From: Escherichia phage vB_EcoM-UFV10 | Reading direction: 5' to 3' (one strand) | Sequence record: OP555981.1 | DNA length: 64,000 nt | Shown here: one piece after another, positions 1 through 64,000 of the stretch | Numbering within the stretch: position 1 is the stretch's first letter | How the letters are laid out: every line of letters starts with the position of its first letter | Notes under the pieces: model-generated | The model's input: only the letters and a program-made list of their open reading frames with translations | Databases searched by the model: none | What the model was told of the DNA's origin: nothing | Program-made: the position numbers and the translations under genes

Positions 1-2178
1 TTAGGCCGCAAGGGCCTTCATAGTTTTAGCGATTTGGGAAACTTCATCATCACTTAAAGAGTTGCGATAACCGATGAAGTCGGAAACAATACGGAATTTC
101 TTGGTAAACTCAGCAACCATTTTATCACTATTTTTTGAAGCATTACGTGATAATTCATCAAAGAGATTAGTTACTGTCCAGATATCATGACCGATGGTAT
201 CTTTTCCACCGTTGAAGTATACACCCTGTAATGAACTAACCATATTAGCGAGTCGTGTATATTCTTCAGAAACTTCATCTACACTGAAGTACTTCATCAT
301 AAAATCTAATTCAGGATACTTGATAATTTTATCAATATATCGTTTAGCTGAACTTGAATAACCTACATACTTATCATAATCTACATCATCAAAAGCATCT
401 ACATATAAATCACGCAAAGCTTCAAAAATACATTGGCACTGACCGAGTTCTTTTACCTTTTTCTGTAAAAGCGGACGAATAACATAAAATTCATTAATGC
501 CAATAAGATTAGCCATACGAATCAAAATATTCATAGATGGATGACAAAGCGATGTAGTACCATCCATAGAGAAAATATCAGAACGATGCATATACGCTAC
601 ATAACCAGTAATTTCATCTGCTTCTGATGTGAGCGTAAATAGTTCCTCTTTTTCCCAGCGCCCGTCTTTAATTTCAAACTTAAATGCTGTAGCAGCTTTA
701 GGACGAGGAGCTTTACTTTTAACTACCTTTGGAATATAGCTTTTAACTAAAGCTTCAATTTCTGACAAATAATGAATGTTAACTTCATCACTTTCAAACA
801 TTGCCATAATATCAGGTAGTAAATCAATCTGCGATTCTACTTCCGGATTAATAAACAGAAGGCGTTCGTTATGATGAATATTCAAAGTGTTATTAAATTC
901 ACTATCATCTAACGCTCGTGCTAATCCACGAACAATATTAACACGATTTTTAATATTATCAATAACGATATTAATTTTTGTTGTATTAATACCAAACAGA
1001 CGATAACTTGATGCAACGGCTGAAGTTTCATGACTTTGCTTAATGCGCTTCAGTCGAGGGTCAAGATTTACTTCATACACAACTCCTGCATTGCATAACT
1101 TACTGTCAGGTTCAAACATGCTCTGCATCTTCTTATATGACAGATTTTTAGTCGTGAATTTGACTGAATTACTAATCATATAATCTCGAGCAGAATACCC
1201 CATCTTCATCAATTCACGGTATGTGTGACGAGGAGATGTAGATTCTTTAAATCGTTTTACATCTTCATTAAATGCTTTCTCACTAAGCTCTTTAACTCGT
1301 TCAATAATATTTTTACGAGTGCGATCATCTAATGAAAGAGCTTCGCGTGATGGAGCAATATCCAGTGAACCCATTGGAAATTTAATGTAATTCACTTCAT
1401 TGCGAATGCTTAACCAGTTACGGTCTCTAATAACACCATCGATAGGATAAACAATACCGCCATAGATAGCGTACAATCCACCACGATCAGGCCAGTATCT
1501 TTCTGGATTTACACCGTAATAGTCATCAAAATCCGGAAAATAATCAATTTCGCGGTCAAGACCATTAATGATAGCCAAATCTTTGAATGGTCGCATGATA
1601 TAAGAAACTTCATAAGCAAAGTTTCTAAAGTCTTTTTCTTCAACTGGAACTACGATTTCAATACCAGTTTTATCATTTGGACCCATTTCTTTTACGAATG
1701 TAGGTTTAATTTGTGGACCATCGCCATCCATGTAAGCTACATAACCACGAATTTCACCTTTATGATATGAAGTAATACTAAATGTATCAGTATAACTAAA
1801 CGGAGATTTAGAACCTAAACCAAATCCACCAATGAAATCATTAGATTCAGCCTTAGATGAACTAAAGTATGAATTATACAACCCAGGAGAATTATCATCA
1901 CCCTGAATATCAAAATCACTCATACCCGGACCAAAATCTCGACAAACAAATCGTGGATCTAAACGTCCAGGAACTTGAATGATAAATTTTTCAGGATTTC
2001 CATTGAGAGCATGGGCATCAATCATGTTAGTAATCAATTCACGGACTACTGCGCGAATCTTGTTTGTATACAAATCAGATGACAGAATTTTAAATACTTT
2101 AGGAGATGCTGTGATGCTAAATGCTTTTGATTTAGAACCATTACCAAGAATTGTTTCTTTTTCAGTGGTGATAATCAT
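1..2178 (-). CDS. rIIA: rIIA protein (GHKL-like ATPase fold at N-terminus)
   Basis: 725-aa ORF; N-terminus [16 protein letters not shown] and [16 protein letters not shown] Bergerat-type motif; length and position before gene 39 match T4 rIIA; ATG start, stop at 1-3. Confidence 0.9.
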
Positions 2179-2188
2179 AATTTCCTCA

Positions 2189-2392
2189 TTAATTCATATT
2201 ACGCTTAATAACTTCGGCAACTTCTAGTAGTTCATCTTTAGTTGCGGTGTCGGATTGAATTTTATCTCTAATATCCTTAAAGCGGTTTTTAAATTCTTCG
2301 GCTTCTCCCATATCGAAAAAGCGTTGAATGATTCTATATTCTCGATGAACTGCTTTATCAAAAAGTTCTAAATTTACTTTATATGATTTCAT
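2189..2392 (-). CDS. small protein downstream of rIIA (rIIA.1-like)
   Basis: 67-aa ORF with ATG start, directly downstream of an early promoter; synteny. Confidence 0.55.
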
Positions 2393-2417
2393 TTCAATAT
2401 CCTCATTTGCCCAATTA

Positions 2418-2447
2418 ATTATACCACATCCTTGTGGTAAAGTAAAC
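2418..2447 (-). promoter_or_regulatory. early promoter (sigma70-like -35 GTTTAC / -10 TATAAT) for rIIA.1
   Basis: minus strand GTTTAC-17bp-TATAAT; spacer holds palindrome CCACAAGGATGTGG; approximate coordinates. Confidence 0.55.
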
Positions 2448-4264
2448 TACTGGCTCATCCATTCTTTACGAAGGTCAGCATTATCTCCCATGAGCATTTC
2501 AAAAAGCTCTTTCCAATTCTCAGGAAGTTTAACAACATCATATACTGGGTTTTGAATCATCTCACGATATTCAGATTTTTCCAAAGAGCCAAGTCCTTTA
2601 ATATAACGGATGCTATGTTTAGGTAGAGCATCTTTGGCACTCTCATATTCAGCGACTGTATAAAACCATTCTTGTTTTTTACCGACCTGAGCGATGATTA
2701 CAGGAGTTTTGACAAAGCGAATTCGTCCTTGCTCAAACAATTCTGGCCAATTACTAAAAAATCCGAGCAGAGAAGGATAAATGCTTCCTAAACCATCATG
2801 GTCAGCATCGGTCATAATAGCAATATTATGATAATTCAAGTTTTCAGCTTTTTCACCAAGAACTAATCCAGTGATTGCGCAAATATCAAACAGTTCTTTG
2901 TTTTTAAGCATATCAGCATATGACATACCCCAGCTATTAAGAACTTTACCACGCAATGGATAACCACCGTGAAGTTCTTTATCACGAACATCAATAAGAT
3001 ATCCGATAGCAGAATCACCCTCAGTCAAGAAAAGAGTAGTGTCAGCATCTTTACCACAAAGATTCGCTTTGATATGTTTATGAACCTTAGCTTTAGAAGC
3101 CTTTTTAGCTGCTTTAGTTTCTGCTGCTTTTTCTGCCGCCAATTTACGAGCAAGGGCAGCTTCAATGATTGGCATTAAAATTGCTTCATTATTTAGAATA
3201 GCGCGTGAAATCTTTTTAGCATCAAGTTGAATATGACTACGAATTTCGCCAAATGGAGAAGTCAAACGCTCTTTAGTTTGAGAATCAAATCGCATGTTTT
3301 TCATATCACGGACAAACATAACGATAGTCAAACATTCTTTGACACGTGCTTTAGTCACATCAATTTTGAACTTACGTTTGATTTGTGGAATAAGGTCTTC
3401 ACAAATATCATCCATAACACAGTCAATGTGATGGCCACCATTCTTAGTGTGAATGTTATTCACATAAGTTAATTGACGAAATCCATCCGGTGAACGACCA
3501 ACAGCAATAGAACAATTTTCTTGTTCTTGAACAATAGCATGTTCATCATACTGTCGTGCATATTTCTTAAAATTGCCCTGAACCTTTTTACCATTAAAGG
3601 TAAATTGAATATCAGGATAAACAACAGCAAGTGTCTGGAGACGATCTAGTGTAATGTCAAGATAAACTTGGGACAGCTCATTAGTTTCAAATGACATAAA
3701 ATCTGGAATGAAAGTAACACGAGTTCCTTTCCATTTTCCAGGAATAGTTTCCCAGGATTTATTTTCCATGCCATTTGAACAACGAACTACAATATTATTT
3801 TGACCATCGCCAGTTTCACCGACAAACATCACAGAAAAAATGTTAGTTAAACTAGAACCAACACCATTCATACCACCGGTGACGCGTTCTTTATCATCAC
3901 CAAAGTTACCACCCGCTTTTGGAATAGTCCATGCAGCAACAGGACCAGGAATTTCTTCACCGGTAGGTGTTTTAACCATCGCTTGCGGAATACCGCGACC
4001 GTTATCTTCAACTGTCACCTGATTATTTTTAATGGTAACATTAATTTTATTCGCGAATTTAAACTTAGTACGAATACCTTCATCGACTGAGTTATCGATA
4101 ATTTCATCAATAAGCTTAACAAGACCAGGTACATACTGAACACTTTCCCATTTACCAAACAGAAAGCGCTCATGCATTTCATTAGCAGAAGAGCCAATGT
4201 ACATGCCACTACGCTTTTTGATATGTTCAATATCGCTCAGAATTTTAATTTCATTCTTAATCAT
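2447..4264 (-). CDS. 39: DNA topoisomerase II large subunit, GyrB-like ATPase, single fused 39+60 ORF
   Basis: 605 aa from ATG (track ORF begins one codon earlier at GTG); MIKNEIKILSDIEHIKKRSGMYIGS, GHKL and toprim-like regions; continuous ORF with no gene 60 or mobA. Confidence 0.9.
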   Translation of the reverse strand: MIKNEIKILSDIEHIKKRSGMYIGSSANEMHERFLFGKWESVQYVPGLVKLIDEIIDNSVDEGIRTKFKFANKINVTIKNNQVTVEDNGRGIPQAMVKTPTGEEIPGPVAAWTIPKAGGNFGDDKERVTGGMNGVGSSLTNIFSVMFVGETGDGQNNIVVRCSNGMENKSWETIPGKWKGTRVTFIPDFMSFETNELSQVYLDITLDRLQTLAVVYPDIQFTFNGKKVQGNFKKYARQYDEHAIVQEQENCSIAVGRSPDGFRQLTYVNNIHTKNGGHHIDCVMDDICEDLIPQIKRKFKIDVTKARVKECLTIVMFVRDMKNMRFDSQTKERLTSPFGEIRSHIQLDAKKISRAILNNEAILMPIIEAALARKLAAEKAAETKAAKKASKAKVHKHIKANLCGKDADTTLFLTEGDSAIGYLIDVRDKELHGGYPLRGKVLNSWGMSYADMLKNKELFDICAITGLVLGEKAENLNYHNIAIMTDADHDGLGSIYPSLLGFFSNWPELFEQGRIRFVKTPVIIAQVGKKQEWFYTVAEYESAKDALPKHSIRYIKGLGSLEKSEYREMIQNPVYDVVKLPENWKELFEMLMGDNADLRKEWMSQ

Positions 4265-4292
4265 CACTTATCCTCGTTTGGTTTCGGGAATA

Positions 4293-4316
4293 TTATACTC
4301 CGGCAATCATAAAGCT
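4293..4316 (-). promoter_or_regulatory. putative MotA-box middle promoter for gene 39
   Basis: minus strand AGCTTTA then about 12 nt then TATAAT, followed by GAGGA and start; approximate. Confidence 0.4.
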
Positions 4317-4334
4317 AAAGGCCCGAAGGCCTTT
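4317..4334 (-). terminator. UUCG-tetraloop hairpin
   Basis: AAAGGCC-cgaa-GGCCTTT; loop is UUCG on the minus transcript; directly 3' of the lipoprotein gene. Confidence 0.6.
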
Positions 4335-4603
4335 TATTTAAAACGAATAGTTGAATCCTTAAAGAACAGCCCAGAACATACTGTTCCTTCTACTTTCTGC
4401 CCGGTAGGTCCAATAGCACGAAATCCAGTATGCTGGAAATCATTTTCAGAGCAACCGAACCAATTGTATCCAGTGATTTCAATATTCGTAAAACCACTTG
4501 ATGATAAAATTTTAGTTGCATTATCAGCATCAGTACATCCTACTAAAGATACTGCTAATACTAATGCTGCGATAGAACGATTAACATATTTCATAATTTT
4601 CAC
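4334..4603 (-). CDS. small lipoprotein
   Basis: 89-aa ORF with lipoprotein signal LAVSLVGC-T; GTG start at 4603 or ATG three codons in; followed by UUCG hairpin. Confidence 0.5.
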   Translation of the reverse strand: MKIMKYVNRSIAALVLAVSLVGCTDADNATKILSSSGFTNIEITGYNWFGCSENDFQHTGFRAIGPTGQKVEGTVCSGLFFKDSTIRFK

Positions 4604-4974
4604 TTAAATTTAATGGCTTGAAGGAGACTAATAATTCTCAAACGGCTTCTTTCATCTTTAACTGTAAAAGAAAGAGGGTCGCCAGATTTCATGGTAATAG
4701 TGCATTCAAAATCAAAATCTTCAGTGACTTCTTCGAAGAAGTCAAATTCTTCATCATAAATTAGAACACTACTTTGCAGACTGTGAAGAGTTTTTCCAGC
4801 ATTTCTGCTAACTGCTGTACTAATCATTGTAACATTATGACCTTTCATATCTTCAACGATAAATTCACTAGTCAATATTACAGCATTAATAGAACTATTC
4901 CTATTACTAACAGAAAGTAGAAATTTCTGTTCTTCACCTTCACGAATACGATATTTCTTACCAATTTTAAACAT
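4600..4974 (-). CDS. hypothetical protein
   Basis: 124-aa ORF, ATG start, stop overlaps next start. Confidence 0.45.
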   Translation of the reverse strand: MFKIGKKYRIREGEEQKFLLSVSNRNSSINAVILTSEFIVEDMKGHNVTMISTAVSRNAGKTLHSLQSSVLIYDEEFDFFEEVTEDFDFECTITMKSGDPLSFTVKDERSRLRIISLLQAIKFK

Positions 4975-4976
4975 AA

Positions 4977-5153
4977 TTACCCTTTAAGTAAATCGTAAAA
5001 TCCACCATTCACATGCTTAGGAGCAGAAGGCCGACGAGTAGACAAACGATGACATTTAGGACAAACATCATTTTCTCGTTCAGAAATCTTTTTAATTTTT
5101 TCATATTCATGCCCGCAATCTTCGGATTGGCATTTATAATCATACATTGGCAT
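4977..5153 (-). CDS. small zinc-ribbon protein (CxxC...CxxC)
   Basis: 58-aa ORF below the track cutoff, read by hand: MPMYDYKCQSEDCGHEYEKIKKISERENDVCPKCHRL...; fits exactly between neighbouring genes. Confidence 0.5.
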   Translation of the reverse strand: MPMYDYKCQSEDCGHEYEKIKKISERENDVCPKCHRLSTRRPSAPKHVNGGFYDLLKG

Positions 5154-5155
5154 AA

Positions 5156-5581
5156 TTATTCCTTAAAATGGGCTTTCAGCATCTGATACAAAGACCACGC
5201 CTGTTCATTATTTTCAATAGTAACTTTCATGACCGGGAATTCTGTGAAATCTTCTATCTGTTCTTGCTCTTTCTCTTCCTGCTCTTGCTCTTCGGCTGCC
5301 TGGTATGGATTTTCCACTTCATCAAAGAACACAGCTTCGCTCGTTGAAAGCCAGATAAAATCTTCATCCAAAATATCTTTACCAGAAGATAACGCCAATT
5401 TTCCACTAGATGTCACAAGTTTAGTAGGACGACCAAGATAGTCAATATCTGTAACTCTAAAAGGTTCCATACCAAGACGACGTGCATAAATTCCGTTTTC
5501 AGTATGGTCCTTGATAAAATCTTCTTGAGCTTGTTTATTTTTAAATTGATACCATTTATTAACTTCAAATTTAATAGCCAT
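5156..5581 (-). CDS. acidic hypothetical protein (possibly goF-like by size and position)
   Basis: 141-aa ORF with acidic [12 protein letters not shown] stretch; T4 goF is also 141 aa at this position but identity not verified. Confidence 0.45.
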
Positions 5582-5796
5582 TAATAAGTTTCCTTCCAGT
5601 AAGTTGTGCCATCTTCAGTAATTTCACGAAACACACCATAAATTGGTTGTTTATCACCAACTTTTTCGTACACATAAACCGAAGTCAAGTGAGTAAACTT
5701 AACGGTATGTTCCTTTTGAACCACTACCAAATCTGGATCAAATAATACATCTTCAAATTCGTCATTAGTGCAATTCTGAACAATTTTACGTTTCAT
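5581..5796 (-). CDS. hypothetical protein
   Basis: 71-aa ORF, ATG start, TAATG overlap with upstream gene. Confidence 0.4.
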
Positions 5797-5809
5797 TACA
5801 ATTTCCTCA

Positions 5810-6079
5810 TTAATTGAACAGTGGAGCGATGCGTTTCAGAAGAGTAGCAGCACCTTTAGCGAATTTTACATCATGAAAAACAGTTTCTTCTTCCGTTACA
5901 ACACGAGCTTTAATGTTTTCACAATCCCAATTTTTGCGAACAATCTTCAAAAGCTGCAGTAAATCTTTACATTCAACAATATCGATAACACATCCACGAG
6001 AATCTTCCATTATCGCACGATAACCGTAAGCCATACCATAATCGTTGAAAGATTGCTCGATGATAATTAAGTTTTCCAT
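5810..6079 (-). CDS. hypothetical protein
   Basis: 89 aa from internal ATG (track start is TTG inside the conserved leader); preceded by GGAGAATAAAATG leader and early promoter. Confidence 0.5.
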   Translation of the reverse strand: MENLIIIEQSFNDYGMAYGYRAIMEDSRGCVIDIVECKDLLQLLKIVRKNWDCENIKARVVTEEETVFHDVKFAKGAATLLKRIAPLFN

Positions 6080-6122
6080 TTTATTCTCCAAGTTATTTTC
6101 TGTATCAGTAGTTGATATTGAT

Positions 6123-6151
6123 ATAGTACCATAATCAACTACTGATGTATA
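6123..6151 (-). promoter_or_regulatory. early promoter with flanking 11-bp inverted repeat
   Basis: minus strand TATACA-17bp-TACTAT; inverted repeat CAGTAGTTGAT / ATCAACTACTG (about 6106-6116 and 6134-6144) brackets the -10. Confidence 0.45.
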
Positions 6152-6176
6152 TAGTTTTATGAAAAAATTTTAAACT

Positions 6177-6668
6177 TTATGCATAGCGAGCTTTGCTATA
6201 GTGTTTAATCCAACTTTCAGGAATGACTTTGTATGTTCCTAAATATACCGCGTTGTACAGCTTAACACCGTCTTCTACCCACTGATCAGTAATGTATGCA
6301 CACATAGCGCGAGTACGGTTAACAACACCTTCCTCACCTTCAGTAAATTCGAATTCATAAGGAGCAACGAACTTGATAGCTTGACCGAGTTTCCACTTAA
6401 AGTCTACACCTACATGTGAAGTATCAATCGTTTCAATTCCTTTAGCAGGAACAGCTTTCAAAAACGCAGACTCAAGAAATTTCGCACGAACATAGCCAAA
6501 CTGAGGTTTAGACTTTCCATCTTTAGGAATGATACGCACTTTTACTTCAGAATCTTCATCTTTAACACCATGTTTAAGCTGAATGCTTACAATTTCGACC
6601 AATTTTCCTGCTGCTTTAGAGCGGGATTTATCAGATACACGAGCTAATTCACCAATATTAATAATCAT
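6177..6668 (-). CDS. MotB-like protein (by size and synteny)
   Basis: 163-aa ORF at the motB position; C-terminal ITDQWVEDGVKLYNAVYLGTYKVIPESW motif shared with the next ORF. Confidence 0.45.
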   Translation of the reverse strand: MIINIGELARVSDKSRSKAAGKLVEIVSIQLKHGVKDEDSEVKVRIIPKDGKSKPQFGYVRAKFLESAFLKAVPAKGIETIDTSHVGVDFKWKLGQAIKFVAPYEFEFTEGEEGVVNRTRAMCAYITDQWVEDGVKLYNAVYLGTYKVIPESWIKHYSKARYA

Positions 6669-6706
6669 AGTTATCTCTCACTTGTTAAAAAGATTTTATA
6701 CTCCAC

Positions 6707-6742
6707 GGGACCATTATACTCTGGTCCCAAGAGTTTGTAAAC
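6707..6742 (-). promoter_or_regulatory. early promoter with -10 inside a hairpin-forming palindrome
   Basis: minus strand GTTTAC-17bp-TATAAT; GGGACC...GGTCCC arms enclose the TATAAT. Confidence 0.5.
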
Positions 6743-7176
6743 TAGCTTACACGAACATTAATCACTGCGCTACGAGGAACTACAGAGTATTCTCCAGCAT
6801 GAACTACGTTCAGAAGTTCAACGCCATCTTCAATCCACTGGTCAGTTACCCAACCGCCGACCGGATTCGCGAATGGACGACGAATGTAAACCGCCTTACA
6901 CAACAAATCAGTCGGATCTTCAGGTTTTTCAATTTCTGTCAATAGATTAAAATCTTCTTCATAGATGATGAATGATGATACCCTTCCATAATAGTTTCTA
7001 ATTTCCATGTACACTGTACCAATGAGAATTCCGCTATTAACCCTAATAACAGTAAAAGGATATCCGCCAGTTGTACCAAGAAGTTCCCAAAACTTGCTAT
7101 CAGTCGTATTCGACATTGTCTGGAAATCAATTTCAGATGGTTTTTTCATTTGATACGCAGTATTAATTTTAATCAT
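6742..7176 (-). CDS. hypothetical protein, paralog of 6177-6668
   Basis: 144-aa ORF; C-terminal VTDQWIEDGVELLNVVHAGEYSVVPRS resembles neighbour. Confidence 0.45.
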   Translation of the reverse strand: MIKINTAYQMKKPSEIDFQTMSNTTDSKFWELLGTTGGYPFTVIRVNSGILIGTVYMEIRNYYGRVSSFIIYEEDFNLLTEIEKPEDPTDLLCKAVYIRRPFANPVGGWVTDQWIEDGVELLNVVHAGEYSVVPRSAVINVRVS

Positions 7177-7185
7177 AATTTTCCT

Positions 7186-7698
7186 TTAATCTAAGGTAAT
7201 AAAGCCTTTTAATTCGGCATGCGATTTGCGGAACATTACTTGGTGACCGCCAATGATAACTTGGTCATCAGGAACTTCATAAATCGCAATGTACATTCCA
7301 CGATCTTTTAAGTCTTCACGCTCTTCTCGAGTAAACCATCTCATTATATCATATTCACTAGCGAAAGCAAAATGATATAATGCAATAAACCACAATGGAA
7401 TATAATTTTCAATTCGTGAATAATCTTTATTCCATTTAGTTTTAATAGCATCATTAGCATTTTCAACTAATAACTTATCATCGTGTGGAATAGGAATACT
7501 TTCATGACTTTCATAATCATTGCTATGATGATGAAATGACGATGAATTAATACCGCAAAATTTTAGCCAAGTTCGAGTTTTCATAGAATCAAATCCACGA
7601 TAAGGAGTTGATTGAACGCATAACTCTTGCCTAATTTTCACTATACCACTATCATCATTTAATGCGCTAAACGATGATTCAACACGATAAATTTTCAT
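7186..7698 (-). CDS. hypothetical protein
   Basis: 170-aa ORF, ATG start, early promoter upstream. Confidence 0.45.
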   Translation of the reverse strand: MKIYRVESSFSALNDDSGIVKIRQELCVQSTPYRGFDSMKTRTWLKFCGINSSSFHHHSNDYESHESIPIPHDDKLLVENANDAIKTKWNKDYSRIENYIPLWFIALYHFAFASEYDIMRWFTREEREDLKDRGMYIAIYEVPDDQVIIGGHQVMFRKSHAELKGFITLD

Positions 7699-7761
7699 TT
7701 TATTATCCTCAGTAGCTATGGTGTTATAATACCATAACTAACCGAGGAAGTAAACAACTTT

Positions 7762-8445
7762 TTATCGTTTTGTTGGAAGAGATAGAGGATCACACTCTTC
7801 CTCTGATGGAGCGTCTTCAAGACCCATAGCATAGCGCAAAGCATACTTCATCATCAGGATGTCTTTCGCACAGTCATGAATAGAATCATGCGCAACGAAT
7901 CCATCTAAAGTTCCTTTTGGAAGAGGACACGTGGTCATATCACGAACAAGGAGAAGTGCTTCAATTCTGGTACGAATATCACGCTGATTCCAAAATTTAC
8001 AAGGTTCTAACTTAAATGTATCAAGCTCATTCTCGGAAACGCCGTTAAAACGTTGAATATCGCGAATGAGATCGACTAAAATTGGAAAATCAAACGACAT
8101 TCCACGGCACCAGCCTTGAGATTTCCAAGGATCGATATTATGCGCATTGATGTAATCATTAAATTTTGCAATACCATCGATAGTGCTTACATCTTCATCT
8201 GATGGCGCAATATTTTTTCGAGCTTCAGGAGATTGATTCTTCCACCATTCAATAGTGCTTTTAGTAAAAAGACGGTGTCCTTTTTGACTTTTTAAGTCAA
8301 ATTTAATTTTAATGCCACGTGAAACTAGTTCATCGAATGTTTCAACAACTTCTGGGTTAGGGTCAAAAGCAATTACAGCCAAATCAATAACAGCTGCTTT
8401 TTCACCACTTCCCATCGTTTCAAAATCTATAATAAAATCAAACAT
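7762..8445 (-). CDS. dexA: exonuclease A (DEDD-type 3'-5' exonuclease)
   Basis: 227-aa ORF, N-terminal IIDFETMG exonuclease motif, length and position match T4 dexA. Confidence 0.8.
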   Translation of the reverse strand: MFDFIIDFETMGSGEKAAVIDLAVIAFDPNPEVVETFDELVSRGIKIKFDLKSQKGHRLFTKSTIEWWKNQSPEARKNIAPSDEDVSTIDGIAKFNDYINAHNIDPWKSQGWCRGMSFDFPILVDLIRDIQRFNGVSENELDTFKLEPCKFWNQRDIRTRIEALLLVRDMTTCPLPKGTLDGFVAHDSIHDCAKDILMMKYALRYAMGLEDAPSEEECDPLSLPTKR

Positions 8446-8687
8446 TAAACTTTCCTCGCTAAATCGCGAATTTGACCTACAGTATAATCTTGGATATAAA
8501 CTTTATTAATAGGCTCATCAATAAATTTTGCCATAGATTCAATATCTTTTTGCATCTCTTCAAGACTGTATACTATCTTTGAAGCTTTTTCACGAATAGT
8601 TGCATTTTCAGGTCCTGGATTTTCTTCAATGACAGCTTTAACATTTGCCATAAGAGATTTAAACTGATACCAACTTAATTCAATCAT
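8445..8687 (-). CDS. hypothetical protein
   Basis: 80 aa from internal ATG MIELSWYQ; track N-terminal extension overlaps upstream gene. Confidence 0.4.
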   Translation of the reverse strand: MIELSWYQFKSLMANVKAVIEENPGPENATIREKASKIVYSLEEMQKDIESMAKFIDEPINKVYIQDYTVGQIRDLARKV

Positions 8688-8925
8688 TAATAACCGCCTT
8701 ATAAAGATGGTTAATTTCACCCAAAACATAATCACTGATTGTGACAGTTTTCACTTCGCCGCAAAAGAATTCTAACGCAATTAAATCTCGTTCAATTTCT
8801 TCTAATTGAAGCATTAACTTGCCAGATTCAATTTTTACATTTCTACGATTTTTACTATAAGCTATTTCATAAATTTCGCTCACTTTATCTTGAAGCAGAT
8901 AAAACTGGTCTTTAGTTATTTCCAC
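8680..8925 (-). CDS. hypothetical protein
   Basis: about 81 aa from GTG behind GAGGAA; track start is TTG; start uncertain. Confidence 0.35.
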   Translation of the reverse strand: MEITKDQFYLLQDKVSEIYEIAYSKNRRNVKIESGKLMLQLEEIERDLIALEFFCGEVKTVTISDYVLGEINHLYKAVIND

Positions 8926-9172
8926 GAATAGCTTCCTCAAATTTAATTAGTAATTTACAGACACTTTCATCTAGTGTAATTACCGTATCTGTATTACTGT
9001 GATATGATTGTTTTTCAATTCGTTTAATTGCTAATATAGTATCACTTATAAGATAAAGCTTATGAAGGAGCTCAGCTCCTGTTACCATAACATCGAGATT
9101 ATCTTGCTTATTAGTATGCTTCCTTATACCATCTATTAGACGATTTAAATATTTTGAATTGATGTTAATCAT
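8912..9172 (-). CDS. hypothetical protein
   Basis: 86-aa ORF, ATG start. Confidence 0.4.
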   Translation of the reverse strand: MININSKYLNRLIDGIRKHTNKQDNLDVMVTGAELLHKLYLISDTILAIKRIEKQSYHSNTDTVITLDESVCKLLIKFEEAIRGNN

Positions 9173-9178
9173 ATATCC

Positions 9179-10498
9179 TCACACATAAAATACGTCATAA
9201 CGACCACGGGTAACACCAACATAAAGAAGTTGTTGAGCCAATTCAGCATCTGCATAATGAATACAAGGCGTATAAATGAAAGCACGGTCTACAGACATAC
9301 CCTGAGCTTTATGGAATGTTGATGCAGGAAGTGCTTTCACTTTACTAAACTGTGATTTAGCATCCCAAAAATCACTCCATGGAGCTTTTCCGCCTTTGTT
9401 CAAATTTTTATAAGTTTCTGCCGTTTTACCTAAAAATAAGTTAAACTTATACAGCTCTTCATCAGATGAAATTATTTTAATCTTTTCACGATAATATTCA
9501 TCATCGCCGTAAGTTTCTACTGTTAAATCCCAATGACGAATTAGATATTCTCCAGGAACACCACGAGCTTTAACAAATGTTGATGTATATTCTGCTTCTA
9601 TAATACGAACTAATTGTCCGTTATTAAAAATAATTTCTGACACAGGCTTTCCATCAATTTTATATGTTTTAATTAATGGTTCCTGCATTACAATAATTTC
9701 ACCGACAATAAAATCTTTATCAGTTTCAAAAATCTTTTTACGAATAATGCTATTTAACTTGTCAACAGATTTATTCGTAAATGCCATTACGCGATTTTCA
9801 AACAAATCATCTAGTGATTTGACGATTGAAAAATAATTTACCATAAAATCGCGTAAAGCGGTATCACCAGTAAATCCACGTACTCCATGCCCGTCAACAA
9901 CTTTATCATAAATCCACTTACCGTTGCGAACATCAGTAGCTACATCAATAATAGGAGCATTACTGCGTTTAACTTCAGTGAGTTCACACTGATAAAAATC
10001 TTTGTGTGTAAAAAATGGACTGATATAAGCAGTGTTTTCTCCTGGGTCAACAGGTCTAATTTGCTTATTATCACCTATTCCAATTATAGTACACCACGGC
10101 GGGATAGTTGAAAGCAGAATTTTAAATAGCTTTCTATCATACATTGACACTTCGTCGCAGATTAATACCCTGCATTTAGCTAAATCTGGTACTTCCTTCT
10201 GTTCAAAAAGAACGTTTTCTTCATATGTTACGGGGTTAATTTTAAGAATACTGTGAATAGTACTCGCTTCTTTCCCCGACAGTTTTGAAAGAATCTTTTT
10301 AGCTGCATGTGTAGGAGCTGCCAAAATGATACCAGTTTCGCCCGTAGATATTAAAGCTTCAATGATGAACTTAGTAAGAGTAGTCTTACCAGTACCAGCA
10401 GGTCCATTAATAGTTACATGATGTTTCTTTTCTTTAATAGCCCTCATAACGATGTTAAAGGCATTTTTCTGACCTTCGGTCAAATCATCAAATGTCAT
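9179..10498 (-). CDS. dda: Dda DNA helicase (SF1B)
   Basis: 439-aa ORF, Walker A GPAGTGKTT, length and position match T4 Dda. Confidence 0.9.
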   Translation of the reverse strand: MTFDDLTEGQKNAFNIVMRAIKEKKHHVTINGPAGTGKTTLTKFIIEALISTGETGIILAAPTHAAKKILSKLSGKEASTIHSILKINPVTYEENVLFEQKEVPDLAKCRVLICDEVSMYDRKLFKILLSTIPPWCTIIGIGDNKQIRPVDPGENTAYISPFFTHKDFYQCELTEVKRSNAPIIDVATDVRNGKWIYDKVVDGHGVRGFTGDTALRDFMVNYFSIVKSLDDLFENRVMAFTNKSVDKLNSIIRKKIFETDKDFIVGEIIVMQEPLIKTYKIDGKPVSEIIFNNGQLVRIIEAEYTSTFVKARGVPGEYLIRHWDLTVETYGDDEYYREKIKIISSDEELYKFNLFLGKTAETYKNLNKGGKAPWSDFWDAKSQFSKVKALPASTFHKAQGMSVDRAFIYTPCIHYADAELAQQLLYVGVTRGRYDVFYV

Positions 10499-10806
10499 CG
10501 TAAATTCCCTGCAATTGGTATACTAACAATACGCCCAGTATCTAAAATTCGCCGATATAATCTTTGTGTGTCTACATCAGGCTTAACGTGTTTAACTTCT
10601 ATTTTATTAAACCAAAACTTGCGTGGAGTCTCAACTAGTCTTGGAATTCCCATACCTAAAGCTAGTTTATATTGGTCTTTGAGAGTAGTAAAAACTCTAT
10701 CAGCAATCTCTCTTTCAAAAAACACAGCAGGACGATGTTCATCAAGAGGAACTGGCGCAGTAAATCCATCTTTGTCTCGGTAAACTATCGCATATACATA
10801 AACCAT
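10495..10806 (-). CDS. hypothetical protein (dda.1 position)
   Basis: 103-aa ORF, ATG start, ATGA overlap with dda. Confidence 0.45.
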   Translation of the reverse strand: MVYVYAIVYRDKDGFTAPVPLDEHRPAVFFEREIADRVFTTLKDQYKLALGMGIPRLVETPRKFWFNKIEVKHVKPDVDTQRLYRRILDTGRIVSIPIAGNLR

Positions 10807-10807
10807 A

Positions 10808-11563
10808 TTATCCTCGGATAAGTTTAAAAATTGAACAATTTAGCGGGTATCCTCTTTTCAGTTTAAGTTTATCAATAAAAGACAAGTTTTGATACCGCTC
10901 TACACCTTGAATAATTTTATCACACATATCATATTGCATTTCTGCTTCTGACAACTTTTTCACAATTTTCCAATCCGAGCCTTTAAGAAGAACGTTCAGT
11001 TTAACAACTTCAGCGCCTTCTGCTATGCGAGAACCATCAATACGAGCTTTAAGTGCTATAATCCTTAGCTTAATGTCAGAGGTCTGTTTTGATTTAGAAA
11101 GCTGAGAAATGTGTTCAATTCGATTTTCACGCTTTTTCTGTATAGCTTTAATTTGATTATAAGTCTTTTTGATTTTAGCCCATTTCTTTTCATCTAAATT
11201 TAGTTTATGAACTTTTTTCGCAGATGAACGACCAATTCGCAAAGCAAATAAATCACGCTTTTCAATCAACTCTTCTAAAGTATAATCAGAACGAAATGTA
11301 TTATACTTTTTCTTTACTGCAATAACGTTCCCTTTAATGTATCCAACGTTATTATCAAAACGTTCTAATGATAATTTCTCTCCTTCAATACGATTATCAA
11401 AAGGTTCTCCTGAATAGGCACAAACTTTTTGATCTAAAATGTTCTTAATGTAATTGAAGTCTAAGTTAAAATCTTTAGAACGTCTTTTTGCAGATGCCTG
11501 AGTGTGCTCTAAACGACGTTTAATTTTACGAATTTGATTATTAGACATATTATGCAGTTTCAT
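10808..11563 (-). CDS. basic hypothetical protein (srd position by synteny)
   Basis: 251-aa ORF, Lys/Arg-rich, ATG start; identity not verifiable from sequence alone. Confidence 0.4.
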   Translation of the reverse strand: MKLHNMSNNQIRKIKRRLEHTQASAKRRSKDFNLDFNYIKNILDQKVCAYSGEPFDNRIEGEKLSLERFDNNVGYIKGNVIAVKKKYNTFRSDYTLEELIEKRDLFALRIGRSSAKKVHKLNLDEKKWAKIKKTYNQIKAIQKKRENRIEHISQLSKSKQTSDIKLRIIALKARIDGSRIAEGAEVVKLNVLLKGSDWKIVKKLSEAEMQYDMCDKIIQGVERYQNLSFIDKLKLKRGYPLNCSIFKLIRG

Positions 11564-11685
11564 ATTTTTCTCACATCTTACGGACGGTTGACTACTATAC
11601 TATAACATTTTTACCTTAGCTTGTAAACAACTTTATGCAAAAATGCTTTAAAAATTTCATGGTATAATGAATCTAAGTCCTTCCA

Positions 11686-12387
11686 TTATAGATTAAATCC
11701 TTCAAAATCAAGAGTATAGATAGTGTATGTTGAATACTTTTTATACTCATATCTATCTGCAATTCTAAATACACTTCCAGCTGGTATCATTACTTCTTGT
11801 TCATCTGAAACTAATTCCATATTACGATAACGATGGCTATCCGGAAACTTAAAGTTTGGATTGTATTCTTTACAGCGTAGAGCTTTTATAGCTTCTTGTT
11901 CATCTGAAACTAATTCCATATTACGATAACGATGGCTATCCGGAAACTTAAAGTTTGGATTGTATTCTTTACAGCGTAGAGCTTTTATAGCATACTCCTG
12001 GAAATTGAATACCATAGGAGCTTTGAATTCAAAAATAACCTGTGTGTTATACTCTAAACCAGAAGCAAAATGTAGAGCTATATTTTTATCATATGAAGCT
12101 GATACGACTTTATCAAATGTAATAATATCAATTCCTTGATTTAACACCTGCTTAGTCTCAGCTGGAACACCTCTCCAAAGAGGTTTATCGTTTGGAACCA
12201 AACGAGATTTGATTATTTCATTTAACCAAGTATGGTCATCTGGTTTGTTGGTAATACAATGAATTAAAAGTTCAATTTCAGATAAATTAAACCCTTCAGA
12301 AAGTAATTCTTCACGAATAGAAGCACGCACCGATGCATCCATTGATTTTATTTTAAAATCTTTTAGTTGCATTACTGAGTATTTCAT
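11686..12387 (-). CDS. modA: ADP-ribosyltransferase ModA-like carrying an internal 33-aa tandem duplication
   Basis: 233 aa (T4 ModA is 200 aa; 200+33); ART motifs R (LWRG), S-x-S (SAS), E-x-E (EQE); duplicated block AIKALRCKEYNPNFKFPDSHRYRNMELVSDEQE. Confidence 0.7.
   Translation of the reverse strand: MKYSVMQLKDFKIKSMDASVRASIREELLSEGFNLSEIELLIHCITNKPDDHTWLNEIIKSRLVPNDKPLWRGVPAETKQVLNQGIDIITFDKVVSASYDKNIALHFASGLEYNTQVIFEFKAPMVFNFQEYAIKALRCKEYNPNFKFPDSHRYRNMELVSDEQEAIKALRCKEYNPNFKFPDSHRYRNMELVSDEQEVMIPAGSVFRIADRYEYKKYSTYTIYTLDFEGFNL
11793..11990. repeat. perfect 99-bp tandem direct duplication (2 copies) inside modA
   Basis: 11793-11891 and 11892-11990 identical base for base; in frame. Confidence 0.9.
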
Positions 12388-13007
12388 TCAACTACCTCAA
12401 TATCATAAACTTTAAATGTTCCAAATGAATCGTGTAATTTTTCTTTTGAAATAGAAGTTATTCTATACTTTCCAATTGGAATCATCCATTCTTGTTCACG
12501 CACAATCATCATTAAGTTATCAGTACGCTCTGAATCTAACCCATCAGTATCTTCATATGTATACTTAAACTCAGTATTAGGAGAAGAAAGTATAATATCG
12601 CTGATATGGTCAGAGTAATTAAAAGCTTTATCAGTTTTTAAGCGAAGTATTGTTTCAGTGAAATATTCAGCATAAGAAAAAGAACACGCTGTATGCAAAC
12701 TAGTAGTAAATGAATCTACCCTGTTCGTTGAAAACACTTCTCCAACTTGTAAATCTTTAATGAGTTCTTTTGTCGATTTTGATATACCACGATATAATTG
12801 ATAAGGCGATTTAGTTAAATGCTTTTTAATGATTTTATTCAACTGTCTGTGAAGAGCTTCATTCTTTTTGGCTTCCATACATTGCCAAAGAATTGACTGT
12901 TCAAAGTCAGTAAATTTTTCACAGACCTTTTTATACATATCATATTGAAAATCAACGCTTTCGGCTTTTATAGATAACTGTTCAACATCTGCAAGATTAA
13001 TAATCAT
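12384..13007 (-). CDS. modB: ADP-ribosyltransferase ModB-like
   Basis: 207 aa as T4 ModB; ART motifs LYRG, STN, EQEWMIP; ATGA overlap with modA. Confidence 0.7.
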   Translation of the reverse strand: MIINLADVEQLSIKAESVDFQYDMYKKVCEKFTDFEQSILWQCMEAKKNEALHRQLNKIIKKHLTKSPYQLYRGISKSTKELIKDLQVGEVFSTNRVDSFTTSLHTACSFSYAEYFTETILRLKTDKAFNYSDHISDIILSSPNTEFKYTYEDTDGLDSERTDNLMMIVREQEWMIPIGKYRITSISKEKLHDSFGTFKVYDIEVVE

Positions 13008-13074
13008 GATAGCCTCCGTATACTTCAGAAGCTATCATATCATCGTTAGAAAGGAAAGTAAACAACTTTTTGAA

Positions 13075-13257
13075 TTATTTTGCCCAGGGAGCCCAAGGCG
13101 GAGGGTCAAGATGGTATGAAGCTAGTTCTTCTAGAAGAGCATCTGGGGCTTCAATTCCATAATTCTGTAATACTATACGGTACTCTTTCTTATAATCACT
13201 AGAATCATTCTGGATATTCGTAGAATGATTATCTTCTAACATCTCAAATAAATCCAT
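13075..13257 (-). CDS. hypothetical protein
   Basis: 60-aa ORF, ATG start. Confidence 0.35.
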   Translation of the reverse strand: MDLFEMLEDNHSTNIQNDSSDYKKEYRIVLQNYGIEAPDALLEELASYHLDPPPWAPWAK

Positions 13258-13265
13258 ACTAATTC

Positions 13266-13736
13266 CTAGCGATAAAAACCAAATTGACGATTAGCTTCAA
13301 TAATCTTTCTTTCTTCTTCGGACATTCTCCAGCGTAGTCCAACATCAAAATGAGCCCAGACCATCTTAACAAATGCATTTATATCTTTAATATCTTCAAT
13401 AATGAATGTTTTACTTTTAGAAGGTTGACTCGCTAATTTAACTTTATCGTCTTCAAACAGGTCAAAAAGACTATATTCATGAGCTCTTTTATAGCCTTTA
13501 ATAGTTAAAGCTTCGGAAGAAGAAAACGGCGAATCAGTATTCTGCAAAATATCTTCAGTATGCTTTATAATTAGAATAACATTTTCTGGATATTTTCTTT
13601 CTTTTATATCTTTAATTAAAATATCCGGATTTTCTGCTAAAGGAATAATTAATGAGCACTTTTTATCAAGTGTATTTACTGATTTACCTTCTTTAGACAT
13701 AAATTCTATTGAATAATGTTTTGCTACTTCAATCAT
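13266..13736 (-). CDS. hypothetical protein
   Basis: 156-aa ORF, ATG start. Confidence 0.45.
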
Positions 13737-13889
13737 GTGATTTCCTTTTGCCTACTAATGGACCGTCAGGAATTTTATTTTCCTGAATGTATTTCTCATT
13801 TTCTTCCATCATTTTACTGCCAATTTTAAGAAGCAAATCCATTGCTTCATTTGCTTTAGCCTTGGCCTCTTCCAGCGTCATATCTTTGT

Positions 13890-14093
13890 TCATGATTTAT
13901 CACCATAGATGTCTCTCATCAATTTAAGCGCTGAGCGTTCTAATTTCTTTTCTTTCTCAGCACTAATCATTGATTTCATCCATTCTTCTGATTCGTTCTG
14001 CATTTCTTTATTTGCTTGTTCAACCCAACCATCATCAATATACATTGAGTTTGGTCTATTAAACCATTCAAGAATCTTCTTGAGAGCTTTCAT
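13890..14093 (-). CDS. hypothetical protein
   Basis: 67-aa ORF, ATG start; a further ORF of about 52 aa lies at 13740-13893. Confidence 0.4.
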
Positions 14094-14553
14094 TTATTTT
14101 ACCTAAAACAATAGTATGGACACCGTCAAATTTATGAATTTTTAGCAAATTAGGATTTAAATTATTCCATAAAGAGGTAATAAAATATGATAGCGCACTT
14201 TCGTCCGTAATTATAAATTTATTTCCCTTATCAATTTTCCAGTCATATATTGAATCATATGAATAGAAGGATAACGGTTTATTGTTATAGTATGCTTTAG
14301 CAACATCAATATAGTTAGATTTAGTAAATGCTTGAATTGCCATAAATGGAGAATTTTGTACAGTTTCAATAATTCCGATCTTTTTAAGTTTTATTTCAAC
14401 ATCTTCTGGAACTGGCATTGAAATAAAATCTTCTACTAGATACATGTTATTGTCATATCTTTTATCAATCATTACTGCTACGGTAATTGGAACATCCTTG
14501 ACAAACGCCATACTAATACTATTGATAGACATTTCAAACAAAATCGCTTCCAT
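14068..14553 (-). CDS. hypothetical protein
   Basis: 161 aa from internal ATG behind GAGGAA; track start is TTG. Confidence 0.45.
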
Positions 14554-14561
14554 AATTTTCC

Positions 14562-14903
14562 TCAATCGCAAGATGTAGATGAACAACTAGAATCACAAGA
14601 ACTTCCACATGAATCGCCCGTCCATACATGAACAGGAACATTAGTATCATATGAATCAGAACTAGACTGTGTATTCTGTGCATTAGATGATGTAGTAGGT
14701 GTTGACCAGCGCCAAGGATTTTTATAATATTCTTGGGCTTCTTCATAAGTCATAGTAACTGCTTCTACTGTTCCATCTCCCATATAAACATATTCAACTA
14801 CAGTTAAAGGAAGATAGTCATTTGAAATAGGAACTACACCTTCTCCGGGAGTTGTAGAGAAAAAATCTGTAAAGAAATTTTTAAACCAATTAAAGATAAA
14901 CAT
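14562..14903 (-). CDS. hypothetical protein with Cys/Ser-rich C-terminal tail
   Basis: 113-aa ORF ending [18 protein letters not shown]; ATG start. Confidence 0.45.
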
Positions 14904-15109
14904 TACAAAAAGCCTCTTTTGAATTCGACTTGTTTATCGCCATAATCATATCGAATCTCTGCGTTAAATTCAACAGAACCATCTGCGTACATCATAAATG
15001 AATGCACAACAACTTCTGTAGACCATGGTTGCAATTCATATTTCTTCATTACATGCCGTGAAATGATAATATCTAAATCTTCATTTGGTTTAATCCAACG
15101 ATTTAACAT
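14903..15109 (-). CDS. hypothetical protein
   Basis: 68-aa ORF downstream of an early promoter. Confidence 0.45.
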   Translation of the reverse strand: MLNRWIKPNEDLDIIISRHVMKKYELQPWSTEVVVHSFMMYADGSVEFNAEIRYDYGDKQVEFKRGFL

Positions 15110-15135
15110 AGTGCTCTCCTCTATAAGATAATTCT

Positions 15136-15165
15136 ATTATACCATACTCATTTTGGAAAGTAAAC
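15136..15165 (-). promoter_or_regulatory. early promoter downstream of the soc terminator
   Basis: minus strand GTTTAC-spacer-TATAAT with extended TGG; approximate. Confidence 0.5.
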
Positions 15166-15180
15166 CGGTAAAATGAAAAA

Positions 15181-15200
15181 AGGACTCCCGAAGGAGTCCT
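15181..15200 (-). terminator. UUCG-tetraloop hairpin after soc
   Basis: AGGACTCC-cgaa-GGAGTCCT, 8-bp stem, followed on minus strand by a T-run. Confidence 0.65.
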
Positions 15201-15207
15201 TGAATTA

Positions 15208-15444
15208 TTAACCACCTATTTCTGTGGGTGTAAACATTGCAGCATTCTTAGTTTTCCAGTCAGCTGCATCAGAAACTACAGTAGAATATGCCGCCTTTTC
15301 AGAAGGAAAGGTCTGATAATGAGAATCTGCAATACGATGCTCGTTAGAATAAATTTCAAACGGAACAGAAACTTCCATACCTTTAACTTCTTTGCCTTCA
15401 CCTGTTGGATGAGTAAAGGTCTTGATGTTAACGAAACCACCCAT
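15208..15444 (-). CDS. soc: small outer capsid protein
   Basis: 78 aa; VNIKTF...HYQTFPSEKAAYSTV matches T4 Soc; TATAAATA late promoter upstream, UUCG hairpin downstream. Confidence 0.85.
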   Translation of the reverse strand: MGGFVNIKTFTHPTGEGKEVKGMEVSVPFEIYSNEHRIADSHYQTFPSEKAAYSTVVSDAADWKTKNAAMFTPTEIGG

Positions 15445-15475
15445 AATAAACTCCTTTATTGTTTAATTACAGGTG

Positions 15476-15483
15476 TATTTATA
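15476..15483 (-). promoter_or_regulatory. late promoter (TATAAATA) for soc
   Basis: forward TATTTATA = minus TATAAATA about 30 nt upstream of the soc ATG. Confidence 0.6.
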
Positions 15484-15625
15484 ACTTACAATTTAGCGGC
15501 TTTCCAGAGTTGTTCAATAATCTCTTGGTCTATTTCTTTAGTTATTTCATTACGTAATAAAGCAGTAAGGGCTTTCGCCCTTTTCTTATTCAACTTTTTG
15601 AGTTGGCGTTTATTTAAACGGGACA

Positions 15626-16144
15626 TTAATAACCTCGGTCTTGACGTGCGAAATTTTCAGCATTTTTCAGATAATAAAGTTTAAAGATTTCTTCTGCTGT
15701 AAGACCAAGACCCTGGAACATATTCAGAACGAAATGAAGAATATCAATCATTTCAAATTTAATTTCTAACTGGTCTTGTGGAGACAAATCAGTAATCAGA
15801 GTTTCACGACGTTCACCATGCTGCGACTTCCAAGGTTTCCATACAGCAGATGCGTCTTTTTCACCATTACTCATACCACCAAGAGAAGTCAGAAGTTCAC
15901 GGAATTCATCGTCAATATAATCTTTCTGATTACGCAACCAATCAACAACTTCACCGGCAGTAGCTAAGTCATCAGGATGACGATTATATTCAGGTTTATC
16001 TTTAGCTAAACGAACCTGCAAAGATTTCTGCATATCAAGCATTACCTGCAGCGGGTCTTTTTCATCGCCGAGAATATCCCAATATTCATTTTGAGCTTTA
16101 TCAGCGCCTTCAATCAGTTGTGAACATTCGTTAAAGTAAGCCAT
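15626..16144 (-). CDS. 56: dCTPase/dUTPase (MazG-like dCTP pyrophosphatase)
   Basis: 172 aa from ATG MAYFNECSQ (track adds 31 codons of leader); size and position match T4 gp56. Confidence 0.8.
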   Translation of the reverse strand: MAYFNECSQLIEGADKAQNEYWDILGDEKDPLQVMLDMQKSLQVRLAKDKPEYNRHPDDLATAGEVVDWLRNQKDYIDDEFRELLTSLGGMSNGEKDASAVWKPWKSQHGERRETLITDLSPQDQLEIKFEMIDILHFVLNMFQGLGLTAEEIFKLYYLKNAENFARQDRGY

Positions 16145-16178
16145 TATTTTTCCTTTCAATTCATGGGTTAGTAGATTA

Positions 16179-16203
16179 ATTATACAATAAATATATAAAG
16201 CAA
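16179..16203 (-). promoter_or_regulatory. MotA-dependent middle promoter for gene 56
   Basis: minus strand TTGCTTTA then 11 nt then TATAAT, about 35 nt upstream of the gene 56 ATG. Confidence 0.55.
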
Positions 16204-16215
16204 TAAGGAGGACAT

Positions 16216-16416
16216 ATGGTACAAAAATTAATGGCACTTGTTAATGCCATCAAAGGTAATAAGAAACGTATAGCTTTTACTATTTCTGCTATGGTAGGAA
16301 TTTTACTCTGGAACTTTATTTTATCACCAATTGCAATTGCGCATGGTGTTAATATTCCAGTAGTTACTCTTGATACATTCGTAGATCTAGCATTTGCTTT
16401 AGTTGGGTTGATTTAA
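16216..16416 (+). CDS. putative small membrane protein on the opposite strand
   Basis: 66-aa ORF, AAGGAGG 4 nt before ATG, two hydrophobic segments; sits in the 56-61 intergenic region. Confidence 0.35.
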   Translation: MVQKLMALVNAIKGNKKRIAFTISAMVGILLWNFILSPIAIAHGVNIPVVTLDTFVDLAFALVGLI

Positions 16417-17441
16417 ATCTTAGCATATTTAGATAGCCGCATTTTAGCCATCAACCCCTGGGCAATATTATTTTTCATATATTCCATAATTTGTTCAGGG
16501 GTTGCACCTTCCTTTCTAATCATATCATTAACATCTTTAGATTTCCAGGGAGATTTATCCCAAAACATAACCCTTTCTCCTGCATCAACTAATTTAGTCA
16601 TTCGTTTGATAGTGTCAGGGTGACGAGGTTCATTATCTAAAACCCACACTCGTCTATCTTTAAATGGAACAATTTCTAGGTCTAATTGACCACCCGTAAT
16701 AGCTATACCATTTTCAATAAAAAGTGAATCTATAGGTCCTTCTAGAACATATACATCGCCATCTTTAACTCGTTCGACTCCATAGATTTTTGTTGCCTCA
16801 GGATAAGCTTTAATGGTGATATATTTTTGAGGAGCATTTTTCTTTAATGCACGCCCTTGAAACGACTCGGCTTTTCCGTTAGCATTATAAATTGGAATAA
16901 CAAGACGAGGCTCAGGTATTTCCTTTTTATATGTTCCCGGTGCTATGCTATTAACCAATTTAGGCCATTCGGTTGTAAACCAAAGATATTTCCATTTATC
17001 CTTTGGAATACAACGAGCTTTTACGTATTTTATAATTGGATGGTCTTCCGCCAGTTTATCTAATCTAACACATGACGGAAGAGATTTAATTATTTTCTTC
17101 TCAGGTTGTTTAGGAAGTTCTTTAGGTTTTTCTACTGGACGACTTTTACCTTTTTCTTTTCTTATTTCAAAGATATACTCACGATATAAATCAGGTTCAA
17201 ACTCCTTTAAATATATTCCGATTGGTGCGTGATAGTTACAGTTATAACAATGAATATTTCCTTCATTATTATCACCATAATACCATCCACGAGCTTTATT
17301 CTGGTCGGTTTTTGAATCTCCACAAACGGGGCATCTAAACCGCAATTTAAAAGTTGAACTATTATTTACTTGTGTGAATTTAGGTAAATGAGCCAATGCA
17401 CGATACGCAAACTCATTATCAATCCAAGGTATTGATGACAT
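16413..17441 (-). CDS. 61: DNA primase
   Basis: 342 aa, zinc-binding CPVCGDSKTDQNKARGWYY..., toprim region; matches T4 gp61 length and position. Confidence 0.9.
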   Translation of the reverse strand: MSSIPWIDNEFAYRALAHLPKFTQVNNSSTFKLRFRCPVCGDSKTDQNKARGWYYGDNNEGNIHCYNCNYHAPIGIYLKEFEPDLYREYIFEIRKEKGKSRPVEKPKELPKQPEKKIIKSLPSCVRLDKLAEDHPIIKYVKARCIPKDKWKYLWFTTEWPKLVNSIAPGTYKKEIPEPRLVIPIYNANGKAESFQGRALKKNAPQKYITIKAYPEATKIYGVERVKDGDVYVLEGPIDSLFIENGIAITGGQLDLEIVPFKDRRVWVLDNEPRHPDTIKRMTKLVDAGERVMFWDKSPWKSKDVNDMIRKEGATPEQIMEYMKNNIAQGLMAKMRLSKYAKI

Positions 17442-17443
17442 TT

Positions 17444-17608
17444 TTACTCTTCTTTTTCTTTAGATTCCTCTTTTTTCTTTTTAGGAATCTGTTCAGGACC
17501 TTTATTTACTACAGCACCTGATGTTGTTCCAGTAGAGATATTTTCAGGATTACCACCTGAATCTCCAGCAACCATATCTTCTTTAATAAATTCTTTATAT
17601 GTTTTCAT
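17444..17608 (-). CDS. small protein with capsid-targeting-sequence-like N-terminus
   Basis: 54-aa ORF read by hand: MKTYKEFIKEDMVAGDSGGNPENISTGTTSGAVVNKGPEQIPKKKKEESKEKEE; GAGGT SD; same MKTYKEFI start as 62759-63232 and 63249-63566. Confidence 0.5.
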   Translation of the reverse strand: MKTYKEFIKEDMVAGDSGGNPENISTGTTSGAVVNKGPEQIPKKKKEESKEKEE

Positions 17609-17652
17609 ATTAACCTCTATTCATAAAAGCATTAAAAATTTGGTCATCAATC
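17606..17652. repeat. 47-bp junction repeat, copy A
   Basis: CATATTAACCT(C/T)TATTCATAAAAGCATTAAAAATTTG...; 3 mismatches to copy B at 17964-18010. Confidence 0.8.
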
Positions 17653-17966
17653 GATGGAATAGCAACTTTTTCTGCATCATTTAGCAAATCATTAATTTCA
17701 TCAGATAGCATAACACATGTACCTTTATTTCCTGTAATTGTTACTGCACAATTACGAACGTTTTCTTTATTAAATTTTAGGTTAATATTTTCGTAATGAA
17801 AATCCTTTAATGCTGAATATATTTTTAAAATAAAATTGTCTTTTACTACAATAAACCCAACCTCACTATTAAAACGTGGTTCATGGAAACTGTAATAAAC
17901 CTTTTCATCTATAAAATCGTATGAAATTTTTTCCATTTTTAAATATGAAAATTCAGAACTATACAT
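17610..17966 (-). CDS. hypothetical protein
   Basis: 118-aa ORF; C-terminus SIDDQIFNAFMNRG shared with upstream ORF. Confidence 0.45.
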   Translation of the reverse strand: MYSSEFSYLKMEKISYDFIDEKVYYSFHEPRFNSEVGFIVVKDNFILKIYSALKDFHYENINLKFNKENVRNCAVTITGNKGTCVMLSDEINDLLNDAEKVAIPSIDDQIFNAFMNRG

Positions 17967-18010
17967 ATTAACCTTTATTCATAAAAGCATTAAAAATTTG
18001 ATCGTCAATA
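17964..18010. repeat. 47-bp junction repeat, copy B
   Basis: near-identical to 17606-17652; covers C-terminal codons, stop, SD and next start. Confidence 0.8.
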
Positions 18011-18600
18011 GAAACTTTTACTTTAGGATGTTCTTCAAACGGTAATTCATATCCACATATTACAATTTTGTGATCGATACCAAAATACACAGAAGCAATA
18101 TGATTAATATTATTTTCAGTGAAATCTAAATCAACATCAATATCTTTTTGACTAACGCTCAAAGGATAATTAATACGAATAATTCGATTATCTTTAACAA
18201 AGATTCCACCGACATACTCTGTGTTGCGTTTAAAGTTTACACGTTTCCTAAATGAAAAATATTCAGGTTCTTTATGAGCCCGACTCATAGGACACAATGA
18301 GTAGCTAGAATAAGAGATGTCAAATCCTACACCTTCAATATGAGCCAACGTGTCATGATTAAACCAATTATAATCATACGCCAAATCCATTATATTGTAA
18401 TATGTGAAAGGCACCGGATTAACATCATATATTGTACCTTTAAAATCTGCCCAGGCAACGATTTCATTATCTTTAACAATTACAAAAATTGTGCCAATAA
18501 GATATCCACGGTTATTTTCATCAGGCGTTATATTATAACATTGTGCATCAGGAAATTTACCGTATTTAAACGGTGGATTTTTGTGCATATAATAAATCAT
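17968..18600 (-). CDS. hypothetical protein
   Basis: 210 aa from ATG (track start is GTG); C-terminus SIDDQIFNAFMNKG. Confidence 0.45.
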   Translation of the reverse strand: MIYYMHKNPPFKYGKFPDAQCYNITPDENNRGYLIGTIFVIVKDNEIVAWADFKGTIYDVNPVPFTYYNIMDLAYDYNWFNHDTLAHIEGVGFDISYSSYSLCPMSRAHKEPEYFSFRKRVNFKRNTEYVGGIFVKDNRIIRINYPLSVSQKDIDVDLDFTENNINHIASVYFGIDHKIVICGYELPFEEHPKVKVSIDDQIFNAFMNKG

Positions 18601-18601
18601 A

Positions 18602-18895
18602 TTATTCACCTGTGATTTCGGTTACGATATCTTTGTTATCAAAATTAGGGTCACAATACAAAACATAGTTATACTGCATCACACCACCTGATTTAAGCTG
18701 TTTTTGTACTTCAACTTTCATATTGGGACGATCACGCTCAACGATATTCATAATATCCGCTTCAATTTGAGTTTCAACTTCAGTCTGATCTGCAGTCATA
18801 GACCATTCACACAAATCTTTATCATAACCTGCCATAGCAGGCTGAGCAGCACAAGAAGCTAAAGCAAAAATTGCAGCAAAGATAAATTTTTTCAT
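18602..18895 (-). CDS. sp: periplasmic spackle-like protein
   Basis: 97 aa with signal peptide MKKFIFAAIFALASCAAQPAMA; size and position match T4 Sp. Confidence 0.65.
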   Translation of the reverse strand: MKKFIFAAIFALASCAAQPAMAGYDKDLCEWSMTADQTEVETQIEADIMNIVERDRPNMKVEVQKQLKSGGVMQYNYVLYCDPNFDNKDIVTEITGE

Positions 18896-18923
18896 GATAA
18901 TCTCCTCAGTAGTTTATGTTTAT

Positions 18924-18953
18924 ATAGTATCTCAATTTCCAACAAAAGTAAAC
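18924..18953 (-). promoter_or_regulatory. early promoter for sp
   Basis: minus strand GTTTAC-18bp-TACTAT; approximate. Confidence 0.45.
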
Positions 18954-18955
18954 AG

Positions 18956-19213
18956 CTATTTTAAAACTTCTGCATAATCACATGTTACAAACTGTTTCTC
19001 TAACTTGACGATTTTACGAAAATACCTTTTACACTGACGAATCTGTCGCTTCGTAGGACGTACAGCAAACTTAATAAATTCCACTCGACCAAATGGAGGA
19101 CTTTCTTCTGCTGGAATATCTAGCACCAATTCCCACGTATCTGCAATAAGTGCTTTGAATTGCGTATTTTTCCTGACGTTATACGGAGTAGGTTTAAATA
19201 AAACAATATGCAT
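18956..19213 (-). CDS. hypothetical protein
   Basis: 85 aa from ATG behind GAGGATAAT; track start is TTG. Confidence 0.4.
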   Translation of the reverse strand: MHIVLFKPTPYNVRKNTQFKALIADTWELVLDIPAEESPPFGRVEFIKFAVRPTKRQIRQCKRYFRKIVKLEKQFVTCDYAEVLK

Positions 19214-19214
19214 A

Positions 19215-19397
19215 TTATCCTCGGCAATCCACTTCGCACACTTTCTTGTCATCAATGAAAGCTTCAACTAATGCTTTATTAACTTCAGCATATTGAGTAG
19301 TAGCCCATTGAACGTCATCTTTCATCATTGTGGTTTCTTTAGTAAACATGCTTTCATTCTTAAACCACCCCATAAAAACTACCTTTACCAATTCCAT
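19215..19397 (-). CDS. dmd: Dmd, antitoxin against host RnlA/LsoA endoribonucleases
   Basis: 60 aa, MELVKVVFMGWFKNESMFTKE...DDKKVCEVDCRG matches T4 Dmd as remembered. Confidence 0.85.
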   Translation of the reverse strand: MELVKVVFMGWFKNESMFTKETTMMKDDVQWATTQYAEVNKALVEAFIDDKKVCEVDCRG

Positions 19398-19426
19398 AAC
19401 AATCTCCTCATTTAACCAACAAAACT

Positions 19427-19456
19427 ACTATACCATAGTCTTGTCAGCTTGTAAAC
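19427..19456 (-). promoter_or_regulatory. early promoter for dmd
   Basis: minus strand GTTTAC-18bp-TATAGT with extended TGG; -35 overlaps the gene 41 stop. Confidence 0.45.
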
Positions 19457-20883
19457 TAAAATTTTAATTCATTTGCCAAAGCATCTAACTGAGCTCGAGC
19501 TGATTCGTTTCTTTGATAGCGATTCTGTTCAGCCTGAATCTGCTGTGAACCTGCTACTTCACTCACTTCGGTTGGAGTAGAATCTTGTTCAATTTCTACC
19601 CATTTTTGATTTCCTTTTTGAACACCCATCAAAAACTTATTCCACTTATTCTTATCACCATATCGTGATTTGATTTGCTTAATGAGTTGTTGTTCAGCAG
19701 CTGCTAGCTCCTCGGTTTCAATGACCGCAAGCATAAAATCAGCTGTTGCTGGAAGACCAGCAGATTCTGCAATATCGCTCATGTTAACATCGGAAGAGTC
19801 CCAAGCTTGTTTACCGACCTGTGCTGCAGTCCAAAGAACAGTTTCTGTTTCAACAGCCAGAGCACGTAATTCCTCTGCAATAGCTTTAACAGTGGTGTAA
19901 CTATTTTCTGAATAAACTCTAATGCGGCAAGATTTACAAATACCTAGATAGTCGACAATAATGATTGTTGGAACAAAATTCTTTTTGAGCTTCAATTCAT
20001 TCAAGAGAGACCTGAATGTGTTAGCGTCTGCTCCACCAGTAGGATATTGCTTAACGATTAAACGACCGAGAGTAGATTTCTCACGCCATTTTTCCATTTT
20101 TCCTTTATACTCGGCATAAGAAATATGTCCATCATCAATATCGTCAAGAGAAACATCGAGCATGTTAGCATCAATACGTTTAGCACAGACTTCTTCTGCC
20201 ATTTCCATGGAGATATAAAGAACGTTATGACCAAGCTGCAAATAATCTGCTGCTAATGAACAAAGTCCTAATGATTTACCAACGTTAACGCCAGCCATTA
20301 AAACGTTCAGTGTTCCAGTCTCAGCTCCGCCTTTAGTAATTTTGTTTAGAATTCTGAGTTTAAATGGAACCTTACGAGCTTTATTCATATAAGATAGCCA
20401 ACGCGCTTCATAGTCATCCATCCAATCATGACCAACGTAGCTATCAAATGAAATTGATAATGCTTGGCGCATGATGTCAGGAATAGCACCTACATCTGGC
20501 ATTTTCTTATTTCGTTTTTCCGGAGGAAGCTCAGCATTAGTTTGAATTTCAATTATTTTAGATGTGGCGTTAAACATCGCCCTTTGCTGAACATATTTTT
20601 CTGTTTCTTTTACTAACCAGCTATGGTCTTCCGGAGAATCGGCCAGTTTTGAAATAAGTGTTTTTACACCAGAATATTCTGTTTCAGTAAATGAACTATT
20701 TTCTAATGCAACATTTAACGCATTAATAGATGGAACGTTATGGTATTCATTAACATGAGATTTAATTAATTTGAATGTATTTTTAGCTGGACCACTTTCA
20801 AAATATTCTGAATCCATATATGGCCAAACTTTTGAAAAATAAGCTTGATCAAATATGAGATGAGAAAGAATAATTTCTACCAC
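19456..20883 (-). CDS. 41: replicative DNA helicase (DnaB-like)
   Basis: 475 aa, MVEIILSHLIFDQAYF..., Walker A GVNVGKS; first codon reads GTG behind AAGGAG. Confidence 0.9.
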   Translation of the reverse strand: MVEIILSHLIFDQAYFSKVWPYMDSEYFESGPAKNTFKLIKSHVNEYHNVPSINALNVALENSSFTETEYSGVKTLISKLADSPEDHSWLVKETEKYVQQRAMFNATSKIIEIQTNAELPPEKRNKKMPDVGAIPDIMRQALSISFDSYVGHDWMDDYEARWLSYMNKARKVPFKLRILNKITKGGAETGTLNVLMAGVNVGKSLGLCSLAADYLQLGHNVLYISMEMAEEVCAKRIDANMLDVSLDDIDDGHISYAEYKGKMEKWREKSTLGRLIVKQYPTGGADANTFRSLLNELKLKKNFVPTIIIVDYLGICKSCRIRVYSENSYTTVKAIAEELRALAVETETVLWTAAQVGKQAWDSSDVNMSDIAESAGLPATADFMLAVIETEELAAAEQQLIKQIKSRYGDKNKWNKFLMGVQKGNQKWVEIEQDSTPTEVSEVAGSQQIQAEQNRYQRNESARAQLDALANELKF

Positions 20884-20892
20884 ACTTACTCC

Positions 20893-21237
20893 TTAAAAGA
20901 ATTTAAATTTTTTCTTTGACCTTTTATTAAATGCATCTTGTAGTTGCATTGTAATACATTTTTCTACATGAGGAGCTAACTCAGCTTTTCTTTCTTGGTC
21001 AAGAACAGCAAAGTCCATTACGACTTTTCCATCAACCCAATCTAATTTTGTCACATACACAATGTGTGTAGAACCGTCTTCTAGTTTAATGACAATCTCC
21101 TGGATAACATTTTCCATGGCAGATTTAATTATCTTAAGAGATTCATTAAAAAGACGTTCTTTTCTTTCTTCTTCCCCCTCCGAAGAGGGGGATTCATCGA
21201 TAATTTTTAGATCTAAATCTAAATCATCTTTATTCAT
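20893..21237 (-). CDS. 40: gene 40-position protein (head vertex assembly chaperone in T4)
   Basis: 114 aa from internal ATG; between 41 and uvsX as in T4; acidic N-terminus. Confidence 0.5.
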   Translation of the reverse strand: MNKDDLDLDLKIIDESPSSEGEEERKERLFNESLKIIKSAMENVIQEIVIKLEDGSTHIVYVTKLDWVDGKVVMDFAVLDQERKAELAPHVEKCITMQLQDAFNKRSKKKFKFF

Positions 21238-22411
21238 TAAATTCTTCCATATCACTTAACTGATCTAGGTCAGTTTCTAAATCAGCTGCTGATTTACTTT
21301 TACTTTCTGGAGATTTAAATTTTTCAACCTTTGAGTTAATCAATTCATCAACTTCAGCTTCAACAATTTCATTACTATCAATAGCACCTAACTGATAAGC
21401 ACGTTTAATAGCATCTCGGAACGGTTGATGCTTAAATAAAGGACCCCAGAATGTAGTGCAATTGGTATCTTTTGCACGCCAAGATTTTTCTTCGCGAATC
21501 ATCTCGCCGGTTTCTTCGTCAAGAAATTCACGAGCATACCAGCCATTTTTAGGTTTTACCACAAATCCTAATTCTAAAGCCATATCTAACAATCCAGAAT
21601 AAGGATCGATGCCACCGTCAAATTTAACATCAATAAAGAATTTACTTTTTTCTTTGACGGTACGAGATTTTTCTACATTTAGAACAAATTGATACCCCTG
21701 AAGATCAGAACCATCTTTAATCTGGCGCTTACCGATAATGAATACGGTATCAGCCGAATACATTACACCTGTACCACCTGTCATCACGGTTTTACTAAAC
21801 ATTTCAATTGTTTCAATTGTGTGGTTAACCGCAACACATGGAATATTTTTAATACTAAAATAAGGAGTAACAATACGGAATAATGACTTCAGTGATTTAG
21901 CACGAGTCATATCTGCCACAGATTTTTCATTCAAGGCATCTTCCGTTTCTTTCTTAGAAGCCATATTACCGATTGAGTCGATGAATACAATAACTTTTTC
22001 ACCACGCTCAATAGCTTCAAGCTGATTCACCATATCAATTTTCAGCTGTTCAACTGACTGAATTGGTGTATGAATTACTCGTTCCGGATCAACTCCCATG
22101 GATCGCAAATAAGCTGGAGTAATACCAAATTCGCTATCATAGAATAGACACACCGCGTCAGGATATTTGTTCAAATACGCCGCAACCATAGTCAAAGACA
22201 TATTTGATTTAAAGTGTTTAGAAGGACCTGCAAAAATGGTTAAACCAGACTGCATACCACCATCAATCGCACCTGAAATAGCGATATTAAGCATTGGGAT
22301 TTTTGTACGGATTACATCCTTTTCATTAAAGAATTTAGATGTAGTCAGTTCAGCAGTCATTTTAGAAGTGGAAGCTTTAATCAAACGGGATTTTAAATCT
22401 GCAATAGACAT
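21230..22411 (-). CDS. uvsX: UvsX recombinase (RecA-like)
   Basis: 393 aa, near-identical to remembered T4 UvsX across N- and C-termini; Walker A GPSKHFKS. Confidence 0.9.
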   Translation of the reverse strand: MSIADLKSRLIKASTSKMTAELTTSKFFNEKDVIRTKIPMLNIAISGAIDGGMQSGLTIFAGPSKHFKSNMSLTMVAAYLNKYPDAVCLFYDSEFGITPAYLRSMGVDPERVIHTPIQSVEQLKIDMVNQLEAIERGEKVIVFIDSIGNMASKKETEDALNEKSVADMTRAKSLKSLFRIVTPYFSIKNIPCVAVNHTIETIEMFSKTVMTGGTGVMYSADTVFIIGKRQIKDGSDLQGYQFVLNVEKSRTVKEKSKFFIDVKFDGGIDPYSGLLDMALELGFVVKPKNGWYAREFLDEETGEMIREEKSWRAKDTNCTTFWGPLFKHQPFRDAIKRAYQLGAIDSNEIVEAEVDELINSKVEKFKSPESKSKSAADLETDLDQLSDMEEFNE

Positions 22412-22488
22412 TCATTTTTTCCATAGGCATCATTATATTTTCCTCACTGGTTAAAGATAAAGTAATTATAACACAATAAATTTAGGCA

Positions 22489-23331
22489 TTAATCAACTGC
22501 TATTGGATGAATAGCATTAAACTTATGAAACGCTTCTGATTTTTCTTTGCGCGAAACACACATGCGAAGAACCTTTAATGGCTCGTCTTCTTCACCCAAC
22601 GATTTTCTCTTTTCAATATTAGAAGTTTTCCAACGAGCTTGCTCTGGAAACTCTCTATTGATTTGCTCAAGAGCTCTATTATGTTTTGAATTACTACGAA
22701 TTGAACTACATCCGCCTGGAGCTTGTGCTTTTCCAGATACAACCAGATATTTGAACAAGGCCAAATGCGGATAACCTTGATTAATTAAATTGAGAAATGC
22801 ATACATATCTTCGCATAAATCAATTTTTCCATACCCAATTTGTTCTGTTGTAAGTTTCCCGAGGTCATACCAAGTATTCGTGAATCCATATGAATTTTCA
22901 CGATAATTACCCCAAGATGAAGTAATTTTAAAAATTGGTAAACGAGCATGGCCATGATAATACCCGCAATCCATGGCATCTTCAACGTATTGAATCAATT
23001 CATAGAACTGTTCACGAGTTAACTGATTAATTTTATCTACGCAGCGACGGTCATCTTTCTTTCGCATTGAACTCATACGAATAGTAGTATCATCGTCAAT
23101 CATCCAAATTCGTTGACCTGCATACATATCAGTAATTGCTTTACGAGTACCAGCAATTCCGTTAACATCATCAGGAATAGTTATAATTTTAGCTCTAGAC
23201 CCGTAAGCGTCATAATAAGCTTTTTCTTCGTGTTCACGTACTACAATATGTGGTTCATAATCAGTCGGAAACATATCAAGGGCAGAAACTGCCCCTACGC
23301 GTTGATAGCTTGGAATTACGAATTGAATCAT
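22489..23331 (-). CDS. GT-A family glycosyltransferase at the beta-gt locus (possibly beta-glucosyl-HMC alpha-glucosyltransferase)
   Basis: 280 aa from ATG; DxD-type motif IWMIDDDTT; not T4 beta-gt (351 aa, different sequence); ATGA overlap with gene 42. Confidence 0.55.
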   Translation of the reverse strand: MIQFVIPSYQRVGAVSALDMFPTDYEPHIVVREHEEKAYYDAYGSRAKIITIPDDVNGIAGTRKAITDMYAGQRIWMIDDDTTIRMSSMRKKDDRRCVDKINQLTREQFYELIQYVEDAMDCGYYHGHARLPIFKITSSWGNYRENSYGFTNTWYDLGKLTTEQIGYGKIDLCEDMYAFLNLINQGYPHLALFKYLVVSGKAQAPGGCSSIRSNSKHNRALEQINREFPEQARWKTSNIEKRKSLGEEDEPLKVLRMCVSRKEKSEAFHKFNAIHPIAVD

Positions 23332-24068
23332 TTCCACTCACCGTTATAATCTTTTTTCGCAATATGAGTTTCGCCAGTTTTCCACCAATGGTCAACCAAA
23401 TAAAAATGACGGGAATACACATGAAGGCTCCCGACATTCCATATAATGGAACCTGCTTTATACTGACGGGTTGAATCACCTGCATTCAAATCAGATACTA
23501 ATTTATCTAGTACGTATTTTTGCCATGCATAATCATTACGGAATCCGAAGACCACGTCATTTGAACGCATGCTTACTACTGCATTGACTTTCTTATCACG
23601 AATCAGGTACTGTACTGTATTCGTACACATGAAATCTGACATACCATCTTTATTGTAGTCAAACTGCATGGATGGACGAGTATAAATCATGATACCACGC
23701 CGAGAATCAGGATTTTGACCAAGTTCAGCTAAACACATATCATACTGAGCATAGTTATCTTCTGACCAAATAGCCCAACCATAATTCGAGTTAATTTCGC
23801 CTTTAGAAGATGCTACCTGTTGCCAAATCTTCGGTGTTTCACCTGGAATATCTTTAACAAACAGGCTTTGAGACTTATACCATTCAAGTTCACGCTGAAT
23901 GTATTCATCATTAAGAGCGCCAAAAATAAAAGGTTCATCTGCTACAAATGATGCACCAATAATTTCAATAGTTTTAACACCAGTTTTATCAATTACGAAA
24001 TCTTTTTCCTTTAATGCAAGACCCAAATCAAGACGGATTTCTTCAACTGTCATATAATCGTTAATCAT
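23328..24068 (-). CDS. 42: dCMP hydroxymethylase (thymidylate-synthase fold)
   Basis: 246 aa, position between the glycosyltransferase and imm; length matches T4 gp42. Confidence 0.8.
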   Translation of the reverse strand: MINDYMTVEEIRLDLGLALKEKDFVIDKTGVKTIEIIGASFVADEPFIFGALNDEYIQRELEWYKSQSLFVKDIPGETPKIWQQVASSKGEINSNYGWAIWSEDNYAQYDMCLAELGQNPDSRRGIMIYTRPSMQFDYNKDGMSDFMCTNTVQYLIRDKKVNAVVSMRSNDVVFGFRNDYAWQKYVLDKLVSDLNAGDSTRQYKAGSIIWNVGSLHVYSRHFYLVDHWWKTGETHIAKKDYNGEWK

Positions 24069-24075
24069 TTAAACC

Positions 24076-24225
24076 TCAATTGATGCATTCATATTTAATT
24101 TGTAACAGTAATAAACCCCAACCTATAATAAGTGTCGGAATCATACAAGGAACCGTTACGCTATAGTATATACTTATTATAATCATCAAGATTAAAAGCA
24201 ATACTGCTAAAATTTTGCTTTTCAT
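24076..24225 (-). CDS. small membrane peptide (imm.1-like)
   Basis: 49-aa hydrophobic ORF read by hand (MKSKILAVLLLILMIIISIYY...); ATGA overlap with imm stop. Confidence 0.35.
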   Translation of the reverse strand: MKSKILAVLLLILMIIISIYYSVTVPCMIPTLIIGWGLLLLQIKYECIN

Positions 24226-24473
24226 TCCTTCTCTCTGATGATAATTACTTGATTTGGTTGTACAGATTTTTTAGTTTCACCTGCAATTGACCAAATAAAT
24301 GTAATAAACCAACCAATGATTGACCAGTTAAACAGTAAAGATGTGAAAAAGATTCCTACTGTCGATTTTGACCCACGCATCAAGGCGATGAACCATGGAA
24401 GCATGTATATAATAATAGCCAACACGCCTGAAACTAAAACCATAAAAATTGAACCTGCTACTAAAGTTTCCAT
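24222..24473 (-). CDS. imm: immunity to superinfection membrane protein
   Basis: 83 aa, two transmembrane segments, size and position match T4 Imm. Confidence 0.65.
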   Translation of the reverse strand: METLVAGSIFMVLVSGVLAIIIYMLPWFIALMRGSKSTVGIFFTSLLFNWSIIGWFITFIWSIAGETKKSVQPNQVIIIREKE

Positions 24474-24480
24474 ATTTTCC

Positions 24481-24861
24481 TCACTTAGTCAAATTTTTTA
24501 CGCATGAATTATAAGAATTCACTACATACTCCATCGGAGCATTTTTACCTGTACGCCATTGGTAATTATTAGCCCAATTAGCCCAAAGCTCAGCGCAGTA
24601 GTTTTCAATTTTTTCTTCGCGTGTAATTACATCTGAATTACGATATGCTTGAGCAGATTCATCTGGGCGAATAGCTTCGTCAAAATTCGCCTGCATCTGT
24701 TCTACTGTCTGTTTTGGAGCTTCTTTATAACACTTAACATTAGGATTATAAAATTTGCTTGAACAGTTTACAATTTTTCCTACATCAGATTGATTTACTA
24801 CCGGTCCTTGAGCTACACAGCCAGTAAGACCTAATGCAATAACCAAAATAGCGATTTTCAT
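24481..24861 (-). CDS. lipoprotein
   Basis: 126 aa with lipobox LTGC-V. Confidence 0.5.
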   Translation of the reverse strand: MKIAILVIALGLTGCVAQGPVVNQSDVGKIVNCSSKFYNPNVKCYKEAPKQTVEQMQANFDEAIRPDESAQAYRNSDVITREEKIENYCAELWANWANNYQWRTGKNAPMEYVVNSYNSCVKNLTK

Positions 24862-24871
24862 AATAATTTCC

Positions 24872-25108
24872 TCAAATACAAGTAGTAATTACTCCAGTAG
24901 TGCTTACACAGGTATTACCTAATTGAACACCCAACGTTCCATTAGTATTCATATGAAGATTATCATCAATTTTTGTTGATACTTTACCATTCATGTGAAT
25001 AATAGTATTAGATTCAATCACATTCTGAGTGTCATTTTCAATATCAATAAATGGAACAGTTGCTAATGCAACTAAACACACTGCTAAACAACCATAAACA
25101 ATTTTCAT
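24872..25108 (-). CDS. small secreted protein
   Basis: 78 aa from ATG MKIVYGCLAVCLVALA; track extension is translated promoter/leader. Confidence 0.5.
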   Translation of the reverse strand: MKIVYGCLAVCLVALATVPFIDIENDTQNVIESNTIIHMNGKVSTKIDDNLHMNTNGTLGVQLGNTCVSTTGVITTCI

Positions 25109-25143
25109 TTTATTCTCCAAATCCGTATCAGTTGATAGTTGTA

Positions 25144-25172
25144 TAGTACCATGGAAGAACGGGGATGTAAAT
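25144..25172 (-). promoter_or_regulatory. early promoter plus conserved leader (TTTACA / TACTAT / ...GGAGAATAAAATG)
   Basis: same promoter-leader module as at about 6100, 51350, 52800, 56380. Confidence 0.5.
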
Positions 25173-25260
25173 AGTTTTGTGAAAAAATTTTTAATGAATT
25201 TACAGGACCTAGAATCATCTATTTTTCCTAAGTATAGATTTATATTACTTGTATGAAAAA

Positions 25261-25276
25261 GGGACCCGGAGGTCCC
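25261..25276 (-). terminator. hairpin terminator after gene 43
   Basis: GGGACC-cgga-GGTCCC followed on minus strand by CTTTTTC. Confidence 0.6.
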
Positions 25277-25289
25277 TAGATTTATTCTA

Positions 25290-27986
25290 TCAGCCAAACA
25301 GGAAGTCTAACGAAGCTTTTTCCTCATAGTCCATACCTGCCGATTCACACATGCCCGCAAGCGGTTTAACAAACGATTTTTGGAACAAAGTTGAGTAGTC
25401 AATCCAAGATAGTACGTCAGAACGAATTTCTTTTGGAAGTTCCGTACCCGATGGCCAAGCAATGCACTTGTCACCAAATGGATTTCCCTCACGTAACGGA
25501 AGAACCATTACCTTATTTCCATCCAAAATTGGAGCTACACCTAAACCGCTAACAGCTCGACGATAAGTTAGCACCCCACGAATATGGAACGGGCATTTAA
25601 ACCCTGGCCAACCTTTATCGTCATATTTCGCTATATCGTTCGCGGTTTTTACTTCAGCAATAACTTTATAGTCAAGTTGACGGTATTCTTTCTCAAAGTT
25701 CTTATAGTATTCTTGGACAGACTCTTCGCCTTCCTGAAGAATACGACGAATACTTTCTTCGAGAGCTTCTTGCACTGCTTTTGGTGTTGAACTCTGCTGA
25801 GTTTCCATACCCATGATTTTTAGATGTGGTTCAGCGAATCGCTTATCTTCCATATCATAAACGTTCAGAGCATAACGCTTTTTCGCTTTCCAAAATCCAC
25901 CAACGCCCTTTGAACCAAGTGGAGGGCAAGAAATAGCTTCACGGTCCATATGCATCAGATGCTCGCGGTTATTCATATAATCACATAACTCACGATATGC
26001 AACATCAATCATAGGTTCCATCTTTTTCTTACCGAACTGATTCATGAATTCAACTAAATCGTTCTGCTCTTTGAATCGGTCAAGACCAACTTTTTCAATA
26101 ACTTTATCTACACAAACATATACCGAATCAGTATCACCTGCTGCAATGAAATCTTCGCCATTAGTTCCGCACACTTTATTCAGATACTCATTAATTTTAC
26201 GAGCAATCCACTGAATACCAACTTGGCCGAAAATTGTGATAGCAGTAGCATTTCGCAAATCATAGTAACGGAAATGAATATTACCAAGAGCACCATAAAG
26301 ACTGTTAATAAGAATTTTACGGTTCAGCTGATTTGTGTTAGCAAGTGTAGCTGCTTTTTCACATTCTTCAATCAAACTATTGAGAACAGATTCAGTGTAA
26401 TTCGATAATTCATTTAAGAAATCATCGCTGAACTTAACATATCGTTCAACTTCTGGTTTAGTTGAACAAGACCCTGCACCTTTCATAATAATCTTTTTAA
26501 TAGCTTCGGCATTCATTTCTTCAGCGAACATTTTCTTTTTCCAATCTTTACGCTGGAAAAATACTTTAGCGATTTCCTTTGGAATGATACCTTCTTGATG
26601 CTTATCATACATCCATCCATTCGGAGAACAAGAATATTCATCACTTGGCTTAGGAGCTGTTCCTGCGATATATTCATGAATTGGATGAACTTTAAACTGA
26701 CCACGAATAGTTTCAGGACTAATGTTAACCTGGCGAATAATGCTCGGATACAGAGACGTCAAGTCAAAACTCATAATATATCGACGAGCAATTGGTTTAG
26801 GTTCAAACACAAATGCACCCGGAAAACTCTGTTTAACGTGTGAACCTTGTTGAGGAATAACCTTATGTTCACCTTTCAATGAGTTAAAAATAATAGCATC
26901 CCAAGTTTTAATAGGACTCATTACACCAGAAAAAGGCATTTTAGCGTAATAAGACATACTTAAAACTAGATCAATAAACCCACGAATTTTATCAATTGCT
27001 TGAACTGATTCTACGTCAATGATGTTATAACTAATGTATCGTTGATGATTAGTCTCACGAAGTTTATTAATAGGACCGTCGTATGGTAATTTACCTTTTT
27101 TGGTTTCATGCTGAGCAACTGATTCCAAAGAGAATGACGGCAAATTAGTAAATGCGAATTTCTTATACAAATCTAAATAATCAAGAATAGATACGCCATC
27201 AATAGAATAAATTTCTTTGCTACCGTACATATTTTGGATAAGTTTAGATTTTACTCGACCGATTGGAGAGAAGCGTTTCATACTGCGTTCACCAAGAACC
27301 ATTTTAACGCGATTCATGATATACGGAACGTCAAATCCCTCAATATTCCAACCAGTAAAAATAGCAGGTCGTTTCTGTTCCCAGAGATTGATATATTCCA
27401 TGAGCATATCACGCTCATTATCGAATGGCATATAAATTACTCGGTCAAGAATTTCTTGAGGAACTTCATCACCACCTTCACAGTCAAGCTTAGCAGCTAA
27501 CTTTGCATCCCATTTTGATACTGAACCGTACATTGAATTCAAAAGGTCGAAAACATAAAAACGATCATCAATTGAATCATAATGAGTGATAGCATCAATT
27601 TCATATTCTGCTTTCATTGGGTCAGGAAATTTATCACCAGTAACCTCAATGTCACAGTTAGCTACACGAACAAATTTTCGGTCATAAACAATTTCTGAAC
27701 CGTATGTATCACTGATATAAGCGAGTTTAAAATCGTTCATACCGAGAGCTTCGAGACCGATGTCTTCCATTCGCTTCATCCAATCTCGAGCATCTTTCAT
27801 TGATGGAAATTTTTGAGGAGCGCAATTTTTACCATAGATGTCTTTGTATTTTGACTCTTCCTTACAATGCCTAAACATAGTTGGAAGATATTCTACTTCA
27901 CGAGTACGTTCCTTTCCGTTTTCATCAATATAACGTTCAACAATGTTATTTCCGACTGTTTCAATAGAGATATAAAATTCTTTCAT
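25290..27986 (-). CDS. 43: DNA polymerase (family B)
   Basis: 898 aa exactly as T4 gp43; exonuclease and polymerase motifs; hairpin terminator downstream. Confidence 0.95.
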   Translation of the reverse strand: MKEFYISIETVGNNIVERYIDENGKERTREVEYLPTMFRHCKEESKYKDIYGKNCAPQKFPSMKDARDWMKRMEDIGLEALGMNDFKLAYISDTYGSEIVYDRKFVRVANCDIEVTGDKFPDPMKAEYEIDAITHYDSIDDRFYVFDLLNSMYGSVSKWDAKLAAKLDCEGGDEVPQEILDRVIYMPFDNERDMLMEYINLWEQKRPAIFTGWNIEGFDVPYIMNRVKMVLGERSMKRFSPIGRVKSKLIQNMYGSKEIYSIDGVSILDYLDLYKKFAFTNLPSFSLESVAQHETKKGKLPYDGPINKLRETNHQRYISYNIIDVESVQAIDKIRGFIDLVLSMSYYAKMPFSGVMSPIKTWDAIIFNSLKGEHKVIPQQGSHVKQSFPGAFVFEPKPIARRYIMSFDLTSLYPSIIRQVNISPETIRGQFKVHPIHEYIAGTAPKPSDEYSCSPNGWMYDKHQEGIIPKEIAKVFFQRKDWKKKMFAEEMNAEAIKKIIMKGAGSCSTKPEVERYVKFSDDFLNELSNYTESVLNSLIEECEKAATLANTNQLNRKILINSLYGALGNIHFRYYDLRNATAITIFGQVGIQWIARKINEYLNKVCGTNGEDFIAAGDTDSVYVCVDKVIEKVGLDRFKEQNDLVEFMNQFGKKKMEPMIDVAYRELCDYMNNREHLMHMDREAISCPPLGSKGVGGFWKAKKRYALNVYDMEDKRFAEPHLKIMGMETQQSSTPKAVQEALEESIRRILQEGEESVQEYYKNFEKEYRQLDYKVIAEVKTANDIAKYDDKGWPGFKCPFHIRGVLTYRRAVSGLGVAPILDGNKVMVLPLREGNPFGDKCIAWPSGTELPKEIRSDVLSWIDYSTLFQKSFVKPLAGMCESAGMDYEEKASLDFLFG

Positions 27987-28046
27987 AGATATTCCTTAGT
28001 TTATAGCCCGAGTTATTAGGCTCTTGATATATTATACTCCAAATAA

Positions 28047-28060
28047 GGGGCCGAAGCCCC
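28047..28060 (-). terminator. UUCG-tetraloop hairpin
   Basis: GGGGC-cgaa-GCCCC immediately 3' of the small ORF and upstream of the gene 43 promoter. Confidence 0.5.
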
Positions 28061-28067
28061 TTTGCTT

Positions 28068-28304
28068 TTAAATTTCTATTGTATGACGCGATATAACGGA
28101 CTTGCCATCTTTATTTGTGGTTTTGATAATCGCATGAAATACGCGTTGGCGTGGGTAAACTAATCGTTGGAATTCTTTTTGGAATTCTATTTGTTTATCT
28201 TCTGGGAGGTCAAAAACCAGTTGGGTAGAAGACAGACCATATGTTTGTTTTAGATTTTCGAATATTAGAAAAGCTTCGGTAAACTGAATCTTTGATTGTG
28301 TCAT
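28068..28304 (-). CDS. small hypothetical protein between regA and 43
   Basis: 78 aa from ATG behind AAGG; stop abuts UUCG hairpin; track version begins inside regA. Confidence 0.4.
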   Translation of the reverse strand: MTQSKIQFTEAFLIFENLKQTYGLSSTQLVFDLPEDKQIEFQKEFQRLVYPRQRVFHAIIKTTNKDGKSVISRHTIEI

Positions 28305-28314
28305 ATAATTTACC

Positions 28315-28683
28315 TTAATTACCAATCGTATATTTAGGAACGAGTTTCCATTCATGTTTTTGTTTAAAAGAAATAACTCGGAAGTTATTAGTTAAATCTT
28401 TCATAAAAGTTCTTTGACCAGGAACGATTTCAATCAGTCCCCAATCTTCTAACAGCCATGCAATCGAATCACGACGAACTTCATCTTCTTCTGTCATTTC
28501 AACTTGACGGCCATCCATACGAAGCATTTCTTTAAAATGAACGATATAGTATAGTCCTTTTTTCTGGAGAATGTGGCAGGACTGATACAGAACTTTATCT
28601 TTATTATTAGCAATTCCCATACGAGTCAAAGTTTCTTTTACTTTCAGAAAATCTTCAGGTTTTTTAAGAGTAATTTCAATCAT
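28315..28683 (-). CDS. regA: translational repressor RegA
   Basis: 122 aa; MIEITLKKPEDFLKVKETLTRMGIANNKDKVLYQSCHILQKKGLYYIVHFKEM matches T4 RegA as remembered. Confidence 0.85.
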   Translation of the reverse strand: MIEITLKKPEDFLKVKETLTRMGIANNKDKVLYQSCHILQKKGLYYIVHFKEMLRMDGRQVEMTEEDEVRRDSIAWLLEDWGLIEIVPGQRTFMKDLTNNFRVISFKQKHEWKLVPKYTIGN

Positions 28684-28684
28684 T

Positions 28685-29248
28685 TTACCATTCCAATGCT
28701 AGTTTTTTGAGTTGTTTCTGTTCTTTTACATTCTTAGTCACTTCTTTTAAAAAATCATCCGTGACTAAACCTTTTAGTTCTTTTAATACTAAAGGAAGTT
28801 TTCCATTTTTAGTAAGAATTGATTTATAGTTAATTGCATCATTTGTATTAACTTGATACCGCTTAGCAAGTAACTTAATAATCAATACTTCAGTAGAATC
28901 TTCGACCAGTTTTGCCCATTTACCATATCTTTTACCCCGAGGAACAGCAGCCATCAGGTAATTAAAATGGGCTTCATCGCTTAAACCTGATCCAATTAAA
29001 TTCATAGCATATACAGCTGGCATGCATTCAGGAAATTGTGATAATGCATTCTCAACCATGTATTTTGAATAATCTTTTTGAGCAATAGAGCATTTAGTTT
29101 TATTATTAATAGCTCCAATTATTTCAAAAAACTCATTTTCAGCTTTTTCTTTAAAAGAATCAGCAGCAGATTGGACAGCTGTCCAATCTTTTGAATACCA
29201 AGCAACTTGATGCTCGTTTAATTGAATATCATCTTCAAATAAGCTCAT
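28685..29248 (-). CDS. 62: clamp loader small subunit
   Basis: 187 aa from internal ATG (track start is GTG); size and position as T4 gp62. Confidence 0.8.
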
Positions 29249-29249
29249 A

Positions 29250-30209
29250 TCACTTCCACTGCATTTCACATGCTAACTGAATGAAAAGATAAACTAGATG
29301 CAATTCAGTATTAGCTGCAATACCATGATACTGATTATTTTCGCCGACAATTTCGTACATACGAATAATACTCTGTGGAGTTACACGTGAATAGATTTCT
29401 TCGGCAAGTTTACCCACGAACCACGAATAATCGGCTGCATATTTTGGCGCTAAAGCTCTGAGTTGTTTAACATCTTTATTTTTGAGAGACTCAAGAACAT
29501 CATCAATAGCACCACGATCGTTAGTAACCAGTGATAAAATACCAGCATCCAAAACACCTTTAGATGAATAACTATCGAGCTCGCCAATAGTTTTACGAAA
29601 ATCAGGAAAATTCTTTTTAACCAAAGCTGCTACAACTTTCATATCAGCTATAGCAATTCCTTCATGCTTACAGATTTCAGTCAACCGACGAATCATCTGC
29701 TTCATCATTTCAATTTTATCTTCATCGGTCGGTTGACCGAATGTGATAACTCGGCAGCGTGACTGAAGCGGTTTAATAATACCATCAATATTGTTAGCAG
29801 TAATAATAATACTACAGTTTGAGCTGTAAGCTTCCATAAAGGAACGAAGATGTCGCTGAGACTCTGCTAATCCTGAACGGTCAAATTCATCAATAACGAT
29901 TACTTTTTGACGACCGTCAAATGAAGCTGCGCTAGCAAAATTAGTCAAAGGACCACGAACGAAATCAATTTTACAATCTGATCCATTCACAAACATCATA
30001 TCAGCATTTACATCATGGCACAATGCTTTTGCTACAGTTGTTTTACCTGTTCCTGGAGAAGGAGAATGAAGAATAATATGTGGAATCTTACCTTTACTTG
30101 TAATAGATTTAAAGGTTTCTTTATCAAAGGCGGGAAGAATACATTCATCGATAGTAGATGGACGATATTTCTGTTCAAGAATGTGTTCTTTTTCATTTAC
30201 GGTAATCAT
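29250..30209 (-). CDS. 44: clamp loader AAA+ ATPase subunit
   Basis: 319 aa from ATG (track start is TTG); Walker [11 protein letters not shown], Walker B VIVIDEFD. Confidence 0.9.
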
Positions 30210-30241
30210 AATTTCCTCATTCAAGTTTTAGTGTAAATTAT

Positions 30242-30255
30242 AAAGGGCCGAAGCC
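30242..30255 (-). terminator. UUCG-tetraloop hairpin after gene 45
   Basis: AGGGC-cgaa-GCCCT. Confidence 0.5.
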
Positions 30256-30260
30256 CTCTA

Positions 30261-30947
30261 TTAAAAATCGTGGGTAGAATCAGCTTCAAGAGCTACTACA
30301 TAATTCGCGTGTTCACCTTCAAATTTAGCAGCACCTTGTTTACCTTTTGCCCAGAGCAGAAGTTTATAATTTCCTGGTTGCATTTTCATATTTGCCATAT
30401 TGATAATGAAATTAAATGTATTTTCACCATCATAATCACCAAGAGTCAAAGAATATTTAACACGGGTCAGAGCAGAATCTTCTACTTTATTAAAACCGTT
30501 AATTACGATTTTACCTTCTTTTACCGTGATAGCAATTGTATCAATCTGCAGACCACGAGATACACGCAACAGTTGTTGAAGGTCTTCAGCTTTAATTTCA
30601 GTAACAACAGATGCTACCGGGAATGGAATTGGTTTATTAGGAGCAACTACTGTACTCGGATCGGCTGCTGGCCAAAAAATTGTTGAACGGGCATCAGCAA
30701 TTTTAATATTTCCATCTTCTGACTGGGAAATTTCTGCATCATCATTAACTAGAGACAGAATACCGAGAAAACCGTTCAAATCGTAAATTGCTACATCAAA
30801 ATCAATAACGTCAGAAATATTTGCTTCCGCATAAGTTGTACCATTAACTGCGCGAGTCATAATAAATTGACCGGATTTAAGCATAATACCAGAGTTAATA
30901 GTAGCGAAATTTTTAAGCAGAGCAGTAGTATCTTTAGACAGTTTCAT
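30261..30947 (-). CDS. 45: sliding clamp
   Basis: 228 aa as T4 gp45; position after 44/62; hairpin downstream. Confidence 0.85.
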   Translation of the reverse strand: MKLSKDTTALLKNFATINSGIMLKSGQFIMTRAVNGTTYAEANISDVIDFDVAIYDLNGFLGILSLVNDDAEISQSEDGNIKIADARSTIFWPAADPSTVVAPNKPIPFPVASVVTEIKAEDLQQLLRVSRGLQIDTIAITVKEGKIVINGFNKVEDSALTRVKYSLTLGDYDGENTFNFIINMANMKMQPGNYKLLLWAKGKQGAAKFEGEHANYVVALEADSTHDF

Positions 30948-31002
30948 GTAATTTCCTTCAATTCAAATGAGATTTAATTTTATAACTAATTTAATAAAGC
31001 AA

Positions 31003-31392
31003 TTAACGATTAAAATCAGCCGCAATTGTTTCCACAACAATTTGAGCAGCAACAATTAGACGTTCATCTGCATTACCACAATAATCATCTTCAAGGCGTT
31101 CACCGCATGAAGTCATAATAAATTTAGCACCGGCGTTTAGGGATTCTGTAGTATGTTTGCGCATTAGTTCAATCCATTTATTACTTACTTCACGATCGAT
31201 AGCTTCATAATACGCATGACGAGCAGGTGCAGATTTAATTTTGTTCTGAATAACTTCCATTGCGTTATCAGAAAGAGACAAAACCCATGCTCGACGAATT
31301 TTATTTTGGTTTTGTGGATTTGATTCAGAACGCACGTGTTTTGGCTGAATATCTTTTACGTCAACAGTATAATTCACAGTAATTTTAGTCAT
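31003..31392 (-). CDS. rpbA: RNA polymerase-binding protein A (by size and synteny)
   Basis: 129 aa, immediately downstream of gene 45 as in T4. Confidence 0.55.
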
Positions 31393-31401
31393 AATACACC
31401 T

Positions 31402-31593
31402 TTAGTCATAATAATCAGTAACAGTCCAAGCTTCATTTCTATTGGACATTATTTTTGTATATTCTGCTTTAAATGCATTCCTAAGCATAGATTCAGTAAC
31501 TATATGCTCTTCATTAGAAAAATTATTTCTCAGAATATATCGTTTTATTTCAGGAATAGTTAATAGATGCTGTCCAGTTGAATATTCTGCCAC
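31402..31593 (-). CDS. hypothetical protein
   Basis: 63-aa ORF with apparent GTG start behind GGAGG; overlaps the late promoter on the opposite strand. Confidence 0.35.
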   Translation of the reverse strand: MAEYSTGQHLLTIPEIKRYILRNNFSNEEHIVTESMLRNAFKAEYTKIMSNRNEAWTVTDYYD

Positions 31594-31603
31594 AGTTCCT
31601 CCG

Positions 31604-31611
31604 TATAAATA
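31604..31611 (+). promoter_or_regulatory. late promoter (TATAAATA) for the plus-strand HNH endonuclease
   Basis: exact TATAAATA on forward strand about 33 nt upstream of the ATG at 31645; AAAAGGA SD. Confidence 0.55.
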
Positions 31612-31644
31612 TGTTTATCACTCGCTGTATCAAAAGGATATGTT

Positions 31645-32361
31645 ATGAATTATAAACTAATTTATGAAAAGTTAATCTCTAATGCTAAATCTCGAAAACT
31701 TGATTGCTATACTGAATCTCATCACATTATACCGCGCTGTTTAAATGGAAGTGATGATGCTTCAAACTTAGTAGATTTAACACCAGAAGAGCACTATGTA
31801 GCTCATCAACTTTTAGTAAAAATTTATCCTTCTGAACCAAAATTAGTCTATGCTGCTAACATGATGACAGTTTCTACGAAATACGCTAAACGCAACAATA
31901 AAACTTTCGGTTGGATTCGTCGTAAACTCTGGGAAATAGAAAAGAACAAAGAATTCTCCCAGGAGACACGAAAGAAAATGTCTGATGCAGTAGCTAATAA
32001 AGCAAGATTAACTTGTCCTCATTGCGGTAAGTCTGGATTAAGCGGAAATATGAATCGTTGGCATTTTGATAACTGCCCAAATCACCCTAATCCTAAAATT
32101 AGACCACCAATGTCTAAAGAACACAGAAATAATATCTCAAACGGGCTTAAAGCAATCGTTCTTGAAGAAACATCCTGCGAATTCTGCGGAATGATAGGCA
32201 AGAAATGCGTTATCGCAGCGCATAGAAATTTCTGCAAGAAAAATCCAAATGGACGCAAGAAAACTGAAAAGACTGGTACTTGCGTCCATTGTGGTAAAGT
32301 TACCACTTTCGGAAATTTATCAAGATGGCATAATGATAACTGTAAATATAAACTTAGCTAA
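31645..32361 (+). CDS. HNH homing endonuclease with three C-terminal zinc-finger repeats
   Basis: 238 aa; HNH core ESHHIIPRCLNGSDDASNLVDLTPEEHYVAHQLL; three CxxCG...RWHxDNC repeats; plus strand with TATAAATA upstream. Confidence 0.8.
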   Translation: MNYKLIYEKLISNAKSRKLDCYTESHHIIPRCLNGSDDASNLVDLTPEEHYVAHQLLVKIYPSEPKLVYAANMMTVSTKYAKRNNKTFGWIRRKLWEIEKNKEFSQETRKKMSDAVANKARLTCPHCGKSGLSGNMNRWHFDNCPNHPNPKIRPPMSKEHRNNISNGLKAIVLEETSCEFCGMIGKKCVIAAHRNFCKKNPNGRKKTEKTGTCVHCGKVTTFGNLSRWHNDNCKYKLS

Positions 32362-34042
32362 TCTTAGCTAAACTAAATCTACCAACTTTTTCCATCTGAA
32401 TATGCTGACCATATTCTTGTGGGTCATGGTCTTTATGTGAAATTATGAAGAAGTTGGTATCCTTCAAACCATCTAAAATTTTAGCTACATTTTTAATACC
32501 TTCAGCATCAAATGCACCGTCATACACTTCATCAAGAAATAAACAACTTATTTTAACACCTGAAACTTTTTCAGCAATATCACGCCAAGTAAATAAAAGA
32601 GCAATATCAATTCGCGCTTTTTCACCTTGACTGAATGAAGCATAACTAAAATCTTCACGACCACGGGATTTAATTGTCTCATTAAATTCTTCATCTAATG
32701 TAAACACATAATCCGCTTCCATTATTTTAAGATAATGGTTAATCTGCTTATTAAATAATGGAATGTACTTTTTAATAATAGCACCTTTAATACCAGAATC
32801 TTTGAGCATATCAGTCAAAATTCCTCGGTGGTATTTTTCCATTACTAAATTAGTTTTTGTCTTAACAATTTTATCAAGTTCTTCTTGAAGCAGTGCTATT
32901 TCATCAGCATGGTCAATAAACTCAGAAGATGCTTTTTCTATAGCCGCTTTAACCTTTTTAGCTTTATCTACTGCTGCGATCAGAGATTGCTTTTTATTGC
33001 GAATATCATTTGCCAACGACTGCTGGGTTTTAATATTATCTCGGTATTCATCAACAAGAACTTTTAAATTATCACGATGTGTTGAAAGATGTTCAAACGA
33101 ATGCGTGCATTCAGAAACTTTATCTTTAATTTTAGAAACAACTTTATCACCGGAACTTAATTGTGACAAACAGGTTGGACATAATCCACCTTCGTGATAC
33201 ATATTAATGACTTTATTATACGAGTCAATTTTTGATTTAATTAAAACTGCTTCTTGACCGATTTTATTAAATGCATCAGTCGGGTCTTCATCTAAAACAA
33301 TATTAACTAATCTTTCATTAGCTTCTTCTATTTCCGATTTTAGCGTTCTAGCTTCTTTTGCCAAATCATCATACATATTTTGAAGACGAGTAAGGTTGTC
33401 ACCCGTTAATTTTTTCTGGCGTTCAACGTTATCATTATATATTTTAATTTGTTGGATAATACTATCTTTTTTAACATCAAGCACTTGGTTTTGTGAATTT
33501 AATTCACGTATTAGTGCTTTATTAAGCTTATCCATTTCAGCTAATGTTCCTACCTCGAGCAGGTCTTCCACAAGCTTTCTTCGCGCAGGGGTCGACAAAC
33601 CCATGAAAGGGGTATACCCTGCTGTACCAAGGACAACAATCTGCTTGAAACTGGCATATGACATTCCGATAAGCTGTTCAAATTCTGCTTGGAAATCTTT
33701 ACTGCTGGCAGATTCATTAAGACGTGTACCGTTAACGGTGATTTCGAAAACGTTTGGTTTTTGTCCTCTTTTGATATAATACTTTTTCTCATCATATTCC
33801 ATCCACAGTTCAACTAAAAGTTCTTTCTTATTTGTGCTGTTTATTAATTGACCTTTCTTTACATCACGAAATGGCTTGCCAAAAAGCCCAAATGTGATGG
33901 CTTCTAACATAGTAGACTTACCACCGCCATTTCGTCCAGTAATAAGAGTTTTTTGAACCTTATCTAATTGAATGTCAATAGGATTTCCACCTACTGACAT
34001 TATATTTTGATACCTAACTCGGTTTAGTTTAAAATTCTTCAC
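32354..34042 (-). CDS. 46: recombination endonuclease subunit (Rad50/SbcC-like ATPase)
   Basis: 562 aa; Walker A GRNGGGKST, central coiled coil, C-terminal signature/Walker B; first codon reads GTG. Confidence 0.9.
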   Translation of the reverse strand: MKNFKLNRVRYQNIMSVGGNPIDIQLDKVQKTLITGRNGGGKSTMLEAITFGLFGKPFRDVKKGQLINSTNKKELLVELWMEYDEKKYYIKRGQKPNVFEITVNGTRLNESASSKDFQAEFEQLIGMSYASFKQIVVLGTAGYTPFMGLSTPARRKLVEDLLEVGTLAEMDKLNKALIRELNSQNQVLDVKKDSIIQQIKIYNDNVERQKKLTGDNLTRLQNMYDDLAKEARTLKSEIEEANERLVNIVLDEDPTDAFNKIGQEAVLIKSKIDSYNKVINMYHEGGLCPTCLSQLSSGDKVVSKIKDKVSECTHSFEHLSTHRDNLKVLVDEYRDNIKTQQSLANDIRNKKQSLIAAVDKAKKVKAAIEKASSEFIDHADEIALLQEELDKIVKTKTNLVMEKYHRGILTDMLKDSGIKGAIIKKYIPLFNKQINHYLKIMEADYVFTLDEEFNETIKSRGREDFSYASFSQGEKARIDIALLFTWRDIAEKVSGVKISCLFLDEVYDGAFDAEGIKNVAKILDGLKDTNFFIISHKDHDPQEYGQHIQMEKVGRFSLAKIS

Positions 34043-34302
34043 AAAAGATTCCTTTTAATGTATCTTTTAGACCATTCTATCATATCATCATAATCTAAAA
34101 AGTATTCATCAAATTCAGCCATGCAAACAACACCTTGTGCTGCTTTTGATGTGATATAAATTATTCCAACATATCTAGAATCTTCTTCGGTATAATCAAT
34201 ATTTGCTATGAATTCATCATTAATGTCAAATGTCGAAAACTTCACAGTATGCATCCTTAATACAAGATACAGCCATATCTTGTAATGATTTAGGTGTATC
34301 AT
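34039..34302 (-). CDS. hypothetical protein
   Basis: 87-aa ORF, ATG start. Confidence 0.4.
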   Translation of the reverse strand: MIHLNHYKIWLYLVLRMHTVKFSTFDINDEFIANIDYTEEDSRYVGIIYITSKAAQGVVCMAEFDEYFLDYDDMIEWSKRYIKRNLL

Positions 34303-34489
34303 TATCTAAAATGTTGAAGTTAAAAGATACAGCCCAATCTGTACAGACCGTAACCTTTTTAATACAATTATCTTCAACCTCTAACGGTTCAAACCAATAT
34401 TCAATAATTTCTTTATGCCCAATATCATCTTTTACTTCGCATTCAAAATGCTGACTCATCATAACATTTTTAAATTCATCAAAAGTCAT
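34226..34489 (-). CDS. hypothetical protein
   Basis: 87-aa ORF, ATG start. Confidence 0.4.
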   Translation of the reverse strand: MTFDEFKNVMMSQHFECEVKDDIGHKEIIEYWFEPLEVEDNCIKKVTVCTDWAVSFNFNILDNDTPKSLQDMAVSCIKDAYCEVFDI

Positions 34490-35505
34490 TGTGTTGCCTC
34501 TACATATAGCTGGTTTGCATATTGAATAAGTGCTTCACGATCAGAATCAGTGATGTCTGGAATTGCATTAATGTATTCTTCCATCAACGTCTGAAGAGAT
34601 TGAACTTCAACTTCTTCACTGTCATCTGACTCGACAGAGTTATCAATTTTTGACACAACTCGTAATGAATGCACAACTTTTTCTAGTTCAGATTCGAACT
34701 TCGTCAGATTTTTGTCTACTTCAGTTACTATAACACGTACTGATAGATTTGTAAAATCTTTATAGTCAATTTTTCCTTTAAATGGATAATGAATTCTACG
34801 ATGCCAGGTAGTATTGTTTGGAATAAATTCCATTCGTTCTGTTTCTGTATCAAACATCCAGAACCCACGAGGGTCATTCTCGTCACCTGCAGTTAGTGTC
34901 CATGGTGTCCCAATATATCTGACGTTAGCAGCCTCAGAGATAGTATGGAAGTGACCAGACCACACTTCTTTATAAGTCTTAAGGAAATCAGGTTCAAGAC
35001 CATGAGATTTCATTCCTTTATAAAAATAAAATCCGTTCAGTTCCCAGTGACCGACGCAAAAAGAAGCAGATGAAGTTTTGATGTGCTCAAGAATTTCACC
35101 AGTATTTTCTTCACACATCCAAGGAATTAAATCAATTAAACATCCGTCAAAATCTACTGTAGTAGGCTTATCATATACTTTAACATTAGGATATTTAGCC
35201 AAAAGCTCAGTAGAAGCATTTGGATGCATTACATTTTTATAGTGGAGATCGTGATTTCCTACAATAGTATGTAGGGTAATACCAGCATCATCAAGCATTT
35301 GAACTATTTCACGGGCAAACTCCATAGTTTTATGCGTGATCGCTTTTCGCACATCAAAAATATCACCGTATTGAATCCAAGTAGTAATTCCATTTTTCTT
35401 AGAATATTCTATCGCTTGCTTAATTCCATCAATTTGAATACCGCGAATCCACTCATCATCGGCTTTAACGCCTAAATGCCAATCACCTAAATTTAAAATT
35501 TTCAT
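34486..35505 (-). CDS. 47: recombination endonuclease subunit (Mre11/SbcD-like)
   Basis: 339 aa; calcineurin-like phosphoesterase motifs (GDWHLG, GNHD, GHWE). Confidence 0.9.
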   Translation of the reverse strand: MKILNLGDWHLGVKADDEWIRGIQIDGIKQAIEYSKKNGITTWIQYGDIFDVRKAITHKTMEFAREIVQMLDDAGITLHTIVGNHDLHYKNVMHPNASTELLAKYPNVKVYDKPTTVDFDGCLIDLIPWMCEENTGEILEHIKTSSASFCVGHWELNGFYFYKGMKSHGLEPDFLKTYKEVWSGHFHTISEAANVRYIGTPWTLTAGDENDPRGFWMFDTETERMEFIPNNTTWHRRIHYPFKGKIDYKDFTNLSVRVIVTEVDKNLTKFESELEKVVHSLRVVSKIDNSVESDDSEEVEVQSLQTLMEEYINAIPDITDSDREALIQYANQLYVEATQ

Positions 35506-35665
35506 ATATCAAGAACCGTCATTGAAATGCAAAATAAAATTATTGAAATAAAACCATCTGGAGTACTAAAGAATCCAACCCAACACGCTCTAGTGAAAAG
35601 ATAAAACGCGAGAAAAAGTATCACATATCCAAGAAATATCATTATATCAAACTCCATATAAAGCT

Positions 35666-35683
35666 AAAGGGCCGAAGCCCTTT
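35666..35683 (-). terminator. UUCG-tetraloop hairpin after a-gt
   Basis: AAAGGGC-cgaa-GCCCTTT. Confidence 0.55.
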
Positions 35684-36884
35684 ATTTTGTAATAATGTCA
35701 AACTGCTCTTTAAAGCAGAAGCTTGAATCTTGGTGCTGATACAAAAATTCATAAGCTTTTTCGCGTTCACGGTCATAAAGAGTTCGGTCAGATGACAGTT
35801 CTTTAATACGTTCAAATGTTGATTCCATGTCATTTTCATCAAACCAAATGATACCGCTATCATGCGAGGTCAAAGGAGTATTATCAACACGGAATTTTAA
35901 ATTTTCGCCTGTAGATTTCCAAAATACCGGAATTGTTCCACATGCACCAAGCTCGAGATGAGTATATTCTAAAGAACGTTGTAGATATTTTTTGTCCAAC
36001 TTACTCAGCTGATAACCAAATCCGGATTTACTCATGCGTTCAAGCATTTCGCTATTTACATAACGGTCAAGAATTTGCGTTGGCAAATTAGGAGCAATTT
36101 TAATTTGGTCTACTTGATGAAGACGATAATACTCGTATGGAATTCCTTTTTCTTTAATAGGAATGAACGCTGGAGAACGTTCCAGACCTTCCATAATAGT
36201 ACTTAGTCCTGCAGGTTTAAGATGTTTTTCATGAAAATCAAACATCTGATAAAAACCTTTCCACGTAGTAGTACGACCAATCCAACGATTGATATTCATG
36301 TTAATTTCAGAAACATCTTTCCAGTAGGTTGATCGAACCTTTGCAATATCCATCGGAGGCTGAAAGTTATATACTGTCGGTGCTTCTTCAATATCATCAA
36401 ACAGAGAAACTGTTTCAGGATACCATTCTTTCATCAGAACTTTATTAAAATCGCCATTATCAGAATGGCTAAAAATAACATCAGCTCGACGAACAGTTTC
36501 TTCTAATCCCAAATTTCGACGCAAAGAAAGAGAAGAATGGTCATGTTGATAAACTACAACACGAACAGAAGGTTTAATGTTATCAATAATTTTTTTATAG
36601 TTATTAATAGTGTCTTCTTCAACTGAAGTAGCAGGAACTGAATTGATAATTAGAATATCACAATCATTTACCAGCTTAAGTGTTTTATCGTATTCTTTTG
36701 CCAATAAAACCGGAATTGAAAATGATTTATAATCATGCGCGCAATTACGAGTAAATGATTTATCTTTAGCATAAACCAAAGTTACTTCATGACCATTTTT
36801 AATAAACCAATCACGTTGCTCAAGAGAAAATTTAGTTACACCACAACCTTCAAGACCTCGAGCCATAAAAATACATACTTTCAT
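35682..36884 (-). CDS. a-gt: DNA alpha-glucosyltransferase
   Basis: 400 aa as T4 AGT; N-terminus M-VCIFMARGLEGCGVTKF close to remembered T4 AGT; MotA-box promoter upstream. Confidence 0.8.
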   Translation of the reverse strand: MKVCIFMARGLEGCGVTKFSLEQRDWFIKNGHEVTLVYAKDKSFTRNCAHDYKSFSIPVLLAKEYDKTLKLVNDCDILIINSVPATSVEEDTINNYKKIIDNIKPSVRVVVYQHDHSSLSLRRNLGLEETVRRADVIFSHSDNGDFNKVLMKEWYPETVSLFDDIEEAPTVYNFQPPMDIAKVRSTYWKDVSEINMNINRWIGRTTTWKGFYQMFDFHEKHLKPAGLSTIMEGLERSPAFIPIKEKGIPYEYYRLHQVDQIKIAPNLPTQILDRYVNSEMLERMSKSGFGYQLSKLDKKYLQRSLEYTHLELGACGTIPVFWKSTGENLKFRVDNTPLTSHDSGIIWFDENDMESTFERIKELSSDRTLYDREREKAYEFLYQHQDSSFCFKEQFDIITK

Positions 36885-36904
36885 TTAATATCCTCTTTGT
36901 TTTG

Positions 36905-36932
36905 GTTTATTTTACCAAAAATTTATAAAGCA
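36905..36932 (-). promoter_or_regulatory. putative MotA-box middle promoter for a-gt
   Basis: minus strand TTGCTTTATA then about 12 nt then TAAAAT; approximate. Confidence 0.4.
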
Positions 36933-36934
36933 AT

Positions 36935-36954
36935 ATAGGAGCCGAAGCTCCTAT
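36935..36954 (-). terminator. UUCG-tetraloop hairpin
   Basis: ATAGGAGC-cgaa-GCTCCTAT. Confidence 0.5.
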
Positions 36955-37124
36955 CCGCATAATACACCATACAAAGGCTCATTAGAGCTTCTAAATTTTA
37001 TGCGCTTATATGTTATAGTTCCTTCTGCTTTAGCTTTATCATGAGACTCTTTAAAGCGTCTCATCATTTCCTTTTTAGAGGAACGAATTTTATAATCTAT
37101 TTCAGAAGTCTGGGTGTTCATCTT

Positions 37125-37328
37125 TCATAACTGCCACCATTTTTTGACTTGATAAGAATCAACCCACACTTTCATATTAGGGTCTGCTCTTACAATAGGA
37201 GGATTAACTTCTTTAATTGAACTATCATGGTATTCTTTTTCAGAAATTTTCACACAAAGATGACCATTCAAAGATTCAGTAAATCCTGCATTAATTTTAA
37301 GACGCTTGAATTTTACGTGTGTAAGCAT
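37125..37328 (-). CDS. hypothetical protein
   Basis: 67 aa from ATG (track start is TTG). Confidence 0.4.
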   Translation of the reverse strand: MLTHVKFKRLKINAGFTESLNGHLCVKISEKEYHDSSIKEVNPPIVRADPNMKVWVDSYQVKKWWQL

Positions 37329-37614
37329 CAATCATATCCTCAATCTGCGATCTAGTAGTCTTCCAAAGAATACTAATGAGTTCATCGTTATATGGCTGTT
37401 TTAGAATATCCCGACTTTTCTTGATAGCATATTCGTATTGAGCAAAATTATTATTTTCAGCTGCAATCTGAGCGTGCTTATAAAGACGATTCAGTTCGCG
37501 TTTGTTTTTAGACAATAACTTATTTGCTTTTCTTTCTGCTTCAAGACGGTTCTTTTCTTCAATAGAAGAAATAAGCTTTTCCACTTCATCATTAATTTCG
37601 GGTTTATCAGTCAT
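37297..37614 (-). CDS. hypothetical protein
   Basis: 105-aa ORF, ATG start. Confidence 0.4.
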   Translation of the reverse strand: MTDKPEINDEVEKLISSIEEKNRLEAERKANKLLSKNKRELNRLYKHAQIAAENNNFAQYEYAIKKSRDILKQPYNDELISILWKTTRSQIEDMIDAYTRKIQAS

Positions 37615-37615
37615 A

Positions 37616-37834
37616 TTATTTCTCTAATATAAAATAAAAATCATCATCTGTTAAATGATACCGATAGTTTAATTCTACACCATTAGATTTAAAAGCGGTA
37701 TCATACGGATTTTCTGGATCAATATCAATGTCAAGAGCTAAAACTTCCCTGAGATACATTTTAAGTAAATAGGGAATAGCTTCAACTTCAGGTATTTCTT
37801 CCAAGAATCCGGAGAGGTTAATCGTTAGCCTCAT
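37616..37834 (-). CDS. hypothetical protein
   Basis: 72-aa ORF, ATG start. Confidence 0.4.
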
Positions 37835-38375
37835 ATAAAAAATCCAAACTAGGAGAATCGTCTACAACACTTTTCTTTTCAGCCCCCGGTGTTCTATAGG
37901 TTGATTCTTCGTAATGCGTCATTTTATCGTAGATGTCTTGAATAAAAGTTTCATCTACTAACGCAACCATATCGTCGTCACGGCTGTCATAGACATTGTG
38001 AACGAAGTAACTATATTTCTTTGCAACTTCCTTACGTTCTTTTTTAATACGTTGGACGAATGCATTAAAACAAGCTTGAGTTATATACGCATGTGGGTTT
38101 TTATATTTCGTTTCATCAAAATTATGAAGCCCCTTAATAGAAGCTTCTATACCATCTGCAATCATTTCTTGTTTCCAAGATTGGGTGTATCCTGAAAAGT
38201 TGAAACGTTTAGATAAGCCTTCTGCAATAAGCATAATGGCTAATCCGATAGTATCATTCTGACGAACTACTTTATTTGGGTCTTTATTATTTGCTAATTC
38301 TGTTTTCCAATCAATAATAGCTTGTAAAAGCTCTTTATTGTTTACGTAATTATATTTAGGCTTAGTTTCTGACAT
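37818..38375 (-). CDS. 55: late-transcription sigma factor gp55
   Basis: 185 aa from [26 protein letters not shown]; size and position match T4 gp55. Confidence 0.85.
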
Positions 38376-38453
38376 TTTCACCTCTTAGCTCAATTCATAG
38401 ATCTATTATATCATAATATTTGAAGATCTATCTTAAAGCATAGAGGATATCAG

Positions 38454-38723
38454 TTATCTAAGTAAACAGTATGCTTGGAACACTTTCTCCATCATCTTTT
38501 TAAATTCATGAATATCTATATAATGACTAGTTAGATCAGCATGATATAAAAAGTCTAAAAACTTTTCATGTGTACTAACATATTCGCTTTCATTTAATTC
38601 AGAAACATGGCTTTCCCAATATCCAACACCAGTCTTATTTGGGAAAAATGAAATTTTCATGTATTGGTCAACATAGAAAATGCCATAATTTTCAATAGTA
38701 ATAGAAATATTAATAAATTTCAT
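38454..38723 (-). CDS. hypothetical protein
   Basis: 89-aa ORF, ATG start. Confidence 0.4.
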   Translation of the reverse strand: MKFINISITIENYGIFYVDQYMKISFFPNKTGVGYWESHVSELNESEYVSTHEKFLDFLYHADLTSHYIDIHEFKKMMEKVFQAYCLLR

Positions 38724-38935
38724 ACATTCATCAACTTAGCCGCTTCAAGAGCTGCATCTAGTGAATCAAATTGGTCAACATATTCAATCAATTCGCCGTA
38801 ATTAGCGTATAACCACCATTGACTGAATTCATATTCAAGGATAAATCCATTTCCCTCAATTTGAGTTAAACCATTGCCGTTTGTATTTACTTCATATCCG
38901 GCAAGACGCAAATCGTTAATAAGAGCTTCGTTCAT
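38720..38935 (-). CDS. hypothetical protein
   Basis: 71-aa ORF, ATGA coupling. Confidence 0.4.
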   Translation of the reverse strand: MNEALINDLRLAGYEVNTNGNGLTQIEGNGFILEYEFSQWWLYANYGELIEYVDQFDSLDAALEAAKLMNV

Positions 38936-38937
38936 AA

Positions 38938-39264
38938 TTATACCTTAGTAATTTTCAGGTCTGCAAATTTTTTCTTGCGTTGATTTTTCATGCGACGAAT
39001 AGTTTTATCGGAAATTTCATGCTTTTGATAAGCTTTAGATTCTACACCGAAAGCTTTAACATCAAATTCTGACAAGATATATTGAACCAACAATTCGCGG
39101 ATAGTGTTGCGTCCAATCTTCTGATCATTCTGTTTCATCGTCTGATGAAGCTCTTTTTCCCATTTATCCAAAATTTGAGGAGTTACAATATCGCCTTTTT
39201 CTAACAAAGAAACTACTTTATCATATGCGTAAGAATTGATGGCGTTTTTAATTTGAATAGTCAT
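38938..39264 (-). CDS. hypothetical protein
   Basis: 108-aa ORF, basic C-terminus. Confidence 0.4.
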   Translation of the reverse strand: MTIQIKNAINSYAYDKVVSLLEKGDIVTPQILDKWEKELHQTMKQNDQKIGRNTIRELLVQYILSEFDVKAFGVESKAYQKHEISDKTIRRMKNQRKKKFADLKITKV

Positions 39265-39303
39265 ACATTATCCTCAATTGCATTAAAATTTTATTATCCA
39301 AAA

Positions 39304-39319
39304 AAGGGCCGAAGCCCTT
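39304..39319 (-). terminator. UUCG-tetraloop hairpin
   Basis: AAGGGC-cgaa-GCCCTT. Confidence 0.5.
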
Positions 39320-39518
39320 AGCTAAACTTTTTGGCACCCTTCCAGCCTTCGTACATCATTGCGGCTGATATTAATATTGCTCCTGAGCAACTTGAATATT
39401 TGTGATTCCAAAACCAGTTTAGAAAAACTTCGTCATCAATACCTTGGGCTATCATATTTTCAAAGAACTGACGACGAGATTCGGCAATTCGTTGCGATAA
39501 TTTAGATTCAGGATTCAT
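39318..39518 (-). CDS. hypothetical protein
   Basis: 66-aa ORF; hairpin downstream. Confidence 0.4.
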   Translation of the reverse strand: MNPESKLSQRIAESRRQFFENMIAQGIDDEVFLNWFWNHKYSSCSGAILISAAMMYEGWKGAKKFS

Positions 39519-39650
39519 TTAAATTTTCCAGTTACCATTTTCATCAATAAATTTAATCCAGTCATTTACTGACCACTTAGTTGTATCACCTTTTGGAGTA
39601 ACATTTAAAGTATATAACCCCTGCTTAAAAAGCATTCGTTTGATATTCAT
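39519..39650 (-). CDS. hypothetical small protein
   Basis: 43 aa from internal ATG behind GAGGAA; track N-terminus overlaps upstream gene. Confidence 0.35.
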   Translation of the reverse strand: MNIKRMLFKQGLYTLNVTPKGDTTKWSVNDWIKFIDENGNWKI

Positions 39651-39657
39651 ATTTTCC

Positions 39658-39951
39658 TCAGCTGTAACGATAACACTCGTTTGATTTACGTTTAGCAACT
39701 CGTTGAGAAGTATTATAATCAAAATCATCGTCAATGTAAACTGATTTTTTCAACTTTCTTACTTCACCACGCAGTTGACGATTTAACTCATCTTTAACTT
39801 CTGAATCAATACCTTTCATTCTACGCCATTTATCTGAGCGAAAAATGTTTTCAACCATATCTTTATGACTTACACCATCAGGAGCTTTACGCTTTCCGAA
39901 ATAGTCATAATCACGTACTTTTAAATCTCTACGACGATACGTTTTACCCAT
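39658..39951 (-). CDS. basic hypothetical protein
   Basis: 97 aa from internal ATG MGKTYRRRD; Arg/Lys-rich. Confidence 0.4.
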   Translation of the reverse strand: MGKTYRRRDLKVRDYDYFGKRKAPDGVSHKDMVENIFRSDKWRRMKGIDSEVKDELNRQLRGEVRKLKKSVYIDDDFDYNTSQRVAKRKSNECYRYS

Positions 39952-40260
39952 GGAGTTTAATTTCCTTAGCAACTGAACTAAATACAGCACGGTCACAAAT
40001 CATACGTTTGTTCCATTTAATCACGGTATAATGAACATCTAAATCATCGACTGCTGTGACAATAACGATATGTCCGTTAACACGATAGTACTGGTCAATT
40101 TTAATCTCTTTATCAACCATATCAATTCCTCAAAGGTAATTCATATGTTAATAATACCACGGTTTGAACTTGTTGTAAACAACTTTGTGAAAAATATTTT
40201 ATGGAATGATAAGAAAGGAACGATAGCTTACAATGGTAATATACAGAATGTGAGAAAGAA

Positions 40261-40275
40261 GGGCCCAGAGGGCCC
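40261..40275 (-). terminator. hairpin (GGGCCC palindromic arms)
   Basis: GGGCCC-aga-GGGCCC immediately 3' of the glutaredoxin-like gene. Confidence 0.45.
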
Positions 40276-40278
40276 GTC

Positions 40279-40602
40279 TTAGTCTTCTATGATATCTCTA
40301 TCATATCCAAGTGAAATGAGAGTTTCTTTGAAGTGTTTAATGTTCTTTTGTCTAGAATCATTAATGAAAATGACAGGATACCGAATATTAAGAGATGTGA
40401 ATCCGGCGCGTTTGGCAAGAGATACAATCAGTGGACGATCATACTCAATCTTACCATTATTAGTAAGAACTTTATAGAAAGTAAAAGGAGCATTGAGCTC
40501 CTTTAGAAGTTTTGTAACTGATTGACATCCAGGACAACGACCTACTTCATCTGGAATTCCATAGACTTCAATCTTATTCTTTAAGTTCGAGTTTTGTTCC
40601 AC
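40279..40602 (-). CDS. glutaredoxin/NrdH-like redoxin (CPGC active site)
   Basis: Redoxin-like region KIEVYGIPDEVGRCPGCQSV...; no in-frame ATG nearby, probable GTG behind AAGGAA; track adds a hydrophobic extension overlapping the upstream gene. Confidence 0.45.
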   Translation of the reverse strand: MEQNSNLKNKIEVYGIPDEVGRCPGCQSVTKLLKELNAPFTFYKVLTNNGKIEYDRPLIVSLAKRAGFTSLNIRYPVIFINDSRQKNIKHFKETLISLGYDRDIIED

Positions 40603-40885
40603 GAGAAATAATTCCTTGGTAAGCCCAATAAGGAGGATTAACAGAATCCTCACCAGAGTTTTCTTCAGGAAAATAAACCTGGATAACGAAGCCGGATTCA
40701 TCAAAGGTGAAATAAGTAGTAGGCAGTTCACCTAACAAATCGGCACGAGCATTAATTTCTTCGAGGTCTTGTTCACGTCCAACCCAGAAGCTTGGGTTCA
40801 GACTACATTCATAGAAATAATAGTCATTACCGAACATATCAAAACCATTCCAACTCTCTACTACATACCGCTCAAAACTAATCAT
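40574..40885 (-). CDS. hypothetical protein
   Basis: 103-aa ORF, ATG start. Confidence 0.4.
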   Translation of the reverse strand: MISFERYVVESWNGFDMFGNDYYFYECSLNPSFWVGREQDLEEINARADLLGELPTTYFTFDESGFVIQVYFPEENSGEDSVNPPYWAYQGIISRGTKLELKE

Positions 40886-40887
40886 AA

Positions 40888-41103
40888 TTAAGCCTTTTTA
40901 TCAAGAACAGCATTCAGCTTGTTAGTAATTTTATCCAGACGCTCATTGAACTCACTAGAAGATAAGCCCTTTTCTGGAGAAATTAAACTAATAACGAAAA
41001 ATACAACAATAAAAGGAATAAGGAAAATAGCTCCAACTGCCATAAACAGAAAGAATGTTACAGTTGTAAGAAAATCAGCTAAACCTTTACGAAATTTATA
41101 CAT
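40888..41103 (-). CDS. small membrane protein
   Basis: 71 aa with one long hydrophobic segment. Confidence 0.4.
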   Translation of the reverse strand: MYKFRKGLADFLTTVTFFLFMAVGAIFLIPFIVVFFVISLISPEKGLSSSEFNERLDKITNKLNAVLDKKA

Positions 41104-41218
41104 ATTTTACCCTTAATTGATTAACCAAGCATTGATAAACACTAAACTATATTGGGAATAAAATTCTGGACCAAAATGAAAAATCATATCATTTATAGTA
41201 TCCATAATGTAATTCAAT

Positions 41219-41689
41219 TTAATCATGTTTCCACACCCCATCGGTATTTGACCAAAGTCGCTGATTATCTGATCCTCGCCACAGCTTTTTAGTCGGAAGA
41301 TTTTTCTCATACTTCCCATCAATAATAACATCAACATATTTAAGCATTTCTAGTTGTTTAATATCTTCAAACTTATATCCTGTCCACAACCAAATGCTTT
41401 TATTAGGATAAAGATTTTTAATAGTTTGAACCACAGAGTGAATCACGTCTCTGTTATCAGGATAGAGAGGGTCACCTCCAGTTATAGTTAATCCTTCTAT
41501 ATAATCATTATTCAAACATTCAATTAATTGTTCTAGTGTTTCACCAGTGAATGGAACGCCATTTCTAGCATTCCATGTTGATTTATTATAACACCCTTCA
41601 CATTTATGCAAACAACCTGTAACGAAAAGAACGACCCTGCATCCAGGGCCATTCACAAAATCACAGGGATAAAATCTATCGTAATTCAT
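41219..41689 (-). CDS. nrdG: anaerobic ribonucleotide reductase activating protein (radical SAM)
   Basis: 156 aa as T4 NrdG; CxxxCxxC cluster GCLHKCEGC; overlaps nrdD stop. Confidence 0.85.
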   Translation of the reverse strand: MNYDRFYPCDFVNGPGCRVVLFVTGCLHKCEGCYNKSTWNARNGVPFTGETLEQLIECLNNDYIEGLTITGGDPLYPDNRDVIHSVVQTIKNLYPNKSIWLWTGYKFEDIKQLEMLKYVDVIIDGKYEKNLPTKKLWRGSDNQRLWSNTDGVWKHD

Positions 41690-43503
41690 TGGTGTTTAAC
41701 CCTATGCATGATTTCTTTATTTTTGCCGAGATTAAATCCGCGTTCGTTCGGATTTCCCAAATAACCACATGTTCTTCTTATTGTGTTCATCTTTTTAGGA
41801 TCAGTTTCTCCACAAATAGAACAAACAAATCCGTTTTCAGTAGGAGTCATTTCATGGGTACTTCCACATGTAAAACATTTATCTACTGGCATATTAACAC
41901 CAAAATAATCTAAATGTTGTGCAGCATAATCCCATACGGCCTCAAGACCCTTTAAGTTATTTTTCATATCAGGAAGTTCAACATAAGAAATGTGGCCGCC
42001 TGTCGCAATGAAATGATATGGTGCTTCGCGAGAAATCTTTTCAAACGGAGTAATATTTTCTTCTACTGAAACATGGAAACTGTTAGTGTACCAACCTTTA
42101 TCGGTAACATCCTTTACACTTCCATATTTTTCGGTATCAAGTTTACAGAAGCGATAACAAAGGTTTTCAGCAGGAGTAGAATACAAACTAAAAGCAAACC
42201 CAGTTCTTTCAGTCCACTGTTTAAGACGAGCATTCATTTTAGTTAAAATTTCCTGTCCAATATCACGACCGACAAGAATATTCAATTCGTGAATACCAAT
42301 GTATCCTAGAGACACTGAACTTCTGCCATTTTTAAATAACTCAATTATATCGTCATCAGGTTTAAGACGAACCCCGAATGCACCTTCTTGATAAAGAATA
42401 GGAGCAACAGTCGCTTTAACTCCTTTTAAGGAACTAATTCTACACATCAAAGCTTCAAAACATAAATCCATTCGTTCATTGAATAATTCAACAAATTTCT
42501 GTTCATTGAACTGTGTTCCAATATAAGAATCTAATGCGATACGAGGAAGATTCAGTGTTACAACACCGAGATTATTACGTCCATCAAGAATTTCATTGCC
42601 AGTCGAATCTTTCCATACGCTCAAGAAACTACGACAACCCATTGGAGAAACAGGAATAGATGAGCCGGTGATAGCTTTATTGTTCTTAGCCGAAATAATA
42701 TCAGGATACATTCTTTTGCTTGCGCACTCTAGAGCAAGCTGTTTAATATCATAGTTCGGATCGTCTTTATAAAGATTAACACCTTCTTCAACGAACATAA
42801 CAAGCTTAGGGAAAATAGGAGTTATCCCATCACGACCAAGACCTTTAATACGATTTTTCAGAATTGCTTTCTGAATCATTCGTTCAGTCCAGTCAGTTCC
42901 TGTACCAAATGTAATTGTTACAAAAGGTGTTTGTCCGTTTGAGCTAAAGAGAGTATTTACTTCATATTCATAAGCTTGGAATGCATCGTATACATCTTTT
43001 TCTGTTTTAGATTGAGCATAATTCAACGCATCAGCGATTTGCCATTTTTCTGCATCCTCAATATGTTTTGCATAGGTGCGTTTAACATAAGGAGAAAGTA
43101 CTTTATCTACATTAGCAAAAGTCGTTCCGCCGTATTGATGGGAAGCAACCTGTGCAGTAATTTGTGCCATAATTGCAGTAGCAACACCGATTGATTTAGG
43201 AGTTTCAATCTGTGCATTACCAAGCTTAAATCCGTTCTCAAGCATTCCTTTTAAATCTACTAAACAACAATTAGTAAATGGAAGAGCAGGGGAATAATCA
43301 ATATCGTGGAAATGAATAATTCCGCTTTCATGCGCTTTCATAATAAAAGACGGGACCATATTTTTGGCAATGTGTTTAGACACAATACCAGCCATAAGGT
43401 CCCGTTGAGTTGGAAAAACACGAGAATCTTTATTAGCATTCTCGTTTAAAAGGTCTTTATTAGTTTTATGAATCAATCCTTCAATTTCTTTTTCAATTGT
43501 CAT
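41686..43503 (-). CDS. nrdD: anaerobic ribonucleoside-triphosphate reductase (glycyl radical enzyme), uninterrupted
   Basis: 605 aa continuous ORF; C-terminal glycyl-radical motif RRTCGYLG and Zn-ribbon CxxC...CxxC. Confidence 0.9.
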   Translation of the reverse strand: MTIEKEIEGLIHKTNKDLLNENANKDSRVFPTQRDLMAGIVSKHIAKNMVPSFIMKAHESGIIHFHDIDYSPALPFTNCCLVDLKGMLENGFKLGNAQIETPKSIGVATAIMAQITAQVASHQYGGTTFANVDKVLSPYVKRTYAKHIEDAEKWQIADALNYAQSKTEKDVYDAFQAYEYEVNTLFSSNGQTPFVTITFGTGTDWTERMIQKAILKNRIKGLGRDGITPIFPKLVMFVEEGVNLYKDDPNYDIKQLALECASKRMYPDIISAKNNKAITGSSIPVSPMGCRSFLSVWKDSTGNEILDGRNNLGVVTLNLPRIALDSYIGTQFNEQKFVELFNERMDLCFEALMCRISSLKGVKATVAPILYQEGAFGVRLKPDDDIIELFKNGRSSVSLGYIGIHELNILVGRDIGQEILTKMNARLKQWTERTGFAFSLYSTPAENLCYRFCKLDTEKYGSVKDVTDKGWYTNSFHVSVEENITPFEKISREAPYHFIATGGHISYVELPDMKNNLKGLEAVWDYAAQHLDYFGVNMPVDKCFTCGSTHEMTPTENGFVCSICGETDPKKMNTIRRTCGYLGNPNERGFNLGKNKEIMHRVKHQ

Positions 43504-43973
43504 TTTAAACTCTTTCTAAGCTGCTTCTTAAATGAAGCTATTAATTGTGTTTTAGTGTCAGATTCATTATATTCAAATCCTCTTTGAAGCATCTCGGCCA
43601 TCATTTCCTCTTTTCCCAAACGAGAAAATTCCTTTGATTTATCTCCAACAAAGTTAGGGTGAATATTATTTTGGGTGTAATCGGATTTTAAATAAGTAAG
43701 TAAATTTTCTAACCATTCAAGATAATCAACACCTTGTCCCTTTAAGCCAGAACGATTAAATTTATGCTTCATTTGACCTTCTGCGGCATTACAGAGATTA
43801 CAAAGCAATCCACGCACCTTTCCTGCTTTCGGTCCATTTAATTCATGGTCATGGTCGAGGTGATTAGCTTGAACATCAGGATTTAGTTCTCGTTGGCAAA
43901 TTAAACATTTACCATTTTGTGCATCATAAAATTTCTGTTTTTCTTCTTTGTATAATTTGCCAGTCAATAACAT
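43500..43973 (-). CDS. 49: endonuclease VII (Holliday junction resolvase)
   Basis: 157 aa as T4 EndoVII; zinc motif CLICQRE...HLDHDHE...CNLCN. Confidence 0.85.
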   Translation of the reverse strand: MLLTGKLYKEEKQKFYDAQNGKCLICQRELNPDVQANHLDHDHELNGPKAGKVRGLLCNLCNAAEGQMKHKFNRSGLKGQGVDYLEWLENLLTYLKSDYTQNNIHPNFVGDKSKEFSRLGKEEMMAEMLQRGFEYNESDTKTQLIASFKKQLRKSLK

Positions 43974-44190
43974 AATAAACCCTTACCTTAAATAGATAAG
44001 GGTATTTATTATTTTCAAGTATTGTAAAAGGCTCGATGCAATCGCTTATACTGCCGAATCATCTTTTTAGTAGGACGAGAATAAGTTCCTACACAAGTGG
44101 TCATATTAGGGTCGGTAGGACTTCCTTTAATAAAAAGTTTCCAAACCTTACCACCATTTAACTTTTCAGTATAAATCAATTCAGTTTTCA

Positions 44191-44637
44191 TTAAAACGCT
44201 CGGTCAGAAAAAGATTTTTGGGTTTCAAGCCATTCAATATATTCTGCCGCAGCTTGCATCAAATTTCCTTCATAGCCATCGTTATTTTCTTGTGCAGCTA
44301 ATTTAGCCAATGCGTATGAAATACGTTCACCTTGAAAATCAGCTTTAGGCTTCTGGACAACTTGATTAGTTCGCTCTACAACTTCTTCAATTTCGCCATT
44401 TTCGACTGATTCAGTATTCCACAAGCACCAATACGTAATTGGCTTATCGTAGATGTTAATAATCTTTCCATCAGAAAGTTCAATTTCAATAATTCCAGTG
44501 TCAGGCTCTATATCATCTTCACATTCTTTTGCAAGTTCACGAACTTTAAAGACAGTACCTGCACTAAGTTCCGGCCAGTAATTACATAGCCCTGTATCAG
44601 CACGATTAATTCTAAACCACTTATCTACTGTAATCAT
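44191..44637 (-). CDS. hypothetical protein
   Basis: 148 aa from ATG behind GGAG; track start is TTG; a further ~58-aa ORF lies between this and gene 49. Confidence 0.4.
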   Translation of the reverse strand: MITVDKWFRINRADTGLCNYWPELSAGTVFKVRELAKECEDDIEPDTGIIEIELSDGKIINIYDKPITYWCLWNTESVENGEIEEVVERTNQVVQKPKADFQGERISYALAKLAAQENNDGYEGNLMQAAAEYIEWLETQKSFSDRAF

Positions 44638-44760
44638 GTCCCATCTCCATATCAATTAAGTCATTTATCGTTGGTTCATTATATACTGTTTCTTCATCAG
44701 TGTAAACCGGTTCTTCCGGCTCTGGCTCTACAGTTTCCCATCTAGCCGCCCACCAAGGTT

Positions 44761-45081
44761 TTATAGCGTAATCCATTCTCGTACTATCTGAGTTACTACA
44801 CGTTCACGGGGCTCGACTAGTTCAACAGTCGGAACTGCATAATACCAGTCAGAATGATAGGAACCTGACCGAGATTCATTTACAGCCACATGTACATTAT
44901 GTTTTGGACTAAAGTAAACACACTGACGATATTGGCATTTACCATCTTGCACCCAGTCTTCTATTTCGATAGGTTTAAGATAATCGGAAAAATCGAAATC
45001 ATAGTTTTCCGAAAATGCATCATGGTCTTCAATGATTTCGCTCAGAACTGCATCAACATCTAATTTATTTTCAATAGTCAT
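44761..45081 (-). CDS. hypothetical protein
   Basis: 106-aa ORF. Confidence 0.4.
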   Translation of the reverse strand: MTIENKLDVDAVLSEIIEDHDAFSENYDFDFSDYLKPIEIEDWVQDGKCQYRQCVYFSPKHNVHVAVNESRSGSYHSDWYYAVPTVELVEPRERVVTQIVREWITL

Positions 45082-45264
45082 TTTTCACCAATTAATTTCG
45101 CAATTTATTAAGTTCTTCATCATCAATCCAGGATTCTAATCCTGATGGCAGGGCACATTCAATTTCCCAAAGAAGTTCTTCAATTTTCTGAAGACGATCT
45201 AGTTCTTCGGCTGGAATAGTAACCATTGACGGAGCTCGTGATACATTAATATCGTAAATCATAT

Positions 45265-45480
45265 TTACCCCAATTTAACCATACAATCGCCGTATTTCCA
45301 CTTAGAAATAGACTTTTCACCATTAGAATAATAAACTTCGAGTTTAGCACGATTATTTTTAATTTGAATAACCTTTGCTGTCATCAAAGTTCCATACCCA
45401 TAATAAACTGCAACTTCATCACCTACATATACCGCGCTTCCGCGGTAATCATGGATATAATCAGTTCCTTCGAGAATCAT
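45265..45480 (-). CDS. hypothetical protein
   Basis: 71-aa ORF, ATGA coupling to nrdC. Confidence 0.4.
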   Translation of the reverse strand: MILEGTDYIHDYRGSAVYVGDEVAVYYGYGTLMTAKVIQIKNNRAKLEVYYSNGEKSISKWKYGDCMVKLG

Positions 45481-45740
45481 TTAAAGTATTCTCGCAGTTG
45501 GTCAAATCCACCAATATGACTTCCATCAGGAGCAAATACCTGAGGCATTGTCAAGCCGATTTGAGTATCACGACTTAGTTTAGTCAGAAGCTCAGCGATT
45601 TTCTCATCATCAAAAACACCTTTTTCCGGCATAATGTTGATAAATTCAAACGGCTGTTTCTTCACGGTCAAAAGACGTTTTGCATTATCACAATACACAC
45701 ATTTATGGATGTTGCTATCATAACCATATAATTTAAACAT
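45477..45740 (-). CDS. nrdC: phage thioredoxin/glutaredoxin
   Basis: 87 aa; CVYC active site; sequence close to remembered T4 NrdC. Confidence 0.8.
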   Translation of the reverse strand: MFKLYGYDSNIHKCVYCDNAKRLLTVKKQPFEFINIMPEKGVFDDEKIAELLTKLSRDTQIGLTMPQVFAPDGSHIGGFDQLREYFK

Positions 45741-45741
45741 A

Positions 45742-45984
45742 TTATTCCTTAATTCCTAGTACTTGTTTAAAAGTCTCGTCGTAATCAAGACTTTGGCCCG
45801 TTTGTTCTTTATGTTTGTATATAATATCACTTACTTCTGATAGCATATTTTTATATGAACGAGTTAAAGCAGATTTAAGCACGCTGTATCTATCAGGAAA
45901 TTTACCGTGTTCATTATAATAAGCTATTGCTAATTCACGGACTGCCTTTTCAGCAGCCTCCATATATTCTTTACGCTTGGTCAT
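45742..45984 (-). CDS. hypothetical protein
   Basis: 80 aa from internal ATG MTKRKEY (track start is GTG). Confidence 0.4.
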
Positions 45985-45985
45985 T

Positions 45986-46375
45986 TTAATCCAAAATATT
46001 ATTAGGCATTGGTTGAACACTCACAAGTTCTTTAAAGAACTCAGTAGAGTCAGGCAATTTAACCATTTCCGGAGCATGCTTACTGAATTTATGTTTACAT
46101 TGACGGCATTTATATTCAAGCTCTGGTTTACGCCAGTTAATCAATTGAACTTGTTCAGTACCGCATTCAGGGCAATTAGGAACGTTTTTAGAAGCTCTTT
46201 CACGTCGTTCAACCATAGCCATAATAGCATCCCATGCTGGAGGTTTAAAATCTAAATCGTCGCAGCCGTGAATCTTTCCACGCATTTCCATATCATCTTC
46301 CTCACCAGCCATAATAATTTTAATTAGACTAGAATTACTTGAAGCTGCAATGTCTTCTAATAAACGCTTTTTCAT
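45986..46375 (-). CDS. zinc-ribbon protein
   Basis: 129 aa; CPECGTEQ...CRQCKHKF. Confidence 0.45.
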
Positions 46376-47298
46376 TTCAATACCTCAATAGCATTACGTA
46401 AACCATTTGCTTTTGCGTTAAGAGATTTTAACAATTTGGTGTGTTCTGCAATTTGGGCTTCAACTTCAATCAAACGGGCATTGAGATATTCGCGTTCTTC
46501 TTTCATAGTATCATTCCCATGATTGGGTTTTGGTGCAGATTTAAATTCACTAGGGTCCTTTAACTTAATAACAAATTTAGTTTCAAACAGTGAAAGACCA
46601 TAATTCGTATTATCATCAAAGGATTTAACTACATCCATATTAGATAATAACTCATGCAAATTATAAGACAAAGAACTAATAGTTTCATTGTGTTTATTAG
46701 CTTCGCGTGGTTTCATATACGGAAGATTTTTATATATCTCATGCGGAGCACAAATGATAATTGACAATTCAAATTGTCCATTCTGGGACGATGGAGTGAA
46801 TTTAGCCGTAACCCAGTCTTTTACATTCACATTAATAGTACGGTTATCACCATGACAAAACAATCTACGAGAATGCTTAAAAAGCATATTCACGTTATTA
46901 TTGAATTCGTGTGAAAATTCACTGGCAAATTTTTCTTTACTATCTTTAGAAAACCATTCTTCTAAATAAGTTCTTTTCACGTCGTTAATAATATTAAATG
47001 TAACAACATTAGCATTTGATACATTAGTCTCAATGTAGCTTGGATACATAAATTTTTTAACATTATTAACAGCTATCACAGAAGATAGTAATCGGGAACG
47101 TTTGAACCACTCGAGCAAAGAACCAAGAGAATGTGAATACGCGTTTTGCGTATCTTTACAAATATGGTTTTCCCATCCAATATAGTCTAAAAAATCACGA
47201 AGAATATTATTGATTACTGCTCTGTGTCCTATCTGATAATTACGATGTTTAGTAATAAGACTGTCAAAATAATCAATATAATGTTTACGAGTTTTCAT
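46372..47298 (-). CDS. paralog family member 1 (C-terminal coiled coil)
   Basis: 308 aa; C-terminal heptad-like [42 protein letters not shown]. Confidence 0.5.
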   Translation of the reverse strand: MKTRKHYIDYFDSLITKHRNYQIGHRAVINNILRDFLDYIGWENHICKDTQNAYSHSLGSLLEWFKRSRLLSSVIAVNNVKKFMYPSYIETNVSNANVVTFNIINDVKRTYLEEWFSKDSKEKFASEFSHEFNNNVNMLFKHSRRLFCHGDNRTINVNVKDWVTAKFTPSSQNGQFELSIIICAPHEIYKNLPYMKPREANKHNETISSLSYNLHELLSNMDVVKSFDDNTNYGLSLFETKFVIKLKDPSEFKSAPKPNHGNDTMKEEREYLNARLIEVEAQIAEHTKLLKSLNAKANGLRNAIEVLK

Positions 47299-47352
47299 GT
47301 TCTTCTCACTTGGTTAATGATTTATACTCCGAGCCATCCTTGGCTTTAAATT

Positions 47353-48354
47353 TTACTTAATTAACTGTAAAGCTTGTTCAAGACGATCAAGACGATTAAC
47401 GGATTCTTCCCAAATCTTTTTAGCCTTCTCATATTCTTTCTGTGCTTTATTAGAAATTTCTAGAGCTCCTTTATAAGCTTTTTCTAATGCAATAATTTCT
47501 GGACGAATTTCTACCGGTTCAGGCGAATCATCAAGATTATCCATTAGTTCCTCAAGGGTAGTTTCTTCTTTAGGGGTATTCACAATTTCTTCGCATTTTT
47601 GTTGGTAAATTTCTTTATCAGTCGGTGAATACGCACATTTCACTTCACGAAGACTAACTACAATTTTGTATCCTTCCCAACCACACATATTCTTAAAAGG
47701 ATATGTATGAATATTTTCTACTGTTTCCATACAAAGTAATGCAGTCTCTAACTGACGAGTTATAGTGCTAGCAATTGAGAAAAATTTATTAATATTCTTT
47801 TGGTTAGCGTTTGGTGTAAAAAATCCATAATTCACAAAAATAGCTACTTTATTTTCGTCAAGCTCATATTCTTTTACGATAATCATATCAGAAGCCAAAG
47901 GATGAATTTGACGATAATCGCCATAACATAATTTAGAAGCTGATTTTAGAATTTGTCCTTTGAAAAGTCTGAAATTACTAATCCAACGACGAGTAAAAAT
48001 ATTCTCAGGGTCTTCTTTATTATTAAGATGATAAGAATTAACATCACCGAACCAATTGTATCCTACTACATTTTTAGTTCGTTTAATTTCTTTCCCAAAT
48101 TTACCAAGAATATCTCTGTTAACTAAATATGAAAGAAGACGAGACCCTTTAAAGGTTTCCTTAATATCATCTTTATCTGCACGACTAGAAATTTTATGAA
48201 CTTCATGAATAAATTTGCTGGAAGAAACAATGCTTGCATCAGTATTATTGAGCCATTGATTGATAATAGAAATAACACTATTCTGACTAGACATAGGTTT
48301 AACTTTATCATCAATAACGCTATTGAATGATTTGATATATTCGTTGCGAGTCAT
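47353..48354 (-). CDS. paralog family member 2 (C-terminal coiled coil)
   Basis: 333 aa from ATG MTRNEY behind GAGGAG; the track ATG is the G of the promoter -10; shares SRLLS motif with member 1. Confidence 0.5.
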   Translation of the reverse strand: MTRNEYIKSFNSVIDDKVKPMSSQNSVISIINQWLNNTDASIVSSSKFIHEVHKISSRADKDDIKETFKGSRLLSYLVNRDILGKFGKEIKRTKNVVGYNWFGDVNSYHLNNKEDPENIFTRRWISNFRLFKGQILKSASKLCYGDYRQIHPLASDMIIVKEYELDENKVAIFVNYGFFTPNANQKNINKFFSIASTITRQLETALLCMETVENIHTYPFKNMCGWEGYKIVVSLREVKCAYSPTDKEIYQQKCEEIVNTPKEETTLEELMDNLDDSPEPVEIRPEIIALEKAYKGALEISNKAQKEYEKAKKIWEESVNRLDRLEQALQLIK

Positions 48355-48383
48355 ATTAATCTCCTCAGTAGAAAGTAAGAACA

Positions 48384-48412
48384 TTATACCACATCCTTGT
48401 GGCGAAGTAAAC
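48384..48412 (-). promoter_or_regulatory. early promoter, near-duplicate of the one at 2418-2447
   Basis: minus strand GTTTAC-spacer with CCACAAGGATGTGG-TATAAT; 20-bp core identical to the rIIA.1 promoter. Confidence 0.55.
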
Positions 48413-49431
48413 TAGTTTAGTGCATTTAGTGCATTGTTCAATTTAGAACGTTGCTTTGTCAGATTTTGAACCCTTGACTGAGCTTGTTCTAACACCTTTT
48501 CAGCTTCTAGCACTTCATTGGTCGCTTTAATGAGTTCAGCATCTACTGCCTTAAGAGACTTCTCAATCGCGTCAGCGTGCCATTTTTCTACAGGTTTAAA
48601 ATTTGAATTTTCAGTAGGAAGAAAATTCACTTTATTAAATTTCCATGCATCTTTATTACCTGAGCTATACATCCAAAATTTAGGATCGTTTGATGAGCAA
48701 TTAGATAAATTTAAGTTATCTTGTACTTCCTGCTTTTTCTCTTGCGGGACTTCATCCTTTCTCAAAAAATCGTATTTAAATGAAACGATCATATCAAGTT
48801 CATACGTTGTTGTATGTTCCCAATTTCGCTCAAAATGAGGTAAAATCTTAGACTGAACAGCGGCAACAACATCCATATACTTAAATGCTTCTGTCAACTG
48901 TGATTTAAGGCATTCACAAATTGAAAGAGAATTTTTTGTATTAGGCTTAAAGCTAATTCGTGCAGTTCTATTATTTTCTTTTAACGGTCTTACTTCCATC
49001 TGAAGAGTATAACCATCAAATTTCAGGTTCTTTAAGTTAATGTCAGAACCTTTTAATCGACTAGCAGTAGACAAAATTTGCTTTAATTGTTTACGGAATA
49101 AAGCAATAAATCTCCATTCAAGACGATAATGATTTGGATTAAAAAATCCTGTTGATAAATCAACCTTACTCTGACCAACGCCTTGAACAAATAGAGGATT
49201 TTTATAATCAATAGTTTTACAGAAATCGGTGAGCTGCTCACGAGCAGTCATTTGTGTAATATATCCCGCTTTACTAAAATGACGTAACCATTCACTGCTA
49301 TTCATATACTTAAAGTGAATGGAACTATTAACTCTATCAGGGTCTAAATTATTTTGGCACAAAAATGTCATAACATTACGGGTATAGCTAGCATTACGAA
49401 CCATATCTTCAATTTGAGAACGAGTTTTCAT
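48412..49431 (-). CDS. paralog family member 3 (C-terminal coiled coil)
   Basis: 339 aa; N-terminus MKTRSQIEDM resembles member 1 MKTRKHYIDY; C-terminal coiled coil. Confidence 0.5.
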   Translation of the reverse strand: MKTRSQIEDMVRNASYTRNVMTFLCQNNLDPDRVNSSIHFKYMNSSEWLRHFSKAGYITQMTAREQLTDFCKTIDYKNPLFVQGVGQSKVDLSTGFFNPNHYRLEWRFIALFRKQLKQILSTASRLKGSDINLKNLKFDGYTLQMEVRPLKENNRTARISFKPNTKNSLSICECLKSQLTEAFKYMDVVAAVQSKILPHFERNWEHTTTYELDMIVSFKYDFLRKDEVPQEKKQEVQDNLNLSNCSSNDPKFWMYSSGNKDAWKFNKVNFLPTENSNFKPVEKWHADAIEKSLKAVDAELIKATNEVLEAEKVLEQAQSRVQNLTKQRSKLNNALNALN

Positions 49432-49439
49432 AGTGTTCC

Positions 49440-50327
49440 TTAAGATTTAAGTAAATCAACAATTTTAATTAATTTTTCACGCTCAGATTTAGCTTTACTA
49501 CTCAATCCAGATAGTCTGAAAATTTCATCGTCATACTGTTGAATAGAAATATTTAGCTCTTCAATTTGCTTATTAAAATAATCAATTTGCTCAGAATGTT
49601 TTTCATTACTGCGAACTGGTATAGGGTTTGTAGGCAATTTAGTTGAACTAGATTCATCCGGGCGATAAATTAAAATACAACTTGAACCAATTGGACATTT
49701 TGCACCAGATGAATATTCTAATGTTCCGGCTTCTTTTAAAACTTCAAAAGCTAAACAGAGATGATGCCCCATATTAACATAATCTGTAGAGCGAGCTCTG
49801 ATGTAATAATCATCTCCGCGAATACTAAATTTAAAGCATTTAAGGTCTTCTGTATTATTGGTCTTAAAAATCATTTGTTTATCTAGACCTTTAGCTAATC
49901 GAGCGCCTAATGCTAATAATCGTCGTTGATTTTCCCACAAATCTGCGATCATTTGGTCAAATGATAATTTCGGCATTAGTCGACCATAAAGGTCATATCC
50001 TTTATTATAATTACGAAGGATTTCACTCGCGTTAATACGAGACAATGCTCCAATTTTATTAAGGGCTTTCATAATGCGATTAGATAAACCCATTCCAGAC
50101 CCGTTTGTTCGCTGCAAATGTTTTTCTAATCCAAATCCAATATCAACTTTAAACTTATCTAAAATTTCTGCATGAACATCTCTGTCAATAACATTCAAAT
50201 CCAAAGTTGGGTTAAATCTATGAAAAAATTTATCTGGCTCTCCACGACGAAGTACAGTCCATTCATTCATTTTTTTATTAACTAAAGATTTAATTACTGT
50301 ATTGACATTATTAATTACTACTGACAT
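49440..50327 (-). CDS. paralog family member 4 (C-terminal coiled coil)
   Basis: 295 aa from ATG behind GAGGAA (track start is TTG); C-terminal coiled coil. Confidence 0.45.
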   Translation of the reverse strand: MSVVINNVNTVIKSLVNKKMNEWTVLRRGEPDKFFHRFNPTLDLNVIDRDVHAEILDKFKVDIGFGLEKHLQRTNGSGMGLSNRIMKALNKIGALSRINASEILRNYNKGYDLYGRLMPKLSFDQMIADLWENQRRLLALGARLAKGLDKQMIFKTNNTEDLKCFKFSIRGDDYYIRARSTDYVNMGHHLCLAFEVLKEAGTLEYSSGAKCPIGSSCILIYRPDESSSTKLPTNPIPVRSNEKHSEQIDYFNKQIEELNISIQQYDDEIFRLSGLSSKAKSEREKLIKIVDLLKS

Positions 50328-50334
50328 ATTTTCC

Positions 50335-50742
50335 TCACTCAATTTCAATTTTACTAAATATACAGAATATGATGGAAAAGACTATATAAGCACCACAAAC
50401 AGATTGAACTAATACCATTCCAAAGAACCAAACAATATTATCAAACCATGTCTGTTTTACGTCGAAAGGACGTAAACTTACAGTAATATTATCACCTTTT
50501 TCTATTGAAGAATACATCTCTGGGGAAATATATTCACTAAATCTATAACCGTCTTTGAGTTCATATACAGCAATAAACGATAAACTAGACCCCTTTCCTT
50601 GTGTTCCTGTAATAGTATTAACTACAGTAACATCATAATCTTTATAATGCATATAATCATTAATTGCGTAATAACCATATGCAACTACTACACATAAACA
50701 ACATATCAATAAATTCAATCTTTTAATTATCAACTGTTTCAT
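50335..50742 (-). CDS. membrane protein (two TM segments flanking a soluble domain)
   Basis: 135 aa; hydrophobic N- and C-terminal segments; MotA-box promoter upstream. Confidence 0.45.
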   Translation of the reverse strand: MKQLIIKRLNLLICCLCVVVAYGYYAINDYMHYKDYDVTVVNTITGTQGKGSSLSFIAVYELKDGYRFSEYISPEMYSSIEKGDNITVSLRPFDVKQTWFDNIVWFFGMVLVQSVCGAYIVFSIIFCIFSKIEIE

Positions 50743-50797
50743 AATAATCTCAATTAAAAGGGCTTAGAACCATTATACCATCCTTGGTATAAAGCGG

Positions 50798-51325
50798 TTA
50801 TGCGAGTACCGTCTTTAACCGTTCTTCAAACTTCCGAAGAGTATTCTGGCGTTCAGCTCTTTGCTTTTTGTAAGTTTCAATACGCTCTGAAATGAGAGTG
50901 TATCGTTCATTTACTGATTCTTTCATAAAATCAGGAATTTCACGAGAAGCTTTAATCTCGTCAAATTTATCAATAACAGCTTGCTCTTCAGCAATTAAGT
51001 TATCATACATCAAAATATCTTTCTTGATGAACTCAATATCTTCTTGAGTTACACGAGATAATTTAAATGCTTTATCCTTTTTGTACTGTTCGTTAGTATC
51101 ACGAGACCAGTGTAATGTACGATTTTTATTCGTATTCTTATAAATTTCTACAATACCAATATCATCAATAATAACGATCCAATTCCAACGGGATTTGTAA
51201 ATTTGTCCTCCATCAACTGTGATTTCACCTCCGATTGAGATGTCATTAAAGAACTTGCTTTGTGCTTCTGATTTAAATTTACCATCGTTGTAATTTACCA
51301 AGTTGAAAATATCTTTAGCGTTCAT
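50798..51325 (-). CDS. hypothetical protein
   Basis: 175 aa from ATG MNAKDIF; track extension is translated leader. Confidence 0.45.
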   Translation of the reverse strand: MNAKDIFNLVNYNDGKFKSEAQSKFFNDISIGGEITVDGGQIYKSRWNWIVIIDDIGIVEIYKNTNKNRTLHWSRDTNEQYKKDKAFKLSRVTQEDIEFIKKDILMYDNLIAEEQAVIDKFDEIKASREIPDFMKESVNERYTLISERIETYKKQRAERQNTLRKFEERLKTVLA

Positions 51326-51353
51326 TTTCTGTTCCTCCGTAGTTGATAGTTGT

Positions 51354-51383
51354 ATAGTACCACAGAGGAACAGTCTTGTAAAC
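51354..51383 (-). promoter_or_regulatory. early promoter
   Basis: minus strand GTTTAC-18bp-TACTAT then conserved leader; approximate. Confidence 0.45.
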
Positions 51384-51385
51384 AA

Positions 51386-51700
51386 CTAAAAGAAACTTCT
51401 TTCACAATTTTTTCCACTGAACCACGCGCTCACTGCTTTCTTAGTCTCAGGAGCAGTGTTATCCATAAACCATTCAAAGGCAGCCTTTTTATGATTCTGG
51501 AGGGCTTCTCGGGCTTTAATCTGCTCACGGTCTATTAACACTAACATATGAGCCTTTCTTGTCACCATGGGCTTCTTATGATTTTTTGAATATTCCCAAT
51601 CATTTGTCCATCGCATCGTTGTTGCGAATTGAAGTACAGCTTCTTTAATTTTAGTTTCGTAAATTTCACGAGCCTTTGAGTATAACATTACTACCTCCAT
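51386..51700 (-). CDS. hypothetical protein
   Basis: 104-aa ORF. Confidence 0.4.
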   Translation of the reverse strand: MEVVMLYSKAREIYETKIKEAVLQFATTMRWTNDWEYSKNHKKPMVTRKAHMLVLIDREQIKAREALQNHKKAAFEWFMDNTAPETKKAVSAWFSGKNCERSFF

Positions 51701-51789
51701 TTACCAGTTTAATTCTAGTCATCTTTTTGATGGCAGTCCATATAATCTATTTCTGAACTGCCTTTTTATCTTAGAAGGCCTCTTATGAA

Positions 51790-52758
51790 TTATTTCAGAA
51801 GAGTAACCTCAGCGATTTCTTCCCAACCGTTTTTGTCGGTCATAATAAAGTCAGCAAGATAAAGAGCAGTACGCAGTGAAACATTGCGTAAACGATTAAC
51901 ATTGACTTTCATCCATGATAATGCTTTATAAGTTTCTTCATCAGAAAGACCGCGCTTTTGCATCATGTCAGTTGAAAGAATAACATCTTCAACCCTGACC
52001 ATAATTTCTTCATTAGTGTGAACACCCAAATCCAAATAAACTGAGCGGGACACTAATGCTTGTAAATGTGGAGCAAGTTTAGTACCACGGTCTAATTCGC
52101 GGTCAATGTCAACGTTTGTGATAAAAACAATCGTTCCTTTAAATTCAAACTCACGCTCAATGCCTTTTTCTTCTAAGTAAGAAGATGCAGTGCTCCAGCA
52201 GACTTTACGGGTCTCTCCAGTGTCCAGAGCAGCTTTCAGAAGATTAAGAATGTCCATATCAGAGAAAACATCCACATCATCAATCAAAAGGACAGAATTC
52301 TCTTCACGATTATTCCAAAGCTGCTCATAAAGACCAATACCAGAGATTTTACCATTAATGCTTTTATATTCAATGTATCCAATATCATTTGCTTTATTTA
52401 AAGCTTTATCTAAAGAATACGTTTTACCAATACCCGCCGCACCAGAGATAATTAATGAACGAATGTTTCCGTTAATAATACCATTCGTCATCATTCCCAT
52501 AACATTAAATCTTTTATTAATGCGGGTTTTCATATCTTCATATGATTCTTTAACTTCTTCAACTTTTACACCATCATATGAAATGTCTGATTTGTAAACC
52601 CAAACACCGCGACGTTTACCGTCAATTTCAACAAAAACTTTACCATCTCCTTGTGCATCTACTGGGGCATTATCAGGGAACCACTCACCTAAGAGTTCAA
52701 AAGTTCCAGAGATTTCTTTGCCAAAGTAGATACCCTTATTGATAGTTACAGTTTTCAT
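51790..52758 (-). CDS. P-loop/AAA+-like ATPase
   Basis: 322 aa from ATG MKTVTINKG; Walker A GAAGIGKT, Walker B VLLIDDVD, sensor-like FITN; early promoter and conserved leader upstream. Confidence 0.55.
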   Translation of the reverse strand: MKTVTINKGIYFGKEISGTFELLGEWFPDNAPVDAQGDGKVFVEIDGKRRGVWVYKSDISYDGVKVEEVKESYEDMKTRINKRFNVMGMMTNGIINGNIRSLIISGAAGIGKTYSLDKALNKANDIGYIEYKSINGKISGIGLYEQLWNNREENSVLLIDDVDVFSDMDILNLLKAALDTGETRKVCWSTASSYLEEKGIEREFEFKGTIVFITNVDIDRELDRGTKLAPHLQALVSRSVYLDLGVHTNEEIMVRVEDVILSTDMMQKRGLSDEETYKALSWMKVNVNRLRNVSLRTALYLADFIMTDKNGWEEIAEVTLLK

Positions 52759-52792
52759 TTTATTCTCCAAATCCGTATCAGTTGATAGTTGT

Positions 52793-52822
52793 ATAGTACC
52801 ATAAAGCTTTATGCTTGTAAAC
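52793..52822 (-). promoter_or_regulatory. early promoter for the ATPase gene
   Basis: minus strand GTTTAC-18bp-TACTAT then leader ...GGAGAATAAAATG; follows the hairpin at 52854-52871. Confidence 0.5.
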
Positions 52823-52853
52823 TGTTTTGTGAAAAAATTTTTGAAATAAAAAA

Positions 52854-52871
52854 GGGAGCCCGAAGGCTCCC
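52854..52871 (-). terminator. UUCG-tetraloop hairpin after the nucleotidyltransferase gene
   Basis: GGGAGCC-cgaa-GGCTCCC. Confidence 0.55.
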
Positions 52872-52873
52872 TA

Positions 52874-53887
52874 TCATTTATAATAACTTCGGTGGTTTTC
52901 AAGATAGACCTTCTCAAGGAAGTCATCCCAGAAACCCATGTCTACTTTTTGCTGCATACCGTTCTTAGAAGCTTCAGTAGATGCTGCTTCTACTTGATCG
53001 ACCACATCTTCCAAAAACTCTTGAACTGTTTTAAATGGATGTTTACCCAACTTCACGTCGAGAATAAATGGAGCGTCTTGAAGTGGATAAACTAAGTCAC
53101 CAGTTTTGTAAATTTCCAATAGTTGAAGTCCACCACGACAGGCATGGCTCAGAGCTTTCCAGTCAATACCTTCATTGGCTTCGGCCTTACGAGCACGTTC
53201 ACCATATTCAGCATCTAATTTGTTCAGTGACTGCTTAAGCTCAATAAGAGAAAGCGTTGTCTGATATTTACGACCCAACACAGTGTAGAACGTTTGTGGG
53301 CCTGTTTTCTCATGATTATGGAACACCCATTCACAGAATTCGTTTTCTGGAAGACGATGCTTAATATCTTCAATTTTAGTGCGACGTTGTCCTTGTGTTC
53401 CATCTTCTCGGTAGACATTCCGTTGATCAGGAATTTGATTAACTACTTTCAACACATCACGTAATGCAGCCAAACGAGAACCCTTGACACCGTATTTAGA
53501 AGCTTGCTTGCGAACATATCCTAAATAGGATTTCATGTTAGTCGTATAAAAACGAGAACGATTGTCTTGAATAAACTTCCACACATCAGGCAAATCAGAT
53601 TTAACCACTAGTTCAGGTGGAGTGTGAAGCATATCCAATGCTACAGTTTCACCATCTGCTGCTAATTTAAAGAAATACTTAAGACTATACAATTCGTGGT
53701 CAATATCATCTTTAGTGTTTTTAGATGATGTGTTGTTAGTGTTTTTACTCATGTGCTCTTTGACATTTCCAATAAGAATATCGCGAGCAGGAGGAACAAA
53801 GATTTCTTTAAAATCTACATCAGATTCTGGAGTAGAAGTTCCATAAAGATGACTACCAAAATAGCTTTTCATTACTGTTTTCATCAT
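52874..53887 (-). CDS. Pol-beta-superfamily nucleotidyltransferase
   Basis: 337 aa; N-terminal GS-x10-DVD motif (YFGSHLYGTSTPESDVDF); hairpin downstream. Confidence 0.55.
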   Translation of the reverse strand: MMKTVMKSYFGSHLYGTSTPESDVDFKEIFVPPARDILIGNVKEHMSKNTNNTSSKNTKDDIDHELYSLKYFFKLAADGETVALDMLHTPPELVVKSDLPDVWKFIQDNRSRFYTTNMKSYLGYVRKQASKYGVKGSRLAALRDVLKVVNQIPDQRNVYREDGTQGQRRTKIEDIKHRLPENEFCEWVFHNHEKTGPQTFYTVLGRKYQTTLSLIELKQSLNKLDAEYGERARKAEANEGIDWKALSHACRGGLQLLEIYKTGDLVYPLQDAPFILDVKLGKHPFKTVQEFLEDVVDQVEAASTEASKNGMQQKVDMGFWDDFLEKVYLENHRSYYK

Positions 53888-54345
53888 TCAGCCTTATATT
53901 CAATAACAGGACATACTTTAGCTTTACGGGCTTTTAAAAATTCGACGATAATAGATTTCTTGGGTTGAATAGGAGGTAAACCTTTATACGCCCTATCAAT
54001 ATTTTCTACATGTAAAGCATAATCCTTTTTCCATTTATAATCTTTATATTTTTCATGCAGTTGTGCAGGAATAACAAATGAACCAATAATAAGTAAAACA
54101 AGCAAAATGGCAAGTATAAATGCCGATGGAATAAGAGTCCATAAACTACCAAAAATAAGCCATTTCTGTATGATTTCTGCGCAGATAATAGTTAGACCTG
54201 CGAGTATAGTACATCCGAAAAAAGAAACGAAAAATGTAGGGATAACAATAGACCAAAAGTATGCACACAGTGTCTTAGGTCGTTTCCATTCGTCGTTAAA
54301 CAGTTTGAATAATTTATAGTGCCAAGAGTTTTCATTAATAATCAT
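53884..54345 (-). CDS. integral membrane protein
   Basis: 153 aa with 3 predicted TM segments; ATGA-coupled to the nucleotidyltransferase. Confidence 0.45.
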   Translation of the reverse strand: MIINENSWHYKLFKLFNDEWKRPKTLCAYFWSIVIPTFFVSFFGCTILAGLTIICAEIIQKWLIFGSLWTLIPSAFILAILLVLLIIGSFVIPAQLHEKYKDYKWKKDYALHVENIDRAYKGLPPIQPKKSIIVEFLKARKAKVCPVIEYKAE

Positions 54346-54347
54346 AA

Positions 54348-54869
54348 TTATCCTTTCATTGAAGGTGTAACAGTTGTTAAATACTTAATCATAGCTTCAG
54401 CTTCTGATTTTGATAATGAAATTTCTCCATTGTTTTGACGAATAGAAATAAAATCCGGATGACGGTCACCACCAGCTTTTAAAACACACATATAAGTATC
54501 AGTTTCATCTTCAATATCTGAAATGATTGAAGCAGTTCCGCATGAATGTGGTTTTTGATAAATCAATACAGCTTTTCTTCCACCATTTGACTGTTCATAG
54601 GCTTTTAATACATCAAACAAATCAGTTCTTTTATCAATAGCTAAAATGTTATTTTCATCTTCAATGTTAAATCCTTCGGATACTTCATAAAGTGTTACCC
54701 ATAAATCACCGATGTCAATAACAGCATTTCCTTTTCCACGACTTTCAAGAATATGACAAATTTTCTTTATTTCGTCATAACTCATTTTAATAATATCATC
54801 TCCTTGAATAAGGAAGATGTCATTTTTAAATTTAACGCGAATTAAACCGCTTTCACTAGAAATAAACAT
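54348..54869 (-). CDS. hypothetical protein, paralog of 54876-55433
   Basis: 173 aa; C-terminus ...ISIRQNNGEISLSKSEAEAMIKYLTTVTPSM resembles neighbour. Confidence 0.45.
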   Translation of the reverse strand: MFISSESGLIRVKFKNDIFLIQGDDIIKMSYDEIKKICHILESRGKGNAVIDIGDLWVTLYEVSEGFNIEDENNILAIDKRTDLFDVLKAYEQSNGGRKAVLIYQKPHSCGTASIISDIEDETDTYMCVLKAGGDRHPDFISIRQNNGEISLSKSEAEAMIKYLTTVTPSMKG

Positions 54870-54875
54870 ATTTCC

Positions 54876-55433
54876 TCACTTTGAAATCATAGTTGGAATA
54901 ACAGAATCAAGATAAGTTTTTAGTGCAATAGCTTCGTCTTTGTTTAATGTAATGATATGTGATCGAAAATCGTCAATTTGACGAATAGATACTACATCTC
55001 CCTCTTCATAGCATTTTGAAACATTTAAAATAGTTTCATCATTCTGATTACAGGAGTTAGTAATAATAGCATTACATTTTTTAAACCATTTTAAATTATG
55101 TTTTCTTTTAGTAGAATCATAAAAATATTTAATGTTAGTTATAAAATTATCCCAATTATTAATTGATAAGCACATTGACTCGCTTTTAATATTAAATCCT
55201 GGGCATGAAGAATAAAAATGAATTTTATGCTCATCATTAATGCTTACAATTTTATCAGTGTAAGCATATTCAATTTGGGTTAAACGAACAATTTCACTAG
55301 GCGTAAAATATAACATGTCGTCTTCTTGCGTCAAACGATACATGTTATTTACTTTTTCGATCGCTAATTCACCAAAAAGCACACTATCTTCTAATACTAA
55401 TCGTTTCATATTGATTCTCTTCGACTCACTCAC
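54876..55433 (-). CDS. hypothetical protein, paralog of 54348-54869
   Basis: 185-aa track ORF (first codon appears GTG; alternative ATG 8 codons in); C-terminus ...VSIRQIDDFRSHIITLNKDEAIALKTYLDSVIPTM. Confidence 0.45.
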   Translation of the reverse strand: MSESKRINMKRLVLEDSVLFGELAIEKVNNMYRLTQEDDMLYFTPSEIVRLTQIEYAYTDKIVSINDEHKIHFYSSCPGFNIKSESMCLSINNWDNFITNIKYFYDSTKRKHNLKWFKKCNAIITNSCNQNDETILNVSKCYEEGDVVSIRQIDDFRSHIITLNKDEAIALKTYLDSVIPTMISK

Positions 55434-55763
55434 AATTACATACTCCTCTGAATCATATCAATAATGTTGTTCACCAGATTATAAGTAAACATTGGGTAAT
55501 TATATTGAATCATCACATACACAACAAACAAAACTTTCATTCTCTTCTCCTTGGCAGTTGACAAGATTACTATACCATAACCTTGCCAACTTGTAAACCA
55601 TTAAATGACGTTTTCAATAAAATTCTGAAGCTTTGTGTGAGCATCAACCATGATTTTCATTTCTTCTTTGGCGAAAGCTGTACCTCTTTCCCGAGAAGAA
55701 CACTCATAGTCAGAAACTGCATTAGCATATTCTTCAATTAGTTTCATTAAAAACATCTGCTTT

Positions 55764-55958
55764 TCAGTTTTCATTATTCCACCTAATCATTTCAAGATAT
55801 TGAACTAACTTAGCTTTAGATTTATCCAAATCCTTTTTAGCTGCTTCTATACCGTCGTATGAATATCCTTCACAATGCTCAACTGCTAATTGATATGAAT
55901 CTATTTCAACATCACGTGCTAATTTAATGATTTTTTCAAACTGTTCGTGTGTCAGCAT
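55764..55958 (-). CDS. hypothetical protein
   Basis: 64-aa ORF. Confidence 0.4.
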   Translation of the reverse strand: MLTHEQFEKIIKLARDVEIDSYQLAVEHCEGYSYDGIEAAKKDLDKSKAKLVQYLEMIRWNNEN

Positions 55959-55960
55959 AC

Positions 55961-56164
55961 TTAAACTCTCGTATTGTGATCGATAATTTCATCAAGAAAC
56001 ATATCTAAAGCTTCCACAGCATTATCAACTTTAGCTTCAAGTTCATCAATACCTTTATTTGCAATGCCTGACGAAAACCAAGCAAAGTCGCTAAGTTCCT
56101 CATCTGCTTTACGAATTAAAGCTACCAATTCCTTAATTTTATCCGCTTGTTCGATACTAATCAT
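55961..56164 (-). CDS. hypothetical protein
   Basis: 67 aa from internal [12 protein letters not shown]. Confidence 0.4.
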   Translation of the reverse strand: MISIEQADKIKELVALIRKADEELSDFAWFSSGIANKGIDELEAKVDNAVEALDMFLDEIIDHNTRV

Positions 56165-56352
56165 TATTCCACCACATATGAAAGAGAGAATATTGCACAT
56201 GCCATGTGAGTTGCAACTTCATCACACATATTATAACGTTTCTTAAGAAGTTCTACAAGTTTTTCACTAGTAACTTCATCCATGTTGACGAAAAAATCAC
56301 CATTAATGATGACGTAGATATTTCCTTCTTGATTGAGTGCTTCAATTTTCAT
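56164..56352 (-). CDS. hypothetical protein
   Basis: 62 aa from [11 protein letters not shown] (track start is TTG inside the leader). Confidence 0.4.
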
Positions 56353-56380
56353 GATGTTCTCCTCTTTATCCGATAGTTGT

Positions 56381-56410
56381 ATAGTATAACAGCTCAAACG
56401 GAAAGTAAAC
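56381..56410 (-). promoter_or_regulatory. early promoter
   Basis: minus strand GTTTAC-18bp-TACTAT; part of a terminator-promoter cassette also seen at about 15150-15200. Confidence 0.5.
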
Positions 56411-56425
56411 CGGTAAAATGAAAAA

Positions 56426-56443
56426 AGTCTCCCGAAGGAGACT
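56426..56443 (-). terminator. UUCG-tetraloop hairpin
   Basis: AGTCTCC-cgaa-GGAGACT; flank identical to the soc terminator cassette, stem differs by compensatory changes. Confidence 0.55.
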
Positions 56444-56447
56444 AATG

Positions 56448-56834
56448 TTATTCGAGGGAAAGAAGATACTTACTCTGGTAAAACATCCCAGTAATATCAT
56501 CTATCGTGCTTTGGATGGCTGGAGGCATTTCTTTATAAATGCTGTTAGATTGGTCTAGTATGCGATCAATCATTTTAATTGTGTCGGTAGGAAGTTTACT
56601 GGCATCTGGAATTGAAGGCGTGTATTTTCTACCAGAATACCCCAAATATTGCTCACCAAATTTATCAATCAAATCTGGCAACTCGGAAAAAATAAAATCG
56701 TATGCTTTGTGTCTAGCATAACTTTTAGTTTCAAAATGTGCAGAATGAAAATAAGCTTGTGCAGCCATTAATAAACCTAAGTATTCATCTGCCTTTGAAG
56801 GTTTTCCACTTTGTGAAAAGTCGCTGAATTTCAT
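56448..56834 (-). CDS. hypothetical protein (rI.-1 position)
   Basis: 128-aa ORF upstream-adjacent to rI; hairpin downstream. Confidence 0.45.
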
Positions 56835-57124
56835 TCAGTCTCCAATTTAATGTTCATAATTCTAGCGTATGATTGTGCCATCTCCGCGCCTCGTTCTATA
56901 CATTCAAAATCAGAAGAGCACGGGTCATTTTTATAGGTCGTTCTCATAAAACTATAGAATTGTTCAGACGATTCTACGCTTTTATTTTCAAAAAGTGTAT
57001 AAACGTGCCTAATACCAGATTCCATAAATTTATCAAAATGAGGATCGACATTCGCTTCAATTGATGGAGATAAAACAAATGACAATCCTAGCATGGCAAA
57101 AAGTGCCGTTGCTTTTAAGGCCAT
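56831..57124 (-). CDS. rI: lysis inhibition regulator rI (periplasmic, signal-anchored)
   Basis: 97 aa; MALKATALFAMLGLSFVLSPSIEANVDPHFDKFMESGIRH... matches T4 rI as remembered. Confidence 0.8.
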   Translation of the reverse strand: MALKATALFAMLGLSFVLSPSIEANVDPHFDKFMESGIRHVYTLFENKSVESSEQFYSFMRTTYKNDPCSSDFECIERGAEMAQSYARIMNIKLETE

Positions 57125-57136
57125 AAAGGCCTCCTA

Positions 57137-57349
57137 TCATTTTTGTCCTGTATTTACTTTATGCCGATGCACGGCCTTAACTTTATCAAGGTATTTTTCA
57201 AAATTTCGCAATCTAGTATAGTCTGCCGGAGATTGGTTGAGTGATACTTCTCGACGCAAAGCTGAAATGATATTTCCAACTTCCCTACGAATTTCATCTA
57301 ATTGAAGCACAGTAAGATTGCGAAGTTGCTTTTCAGTTAATTGTAGCAT
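57137..57349 (-). CDS. hypothetical protein (rI.1 position)
   Basis: 70-aa ORF; coordinates taken from the ORF track. Confidence 0.4.
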
Positions 57350-57391
57350 ATATACCCCTTTAGTTAGATAAACCTATTTATAACTTTTGCA

Positions 57392-57973
57392 CTAACCGAG
57401 CTTTTTAGTTAATTCATTCCAATGTTTTCTACACAAAGAAACATAAATTTCATCACCAATACAGATTTGATTACCTTCTTTAACTGGTGTTCCATCTTCC
57501 ATTAATCGAGCTGTCATAATCGCTTTTTTACCGCAATGACAAACTGCCTTTAGTTCAATAAGTTTATCTGCAATCGCTAAAAGTTCTTTAGAACCTTCAA
57601 ACAATTTTCCAGCGAAATCAGTCCTTAATCCATAAGCCATAACAGGAACATTATATGTATCAACAATTCGACTTAATTGATGCACCTGTTCAGTTTTTAA
57701 AAACTGAGCTTCATCTACAAATACGCAATGAATATCTTTTTGTGCTTCAGCCCATTTATAGAACTCGAAAATATCCATATCATCTGTAATAATATTCGCT
57801 TCCTGTTTAATTCCAATGCGAGAAACAACTTCACAGACAGAATCGCGAGTATCAATAGCAGGCTTAAGAACTAATACACTCATTCCACGTTCTTTATAAT
57901 TATGTGCAGCAGTCAAAAGAGAAGCAGATTTTCCAGCATTCATTGCTGCATAAGTAAAAATTAAACTCGCCAT
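57392..57973 (-). CDS. tk: thymidine kinase
   Basis: 193 aa as T4 Tk; P-loop AAMNAGKSASLL; C-terminal zinc ligands. Confidence 0.85.
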   Translation of the reverse strand: MASLIFTYAAMNAGKSASLLTAAHNYKERGMSVLVLKPAIDTRDSVCEVVSRIGIKQEANIITDDMDIFEFYKWAEAQKDIHCVFVDEAQFLKTEQVHQLSRIVDTYNVPVMAYGLRTDFAGKLFEGSKELLAIADKLIELKAVCHCGKKAIMTARLMEDGTPVKEGNQICIGDEIYVSLCRKHWNELTKKLG

Positions 57974-57982
57974 ATCACCTTC

Positions 57983-58168
57983 TTAAAGCGTATTCACATA
58001 AGCTATTAATTCATTTTCTTTCTTATCAAACCGATCAGCAAATTCTTCCTGCTGCTCGGGAGATAGCGGGCCGTATTCATCATAAAAGGTGTTTGCTTCT
58101 ATATGCTCATCTAGAAGTTCATGGATAAGCTCAAACAATTTATCTTTTTGTTCTTTGCTTAGACTCAT
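57983..58168 (-). CDS. hypothetical protein
   Basis: 61-aa acidic ORF. Confidence 0.4.
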   Translation of the reverse strand: MSLSKEQKDKLFELIHELLDEHIEANTFYDEYGPLSPEQQEEFADRFDKKENELIAYVNTL

Positions 58169-58334
58169 ATATTAATTTCCAGGAGTTTTAAAATAATTCG
58201 CTTTTGCTTAAATATTTCCATAGTTAAATGACCAGTATCTTTTTGACCGATTCCAATGGCAAAACCTTTATTAACAGCGAGTTCAATTAAATTATCAAGC
58301 TCACGTAACACTTCGTATTGTAACTCAAAACTAT

Positions 58335-58541
58335 TCATTTTGGTTTACCTTCTTTAACGAAATCAGGATAAGGGTAAAATCCTGAATAAAATCCTTCACC
58401 TTTATGATTGATGCATCCTTTATTAGAACAATAGCACCAATAATCGAAATCACAAGCCATTTCATCGTTGCATAAAGCAAAAACAACCGGCCACTTACAC
58501 TTTTCACAGTGGGCATTTTTAAGAATACTAGTTTGGCTCAT
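58335..58541 (-). CDS. Cys-rich putative zinc-binding protein
   Basis: 68 aa from ATG overlapping upstream stop (ATGA); CEKCKW...CNDEMACDFDYWCYCSNKGC. Confidence 0.4.
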   Translation of the reverse strand: MSQTSILKNAHCEKCKWPVVFALCNDEMACDFDYWCYCSNKGCINHKGEGFYSGFYPYPDFVKEGKPK

Positions 58542-58750
58542 AACCATGTAACCTTTAAGCAATATTCTTCTACATGTTGTTTACGACCTTTCTTATCAAT
58601 AAAGGTATATTCAACGAATGTTCCAATGTAGTCTTTATCTACATCATGTGGACTATTAATTGGACATTTAGTACGGCAAATGCGTTCCCATTGACGAATA
58701 ATTTCCACTTTGTTTTTAGGATCAAACGGATGTGGGTAATGTACTTTCAT
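58538..58750 (-). CDS. hypothetical protein
   Basis: 70-aa ORF. Confidence 0.4.
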   Translation of the reverse strand: MKVHYPHPFDPKNKVEIIRQWERICRTKCPINSPHDVDKDYIGTFVEYTFIDKKGRKQHVEEYCLKVTWL

Positions 58751-59201
58751 AATCCACCACTATTAAATCAATATCAGGAGTAAACATGTCGATTAATTTA
58801 GAAACCTTATCCCAATCGCCGCCAGCAATACCACAACCTATGCGTGGAATGTAAATTACTGGTTTAAACAAAAGGGTTTCTGCCTGTAGATTTAATTCTA
58901 TCATGCAGTTTACTAAAGCACCATAATCAAGATTAGGACCTGGTTCGTATTGCGTATACAAGTTATAACATATGCCAAAACCATTAGGTTTATGTTTAAA
59001 AACAATAGACATATCGCCTAATTTATCACGAGAACCGTACTCGGTAGTGGTTTTATCTATTTCTAAAATTTTGGGATAGGCTCTTGCTAATTGACCAGCT
59101 ACACCACTGCCCATTGTATGAAAACAATTGCACCCGTGCGCAATAATATTACCTTCAAGAAAGAGGGCGACAATATCGCCCTTGATATATTTTACAATCA
59201 T
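58722..59201 (-). CDS. macro-domain protein (ADP-ribose binding/hydrolase fold)
   Basis: 159 aa; IIAHGCNCFHTMGSGVAGQLARAYP and IPRIGCGIAGGDW resemble macro-domain glycine-rich loops. Confidence 0.5.
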   Translation of the reverse strand: MIVKYIKGDIVALFLEGNIIAHGCNCFHTMGSGVAGQLARAYPKILEIDKTTTEYGSRDKLGDMSIVFKHKPNGFGICYNLYTQYEPGPNLDYGALVNCMIELNLQAETLLFKPVIYIPRIGCGIAGGDWDKVSKLIDMFTPDIDLIVVDYESTLPTSV

Positions 59202-59545
59202 CTAGTACTCAATCCTCGATTATAAGAATCTACCAAACGGTCAACCATTGAATGACAAGCGGCTTTATCTTTCTCCTCCGCAACTGAACATTCTAAGGTA
59301 TTCCACTTTTTAGCATATCGTTTTAATAATGTATCGTTTTTGTATCTGCTTGATTTATCTCTTTCTCCGTCTTTATATGCATATATTAATTTCTGCGCAA
59401 ATTCAGCTTGGCATGCTTTATTTTTCCCACAATAATCTGCCGCAGTGCGGTTCACATACTCCCTAATTTCAGTATATGATGTATCTGCTGACGCATAAGC
59501 AGAAAATGAAATTAATCCTATACATAAAACCAAAATTTTAGTCAT
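59198..59545 (-). CDS. secreted protein (signal peptide)
   Basis: 115 aa; signal peptide MTKILVLCIGLISFSAYASA; Cys-containing mature part. Confidence 0.45.
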   Translation of the reverse strand: MTKILVLCIGLISFSAYASADTSYTEIREYVNRTAADYCGKNKACQAEFAQKLIYAYKDGERDKSSRYKNDTLLKRYAKKWNTLECSVAEEKDKAACHSMVDRLVDSYNRGLSTR

Positions 59546-60083
59546 TTACTATTTCCAAAAGTTTATTATTTTTAAGGTAGTTAGCCTTTTCTAGGACTTC
59601 AGAAGCATATTTAGAACCTGCTTTAACATTCCATCCCGAATTATAAGAGGATATTGCTTTTCTTATATCGCCCTTATGTATATTTAACCAATAAGAAAGT
59701 TCAATGTACGCCCAGGAAGCTGAATTGGATCGTTTATTCAACATTCTTTTTATTTCAGCATCGGTCATATTATAACCAAGTTCCTTAACTCTTGCTCGCA
59801 TAGTAGGCAAATAATTTTGGAACATTCCATAAGCGTGATGCTTTGGTTTAGATTTTAAATTAACTCCGCCAGAGCTTTCTTGCCATAAAATAGCAGCCAT
59901 TATATGACCTAATCCGCTCTTGTGGATATTTTTATGTGTTTTATATTTTCCATCCTTAGAAAACTGTTCCCCGAATTGATACGCGTAACGCATGTTATCG
60001 AGTTGGACATTACTGAAAGTATGCTCGGAGCTATGTGCCATCATTGAAATGGCCAATAGACCAGCGAGTAGTGCTTTTCTCAT
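59538..60083 (-). CDS. lytic transglycosylase-like protein (SLT domain) with signal peptide
   Basis: 181 aa; signal peptide; SLT motifs WQESSGG and AYGMFQ. Confidence 0.55.
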   Translation of the reverse strand: MRKALLAGLLAISMMAHSSEHTFSNVQLDNMRYAYQFGEQFSKDGKYKTHKNIHKSGLGHIMAAILWQESSGGVNLKSKPKHHAYGMFQNYLPTMRARVKELGYNMTDAEIKRMLNKRSNSASWAYIELSYWLNIHKGDIRKAISSYNSGWNVKAGSKYASEVLEKANYLKNNKLLEIVND

Positions 60084-60090
60084 GCTTACC

Positions 60091-60552
60091 TCATTGAGTT
60101 TTAATTACTGCTTTAGAAGCCTTTCCTGGTAAACGACGACTGTTAATAATTGCCATCCTGCATTGAAGCGACGGGTCTTTGAACTTCGCATTAGGTTTAC
60201 AAACTGTAAATCCAAGCCAAAGATTTCCATCTGTGATTTCTAAACGTCCAGGACGATATTCAACCCCATCAATAAAATCCTCGTCAATGTCAGGACGCGG
60301 AGGCATACTCAGGAATTCATTAACTTCTAAAACATGGTCTTTTATTTTATGGAATAATTCAAAAACGTATGTCTCATCAATCTCCCGTTGAATTGCGCGA
60401 TCAAGAAGATGTTGAGAATATTTTAGATGAAACGATGAGACCCCTGCTGCTTTTGATGCCTCACGAATCTCATTGTTAATTTGACGAAACTCCGACTCAA
60501 AGTGACGACGAAGCTTATTTCGACGGATAAAAACTTCTGTGTTGATAGTCAT
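60091..60552 (-). CDS. regB: RegB endoribonuclease
   Basis: 153 aa as T4 RegB; position between the vs-region and tk-proximal genes. Confidence 0.7.
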   Translation of the reverse strand: MTINTEVFIRRNKLRRHFESEFRQINNEIREASKAAGVSSFHLKYSQHLLDRAIQREIDETYVFELFHKIKDHVLEVNEFLSMPPRPDIDEDFIDGVEYRPGRLEITDGNLWLGFTVCKPNAKFKDPSLQCRMAIINSRRLPGKASKAVIKTQ

Positions 60553-60611
60553 GTTATTCTCCTCTTAACTGATAGAAAAATTATACCACAGTCAAGAGGA
60601 AAAGTAAACAG

Positions 60612-60890
60612 TTATTCTTTAAATCTAATCAATTTATTCATAGACTTTGAAACTTCTGTACGAACCTCATGTAGATTTTTGAGTTGTTCAAGACGCTGCG
60701 TATAGTAAGCAATTTCATCTTCTTCGAGACAGTCCTGTGAATCTTCTTTAAGATAGCGTGCATAGTCCTGGAAAGCGTTACGGATTACTTCCTGGAAATC
60801 ATCAAGACTTTGAATTTTCTTAGGAGCAGCAGATACACGACGAGGGGCAGTATAATACTCATAACCAAACCCTGCGCTTAATTGAGCCAT
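60612..60890 (-). CDS. hypothetical protein
   Basis: 92 aa from internal ATG behind AGAGG (track start is GTG). Confidence 0.4.
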
Positions 60891-61156
60891 TAGTATTTTT
60901 CCTCTGGTTGGAACACAGCACGACAAGCCCACATACTGGCTTCTTTGAGTTTCGTTTTAGCAATAGTTAACTGATCGAGGCTTTCGGCGTAATTCTTCGC
61001 GAGTTCATCATCTTCACAGCTATCAAATGCTTCCCAAAATTCATCGTATAAAGCATCAAAGATAAGTCCTAAACGAACTTCAGCGTCTTTAATAGCATTT
61101 ACTTTACCGATTTTTTCGTCGGTATGTGGCTTATAACCTTTAATATCTTCAATCAT
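60890..61156 (-). CDS. hypothetical protein
   Basis: 88 aa from internal ATG behind GAGGAA (track start is TTG). Confidence 0.4.
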
Positions 61157-61370
61157 ATTTGACTTCCTCACCAGTACATAAATCGTATTCAACTAAACGA
61201 ATAGGTTCATGAATGCCATATCCCTGAACAGAAATTTCTGTCGTAGGATAAATTCCATCAATATCACCCATATTCCAGGCTTCGTTAAATTGCTGTTCGC
61301 CTGAATTACTAAACCACTCGGCGAAAGCATTTAGCACATCTTTAGAACCTTCAATAATTATCTTTGCCAT
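61149..61370 (-). CDS. hypothetical protein
   Basis: 73-aa ORF. Confidence 0.4.
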   Translation of the reverse strand: MAKIIIEGSKDVLNAFAEWFSNSGEQQFNEAWNMGDIDGIYPTTEISVQGYGIHEPIRLVEYDLCTGEEVKYD

Positions 61371-61732
61371 TACAAACTCTCGGTAAAGGTACGAGCGATA
61401 ACGTCGCGCTGCTGTTCCGGAGTCAGAGAGTTAAAGCGAACTGCATAACCGGATACACGGATGGTCAGCTGCGGATATTTTTCCGGATGCTTAACTGCAT
61501 CTTCCAGAGTTTCACGACGCAGAACGTTAACGTTCAGGTGTTGACCACCTTCAATTTTAACTGTAGGCTGTTGCTCAATTTCAATTTCACGGGCATGCAA
61601 ACCGTAGAAAATTTCTGGGTCTACAAAAGAGTCCTCTTTAAAAGTTTTAGAGACAATAATTCGTGCTTGAATACCATCTTCAAAATAAATAGTACCTTTA
61701 TGCGTGCCTTCAAGAATTTGATATGCTTTCAT
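61370..61732 (-). CDS. autonomous glycyl radical cofactor (GrcA/YfiD-like spare-part protein)
   Basis: 120 aa; C-terminal [59 protein letters not shown] resembles E. coli GrcA; 3' half GC-rich. Confidence 0.75.
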
Positions 61733-61739
61733 ATAAACC

Positions 61740-62069
61740 TCAATTAGAAAATAAATTTATCCAAGATTGTTCTTTAATTAAAAATGGCTCAGAATCATAT
61801 GCCATTAAACTCTGCGTGATTAGTCCTTTAAAAGGTCCATCAATAAATTCCATGGTAAAATATGGAATTTTATTCATTAGCCGTGCGTTAGGAGCAGTAC
61901 ATAAAACTCTGCATCCTTTGAATACGCCTTTTTGTAATTTGTATTGCTTAGGATAAAATTCGCTCAAGACGTTGTTATTTGCCAAAATTTCAAAATGATT
62001 CACCAATTTATTTTTAATAGTTTTTGGCGAAAAATAAAGATATTCGAAAAGTTGCGTGTCTGTCATCAT
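61740..62069 (-). CDS. hypothetical protein coupled to upstream P-loop gene
   Basis: 109 aa from ATG overlapping upstream stop (ATGATGA). Confidence 0.4.
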
Positions 62070-62605
62070 TGCATTCCGATTATGAAAAACTGTGGACGAG
62101 TAATACCACCAATGCAACATTTAATATTACAGCAGCAGTGTACAGTTTCAATATGGACACTATAAATCTTATCCATATCAGGAGATTTGACAGGTTCATC
62201 AATTATATACAAAATTCGCGAAAGCGATAAACCTCTGAACTTGCTTCCTTTATTACCAATAAAACTGCGCACAGAATCAGCAAATAAACGAAAACGTATA
62301 TCATCATTAGAATAACGCGAAAATTCCTTTTTAATGTTATTTGAAGAAATTTTAGCGTAAGCTGAAGTATTAGAAAGAACAATAACTGTTCCGCCATCAT
62401 ACAACCAATTAGCGGCAAAATTAGTTACTGCAGTTGATTTACCGGATTGACGTCCACCATCTAGTCGAAGTGTGCAATACTGCTTAAGTAAGTCTTCAAA
62501 TGGTGGGATATAATCGTTTTTACAAATTTCTTCTACTCTAGCGTCAGAATGGTGTGTAAAAGCATTCATCAGGGATAGATAAGGACCAGTTAAAAATGTT
62601 CTCAT
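62066..62605 (-). CDS. small P-loop NTPase with Cys-rich C-terminus
   Basis: 179 aa from ATG MRTFLTG behind GAGAGAATAAA; Walker A GGRQSGKST, Walker B ILYIIDEP; tail HCCCNIKCC. Confidence 0.45.
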   Translation of the reverse strand: MRTFLTGPYLSLMNAFTHHSDARVEEICKNDYIPPFEDLLKQYCTLRLDGGRQSGKSTAVTNFAANWLYDGGTVIVLSNTSAYAKISSNNIKKEFSRYSNDDIRFRLFADSVRSFIGNKGSKFRGLSLSRILYIIDEPVKSPDMDKIYSVHIETVHCCCNIKCCIGGITRPQFFIIGMQ

Positions 62606-62758
62606 TTTATTCTCTCTAAATTTGGGCCATTCCATGGCGCATGAATTGTCCATTTCTGTATTTACCCATTACCGCACTTGGGCTCGACCTTATTACAGGT
62701 TGGCGGGAATCCCTCACAGAATCATGAGGTCCAGCTTGTTCCCATATTTCTTATTTGC

Positions 62759-63232
62759 TTATTTGAATGATTTAACGTACTGAATAGAACCTTTACTATT
62801 CACAAAGGCAATTTTACCATTTTTGTTATACATAGTAGCAGTACGTTGATAGCCATAAGTTTGTTTACCAGATTGATAACCAACTAATGCGAAATTATCT
62901 TCACCCATTTTATTCTGTTTAGCGCGAATGCGTTCATGACCATGTGCCATAAGAACCTTAGCATCACCAGTTGCAATGGACCGACGAGTTTTTTCATCTT
63001 CAACTGTATTAACAAAGTCGTCAAATGAATCAAATTTAGCATGAGATTTATTATACAGTTTTCCATCTACTGCATAATTATATCCTTGTACATCCATCTC
63101 AACTTCTGTACCATCATCTAATACCGCAGTAATTTTCTGTCCTTTTTTAAATTTCAAAAGATCAGTAAAAGATTCAGCAATAATTTGAGAATTAATAGCT
63201 GCTTCAGTAATAAATTCTTTATACGTTTTCAT
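62759..63232 (-). CDS. internal head protein with capsid targeting sequence
   Basis: 157 aa; N-terminus MKTYKEFITEA like the T4 IPII/IPIII CTS; adjacent to e. Confidence 0.65.
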   Translation of the reverse strand: MKTYKEFITEAAINSQIIAESFTDLLKFKKGQKITAVLDDGTEVEMDVQGYNYAVDGKLYNKSHAKFDSFDDFVNTVEDEKTRRSIATGDAKVLMAHGHERIRAKQNKMGEDNFALVGYQSGKQTYGYQRTATMYNKNGKIAFVNSKGSIQYVKSFK

Positions 63233-63248
63233 GTGTATCCTTTAATTT

Positions 63249-63566
63249 TTATTCTTTAGGGAAGTTTTTAGAATATGCATCATAAAGCTTATTTCCAATA
63301 CGGCGGAAAACTCTAGCCGCAAAACGATTTTCTGGGTTTTTAATCATGATTTGCATCATATAAGTACCCGCGTCAGAAAGAGCTTCTTCATAGTACCCGT
63401 TAATTTCTTTAAGAGTCCTACGTTTACCACCAGGACCATCAACAGTGATTTTCCATTTACCTGTAGAAGTGCGACTTGGCGGTTCAACTTGTTCAATCCA
63501 GATATAACCGCCTTCTACACGCTGTCCTGCAACAGATTCTGCAATAAATTCTTTATACGTTTTCAT
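63249..63566 (-). CDS. internal head protein with capsid targeting sequence
   Basis: 105 aa; N-terminus MKTYKEFIAES; basic; directly downstream of e. Confidence 0.65.
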   Translation of the reverse strand: MKTYKEFIAESVAGQRVEGGYIWIEQVEPPSRTSTGKWKITVDGPGGKRRTLKEINGYYEEALSDAGTYMMQIMIKNPENRFAARVFRRIGNKLYDAYSKNFPKE

Positions 63567-63603
63567 GTGTTTCCTTTAAATATTTTAATTAGTAACTGTG
63601 AAT

Positions 63604-63633
63604 ATACTATCACAGTTTTAGGAGAAAGTAAAC
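63604..63633 (-). promoter_or_regulatory. promoter for the internal protein gene
   Basis: minus strand GTTTAC-18bp-TAGTAT upstream of the 63566 start; approximate. Confidence 0.4.
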
Positions 63634-63637
63634 AACT

Positions 63638-64000
<363 letters not shown>

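Follow-up and report, generated by a model that had tools for sequence, protein, structure and literature searches.

What is the 238-codon open reading frame (ORF) that lies on the plus strand between genes 46 and 45.2 of Escherichia phage vB_EcoM-UFV10, and how does it maintain itself there? The window, i.e., the whole stretch of 64,000 nucleotides that was analysed (record OP555981.1), belongs to a Tequatrovirus, and its 2-kb locus around this ORF is 100% identical to that of phage vB_EcoM-UFV09. An earlier reading, made from the letters of the window only and called here the sequence-only reading, took the ORF for a free-standing mobile endonuclease insertion. The comparisons described below agree with it: the gene is almost certainly a free-standing homing endonuclease gene (HEG) of the Mob family with an HNH catalytic domain. 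The explanation that we consider likely overall is that this Mob-type HEG homes into the D-loop codons of gene 46, and that a mimic of these codons at its own promoter serves as an operator like that of I-TevI. In the following, HEG+ designates genomes with the endonuclease gene, and HEG- genomes without it.

The endonuclease and its domains

The ORF encodes a Mob-type homing endonuclease of 238 aa (31645-32361, plus strand), with an ATG at 31645 and a TAA at 32359-32361, and its HNH catalytic core, recognized already from the sequence, corresponds to residues 24-54 (ESHHIIPRC...NLVDLTPEEHYVAH; 31714-31806, plus strand). This core is not degenerate, a defect that was specifically looked for, because the residues of the catalytic core (E24, H26, H27, P30, G35, N41, L45, H50, and H54) are invariant in 26 aligned homologues; in the structure model, this region adopts a beta-beta-alpha fold at residues 24-60. 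As for profile searches, Pfam HNH (PF01844) aligned with residues 23-43 with 16.9 bits (E 0.007), below its gathering cut-off of 21.4; the motif is present, though the PF01844 model captures the Mob subfamily poorly. PHROG 655, named 'homing endonuclease', matched at E 9e-69.

The order of the domains is an N-terminal HNH, a NUMOD3 helix, a zinc finger, a second NUMOD3 helix, and two further zinc fingers, all encoded on the plus strand. The first NUMOD3-like helix comprises residues 103-115 (SQETRKKMSDAVA; 31951-31989; residues 106-117 in the model) and gave a weak match to Pfam NUMOD3 (PF07460), with E 0.13 and 12.6 bits against a curated cut-off of 20.4; PF07460 is on record for many homologues of 35-45% identity. 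The second, at residues 155-167 (PMSKEHRNNISNG; 32107-32145), was read from the sequence and appears in both the alignment and the model. Regarding the CCHC zinc fingers, alignment and model gave finger 1 (C124-x2-C127-x12-H140-x3-C144; 32014-32076) and finger 2, a degenerate copy (C178-x2-C181-x11-H193-x3-C197; 32176-32235), while alignment gave finger 3 (C213-x2-C216-x12-H229-x3-C233; 32281-32343), which is invariant in 26 of the 26 aligned homologues. The structure model (pLDDT 88) has three beta-beta-alpha modules exactly at the zinc-finger positions. The sequence-only reading had proposed three repeats of an RWHxDNC unit: three CCHC units do exist, but RWHxDNC is found in fingers 1 and 3 only, finger 2 having AAHRNFC in its place. 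From the sequence, we infer that the NUMOD3 helices and the zinc fingers form the DNA-binding arm of the enzyme. A sequence search of solved structures with the endonuclease gave no match below E 0.1, fold searches with the whole model gave weak matches, and a literature search found no paper on the 238-aa endonuclease.

At its 3' end, the ORF runs into gene 46 with a convergent overlap, as first described, of 8 bp (32354-32361); these positions are the palindrome TTAGCTAA, which includes both convergent stop codons and belongs to a 10-bp tandem repeat, CTTAGCTAAT CTTAGCTAA (32353-32371). No terminator was detected between the convergent stops, the sole terminator-like site being located 600 nt within gene 46 and at chance level. 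In the Mosigvirus homologue L016, a GC hairpin lies between the convergent stops.

Comparison of the copies shows that the ORF is under purifying selection: it is intact in 13 of the 13 copies examined, and dN/dS is between 0.06 and 0.21, with synonymous sites saturated between lineages (pS 0.63-0.83). The enzyme is probably active and mobile.

Occurrence and insertion site

The gene is present in 59 of the 590 matching phage records, so that its universal presence is ruled out, and empty sites are the majority; the site is empty in T4, T2, T6, RB6, and most Tequatroviruses, and empty sites are 714 bp shorter. Alignment of the window with T4 and RB32 defined a segment of 794 bp (31587-32380) in place of ~79 bp of T4, the latter running from the last codons of gene 46 through the 46/45.2 intergenic region into the start of 45.2. 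Rather than being simply added, the insertion takes the place of the final 4-5 codons of gene 46 and of the start codon and Shine-Dalgarno of 45.2. The parts of the cassette are a late promoter with its Shine-Dalgarno, the 238-aa protein, a new start signal for 45.2, and a new 3' end for gene 46.

Such a gene is an ordinary, known kind of element, and its RB32-like version is already annotated as a mobB-like HEG: RB32ORF054w was described in 2006 as a 'putative site-specific intron-like DNA endonuclease, similar to mobB', and a 2010 review counted two mob-like HEGs in RB32 (PMC2993671). The new elements are its complete linkage to a one-sided tract of gene 46 and the gene 46 mimic beside its promoter, both discussed below.

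Eight further lineages, among them Mosigvirus, Slopekvirus, and phage EC-F1, have homologues of 42-64% identity at the same 46/45.2 junction and with the same orientation; in all nine lineages (42-100% protein identity), the gene lies between 46 and 45.2 and is convergent with 46. Mosigvirus and Slopekvirus also display presence/absence polymorphism, and their empty sites have no spacer, the stop of 46 and the start of 45.2 overlapping or abutting. Matisse-type Slopekviruses have a different endonuclease, of the HNH-AP2 type, at this same junction.

The Mob family is defined by an N-terminal HNH domain homologous to those of the T4 Mob proteins, along with a C-terminal domain that differs from member to member (PMC2790892). 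BLASTP against T4 MobB, MobE, MobD, and MobC gave 37-53% identity (E 4e-22 to 2e-29), a similarity confined to the N-terminus of the endonuclease, about 110-134 residues; it combines this N-terminal homology with the HNH residues and a variable presence between conserved genes. Family, context, and presence/absence pattern point to a homing endonuclease, not to a terminase-associated or restriction-type HNH protein. No other Mob homologue was found in the 64-kb window, and T4 mobB, mobC, and mobD have no counterpart there.

Expression signals of the cassette

The T4 late-promoter consensus TATAAATA, reported by the sequence-only reading, is indeed exact at 31604-31611 (plus strand), 33 nt upstream of the endonuclease ATG, and the Shine-Dalgarno AAGGA is ~7 nt 5' of this codon. 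TATAAATA is depleted in the window (3 copies observed vs 10.9 +/- 3.1 expected), and this is its sole copy on the plus strand. The motif is exact at the same position in the Mosigvirus-type homologues L016, L050, and L058, and it is matched at 6-7 of its 8 positions in L059, L048, L049, and L057; it is a suitably placed putative late promoter for the endonuclease gene.

On the minus strand, alignment indicated that the cassette gives 45.2 a new translation start (31591-31602), made of a GTG (31591-31593) and the Shine-Dalgarno GGAGGA, the reverse complement of 31597-31602; T4 45.2 differs, with an ATG start and another Shine-Dalgarno. The resulting 63-aa ORF is also the one used in the RB32 annotation. 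Contrary to what had been supposed, the late promoter does not overlap the start of 45.2 and abuts GGAGGA instead; in L016, it does overlap the ATG of 45.2. The cassette also removes a middle-promoter-like sequence of T4. A promoter scan for a replacement serving 45.2-rpbA-45 was negative, with only antisense TATAAT hexamers forced by MNY and IIP codons. As for translation, RNA hairpins that hide the ribosome-binding site have been reported for mobE and I-TevI; such a hairpin was considered for this gene and rejected, as 31612-31700 folds at -7 kcal/mol (z 0.35), no better than shuffles.

A mimic of gene 46 codons at the promoter

Weight-matrix and alignment comparisons revealed, at 31616-31635 on the minus strand, a mimic of the D-loop codons of gene 46 (reverse complement TTTTGATACAGCGAGTGATA) that reads F-D-T-A-S-D and extends roughly from +1 of the late transcript to the Shine-Dalgarno. 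Beside the promoter of each of the nine lineages stands such a mimic, ~18-20 nt long, of the Walker B/D-loop codons of gene 46 (V-F-D-x-A/P-x-D); in most lineages, it is just downstream of the -10 element and not over it, while in L056 it is upstream of the promoter. Its invariant bases (TTTGA, C14, and the GA of GATA) are those invariant in gene 46, and the peptide encoded by the Slopekvirus element, F-D-G-P-L-D, is also that of gp46 in Rpl1, an HEG- phage.

The first lead to an operator was a local alignment of the promoter region with T2 (5 of 300 shuffles as good); the same cruder search against T4 gave nothing, with 232-284 of 300 shuffles as good. A weight matrix was then built from five promoter-region elements and scored over gene 46 in 14 HEG- loci: the D-loop site ranked first of 3308 positions, with a mean score of 11.05 and 1.63 for the next best. 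The site was still first with a matrix from the Tequatrovirus and Mosigvirus elements alone, and second with one from the other two elements alone. On four further HEG+ loci outside the training set (6,800-11,400 positions), the element upstream of the HEG ranked 1, 1, 1, and 2, and the resident D-loop site 1, 2, and 2.

Regarding its role, the mimic may function as an operator, a proposal that we judge plausible with the balance slightly against it; that the copy would be a working operator and at the same time reveal the homing site is put forward tentatively. Alternatively, the mimic may be a relic of the insertion event: the cassette would have entered at a break in the D-loop codons, carrying a foreign gene 46 3' end, and the old 3' end would have been deleted save its first ~20 nt, which would mark the cleavage site and have no regulatory role. 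Such an origin fits with the element being in frame as a gene 46 peptide (FDTATDK or FDGPLDT), with the Slopekvirus element differing from a natural allele at wobble positions only, and with a similarity that ends abruptly on either side of the element. We consider it unlikely: the element is kept in all nine lineages, yet the synonymous sites of the HEG are saturated (pS 0.63-0.83), and the invariant bases of the element coincide with those of gene 46. Moreover, the intergenic space measures only ~50-60 nt and also houses the promoter and the ribosome-binding sites, so that a neutral relic would be expected to have decayed or been deleted.

The linked end of gene 46 and the proposed homing site

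The second peculiarity of the HEG+ genomes is the 3' tract of gene 46 (32362-32565, minus strand), defined by divergence comparison and record survey. This tract, of ~190 bp, is 25-32% divergent from HEG- genomes and ~1% among HEG+ genomes; its HEG-type version occurs at 95% identity or more in exactly 59 records, the next best record has 80.8%, and none falls between 81% and 95%; this region of gene 46 is found in ~1,000 Straboviridae genomes. Linkage between the endonuclease gene and this divergent end of gene 46 is complete, and the 45.2 side shows no divergence. Outside the tract, divergence is as high between HEG+ genomes as it is between HEG+ and HEG- genomes; fixed differences between the two groups are absent beyond 32545, and they also cluster at 32368-32401, beside the junction. 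In Mosigvirus, L016 and L019 share 95-100% identity, then 60-76% over the last ~240 nt of gene 46, and 93-100% again in 45.2; in Slopekvirus, phT4A and Rpl1 are 97-100% identical and drop to ~70% from nt ~1500 of gene 46. Part of the linkage pattern could reflect a general recombination hot spot, since the same region of gene 46 is polymorphic among HEG- genomes, with a divergence of 0.17 between the T4 and T2 types.

Within the tract, the resident D-loop site GTATGACGGTGCATTTGATG (32506-32525, minus strand) encodes V-Y-D-G-A-F-D, and it is proposed as an immune variant of the homing site, with Phe changed to Tyr. The conserved Phe of this gene 46 site is changed to Tyr or Met in five of the nine lineages and retained in the resident sites of L016, L049, L056, and L057; in L057, the resident site and its own element both encode FDGPLD. 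Scores from the weight matrix fail to distinguish the resident alleles, presumed to be immune, from those of the T4 type (11.6 vs 13.1). An 'immunity' haplotype shared between lineages was also considered and rejected: the HEG-linked tracts of different lineages are 0.68-0.71 identical, no closer than to HEG- genomes, and no common immunity sequence is visible among them.

We slightly favor the D-loop codons of gene 46 as the homing target. Late in a mixed infection, the enzyme would bind the Walker B/D-loop codons (DEVFDxAxD) of an HEG- gene 46, ~150-170 nt before the stop codon, and would nick or cut nearby; recombinational repair would then copy the donor HEG plus the intervening ~190 bp of gene 46, for which reason the HEG and the tract would always be inherited together, with the 45.2 side unmarked. 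The donor allele of gene 46 would escape cutting by substitutions in the D-loop site, while the mimic, covering approximately positions +1 to +20 of the late transcript, would be bound and not cut, leading to autorepression as in I-TevI.

Instead of homing, the endonuclease might be stranded or domesticated, having lost this ability, and the pattern would stem from ordinary homologous recombination at a hot spot during co-infection. Even HEG- genomes are hypervariable over the last ~200 nt of gene 46, the junction hosts the HNH-AP2 endonuclease of the Matisse-type phages, KP15 has the HEG-type Tyr allele yet no HEG, and the activity of MobE could not be demonstrated in vitro (PMC2790892), all of which would suit a gene of this sort. 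It is nonetheless quite improbable, given the intact catalytic residues, the 13 intact copies, and the low dN/dS; furthermore, the linkage is perfect (59 vs 59), its sharp one-sided boundary is repeated in three genera, and passive hitch-hiking does not explain nine diverged lineages at one site. Finally, a cut near the insertion point, in the 46/45.2 spacer or the last codons of gene 46, would make the D-loop similarity irrelevant to targeting and, as this is the only sequence wholly missing from HEG+ genomes, would confer automatic immunity, in line with the fixed differences adjoining the junction; but it is very doubtful, because the spacer is not conserved between genera, homologues use the junction in Mosigvirus and Slopekvirus with their spacerless empty sites, and neither the constant reach of the tract, ~190-240 nt into gene 46 and ending just upstream of the D-loop codons, nor the lack of a counterpart on the 45.2 side is explained by it.

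Comparison with other homing endonucleases

Homing into gene 46, with autorepression, would combine features of several known systems. MobE has an N-terminal HNH domain 42.5% identical over 120 aa (E 1e-28), and both genes are free-standing and vary in their presence between T-even phages, mobE being located between nrdA and nrdB. MobE nicks nrdB in a strand-specific manner, the flanking sequence being co-converted, and its mapped target lies in a conserved neighbouring gene, at functionally critical codons, more than 100 nt from the insertion (PMC2790892); the predicted target in gene 46 shares these properties. The two differ in their C-terminal domains, which are unrelated, MobE having no CCHC fingers, and in the status of the target, mapped for MobE and predicted for gene 46; in addition, mobE lacks a separate promoter and is transcribed together with nrdA, whereas the endonuclease gene of the window runs antisense to every neighbouring gene, with a TATAAATA of its own.

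Among the T4 proteins, MobB gives the best N-terminal match (44% identity over 126 aa, E 2e-29), and mobB likewise has its own upstream promoter (PMC2988022). The similarity ends at residue ~110, and mobB, absent from the window, occupies a different site, alpha-gt/alpha-gt.2.

As for I-TevI, it is also modular, with a catalytic domain and a DNA-binding arm that includes a zinc finger, and both genes have a late promoter. Its operator resembles the homing site (15/20 identical), overlaps the late promoter, and is bound but poorly cut (PMC2988022); the endonuclease gene of the window has the D-loop mimic at its promoter, which would likewise resemble the homing site if the gene 46 site is the target. 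I-TevI is a GIY-YIG enzyme encoded in the td intron, while the enzyme described here is a free-standing HNH protein for which repression is a prediction.

SegG and SegF, free-standing endonucleases of T4, perform intronless homing, with distant cleavage in a conserved neighbour and obligatory co-conversion of the sequence in between (work cited in PMC2993671 and PMC2988022). They resemble the present case, in which a distant site and co-converted intervening sequence are postulated; they differ in belonging to the GIY-YIG family, in involving genes 32 and 56, and in that their cutting was demonstrated experimentally. I-HmuI and I-TevIII share with the present enzyme an HNH catalytic domain followed by an extended DNA-binding region, and I-TevIII contains zinc fingers. 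Both are intron-encoded, a difference to which is added that the endonuclease of the window matched no solved structure by sequence. I-HmuI is a single-strand nicking enzyme (PMC2790892).

Implications

The endonuclease gene itself adds little, being one more mob-like HEG that GenBank already names as such. A published, mapped target exists for only one of the five mob genes of T4, mobE; according to a review (PMC2988022), gene 39 is given for mobA through a personal communication only, and no target is known for mobB, mobC, or mobD. Against this background, comparison alone provides a target predicted at the base-pair level, the Walker B/D-loop codons of gene 46, together with a predicted regulatory site. 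If the prediction is correct, I-TevI-style autorepression would be shown for the first time in a free-standing HNH endonuclease of the Mob type, one belonging to a clade, spread over at least three named genera of Straboviridae, that targets the catalytic D-loop codons of the phage's own Rad50-like recombination nuclease; carriers in five of nine lineages would escape through a change of the conserved Phe codon to Tyr or Met. Homing would, in addition, account for the mosaic hot spot that T4-like phages have at the 3' end of gene 46, a matter that bears on the use of gene 46 in phylogeny and on exclusion between co-infecting therapeutic phages. Natural alleles are on hand, predicted to be sensitive (T2, Rpl1), immune (RB32), or 'empty but immune' (KP15), and the nine diverged enzyme/site pairs are useful for learning how an arm made of NUMOD3 helices and CCHC fingers reads DNA.

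The endonuclease gene and its protein

The homing endonuclease gene (HEG) of Escherichia phage vB_EcoM-UFV10 is the plus-strand ORF that the sequence-only reading had proposed; it runs from an ATG at 31645 to a TAA at 32359-32361, encodes 238 aa and has an AAGGA ribosome-binding site ~7 nt 5' of its start. Every neighbouring gene lies on the minus strand, namely gene 44 (29250-30224), gene 45 (30261-30947), rpbA (31003-31392; Pfam Phage_RpbA, E 6e-42), 45.2 (31402-31593; Pfam Gp45_2, E 5e-36), gene 46 (32354-34042) and, beyond it, 46.1, 46.2 and 47. Over the surrounding 2 kb (30900-32900) the sequence matches Escherichia phages vB_EcoM-UFV09, UFV05, UFV06 and UFV11 at 100% identity, and RB32, RB33, slur07, G4498 and others at 98-99%; judged by its sequence, the phage is a Tequatrovirus.

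Regarding the protein, the proposed HNH core holds, with E24, H26, H27, P30, G35, N41, L45, H50 and H54 invariant in an alignment of 26 homologues, as are C213, C216, H229 and C233 of the last zinc finger. The three finger units stand as well (C124/C127/H140/C144, C178/C181/H193/C197 and C213/C216/H229/C233); the RWHxDNC motif attributed to all of them occurs in the first and third only. The AlphaFold model (mean pLDDT 88) places a beta-beta-alpha nuclease core at the N-terminus, followed by helices 106-117 and 158-170, which coincide with NUMOD3-like motifs, and predicts a beta-beta-alpha module at each of the three finger positions. The Pfam HNH and NUMOD3 models match with scores below their cut-offs; fold searches with the model gave weak hits only, to zinc-finger arrays and HNH cores, and a sequence search of solved structures returned no match.

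As for its family, the protein matches PHROG 655 'homing endonuclease' (E 9e-69) and has 2304 relatives in the database at E ≤ 0.001. Similarity to the T4 Mob proteins is confined to the N-terminal domain: MobB (44% over 126 aa, E 2e-29), MobE (42.5%, E 1e-28), MobD (53% over 75 aa) and MobC (37%). The Mob group is defined by an HNH domain common to all members and a C-terminal domain particular to each (PMC2790892), a definition that the protein fits, by alignment, through this N-terminal-only match. The HEG is an ordinary, previously annotated kind of element: the RB32 record (2006) lists it as RB32ORF054w, 'putative site-specific intron-like DNA endonuclease, similar to mobB', and a 2010 review counted two mob-like HEGs in RB32 (PMC2993671); a literature search found no paper on the HEG itself. 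Purifying selection is evident from the comparison of its copies, which were intact in 13/13 cases examined, with dN/dS of 0.06-0.21 and synonymous sites saturated between lineages (pS 0.63-0.83).

Promoter, junction and empty sites

The HEG forms a Mob-type cassette with its own predicted late promoter, an exact copy of the T4 consensus octamer TATAAATA at 31604-31611, as first noticed. This octamer is ~3.6-fold depleted in the 64-kb window (3 copies vs 10.9 ± 3.1 in shuffles), which is expected because the region consists of early and middle genes, and the HEG copy is the only one on the plus strand; the two other exact sites are at 15476-15483 and 57375-57382, both on the minus strand. The promoter had been thought to overlap the start of 45.2; it instead abuts the 45.2 ribosome-binding site and leaves the GTG start free. 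The convergent 3' overlap with gene 46 is the 8-bp palindrome TTAGCTAA (32354-32361), which gives one stop codon per direction, for the HEG and for gene 46. A 10-bp tandem repeat, CTTAGCTAAT CTTAGCTAA, extends across both stop codons (32353-32371) and, read on the minus strand, encodes the additional ...LAKIS residues at the gp46 C-terminus. The junction differs in RB51 and REP2, where the overlap is a 4-bp TTAA, gp46 ends in ...SVATIN and the endonuclease in ...CKHKH.

The earlier reading of a free-standing mobile endonuclease insertion was right and the finding is real. The HEG is polymorphic for presence and absence, with empty sites in T4, T2, T6 and RB6. The whole 2-kb query is present in 59 of 590 matching phage records; the remainder, including these four phages, give a two-piece match of 1287 bp instead of 2001 bp. 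In T4, 45.2 and 46 are only 55 bp apart, and in the alignment ~79 bp of T4 are replaced by window 31587-32380 (794 bp); the 45.2 start, in T4 an ATG served by its own ribosome-binding site, becomes a GTG preceded by GGAGGA, and the gp46 C-terminus changes from ...VGRFTVMV to ...VGRFSLAKIS. The lost T4 spacer (L002:4248-4302, the T4 locus) contains TATGCTTTA followed after 11 nt by TATAAT, within an inverted repeat, AGAGATTAT...ATAATCTCT. We take this arrangement to fit the T4 middle-promoter pattern of a MotA box plus a -10 element, and the spacer thus resembles a MotA-dependent middle promoter for 45.2-rpbA-45. Because no obvious replacement for it was found in the HEG cassette, 45.2-rpbA-45 of RB32-type phages may rely on read-through from gene 46. 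The 46/45.2 spacer is freely remodelled between lineages. An IMG/VR contig whose gp46 is 82% identical (L007:4175-4260) has an empty site, a gp46 two residues longer (...TVMTVS) and an inverted repeat of its own, ATGATGTGGTTATAATGACCACATCA.

Homologues in the same position, convergent with gene 46 and adjoining a 45.2-like gene, occur in the Mosigvirus-like IMG/VR contig L016 (64% identity), Mosigvirus 348Ecol098PP (58%), Slopekvirus phT4A (42%), Enterobacter phage EC-F1 (44%) and four metagenomic contigs (48%, 47%, 61% and 57%), and these alignments demonstrate insertion-site fidelity across genera.

A one-sided linked tract in gene 46

When nine Tequatrovirus sequences with the HEG (HEG+) were compared with thirteen without it (HEG-), fixed differences were confined to the final ~190 bp of gene 46, between the junction and ~32545, where divergence was 0.25-0.32 between the groups and ~0.01 within HEG+; on the 45.2 side the same sequences had no fixed difference, and the first 207 bp there are identical to T4. 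Farther from the junction, HEG+ genomes are as divergent among themselves as they are from HEG- genomes. When this tract alone was searched against the database, exactly 59 records matched at 95% identity or more (next best 80.8%), so HEG and tract appear completely linked.

The one-sided tract recurs in two further groups. The HEG+ contig L016 and its HEG- relative L019 share 95-100% identity through gene 46, 60-76% over its last ~240 nt and again 93-100% in 45.2; phT4A and the HEG- phage Rpl1 are 97-100% identical to gene 46 nt ~1500, and then ~70%. Klebsiella phage KP15 has an empty site, yet its gene 46 carries the HEG-type allele DEVYDGAID (nt ~1500-1620) and, past nt ~1620, the empty-site C-terminus; its sequence resembles that of a recombinant in which the allele was retained but the HEG was not, and the phage is possibly empty yet immune. 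HEG- Tequatroviruses have two haplotypes at 32446-32565, T4-type and T2-type, which diverge by 0.17 over ~120 bp and by ~0.01-0.03 nearby (L002-L008, L041-L047); these may be footprints of past invasion and loss. The lack of a sequence common to the tracts of different lineages and the variability of this gene 46 region among HEG- genomes too are weak points of the homing reading.

A copy of the gene 46 D-loop codons at the promoter

On the strand of gene 46, the sequence that separates TATAAATA from the HEG ribosome-binding site (31616-31635) reads TTTTGATACAGCGAGTGATA and is a mimic of gene 46, identical at 15/18 positions to TTTTGATTCAGCGACCGA of T2-type gene 46; the latter encodes V-F-D-S-A-T-D directly after Walker B, a position annotated as the D-loop in the KP15 record. 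The corresponding stretches of other lineages match the same position and form two sequence groups, each like a different natural allele (FDTATD-like vs FDGPLD-like). A weight matrix built from five elements was scanned over 3308 position-by-strand registers of gene 46 in 14 HEG- loci, and the D-loop site came first (mean score 11.05, next 1.63; z 5.3); with matrices from the single groups it ranked first and second, respectively. Out of sample, in four further HEG+ loci of 6,800-11,400 positions, the same matrix ranked the element upstream of the endonuclease 1, 1, 1 and 2, and the resident D-loop site 1, 2 and 2 in three of the four. The invariant bases of the element (TTTGA, C at position 14, GA of GATA) are also invariant in gene 46. 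Of the first five lineages, four have an element that starts 4 nt past the promoter octamer; in locus L056 it is just upstream of the promoter. The second-best genomic match to the matrix, GTTTGATACAGAAACAGAAC in gene 47 (34836-34855, minus strand; codons F-D-T-E-T-E, score 13.4), is also in T4; no further good match lies near the locus, and this one is probably due to chance.

Instead of serving as an operator, the mimic could be left over from the original insertion; however, with HEG synonymous sites saturated between these lineages, a neutral 20-mer should not survive, and the element is taken to be functional.

Predicted target and regulation

What the analysis adds is a specific prediction of the HEG target and regulation. 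The C-terminal arm (NUMOD3 helices and CCHC fingers) would bind gene 46 of a HEG- genome at its D-loop codons, the HNH domain would nick or cut nearby, and donor-templated repair would copy the HEG together with all the sequence from it to the break; the donor allele would be protected by substitutions within the site or close to it, and the promoter-side mimic, bound without being cut, would limit HEG expression. Precedents exist for both parts: MobE nicks inside the neighbouring gene nrdB, and co-conversion results (PMC2790892), and I-TevI represses itself via an operator, similar to its homing site, that overlaps its own late promoter (PMC2988022).

As for the resident alleles, the conserved Phe of DEVFD is Tyr in the window/RB32/RB51 lineage, comparison locus L058 and phT4A, and Met in L050 and L059, all HEG+; among 17 HEG- sequences it is Phe in all but KP15. 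The HEG+ lineages are not independent and the non-Phe alleles probably trace to three origins, so the association is suggestive only. Phe is kept in four HEG+ lineages (L016, EC-F1, L056 and L057), a weak point of the target assignment, and the matrix fails to separate resident from T4-type alleles.

Other endonucleases around gene 46

Matisse-type Slopekviruses carry at the 46/45.2 junction an unrelated 160-aa HNH and AP2-like endonuclease (L054:1745-2227, the locus of Klebsiella phage Matisse), on the same strand as gene 46, and the 3' end of their gene 46 is divergent too, from nt ~1440. In Aplg8, G28, T2 and T6, a different annotated homing endonuclease lies on the minus strand between genes 46 and 47 (L037:5159-6001, L040:5159-6001, L041:4683-5287 and L042:4445-5287), where the window (34039-34489) and T4 have 46.1 and 46.2; both ends of gene 46 are thus endonuclease landing sites.

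Follow-up and report, generated by a model that had tools for sequence, protein, structure and literature searches.

The window, i.e., the complete 64,000-nucleotide stretch of Escherichia phage vB_EcoM-UFV10 (OP555981.1) that was analysed, is part of a Tequatrovirus (T4-like) genome and showed 100% identity with Escherichia phage vB_EcoM-UFV09 in a megablast search. Four consecutive minus-strand genes, whose names we took from an annotated relative, lie between nrdC (45477-45740), which flanks the array on one side, and the AAA-type gene nrdC.10. These are nrdC.3 (46372..47298, 308 aa), nrdC.4 (47353..48354, 333 aa), nrdC.5 (48412..49431, 339 aa) and nrdC.6 (49440..50327, 295 aa). A previous sequence-only reading of this DNA had described four minus-strand genes of these lengths between nrdC and an ATPase cluster, and their coordinates were confirmed. 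Both nrdC.3 and nrdC.4 gave full-length matches to PHROG 1435, nrdC.5 belongs to PHROG 2351 and Pfam DUF7235, and nrdC.6, the most divergent of the family, belongs to PHROG 2257 and PF26899. The match of nrdC.5 to DUF7235 (PF23882) covers residues 1-339 with 396.9 bits (E 9e-119, with a gathering score of 30 bits), and the protein is the ortholog of T4 NrdC.5, with which it shares 91.8% amino acid identity and the same gene neighbours. The other three proteins, which are only about 15-25% identical to nrdC.5, fall below the gathering threshold of the DUF7235 model and therefore are superfamily relatives rather than members of DUF7235.

In many GenBank records, the products of these genes carry a thioredoxin or glutaredoxin label. 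None of the four gave a Pfam, NCBIfam or fold match of this kind, and the 'thioredoxin' label evidently is a carry-over from the gene name 'nrdC.x'. The array spans about 4 kb in total, and its genes are still labelled either 'hypothetical' or, wrongly, 'thioredoxin'.

The gap between nrdC.5 and nrdC.4 contains a putative T4-early-type promoter, which is a consensus match (48383..48411, minus strand; GTTTAC, 17 nt, TGGTATAAT), and a GAGGAG ribosome-binding site likewise lies upstream of the nrdC.4 ATG at 48354. Because promoter and ribosome-binding site precede this ATG, the alternative start that would yield a protein of 343 aa falls inside the promoter. The putative promoter before nrdC.4 agrees with a study on T4 (PMC9391042) in which nrdC.5 is described as an early gene, and the adjacent genes nrdC.3 to nrdC.6 are probably co-expressed.

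Since pairwise BLASTP among the four proteins was weak, profile comparisons (hhalign) were used to assess their relationship. By BLASTP, nrdC.3 and nrdC.4 aligned at 25.6% over 168 aa (E 8e-4), nrdC.4 and nrdC.5 reached E 0.09, and nothing was found between nrdC.6 and the other three. With family profiles, nrdC.3 matched nrdC.4 at 97.8% probability (E 7e-13), and nrdC.5 aligned colinearly with both nrdC.3 (P 2e-4) and nrdC.4 (P 7e-5). When relatives were added, the nrdC.3/4 group matched the group of nrdC.5 and the Karamvirus-type proteins at 97.9% (P 6e-13) over 274 colinear columns. Family-by-family comparison gave no signal for nrdC.6; the merged nrdC.3/4/5 profile matched it at 94.1% probability (P 1.3e-7) and, with the tails removed such that only heads were compared, at 88.4% (P 2.8e-6), as against P 0.24-0.33 for reversed-sequence controls. 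In a database of 150 ORFs, the nrdC.6 HMM found Karamvirus and Tegunavirus proteins, among them those of Karamvirus KMB17 (E 1.1e-6) and of Yersinia phage fHe-Yen9-01 (gp94, E 1.1e-4), both of which also match the nrdC.3/4/5 profile. The short motifs MKTR, SRLLS and MDVV, which had been pointed out from the sequence, are real and lie at colinear positions, their order being kept among the four. A search of the array for DNA-level repeats, as a trace of recent duplication or gene conversion, revealed nothing beyond short matches of 14-21 nt; two of these encode the MKTR and MDVV motifs.

One could argue that a low-complexity coiled-coil tail is all that these proteins have in common, and that the heads are unrelated genes which became adjacent by chance and do not constitute a paralog family. 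The weak BLASTP scores (and none for nrdC.6), the splitting of the genes into three or four families by PHROGs and Pfam, and the missing nrdC.6 signal in family-by-family hhalign would agree with this. However, we regard it as very unlikely, because the tail-less profiles still match when the reversed controls do not, the nrdC.3/4 and nrdC.5 groups align over 274 colinear columns, the motif order is common to all four, and the same proteins of other genera are recognised by both the nrdC.6 and the nrdC.3/4/5 HMMs. The similarity thus extends beyond the C-terminal helices and along the whole length of the proteins, which bears out the earlier proposal of divergent paralogs, but not the accompanying statement that their heads are largely unrelated. 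On the strength of these profile alignments, the array consists of four paralogs, ancient and highly divergent, that belong to one family. Membership of nrdC.6 is indicated by profile probabilities of about 90-94% and a transitive structural match (see below) taken together, no single score being decisive. The neighbouring gene nrdC.8, whose product also carries a heptad helix at its C-terminus, was considered as a fifth member and was rejected (profile P 0.08-0.6).

Each protein of the family is built of a putative alpha/beta head (about 230-270 residues) without known fold relative, a linker that is flexible and of low complexity, and a heptad helix of 40-60 residues at the C-terminus. The AlphaFold2 model of nrdC.6, the one usable model obtained (pLDDT 76), was compared to BFVD models using Foldseek and matched uncharacterised proteins of about 300-335 aa (E 5e-7 to 3e-4) from T4-like phages of Enterobacter, Pectobacterium and Acinetobacter; the family of one of these proteins also matches nrdC.5 at the sequence level. 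For nrdC.5, the model from an 18-sequence alignment was unusable in the head (pLDDT 45), and the C-terminal helix (281-338) was predicted with a pLDDT of about 90. There was no significant PDB fold match for the family, and PDB sequence searches with nrdC.5 as query and with the nrdC.3/4/5 and nrdC.6 profiles returned nothing at E <= 0.1 (best E 0.2). NCBIfam gave no match for the four genes, PADLOC-DB no families at E <= 0.1 for these or nrdC.8, and the family has no Pfam function and no solved structure. Pfam, fold and PDB searches thus yielded no characterised housekeeping relative.

To rank heptad character, a simple a/d score over the last 35 residues was computed for the 75 ORFs of 100 aa or more in the window. 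The long helix of nrdC.5 (48415..48591, minus strand, as are all four; residues 281-339) ranked first with a score of 0.82, and the helix of nrdC.3 (46375..46509; approximately residues 264-308, placed by heptad pattern and alignment) ranked second with 0.78. The helix predicted from the nrdC.4 sequence (47356..47493; approximately residues 288-333) ranked fourth with 0.64. In nrdC.6, which ranked seventh, the C-terminus is a helix-turn-helix (49446..49604; residues 242-294), with AlphaFold2 helices at 242-271 and 277-294 after a low-confidence linker (226-241). A heptad helix at each C-terminus, as claimed before and amphipathic in character, is thus supported by the ranking and, for nrdC.5 and nrdC.6, by structure prediction. 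Likewise, a C-terminal heptad helix after a linker is found in relatives from Acinetobacter, Karamvirus, Jiaodavirus and Tegunavirus phages. Among window ORFs of 60 aa or more, the four are also the only ones with the end motif L..[AIV][ILVM]..[LIV][LIV]?[KN].?$, though it was derived post hoc from the sequences and is descriptive only.

Within each orthologous group, conservation is highest, or close to highest, in the tail. In nrdC.3, it reaches 87% across genera over the last 28 residues, as compared to 42-63% in mid-protein; the tail of nrdC.4 is 58-79% conserved and its head 27-51%; and residues 241-280 of nrdC.6 are 65% conserved, as opposed to 18-25% for its N-terminal segment and for residues 161-240. 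Between paralogs, in contrast, the tails are alike only in their heptad pattern and the last ~10 residues. The notion of a constant C-terminal module therefore holds within orthologous groups, but not from one paralog to the next.

When 1.84 billion representative proteins were searched exhaustively by profile, 26 matches were obtained at E <= 0.001, mostly of the nrdC.3/4/5 type, and by such searches the family is almost confined to T4-like phages (Straboviridae). A word-indexed homolog search with the merged nrdC.3/4/5 alignment yielded proteins of the nrdC.5 type only and no homologs of nrdC.3 or nrdC.4. Several T4-like genera and Acinetobacter phages carry one to four copies near nrdC: RB69 is without nrdC.4; JS98, VR26 and dhaeg are without nrdC.3; two copies each are present in ESCO47 and Manna, and one in Karamvirus. 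No family member was found in the Aeromonas phage locus around nrdC.10. Natural deletion hybrids, joining a head to a tail, exist, and nrdC.3 comes in two allele classes among Tequatrovirus phages. With copy numbers from one to four, natural deletions and a viable T4 clone without nrdC.5 (see below), the array genes are dispensable accessory genes.

The family had also been described as diversifying. This holds for the extreme divergence between paralogs and between genera and for the two allele classes of nrdC.3. However, the dN/dS between this phage and T4, a crude, gene-wide estimate, is 0.16-0.25, which points to purifying selection and gives no support for the gene-wide positive selection often seen in arms-race proteins. 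Moreover, nrdC.6 is 95-99% conserved within Tequatrovirus and therefore looks more like a conserved than a fast-moving function.

With respect to function, it had been stated that no characterised T4 function could be named for these genes. This is superseded by the literature, since Srikant, Guegler and Laub (eLife 2022; PMC9391042) report that T4 nrdC.5 on a plasmid restores plating on E. coli with Dsr1 and that a T4 clone in which a deletion had removed nrdC.5 was still able to plate on MG1655. The literature passages that name nrdC.3 to nrdC.6 give no mechanism, structure or paralog relationship, a paper on CRISPR-Cas9 and T4 DNA modification (PMC4471564) aside. The family link between the four genes comes from the present analysis; the anti-Dsr1 activity of T4 nrdC.5 was already known from the eLife study. 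Because T4 nrdC.5 counteracts Dsr1, the anti-defence role that had been suggested for the array is a reasonable reading. For nrdC.5 it is backed through the T4 ortholog, and in the published passages nrdC.5 is the only one of the four with an experimental defence link. This link consists of one genetic complementation experiment with the T4 allele, to which the window allele is 91.8% identical. By their paralogy with nrdC.5, nrdC.3, nrdC.4 and nrdC.6 are candidates for such a role. Alternatively, the four could be host-takeover or phage-physiology proteins, acting for instance on the nucleoid, the ribosome or nucleotide metabolism, such that the rescue of Dsr1-restricted infection by nrdC.5 would be indirect. 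We consider this improbable.

Most likely, nrdC.3 to nrdC.6 are early, dispensable counter-defence proteins whose heads bind host immune proteins and whose tails oligomerise. To this explanation as a whole, including the paralog family, we assign a probability of roughly 0.55. The tail would make each paralog oligomerise, probably with itself, and the oligomer would present two or more heads for direct binding to a host immune protein, which would thus be kept from firing once late phage proteins appear. For nrdC.5, the target would be Dsr1, an NAD-depleting immune protein with a sensor triggered by the major capsid protein; capsid recognition by the Dsr1 sensor was shown for a Drexlerviridae phage (PMC13581612). 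On the same scaffold, nrdC.3, nrdC.4 and nrdC.6 may counter different host factors or further variants of immune receptors. A possible working model for the action of NrdC.5 on Dsr1 is DSAD1, a phage protein which binds the sirtuin defence protein DSR2 directly and thereby inhibits it (e.g., PMC10973363, PMC10981675). Both are phage-encoded and both counter a SIR2-domain, NAD-depleting defence protein, but the target of DSAD1 is DSR2, not Dsr1, and direct binding is a feature of DSAD1. No sequence relationship to DSAD1 was detected when the PDB was searched with nrdC.5 itself and with the profiles of nrdC.3/4/5 and of nrdC.6.

The tails would also lend themselves to another arrangement, in which all four form one hetero-oligomer or, as had been suggested from the sequence, dock on one common partner, and work as a single machine. 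The heptad pattern and similar terminal motif of all four would be in line with this, as would the adjacency and probable co-expression of the genes, the position of the tail, surface positions included, among the best conserved parts of each family, and the neighbouring nrdC.8 (heptad rank 3 of 75), which ends in a similar helix and is present in all six enterobacterial relatives checked. However, the copy number of one to four and the natural deletions argue against an obligate joint assembly, and different phages carry different combinations. Furthermore, nrdC.5 alone on a plasmid rescues the deletion-carrying T4 clone, as described in passages of PMC9391042, and the paralog tails differ at most positions. 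A single machine or common docking partner is thus unlikely.

Returning to the counter-defence reading, the fact that the T4 allele of nrdC.5 counteracts Dsr1, together with the paralogy of the family, makes the other three good immune-blocker candidates. Three orphan genes of T4, the best-studied virulent phage, thereby become counter-defence candidates through their kinship with a published anti-Dsr1 protein. The family also offers a comparative series for how NrdC.5 stops Dsr1, in which one scaffold bears different heads and both natural hybrids and two allele classes are available. Phage therapy and biocontrol make wide use of Tequatrovirus phages, so the copies carried may help to predict host range on defence-rich strains of E. 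coli, Shigella and Salmonella. A more far-reaching, and rather doubtful, possibility is that the family represents a structurally new and hitherto unrecognised class of modular immune antagonists, in which exchangeable heads would sit on a coiled-coil oligomerisation tail and each paralog would block another of the capsid-sensing Avs7/Dsr1-type receptors or of other protein-sensing immune receptors of bacteria. If this were true, copy number and alleles, i.e., one to four genes, two nrdC.3 classes and hybrids, would set the host range of T4-like phages.

Among the closest known systems, T4 NrdC.5 resembles the window nrdC.5 in orthology, full-length DUF7235 and neighbours and differs in that anti-Dsr1 activity was shown, genetically, for the T4 allele only; nrdC.3, nrdC.4 and nrdC.6 are distant paralogs. 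The T4 dmd-tifA-adfA 'anti-TA island', as portrayed in passages of PMC9391042, and the nearby anti-OLD gene gp49.2 (PMC13096335) likewise represent clustered, small-to-medium, dispensable early genes, each directed against one defence. Like the array, such islands differ from one close relative to the next and readily undergo deletion and amplification. The array differs from dmd-tifA-adfA and gp49.2 in that its neighbours are homologous, one family being present in one to four copies, and its products, each about 300 aa long and ending in a coiled coil, are of unusual size for anti-defence proteins, being large. Another neighbouring host-antagonist gene is pin, whose product inhibits Lon.

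The window is a Tequatrovirus (T4-like) genome, and the names of the four minus-strand genes under study come from an annotated relative and the T4 reference: nrdC.3 (46372-47298, -, 308 aa), nrdC.4 (47353-48354, -, 333 aa), nrdC.5 (48412-49431, -, 339 aa) and nrdC.6 (49440-50327, -, 295 aa). They lie between nrdC-nrdC.2 and nrdC.7-nrdC.11, and the coordinates, lengths and tail sequences given for them in the sequence-only reading were correct. A 3,977-base query has 100% identity to Escherichia phage vB_EcoM-UFV09 and 90-95% to most of the 506 matched phage records, and the four genes themselves are already known. Many GenBank records give nrdC.3-nrdC.6 the product name "thioredoxin". None of the four proteins matches a thioredoxin model, and the label was thus evidently taken from the gene name. 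In many records it has spread over all nrdC.x genes (nrdC.1 to nrdC.11), the AAA-type nrdC.10 included, apparently from the locus name alone; in one record, a neighbour is called a "Mur ligase domain-containing protein".

What appears to be new is that all four proteins and their Straboviridae relatives form one family with the T4 protein that counteracts Dsr1, a NAD-depleting immune protein of E. coli. Pairwise BLASTP between the array proteins gave weak signals, and PHROG 1435 is matched over the full length by both nrdC.3 and nrdC.4. With small family alignments of relatives from Mosigvirus, Dhakavirus and Gaprivervirus phages, hhalign joined nrdC.3 to nrdC.4 (97.8%, E 7e-13) and aligned nrdC.5 colinearly and over nearly the full length with nrdC.3 (P 2e-4) and nrdC.4 (P 7e-5); nrdC.6 gave no signal against the other families with these alignments. 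When 1.84 billion representative proteins were searched exhaustively by profile, there were only 26 matches at E <= 0.001. Most of the full-length ones examined were of the nrdC.3/4/5 type, several were new distant full-length relatives and at least three (the proteins P0195, P0200 and P0202) appear spurious or chimeric. With added relatives, nrdC.3/4 matched nrdC.5 plus the Karamvirus type over 274 columns (97.9%, P 6e-13). The nrdC.6 family matched the merged nrdC.3/4/5 profile over 263 colinear columns (94.1%, P 1.3e-7); reversed-sequence controls came out at P 0.24-0.33, and the nrdC.8 family at P 0.08-0.3.

In a database of 150 ORFs, the nrdC.6-family HMM independently found two proteins, one of 329 aa from a Karamvirus (E 1.1e-6) and the other gp94 of Yersinia phage fHe-Yen9-01 (E 1.1e-4), both of which are also matched by the nrdC.3/4/5 profile. 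Among the predicted viral protein models in BFVD, the nrdC.6 model matched uncharacterised 300-335-aa proteins of T4-like phages of Enterobacter, Pectobacterium and Acinetobacter (Foldseek E 5e-7 to 3e-4). The joint alignment has a common order of motifs, M(K)TR..EYI, FK.SRLLS, F..FR....LLK.A.R, VN.K, F.P..K, L..AL..MD.VE and then the tail. The profile matches and this motif order bear out the earlier proposal of four divergent paralogs, and we conclude that nrdC.3, nrdC.4, nrdC.5 and nrdC.6 are related along their full length. The accompanying view that the heads are largely unrelated does not hold, since the nrdC.6 family still matches the merged profile with the tails cut off (88.4%, P 2.8e-6). 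No DNA-level repeats are left within the array, and its duplications are therefore old.

The heptad-like C-terminal helices that had been noticed from the sequence alone were confirmed. AlphaFold2 predicts a confident long helix in nrdC.5 (residues 281-338, pLDDT about 90) and two helices in nrdC.6 (residues 242-271 and 277-294), and when the window's 75 ORFs of 100 aa or more were ranked by a heptad score (a/d positions in the last 35 residues), nrdC.5, nrdC.3, nrdC.4 and nrdC.6 came first, second, fourth and seventh. An end motif of similar form, L..A[IL]..L[KN], occurs in all four proteins and in no other window ORF of at least 60 aa, though it was derived after the fact and is descriptive only. 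The nrdC.6 model is the usable one (pLDDT 76, pTM 0.65); from the N-terminus, it has a helical part, a beta-hairpin (165-178), a helix (186-199), two more strands, a low-confidence linker (226-241) and a C-terminal helical hairpin.

Third in the heptad ranking (score 0.72) was the strong heptad helix at the C-terminus of nrdC.8 (50798-51325, -, 175 aa), which is found in all six enterobacterial relatives checked, at or near the array and directly adjoining it in five. Profile comparison with the nrdC.3-6 family found no similarity (P 0.08-0.6), and nrdC.8 was rejected as a member; it might be a partner or an unrelated coiled-coil protein. In the RB69 nrdC.5 (P0058, locus L005 7974-8876), the last ~50 residues are not coil-like, whereas other Mosigvirus orthologs have a coil-like end (...LQLQYSKLFNAMNALKS); the RB69 record seems to carry a frameshift here. 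In the T4 reference NC_000866, nrdC.6 (locus L008 9001-9828) is annotated at 275 aa and covered by tblastn only in two pieces; its reading frame is therefore shifted near the C-terminus as compared with the window and most relatives, and its terminal helix would be missing.

The family is confined to phages, and its copy number varies. The T4 type (Tequatrovirus) carries nrdC.6,.5,.4 and.3; RB69 (Mosigvirus) has nrdC.6,.5 and.3; JS98 and dhaeg (Dhakavirus) and VR26 (Gaprivervirus) have nrdC.6, a.5-like gene and.4. Two members each are present in ESCO47 (Mosigvirus) and fHe-Yen9-01 (Tegunavirus), and one each in KMB17 (Karamvirus) and the Klebsiella phage PKO111 (Jiaodavirus, NC_031095), where the clear member is a 324-aa ORF with a heptad tail, unannotated in RefSeq (L011 13148-14122, HMM E 1.3e-17). 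Acinetobacter phage Acj61 has one clear member beside nrdC, p120 (HMM E 6.6e-8). The adjoining p121 scores HMM E 0.035 and counts as a candidate; it is probably the 304-aa Acj61 protein to which the nrdC.6 model was matched (Foldseek E 2.9e-4). No member was found at the locus examined in Aeromonas phage AhMtk13a.

With respect to function, the sequence-only reading could name no characterised T4 role, but one has been published. A T4 clone that carried compensatory deletions could no longer plate on E. coli ECOR17 unless dsr1 was deleted from this host, and cloned dsr1 protected MG1655. T4 nrdC.5, expressed alone from a plasmid, counteracts Dsr1, and it is only for this T4 ortholog that the activity is on record (Srikant, Guegler and Laub, eLife 2022; PMC9391042). 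The suggested anti-defence role was thus right in spirit and already published for one member. Overall, the earlier observation is confirmed and its interpretation partly supported: the heads are not unrelated, the C-terminal module is not constant between paralogs, and a function is known. According to a 2026 Nature paper (PMC13581612), Dsr1 and Avs7 have a sensor domain in common, and its trigger is a phage major capsid protein. Host antagonists lie nearby too: gp49.2 inhibits OLD (PMC13096335) and pin inhibits Lon.

Most likely, nrdC.3-6 encode early counter-defence proteins that are dispensable and share one scaffold. The tail would oligomerise each paralog, and the heads would bind an immune protein of the host and silence it ahead of the late phage proteins, the capsid protein among them; nrdC.3, nrdC.4 and nrdC.6 may act in the same way on other targets. 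It had also been proposed that a constant C-terminal module docks all four proteins on one common partner. We do not favour this, because the tail sequences differ between paralogs, phages carry different combinations of copies, and nrdC.5 works alone.

Natural rearrangements are found in the array. In Salmonella phage Manna, which has lost nrdC.5, the nrdC.6 head is fused in-frame to the nrdC.4 tail at a (D/E)EI microhomology (Manna_094, L002 6215-7252); in a metagenomic protein (P0056), nrdC.5 residues 145-271 are fused to residues 134-308 of nrdC.3; and nrdC.6 of Shigella phage Sf25 (P0079) has an 83-residue internal tandem duplication. The nrdC.3 alleles of Tequatrovirus form two sharply distinct classes, one about 90% and the other about 60% identical to the window (about 139 records at >= 90%, about 356 at 60-62%), with flanking DNA at about 95% identity and a coiled-coil tail almost identical in both classes. 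Compared with T4, identity is about 90% for nrdC.3, nrdC.4 and nrdC.5 and 97% for nrdC.6, and 96-100% for most flanking genes, with the exceptions of nrdC.7 (90%) and nrdC.2 (78%). The dS of the array is raised (about 0.2, against 0.04-0.15 for its neighbours) and dN/dS is 0.16-0.25, a pattern like that of old alleles exchanged in mosaic fashion under purifying selection, not of rapid positive selection. T4 gp49.3 has no counterpart in the window (best match 23 residues). The nrdC.2 product (45986-46375, -), with a zinc-ribbon signature, has 129 aa and is 78% identical to its T4 counterpart of 104 aa. Between pin and nrdC.2, the sequence (nrdC.2 itself and the region 44700-45480) varies as much as the array.

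A near-consensus promoter of the T4 early type lies upstream of nrdC.4 at 48383-48411 (-) (GTTTAC, 17 nt, TGGTATAAT), followed within 48355-48380 by a GAGGAG ribosome-binding site directly upstream of the ATG at 48354; the mechanically listed 343-aa nrdC.4 ORF would thus begin inside the promoter. The mechanically listed 378-aa nrdC.10 ORF contains, at 52853-52872 (-), a strong GC-rich hairpin with a T run after it (AGGGAGCCTTCGGGCTCCCT TTTTTATTTC), where a transcript probably ends. The true start of nrdC.10 thus lies downstream and gives about 322-325 aa, as in T4.

Follow-up and report, generated by a model that had tools for sequence, protein, structure and literature searches.

By sequence and position, the ORF on the minus strand at 58722..59201 (stop codon included, ATG start) of Escherichia phage vB_EcoM-UFV10 (OP555981.1) is the tk.4 (adfM) gene of T4-like phages, and it encodes a single-domain macrodomain protein of 159 amino acids; all positions are those of the window, the whole stretch of 64,000 nucleotides that we analyzed. 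By analogy with its T4 orthologue, the product is probably a counter-defense enzyme that resembles an orphan antitoxin and removes from phage DNA the ADP-ribose placed there by the host toxin DarT2. The UFV10 gene looks like an alternative allele that was swapped, as a cassette, into a conserved slot, and the family to which it belongs has a glutamine at the position of the catalytic lysine of DarG and TARG1.

A predicted macrodomain with two conserved glycine-rich loops

Profile matches, comparison with solved structures and the modeled fold together make the macrodomain assignment a secure prediction. The Macro family of Pfam (PF01661) matched the protein at 33.1 bits (gathering cut-off, 22; E=6.2e-8) over positions 2-117 of its 118-position profile, and PHROG 335, a family labeled 'phosphatase', matched residues 1-156 at E=1.6e-71. 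In a sequence search of the PDB, the closest matches were Bacteroides BT1257 (2e-10), yeast Poa1p (2e-9), SCO6735 of Streptomyces (9e-8), DarG of M. tuberculosis (5M3I, 1e-5) and human TARG1 (9e-3). The AlphaFold2 model, computed from an input alignment of 53 homologues from which the T4 sequence had been left out, reached a mean pLDDT of 94.5 and a pTM of 0.89 and, together with its Foldseek matches, conforms to the three-layer alpha/beta macro fold. Foldseek returned 180 PDB matches to this model at E<=1e-3, with TARG1 as the best (E=8e-10) and, next in rank, BT1257, Poa1p and the macrodomains of DarG (5M31 and 5M3I). All of the top matches are either macrodomains (TARG1, BT1257, Poa1p, DarG and coronavirus Mac1) or macrodomain-like proteins (designed serine hydrolases and TTHA0132). 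Since the TM score is about 0.7 for TARG1, Poa1p, BT1257 and DarG alike, fold matches do not discriminate among them, and a choice of subfamily by fold was dropped. The Pfam and PHROG scores, coupled with 801 homologues at E<=1e-3 in a word-indexed protein search and tblastn matches in 2773 phage records, also establish that this is not a chance ORF.

The translation contains both loops expected of a macrodomain. Loop 1, the predicted ADP-ribose-binding motif, reads HGCNCFHTMGSGVAGQLA (residues 22-39; 59085..59138, minus strand) and includes residues H22, G23, N25, C26, G33 and A35, which are invariant in the family alignment, while loop 2, the predicted diphosphate-binding motif, reads IGCGIAGGDW (residues 121-130; 58812..58841, minus strand), with G122, G124 and W130 as the family invariants. 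The cores of both loops, HGCN25C...MGSG33VA and IG122CG124IAGG, are thus present and conserved across the family. A third motif, NLYTQ (residues 80-84; 58950..58964, minus strand), was located with MAFFT and hhalign alignments.

An earlier note on this DNA, made from the letters alone, had described a 159-residue ORF with two glycine-rich loops in the stretch between tk and regB and had called it a macro-domain protein. The ORF listing and the translation confirm the ORF and both of its motifs, the coordinates of tk and regB given below place it where the note did, and the call is borne out by the Pfam match, the fold and the motifs alike. The computational checks that the note had proposed came out in its favor as well: the macro-family profile scored above its cut-off, structure prediction gave a confident model with macrodomains as the top matches, and the conserved asparagine (N25) and both glycine-rich loops are present in the alignment.

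A divergent tk.4 allele in a conserved neighborhood

The source phage is a T4-like Tequatrovirus, and positions 57300-60600 share 100% identity with phages vB_EcoM-UFV09, UFV05, UFV06 and UFV11 and 98-99% identity with hundreds of further Tequatrovirus genomes. From the ORF listing and the annotations of JLBYU24 and T4, the minus strand carries in order regB (60091..60552), vs.1 (59538..60083, with an SLT domain matched by Pfam), vs (59198..59545), the macrodomain ORF, a homologue of tk.3 directly downstream (58538..58750, minus strand; 70 aa, DUF7202), three small ORFs, and tk (57392..57973, assigned from the ORF listing and annotated relatives). The start of the tk.3 homologue overlaps the 3' end of the macrodomain ORF by 29 nt. 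At the other end, the stop codon of vs and the start codon of the macrodomain ORF overlap in the sequence ATGA (59198..59201, minus strand), an arrangement also found in T4, which suggests that translation of the macrodomain ORF is coupled to that of vs. In addition, the Shine-Dalgarno and AUG region is base-paired in a predicted RNA structure (z = -2.5). The genes regB, vs.1, vs and the macrodomain ORF are tightly packed on one strand and, judged by this spacing and orientation, presumably form one early transcription unit. Upstream of regB, we located a sigma-70-like sequence with an extended TG, TTTACT-17-TATAAT (60580..60608, minus strand); since the promoter and terminator scan of the window yielded 11 sites against 14.4 expected in shuffled sequence, and hence was not above chance, this is a candidate early promoter only.

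The identification of the ORF as tk.4 is based on its slot, the ATGA overlap, a BLASTP match to T4 Tk.4 (58% identity over 155 aa, E=4e-70), the membership of both proteins in PHROG 335, and their shared invariant residues. The slot between vs and tk.3 is identical in the two phages, the order regB-vs.1-vs-[tk.4]-tk.3...tk is preserved, and the gene is syntenic across genera of the Tevenvirinae. All 14 residues that are invariant in the family alignment, including H22, N25, D49, N80, Y82, Q84, G122, G124 and W130, are common to the UFV10 and T4 proteins. Beyond these residues, the two alleles are quite different. The UFV10 protein is 4 aa longer, its gene has the 29-nt overlap with tk.3 that distinguishes it from the T4 gene, 42% of its residues differ, and its loop 2 has the family-consensus form GCGIAGG, in contrast to the derived IGAGIGKGNW of T4.

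This divergence is confined to the macrodomain ORF. Flanking proteins are nearly identical to those of T4 (tk, 99.5%; vs, 99.1%; vs.1, 100%; rI, 99%; tk.3, 92.9%), as opposed to 58% for the macrodomain protein, and in 30-nt bins the block of nucleotide divergence (58720..59190) coincides with the ORF: 28-30 of 30 positions are identical to T4 in vs and, away from the overlap, in tk.3, compared with 10-26 of 30 inside the macrodomain ORF, and 23-24 of 30 in the two bins at its overlap with tk.3. Because a divergent gene is set within near-identical flanks, the UFV10 sequence looks like an alternative allele that was exchanged as a cassette while the slot itself was conserved. The UFV10-type allele occurs in 318 phage records at >=90% protein identity, and the T4-type allele in 224 records at >=90% identity and a further 159 at 80-90%, so that in sequenced T-even genomes the two are about equally frequent. 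The next nearest relative is 74% identical and occupies the same position in a Dhakavirus.

An active site without the lysine of DarG and TARG1

DarG was the only defense or antitoxin model in PADLOC and NCBIfam to match the protein, and several features link the two. The DarG2 macrodomains of M. tuberculosis (5M3I) and T. aquaticus (5M31/5M3E) share with the model the macro fold (TM ~0.72) and the active-site asparagine, and the T4 orthologue counters DarT2, the toxin that DarG2 neutralizes as its antitoxin partner. When the Tk.4 family was compared by hhalign with a DarG alignment comprising the M. tuberculosis, T. aquaticus and T. africanus proteins and PhiKZ gp104, the probability was 98.65%, with HGCN25C paired with NTVNC, so that the asparagine is conserved, and NLYTQ84 paired with NFPTK. 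N25 therefore aligns with the asparagine that is conserved in DarG and that was mutated in the PhiKZ protein AdfM (N23A).

Despite these parallels, we reject a DarG identity for the UFV10 protein, because of its score, its domain content, its active site and its neighborhood. It scored 27.8 bits against NCBIfam NF048014, a model of full-length DarG with a cut-off of 250, and 27.7 bits against the PADLOC model; T4 Tk.4 scored 30-36 bits against the DarG models, and PhiKZ gp104, which we used for calibration, 137.8 and 132.9 bits. At 159 aa, with a match limited to positions 2-142 of the 338 of NF048014, the protein lacks the C-terminal DarT-binding domain. It also lacks the catalytic lysine: the FPTK lysine of DarG is replaced by an invariant glutamine in the NLYTQ motif of the Tk.4 family. 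No darT gene adjoins the ORF, whose neighbors are vs and tk.3, and at the one bacterial locus inspected, that of the Pelagimonas P0095 homologue, we likewise found no DarT beside it but housekeeping-like neighbors. The DarG scores and the Lys/Gln difference also indicate that T4 Tk.4 and PhiKZ gp104, both of which have been named AdfM, are by sequence separate macrodomain lineages.

Human TARG1/OARD1 (4J5R/4J5S), the best Foldseek match (TMq 0.72, TMt 0.82), reverses thymidine-linked DNA ADP-ribosylation and shares with DarG a catalytic lysine (PMC8883491). Its identity to the UFV10 protein is only about 20%, and in a MAFFT alignment its K84/D125 dyad corresponds to Q84/A126, a comparison in which the TARG1 sequence was entered by hand, with a numbering consistent with the literature. 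Poa1p (6LFQ-6LFU) and BT1257 (2AFC/2FG1), the best sequence matches, have in common with the UFV10 protein an H-x-C-N-C ... G-x-G motif. In a phmmer alignment, H22 pairs with Poa1p H23 and T29 with Poa1p S30, two residues mutated in deposited Poa1p structures (the chain numbering is shifted by +3, by what we take to be tag residues). Identity to these proteins is nevertheless 21-26%, the Poa1p alignment breaks after residue 79, and BT1257 is a solved structure without known function. The labels 'A1pp phosphatase' and 'Poa1p-like' given to tk.4 go back to its likeness to Poa1p and BT1257; the gene is described in RefSeq T4 as 'phosphatase; contains A1pp phosphatase motif' and in other records as 'macro domain protein', 'Poa1p-like family protein' or 'hypothetical protein'.

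The glutamine is a property of the whole family. Among 258 Tk.4-family members pooled from two database searches, Q84, Y82 and D49 are each present in 258, N25 in 256 and H22 in 251, and the signature residues as a set are each kept in 251-258 members; the UFV10 protein has every one of them (H22, N25, C26, D49, N80, Y82, Q84, P119, G122, G124 and W130). Q84 aligns with the catalytic lysine of both DarG (FPTK; by hhalign) and TARG1 (LITK; by MAFFT). The family is large, with 1185 clusters at 50% identity when E is limited to 1e-30 and 9480 when the limit is 1e-10. If Tk.4 proteins are hydrolytic, their sequences imply that they work without the catalytic lysine used by DarG and TARG1. A further lysine, K60, is nearly invariant in the Tk.4 family.

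Predicted role in counter-defense

That tk.4 is a macrodomain gene is already known, although the earlier note had not recognized the ORF as tk.4: a 2006 publication assigned orthologues of tk.4 to the A1pp/macro domain (PMC1524935), and a counter-defense role was given to the T4 gene in 2025. In a T4 transposon-insertion sequencing study posted in November 2025, tk.4 was dispensable on a plain K-12 host and was the one gene with significant depletion when the E. coli host expressed DarTG2; a clean knockout sensitized T4 to DarTG2, and the gene was renamed adfM, for anti-DarT factor Macrodomain (bioRxiv 10.1101/2025.11.20.689424). DarT2 ADP-ribosylates thymidine in single-stranded DNA and thereby blocks phage replication, and T4 lacking the NADAR enzyme AdfN is still resistant to DarTG2 (PMC11825919). 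The requirement for tk.4 on DarTG2 hosts indicates that its product reverses DNA ADP-ribosylation by host DarT2. The authors of the T4 study proposed, without biochemistry, that removal of ADP-ribose from DNA by AdfM 'seems likely' (10.1101/2025.11.20.689424), and among the papers that we searched there was no biochemical study of Tk.4. For PhiKZ gp104, a 2026 paper reports removal of the ADP-ribose that DarT2 attaches to an oligonucleotide, an activity lowered by the N23A mutation (PMC13309987). The requirement against DarTG2 is known for the T4 allele only.

Our preferred reading, which we consider probable on the grounds of sequence and analogy, is that UFV10 Tk.4 acts as an orphan-antitoxin-like enzyme on DarT2-modified phage DNA. 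According to this proposal, the protein would be made early in infection from the regB-vs.1-vs-tk.4 block, early timing and co-transcription both being presumed. As the DarT2 toxin of a host DarTG2 system modified thymidines in single-stranded phage DNA and stalled replication, the macrodomain would grip the ADP-ribose moiety through its two glycine-rich loops and hydrolyze it off the base, allowing replication to resume. Two steps of this proposal are taken by analogy, namely that the 58%-identical UFV10 allele would do the job of T4 Tk.4, and that the Tk.4 lineage would act by hydrolysis, which is known from the distinct PhiKZ lineage only. The occurrence of homologues in so many phage records fits a widely useful counter-defense function.

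The finding contributes little beyond what is already known of tk.4, and its value for phage-host biology is modest. By sequence and analogy, UFV10 very probably carries an orphan-antitoxin-like enzyme directed against DNA ADP-ribosylation, in the form of an allele 58% identical to that of T4. Two details merit the attention of specialists, namely that this allele is about as common in sequenced T-even genomes as that of T4, and that the whole Tk.4 family is without the lysine of the only characterized thymine-ADP-ribose hydrolases. In this respect, it is possible, although we hold the idea only tentatively, that the Tk.4 proteins form a lysine-less clade which, if it strips ADP-ribose from thymine, does so by a mechanism other than that of DarG and TARG1, and that the precise exchange between 58%-identical alleles, in T-even genomes with about 99% identity elsewhere, may reflect differing target spectra in an arms race with ADP-ribosylating defenses.

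An alternative, which we judge unlikely, is that UFV10 Tk.4 is a small-molecule hydrolase of the Poa1p/MacroD type, which would dephosphorylate ADP-ribose-1''-phosphate or deacetylate O-acetyl-ADP-ribose, or a degrader of immune signals such as the cyclic ADPR isomers of TIR systems, in which case any phenotype with DarTG2 would arise indirectly or be peculiar to the T4 allele. From genomic context, Iyer et al. argued in 2022 that phage macrodomains act for the most part on soluble ADPr derivatives (PMC9503650). Such a function would also suit the absence of the DarG/TARG1 lysine, the rank of BT1257 and Poa1p above DarG among the PDB sequence matches, the pairing of H22 and T29 with H23 and S30 of Poa1p, and the name 'phosphatase' in PHROG and RefSeq, but that label was carried over from the name of the domain, and we know of no source of ADP-ribose-1''-phosphate in T4 infection. 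Moreover, the sole known genetic phenotype of the family is sensitivity to DarTG2, whose toxin modifies DNA. The same phenotype speaks against one suggestion of the earlier note, that the macrodomain could destroy a host signaling nucleotide, since it points to DNA ADP-ribosylation by DarT2 instead.

It is also improbable, to a similar degree, that the UFV10-type allele is a de-ADP-ribosylase tuned to another DarT2 variant or sequence context, or to another ADP-ribosylating defense, for instance one acting on RNA, and that the cassette was swapped for this reason. The confinement of divergence to the macrodomain ORF, the frequency of both alleles among sequenced T-even phages and the difference between GCGIAGG in UFV10 and GAGIGKG in T4 at loop 2 would all fit such a change of specificity. 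However, replacement of accessory genes without a change in function is common in the mosaic genomes of T4-like phages, and the family-invariant residues are all common to both alleles. DarG-type hydrolysis, in addition, is reported not to depend on the sequence motif of the DNA (PMC8883491). With regard to RNA, T-even phages are sensitive to the RNA ADP-ribosyltransferase system CmdTAC (PMC11618068), so that a protective role of Tk.4 against CmdTAC is not evident.

We consider it highly implausible that the macrodomain acts on host proteins ADP-ribosylated (or RNAylated) by the phage's own Alt, ModA and ModB, reversing or editing their modification. The genome does contain homologues of modA and modB (11686..13007), but they lie ~46 kb from the macrodomain ORF, T4 tk.4 is depleted specifically with DarTG2 and dispensable on plain K-12, and the Mod and Alt enzymes of T4 modify arginine, from which ADP-ribose is removed by ARH/DraG-type enzymes and, to our knowledge, by no macrodomain. 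The suggestion of the earlier note that the macrodomain could reverse ADP-ribosylation thus holds in spirit, with the evidence on T4 tk.4 pointing to modification by host DarT2, and not to that by the phage's own ModA and ModB.

The earlier note was also right that modA and modB are present, although not that one of them is duplicated. We found one modA-like ORF (233 aa, 11686..12387) and one modB-like ORF (207 aa, 12384..13007), the former containing an exact in-frame tandem repeat of 99 bp in 2.0 copies (11793-11990). In the otherwise identical genomes of UFV09, UFV05, UFV06 and UFV11, as well as in other top matches, modA is 603 nt long and is without the repeat, and in UFV11 another stretch of 99 bp is repeated exactly in tandem (record positions 55601-55798), a sequence that is single-copy in the window (55690-55788). 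Since two different exact repeats of 99 bp occur in otherwise identical genomes, the modA repeat is probably an assembly artefact, and we infer that both are k-mer end overlaps of the assembler that were kept after rotation of the contig. Read in this way, the repeats provide no functional context for the macrodomain ORF, and we rejected the apparent modA duplication as such a context; as a probable artefact, it also weighs against a link between Tk.4 and the phage's own ADP-ribosyltransferases.

Discussion

Two groups independently coined the name AdfM for macrodomain proteins of separate lineages (10.1101/2025.11.20.689424; PMC13309987). T4 Tk.4, called AdfM in the former, is of the Gln-type, with Gln (Q84) at the catalytic Lys position of DarG and TARG1, and is matched by DarG models at 30-36 bits, whereas PhiKZ gp104, the AdfM of the latter (PMC13309987), is a DarG-like protein that keeps the Lys and is matched at 133-138 bits. 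This double use is a nomenclature trap when annotation is transferred. We also found a chromosomal member of the Gln-type family in a bacterium, Pelagimonas phthalicica (GCA_004364805.1; 6001-6459 of locus record L003), which is ~40% identical and lies among housekeeping-like genes encoding a redoxin, a DUF455 protein, a peptidase M23 and a Trp halogenase. Neither DarT nor any other toxin gene adjoins it at this one bacterial locus, and the Gln-type family is therefore not limited to phages or toxin-antitoxin loci.

At the start of the macrodomain ORF, the region containing the Shine-Dalgarno sequence and AUG is predicted to pair with the end of vs (minus-strand RNA, 59199-59239), and a GC-rich 8-bp hairpin is predicted 20-38 nt inside the ORF (59164-59182, same strand). 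The fold of a 121-nt RNA at this start has z = -2.5 against shuffles. Such a predicted structure would be compatible with translational coupling of the macrodomain ORF to vs.

The tk–tk.4 interval (57983-58750, minus strand) is mosaic relative to T4, with four small ORFs where T4 has three. These encode, all on the minus strand, a DUF7438 protein 54% identical to T4 Tk.2 (57983..58168), a 57-aa product with neither a Pfam nor a T4 match (58165..58338), a Phage_zn_bind protein (PF23895; 58335..58562) to which nothing in the T4 interval corresponds, and the DUF7202 homologue of tk.3, 93% identical to T4 (58538..58750). No homologue of T4 tk.1 was found in this interval.

The modA-like ORF (11686..12387, minus strand) contains an exact, in-frame 99-bp tandem duplication (11793-11990; 2.0 copies, 100% match), which makes ModA 233 aa long instead of 200. 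This duplication was found neither in UFV09, UFV05, UFV06 and UFV11, whose records are otherwise 100% identical, nor in the other top Tequatrovirus matches among those listed. Its origin is probably not biological but an artefact of k-mer overlap in the assembler, a reading supported by a different exact 99-bp tandem duplication in the sister genome UFV11 (OP555982.1, record positions 55601-55798), among small ORFs of the mobD region, where the window (55690-55788) carries a single copy of the sequence.

Follow-up and report, generated by a model that had tools for sequence, protein, structure and literature searches.

A stand-alone glycyl-radical gene of T4-like phages carries a 3' tract identical to Escherichia coli grcA that appears to be recurrently copied from the host

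T-even phages destroy the chromosome of their host and carry modified DNA. Recombination of T4 with homologous non-phage DNA present in the cell is established from plasmid-phage recombination systems. In cyanophages, intragenic recombination between host and phage has reportedly generated mosaics of the photosynthesis genes psbA and psbD, in work attributed to Zeidner in 2005 and Sullivan in 2006. The locus described here resembles psbA and psbD in being an auxiliary metabolic gene of a lytic T4-like phage with host-type segments bounded inside the gene, an arrangement that implies repeated exchange with the host copy. By contrast, the gene, the host group and the scale are different: vs.6 contains a single 172-nt tract that is 100% identical to the host sequence and has a fixed 5' junction, and this tract is species-specific in two phage lineages, shares standing polymorphism with the host and is found in T-even phages that degrade the host DNA. 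The closest described gene is T4 vs.6 itself, whose product Y06I and E. coli YfiD (GrcA) are, according to PMC8683613 (citing Wagner 2001), the two experimentally validated spare-part proteins for oxygen-cleaved PFL. The accessible literature, in which PMC8683613 and PMC1524935 are included, describes the protein, its similarity and its Pfam match; nucleotide identity, host tracking and shared polymorphism are not mentioned in it, although key T4 papers are incompletely covered and an earlier notice is possible.

The window, that is the whole stretch of 64,000 nucleotides analysed here (Escherichia phage vB_EcoM-UFV10, OP555981.1), belongs to a Tequatrovirus genome. Its region 61000-62200 is 100% identical to vB_EcoM-UFV09, whose vs.6 gene is likewise 100% identical to that of the window, and 95-97% identical to many T4-like phages. 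The open reading frame under study (Table 1) is orthologous to vs.6 (Y06I) of T4, which encodes the autonomous glycyl radical cofactor of the phage, and both the gene and its function are therefore already known. The T4 counterpart lies at 63557-63919 of NC_000866, where it is annotated as autonomous glycyl radical cofactor GrcA; the two proteins are of equal length, differ by 2 aa and have the same neighbours. The gene order vs.8-vs.7-vs.6-vs.5-vs.4-vs.3-regB is common to T4 and the window, and comparison of the window with the T4 and UFV09 annotations shows that the position of vs.6 between vs.7 and vs.5, upstream of vs.4 (acb2), vs.3 and regB, is conserved. The vs.6 stop codon overlaps the vs.5 start codon (TAATG), and a promoter and terminator scan of 60500-63300 gave no signal above chance.

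Table 1. Features of the vs.6 locus (window coordinates)
Feature	Position	Strand	Remarks
vs.6 / Y06I / phage grcA CDS	61370..61732	(-)	120 aa + stop; ORF and Pfam Gly_radical
5' 178 nt, old AT-rich phage-type part, diverged GrcA N-terminal region	61555..61732	(-)	GC 0.343, GC3 0.22
Host tract, 172 nt, encoding residues 60-117	61383..61554	(-)	100% identical to the commonest E. coli grcA allele
RVSGY glycyl radical motif	61445..61459	(-)	from translation
13-nt tail, codons 118-120 + stop	61370..61382	(-)	E. coli peptide, 4 synonymous differences; varies between phages
GAGG Shine-Dalgarno	61738..61741	(-)	5 nt upstream of ATG, overlaps vs.7 stop codon; read from sequence

The 120-aa product is a small stand-alone protein (about 14 kDa) with a C-terminal glycyl radical domain, its residues 60-101 matching Pfam Gly_radical with E = 2.5e-18. 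Residues 22-120 match E. coli GrcA (PDB 6OWR, E = 9e-42), with which the protein shares the RVSGY motif and an identical C-terminus; by contrast, identity to GrcA is only about 36% in the N-terminal 59 aa, a part that is 7 residues shorter than in GrcA. Residues 58-120 align to residues 697-759 of PFL (1CM5/1H16, E = 5e-26), the C-terminal radical domain of PflB/TdcE having the same fold and motif. In the alignments to 6OWR and PFL, Gly95 (codon 61448-61450) is equivalent to Gly102 of GrcA and Gly734 of PflB. The best NCBIfam matches are GrcA and PFL models; the TIGR04365 score of 154.9 bits (residues 20-120 on model positions 25-126 of 126) is under the curated equivalog cutoff of 170 because the N-terminus is diverged.

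Nucleotides 179-350 of the gene are identical to E. coli grcA at 172/172 positions, and residues 61-120 of the protein equal GrcA residues 68-127, so that about 60 C-terminal amino acids are identical. The host tract stops 13 nt before the stop codon and both its ends are therefore inside the gene, the 5' junction falling exactly at 61554/61555. With a GC content of 0.494, the tract stands out from the 5' 178 nt (0.343) and from the window as a whole (0.345; sd 0.041, 172-nt windows). A value as high as that of the tract is reached by 0.02% of windows, the window maximum of 0.506 falls at 61360-61577, and the tract is the GC-richest 172-nt stretch in the 64 kb. Its GC3 of 0.43, against a mean of 0.246, is within the top 0.7% of 58-codon windows, and its codon usage is atypical for the window phage. 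Four other GC peaks (0.48-0.49 in 172-nt windows), at 6700-6924, 19692-19868, 25442-25613 and 44698-44887, gave no megablast match to any E. coli genome and are therefore not host tracts of the grcA kind.

Regarding the donor, a grcA match to the tract is present in all 5,426 complete E. coli genomes, with at least 99% identity in 5,156 of them and 100% identity in about half of the matches when these were evenly sampled. When the whole window was compared to the same genomes by megablast, the tract was the sole match. The second match of the tract in each E. coli genome is pflB, at 79.7% (about 80%) identity as opposed to 100% for grcA, and pflB or tdcE can be ruled out as donor. Exact runs shared with 80 other enterobacterial and Pasteurellaceae grcA genes, many of which encode the identical peptide, reach at most 77 nt, in a cryptic Escherichia sp., and at most 47 nt elsewhere, which rules out another enterobacterium. 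Between the E. coli-identical tract and K. pneumoniae grcA the identity is 0.883, host grcA genes differing here by about 12%. The tract is thus E. coli grcA DNA, unique in the 64 kb of the window.

The remainder of the gene has a different history. The first 178 nt have no DNA match in any of the 5,426 E. coli genomes and are essentially unalignable to E. coli grcA as DNA. At the protein level, the N-terminal halves alone can be aligned (GrcA residues 28-66, 36% identity over 39 aa, pairwise E = 1e-5), and vs.6 is therefore a full-length old grcA homolog, not a fusion: its 5' half is not foreign but an old, diverged GrcA N-terminus.

Most of what a preliminary description, made from the letters of the window, had said of this gene agrees with these results. 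The C-terminal near-identity to GrcA that it gave, RVSGY included, is stronger than stated there, since residues 61-120 are fully identical; the GC-richer 3' half corresponds to a real compositional step; the boundary that it placed near 61570 is close to the exact and sharp junction at 61554/61555; the view of a mosaic gene with a host-derived 3' half is borne out by the 172/172 identity; and the T4 homolog that it mentioned as an autonomous glycyl radical cofactor is indeed vs.6/Y06I. Alignment to grcA and pflB, proposed there for locating the junction, gave 172/172 from 61554 for grcA and 79.7% for pflB. Its N-terminal half, described as phage-like and AT-rich, has that composition (GC 0.343), but as an unrelated phage part it does not hold, since this half aligns to GrcA. 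The main point was missed, namely that the tract follows host species and host alleles across phages.

GrcA homologs are widespread, the 1,515 phage records that contain one including T4-like genera, T5-like phages and jumbo phages. For most of these phages, the segment in question reaches only 64-85% identity to any of the host grcA genes compared, even when the peptide is identical; RB43/RB16-type phages, for instance, encode the identical peptide with 81-84% nucleotide identity. High identity to a host was observed in two groups, Tequatrovirus/Mosigvirus and Jiaodavirus, the sample of phages in these tract comparisons being small (about 28 genes). The 15 Tequatrovirus and Mosigvirus genes differ from E. 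coli at 0-4 positions in 172 nt, as do all but one of the further phages examined; their tract is 97.7-100% identical to E. coli grcA, and that of Tequatrovirus, at 99% to E. coli, is 87-88% identical to K. pneumoniae grcA. By contrast, the Jiaodavirus tract (KPV15, Mineola, Roth79, W2-7) is 90-96.6% identical to K. pneumoniae grcA, represented by the single allele of CP125156.1, and 84-87% identical to E. coli. Both the gene and the 5' junction are as in the E. coli phages, and GC3 rises across the junction from 0.26 to 0.61. Each of the two phage lineages carries the segment of its own host species, and the synonymous sites of this segment are clearly not frozen in the hosts. A pattern scan of IMG/VR returned 5 loci, all already in the sample, and a metagenome scan returned 8, of which 1 was unrelated and 1 chimeric. 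A locus 91% identical to Yersinia grcA was set aside as a further example, having the look of a host-type GrcA on a short contig.

We put at roughly 0.7 the probability that vs.6 is an ortholog with a stand-alone glycyl-radical domain whose 3' segment is recurrently overwritten by host grcA, so that strictly lytic phages appear to keep copying this segment from the host chromosome. The first alternative to be weighed, which we regard as unlikely, is that each lineage captured the segment once (the Tequatrovirus/Mosigvirus ancestor and, separately, Jiaodavirus) and that vertical descent and phage-phage transfer followed, the SNPs shared with E. coli being parallel mutations. Between Tequatrovirus and Mosigvirus, however, the flanking genes are 65-78% identical and the 5' half of vs.6 89-90%, whereas the tract is 97.7% identical; third-position differences amount to 11/52 against 4/57. 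The tract is therefore younger than the split of the two genera, which is difficult to reconcile with one ancestral capture.

The alleles themselves also argue against a single capture. Phage Ozark carries 192G/204A/330T, a linked and rare three-SNP haplotype that is that of E. coli 2013C-4282 and occurs in about 20 genomes; because the 2013C-4282 allele differs from the common one outside the tract too, it is native to the host. The K-12 allele 219C is carried by Ozark, ZN18, phiC600P9 and NRG-P0074 and the RM10042 allele 282A by two phages, and 282T is common to two phages and a cryptic Escherichia. Among 15 further phage variants, at least 5 were found in E. coli, namely 195T, 201T, 225G, 265T and 285A, which together occur in 228 E. 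coli genomes; 201T with 225G occurs in the ST73 group (CFT073, Nissle) and 285A is found in O145 and others. The queries used for these variants were 41-mers in which each 28-nt seed word includes the variant, so that a match means that the variant is present. As control, 79 synonymous variants at phage-invariant sites gave matches in 82 genomes, at least 21 of which were to pflB, and about 10 of the 79, all rare, were found in E. coli among the matches listed. Sharing is thus above that of the matched controls (10/20 phage variants against about 10/79; Fisher p = 7e-4), with small samples, an incomplete survey of E. coli and counts that are minima on both sides, being taken from the matches listed. 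The variants common to phages and E. coli further include the transversions 204A, 282A, 285A and 225G, and the 3' end of the tract varies between phages, the E. coli bases being at nt 351 and 354 in T4 and at 357 or 358 in other phages; neither observation fits easily with one capture.

Several observations nevertheless speak for the single capture. The 5' junction is identical in all phages, T4 did not adopt the K-12 allele, and AT-directed variants (195T, 207T, 249A and 327T in Mosigvirus) are confined to related phages, as for drift. For the variants 207T, 249A and 327T, which are specific to Mosigvirus, no E. coli counterpart was found; they seem to be passed on vertically, and conversion is therefore too rare to erase the phage phylogeny. 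Likewise, T4 and T2 carry 219T where K-12 carries 219C, and 219C is present in only 2 of 5 K-12-propagated phages, so conversion does not proceed quickly over laboratory time scales. Third-position C>T changes are frequent among those shared, and the two ST73 variants 201T and 225G are not linked in phages; some of the shared SNPs could have arisen by parallel mutation. It should also be noted that phage-phage recombination could have spread the tract after fewer captures than we infer.

Under recurrent overwriting by the host gene, an old, diverged grcA homolog of phage composition would recombine with the chromosomal grcA of the host during infection, and homologous recombination would overwrite the 3' segment, which starts at codon 60/61 and reaches nearly to the end of the gene. 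This would have happened more than once, bringing E. coli alleles into Tequatrovirus/Mosigvirus and K. pneumoniae sequence into Jiaodavirus, and individual SNPs would presumably have moved from host to phage. The tract would begin where phage-host similarity begins, at a block coding for ten invariant residues, and would fade close to the end of the gene, at the point where homology gives out and vs.5 begins in overlap with the stop codon; the last 13 nt or so, which abut non-homologous phage DNA, would be converted less often and would thus be older and patchy. Once the copies had become identical, further conversion would be easier and host alleles would continue to enter, while between such events the tract would drift toward A/T in phage lineages (Mosigvirus 207T, 249A, 327T). 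What is new is that the tract of the Klebsiella phages follows K. pneumoniae and that phage variants coincide with E. coli grcA polymorphisms: despite host chromosome destruction and modified DNA, one 172-nt tract is kept host-identical and follows the host species. Such a tract would give a quantifiable assay of recombination between the host chromosome and a lytic phage in the best genetic model, and an example of concerted evolution in which a virus gene and its host homolog evolve together; by alignment, the tract could also mark the host of a T4-like phage.

A bolder form of this exchange, which we consider doubtful, is that the radical-domain half of the phage gene and the grcA of the current host share a single recombining gene pool in which traffic runs both ways. 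Host alleles would pass continuously into T-even phages, and AT-directed phage variants (e.g. 195T, 201T, 265T, 285A) may occasionally flow back into E. coli via survivors of infection. If so, the tract would be a species- and allele-level record of the recent hosts of strictly lytic phages.

Regarding function, the window protein is expected, by analogy with T4 Y06I and E. coli GrcA, to act on the PFL of the host. The host PFL-activating enzyme PflA would install the radical on Gly95, and the activated protein would dock on host PFL (PflB) whose radical domain had been cleaved by oxygen, restoring the fermentative supply of acetyl-CoA and ATP. As the phage has its own copy of the gene, the protein can come from phage transcripts. 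The preliminary description had instead seen the protein as complementing the phage NrdD, that is as a spare radical domain for the anaerobic ribonucleotide reductase that the phage itself encodes, and a role in nucleotide metabolism was speculated upon in an early comparative paper (PMC1524935). In keeping with this idea, NrdD (41686-43503; 605 aa, Pfam NRDD 1e-171 and Gly_radical), which is also a glycyl radical enzyme, and its activase NrdG (41219-41689; 156 aa) are encoded in the window, at 41219-43503 (-), about 18 kb from vs.6. At the DNA level, the radical domain of NrdD matches nothing in E. coli. We find a role with NrdD quite improbable and the claim unsupported. The radical domain of the window protein is identical to that of host GrcA and matches the PFL C-terminus, with GrcA and PFL models as best NCBIfam matches, and the biochemistry on record in PMC8683613 is rescue of host PFL, oxygen-cleaved PFL being reconstituted by T4 Y06I. 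Moreover, the vs.6 segment appears to have been repeatedly replaced by a host PFL-type domain, which favours host partners over NrdD. Recurrent copying from host grcA thus suggests that the phage protein must closely fit the host partners PflA and PflB, with a role in host fermentation.

That selection on codons or mRNA structure holds phage and host sequences alike is very improbable. The peptide is almost invariant in Enterobacteriaceae and grcA is highly expressed in the host, as such constraint would require, but about 12% of tract sites differ among hosts with the identical peptide and none of their exact runs shared with the tract exceeds 77 nt, nucleotide identity is down to 81-84% in RB43/RB16-type E. 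coli phages with an unchanged peptide, the codon usage of the tract is unusual for the window phage, and the Klebsiella phages match Klebsiella and not E. coli. Finally, although a shared repeat does mislead assemblers, as in one chimeric contig joined inside the tract, it is hardly credible that host reads or chimeric assembly placed E. coli sequence in the phage records, since the tract lies within phage sequence in the window, in T4 and T2 and in hundreds of isolates sequenced independently, both the tail and the 5' half are specific to phages, and the Klebsiella phages show the same structure with a different donor.

The chimeric contig, OCHD01000040.1, is a 170.9-kb Mosigvirus-like metagenome contig in which the vs.6 tract runs into the E. 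coli chromosome, with the E. coli grcA 3' flank and eamB from about position 7576 of the extract onward. The phage and E. coli parts were joined because of the identical tract that they share, and its fully E. coli-like tail was ruled out as an independent conversion. The tract is thus a trap for metagenome assembly. Two database records of hosts also call for comment: CP125156.1, filed in PLSDB as a plasmid, is 5.37 Mb long and evidently a K. pneumoniae chromosome, and in grcA of K. aerogenes NCTC10006 (LR134122.1) an extra A in an A-run truncates the annotated CDS.

Among the Klebsiella phages, vB_KpnM_W2-7 (extract 653-1016) has within its K. pneumoniae-like tract about 30 nt that encode VNVMNREML, a PflB-type peptide, and whose DNA resembles pflB; this similarity suggests an additional conversion from host pflB. 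In KPV15 (extract 1441-1860), a 1-nt deletion breaks the frame in the 5' half of vs.6, the GC-rich host tract being intact, so that the gene is either a pseudogene or affected by a sequencing error. Two Tequatroviruses were isolated on Yersinia. The tract of vB_YepM_ZN18 is of the E. coli type (3 differences in 172 nt) and not of the Yersinia type, a sequence match which points tentatively to E. coli as the host that it usually or recently had, and the vs.6 gene of fPS-65 is 98.6% identical to the window gene over its whole length.

Near vs.6, two genes downstream, vs.4 (60890-61156, (-)) encodes an Acb2-type anti-CBASS nucleotide sponge matching Pfam Acb2_Tad1_hairpin (1.4e-19). On the other side, comparison of window positions 62066-63566 with the T4 extract 4254-5719 showed that T4 has denV (endonuclease V) between vs.8 and ipII; tblastn found no match to denV anywhere in the window, where a gene for a 157-aa internal virion protein (62759-63232, phrog_3155) and a 105-aa ORF come after vs.8. 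Lastly, an NCBI protein named GrcA [Escherichia coli], of 118 aa and 98% identical to the window protein, is encoded on a contig of 167,969 bp; this contig is probably the genome of a T4-like phage deposited under E. coli.
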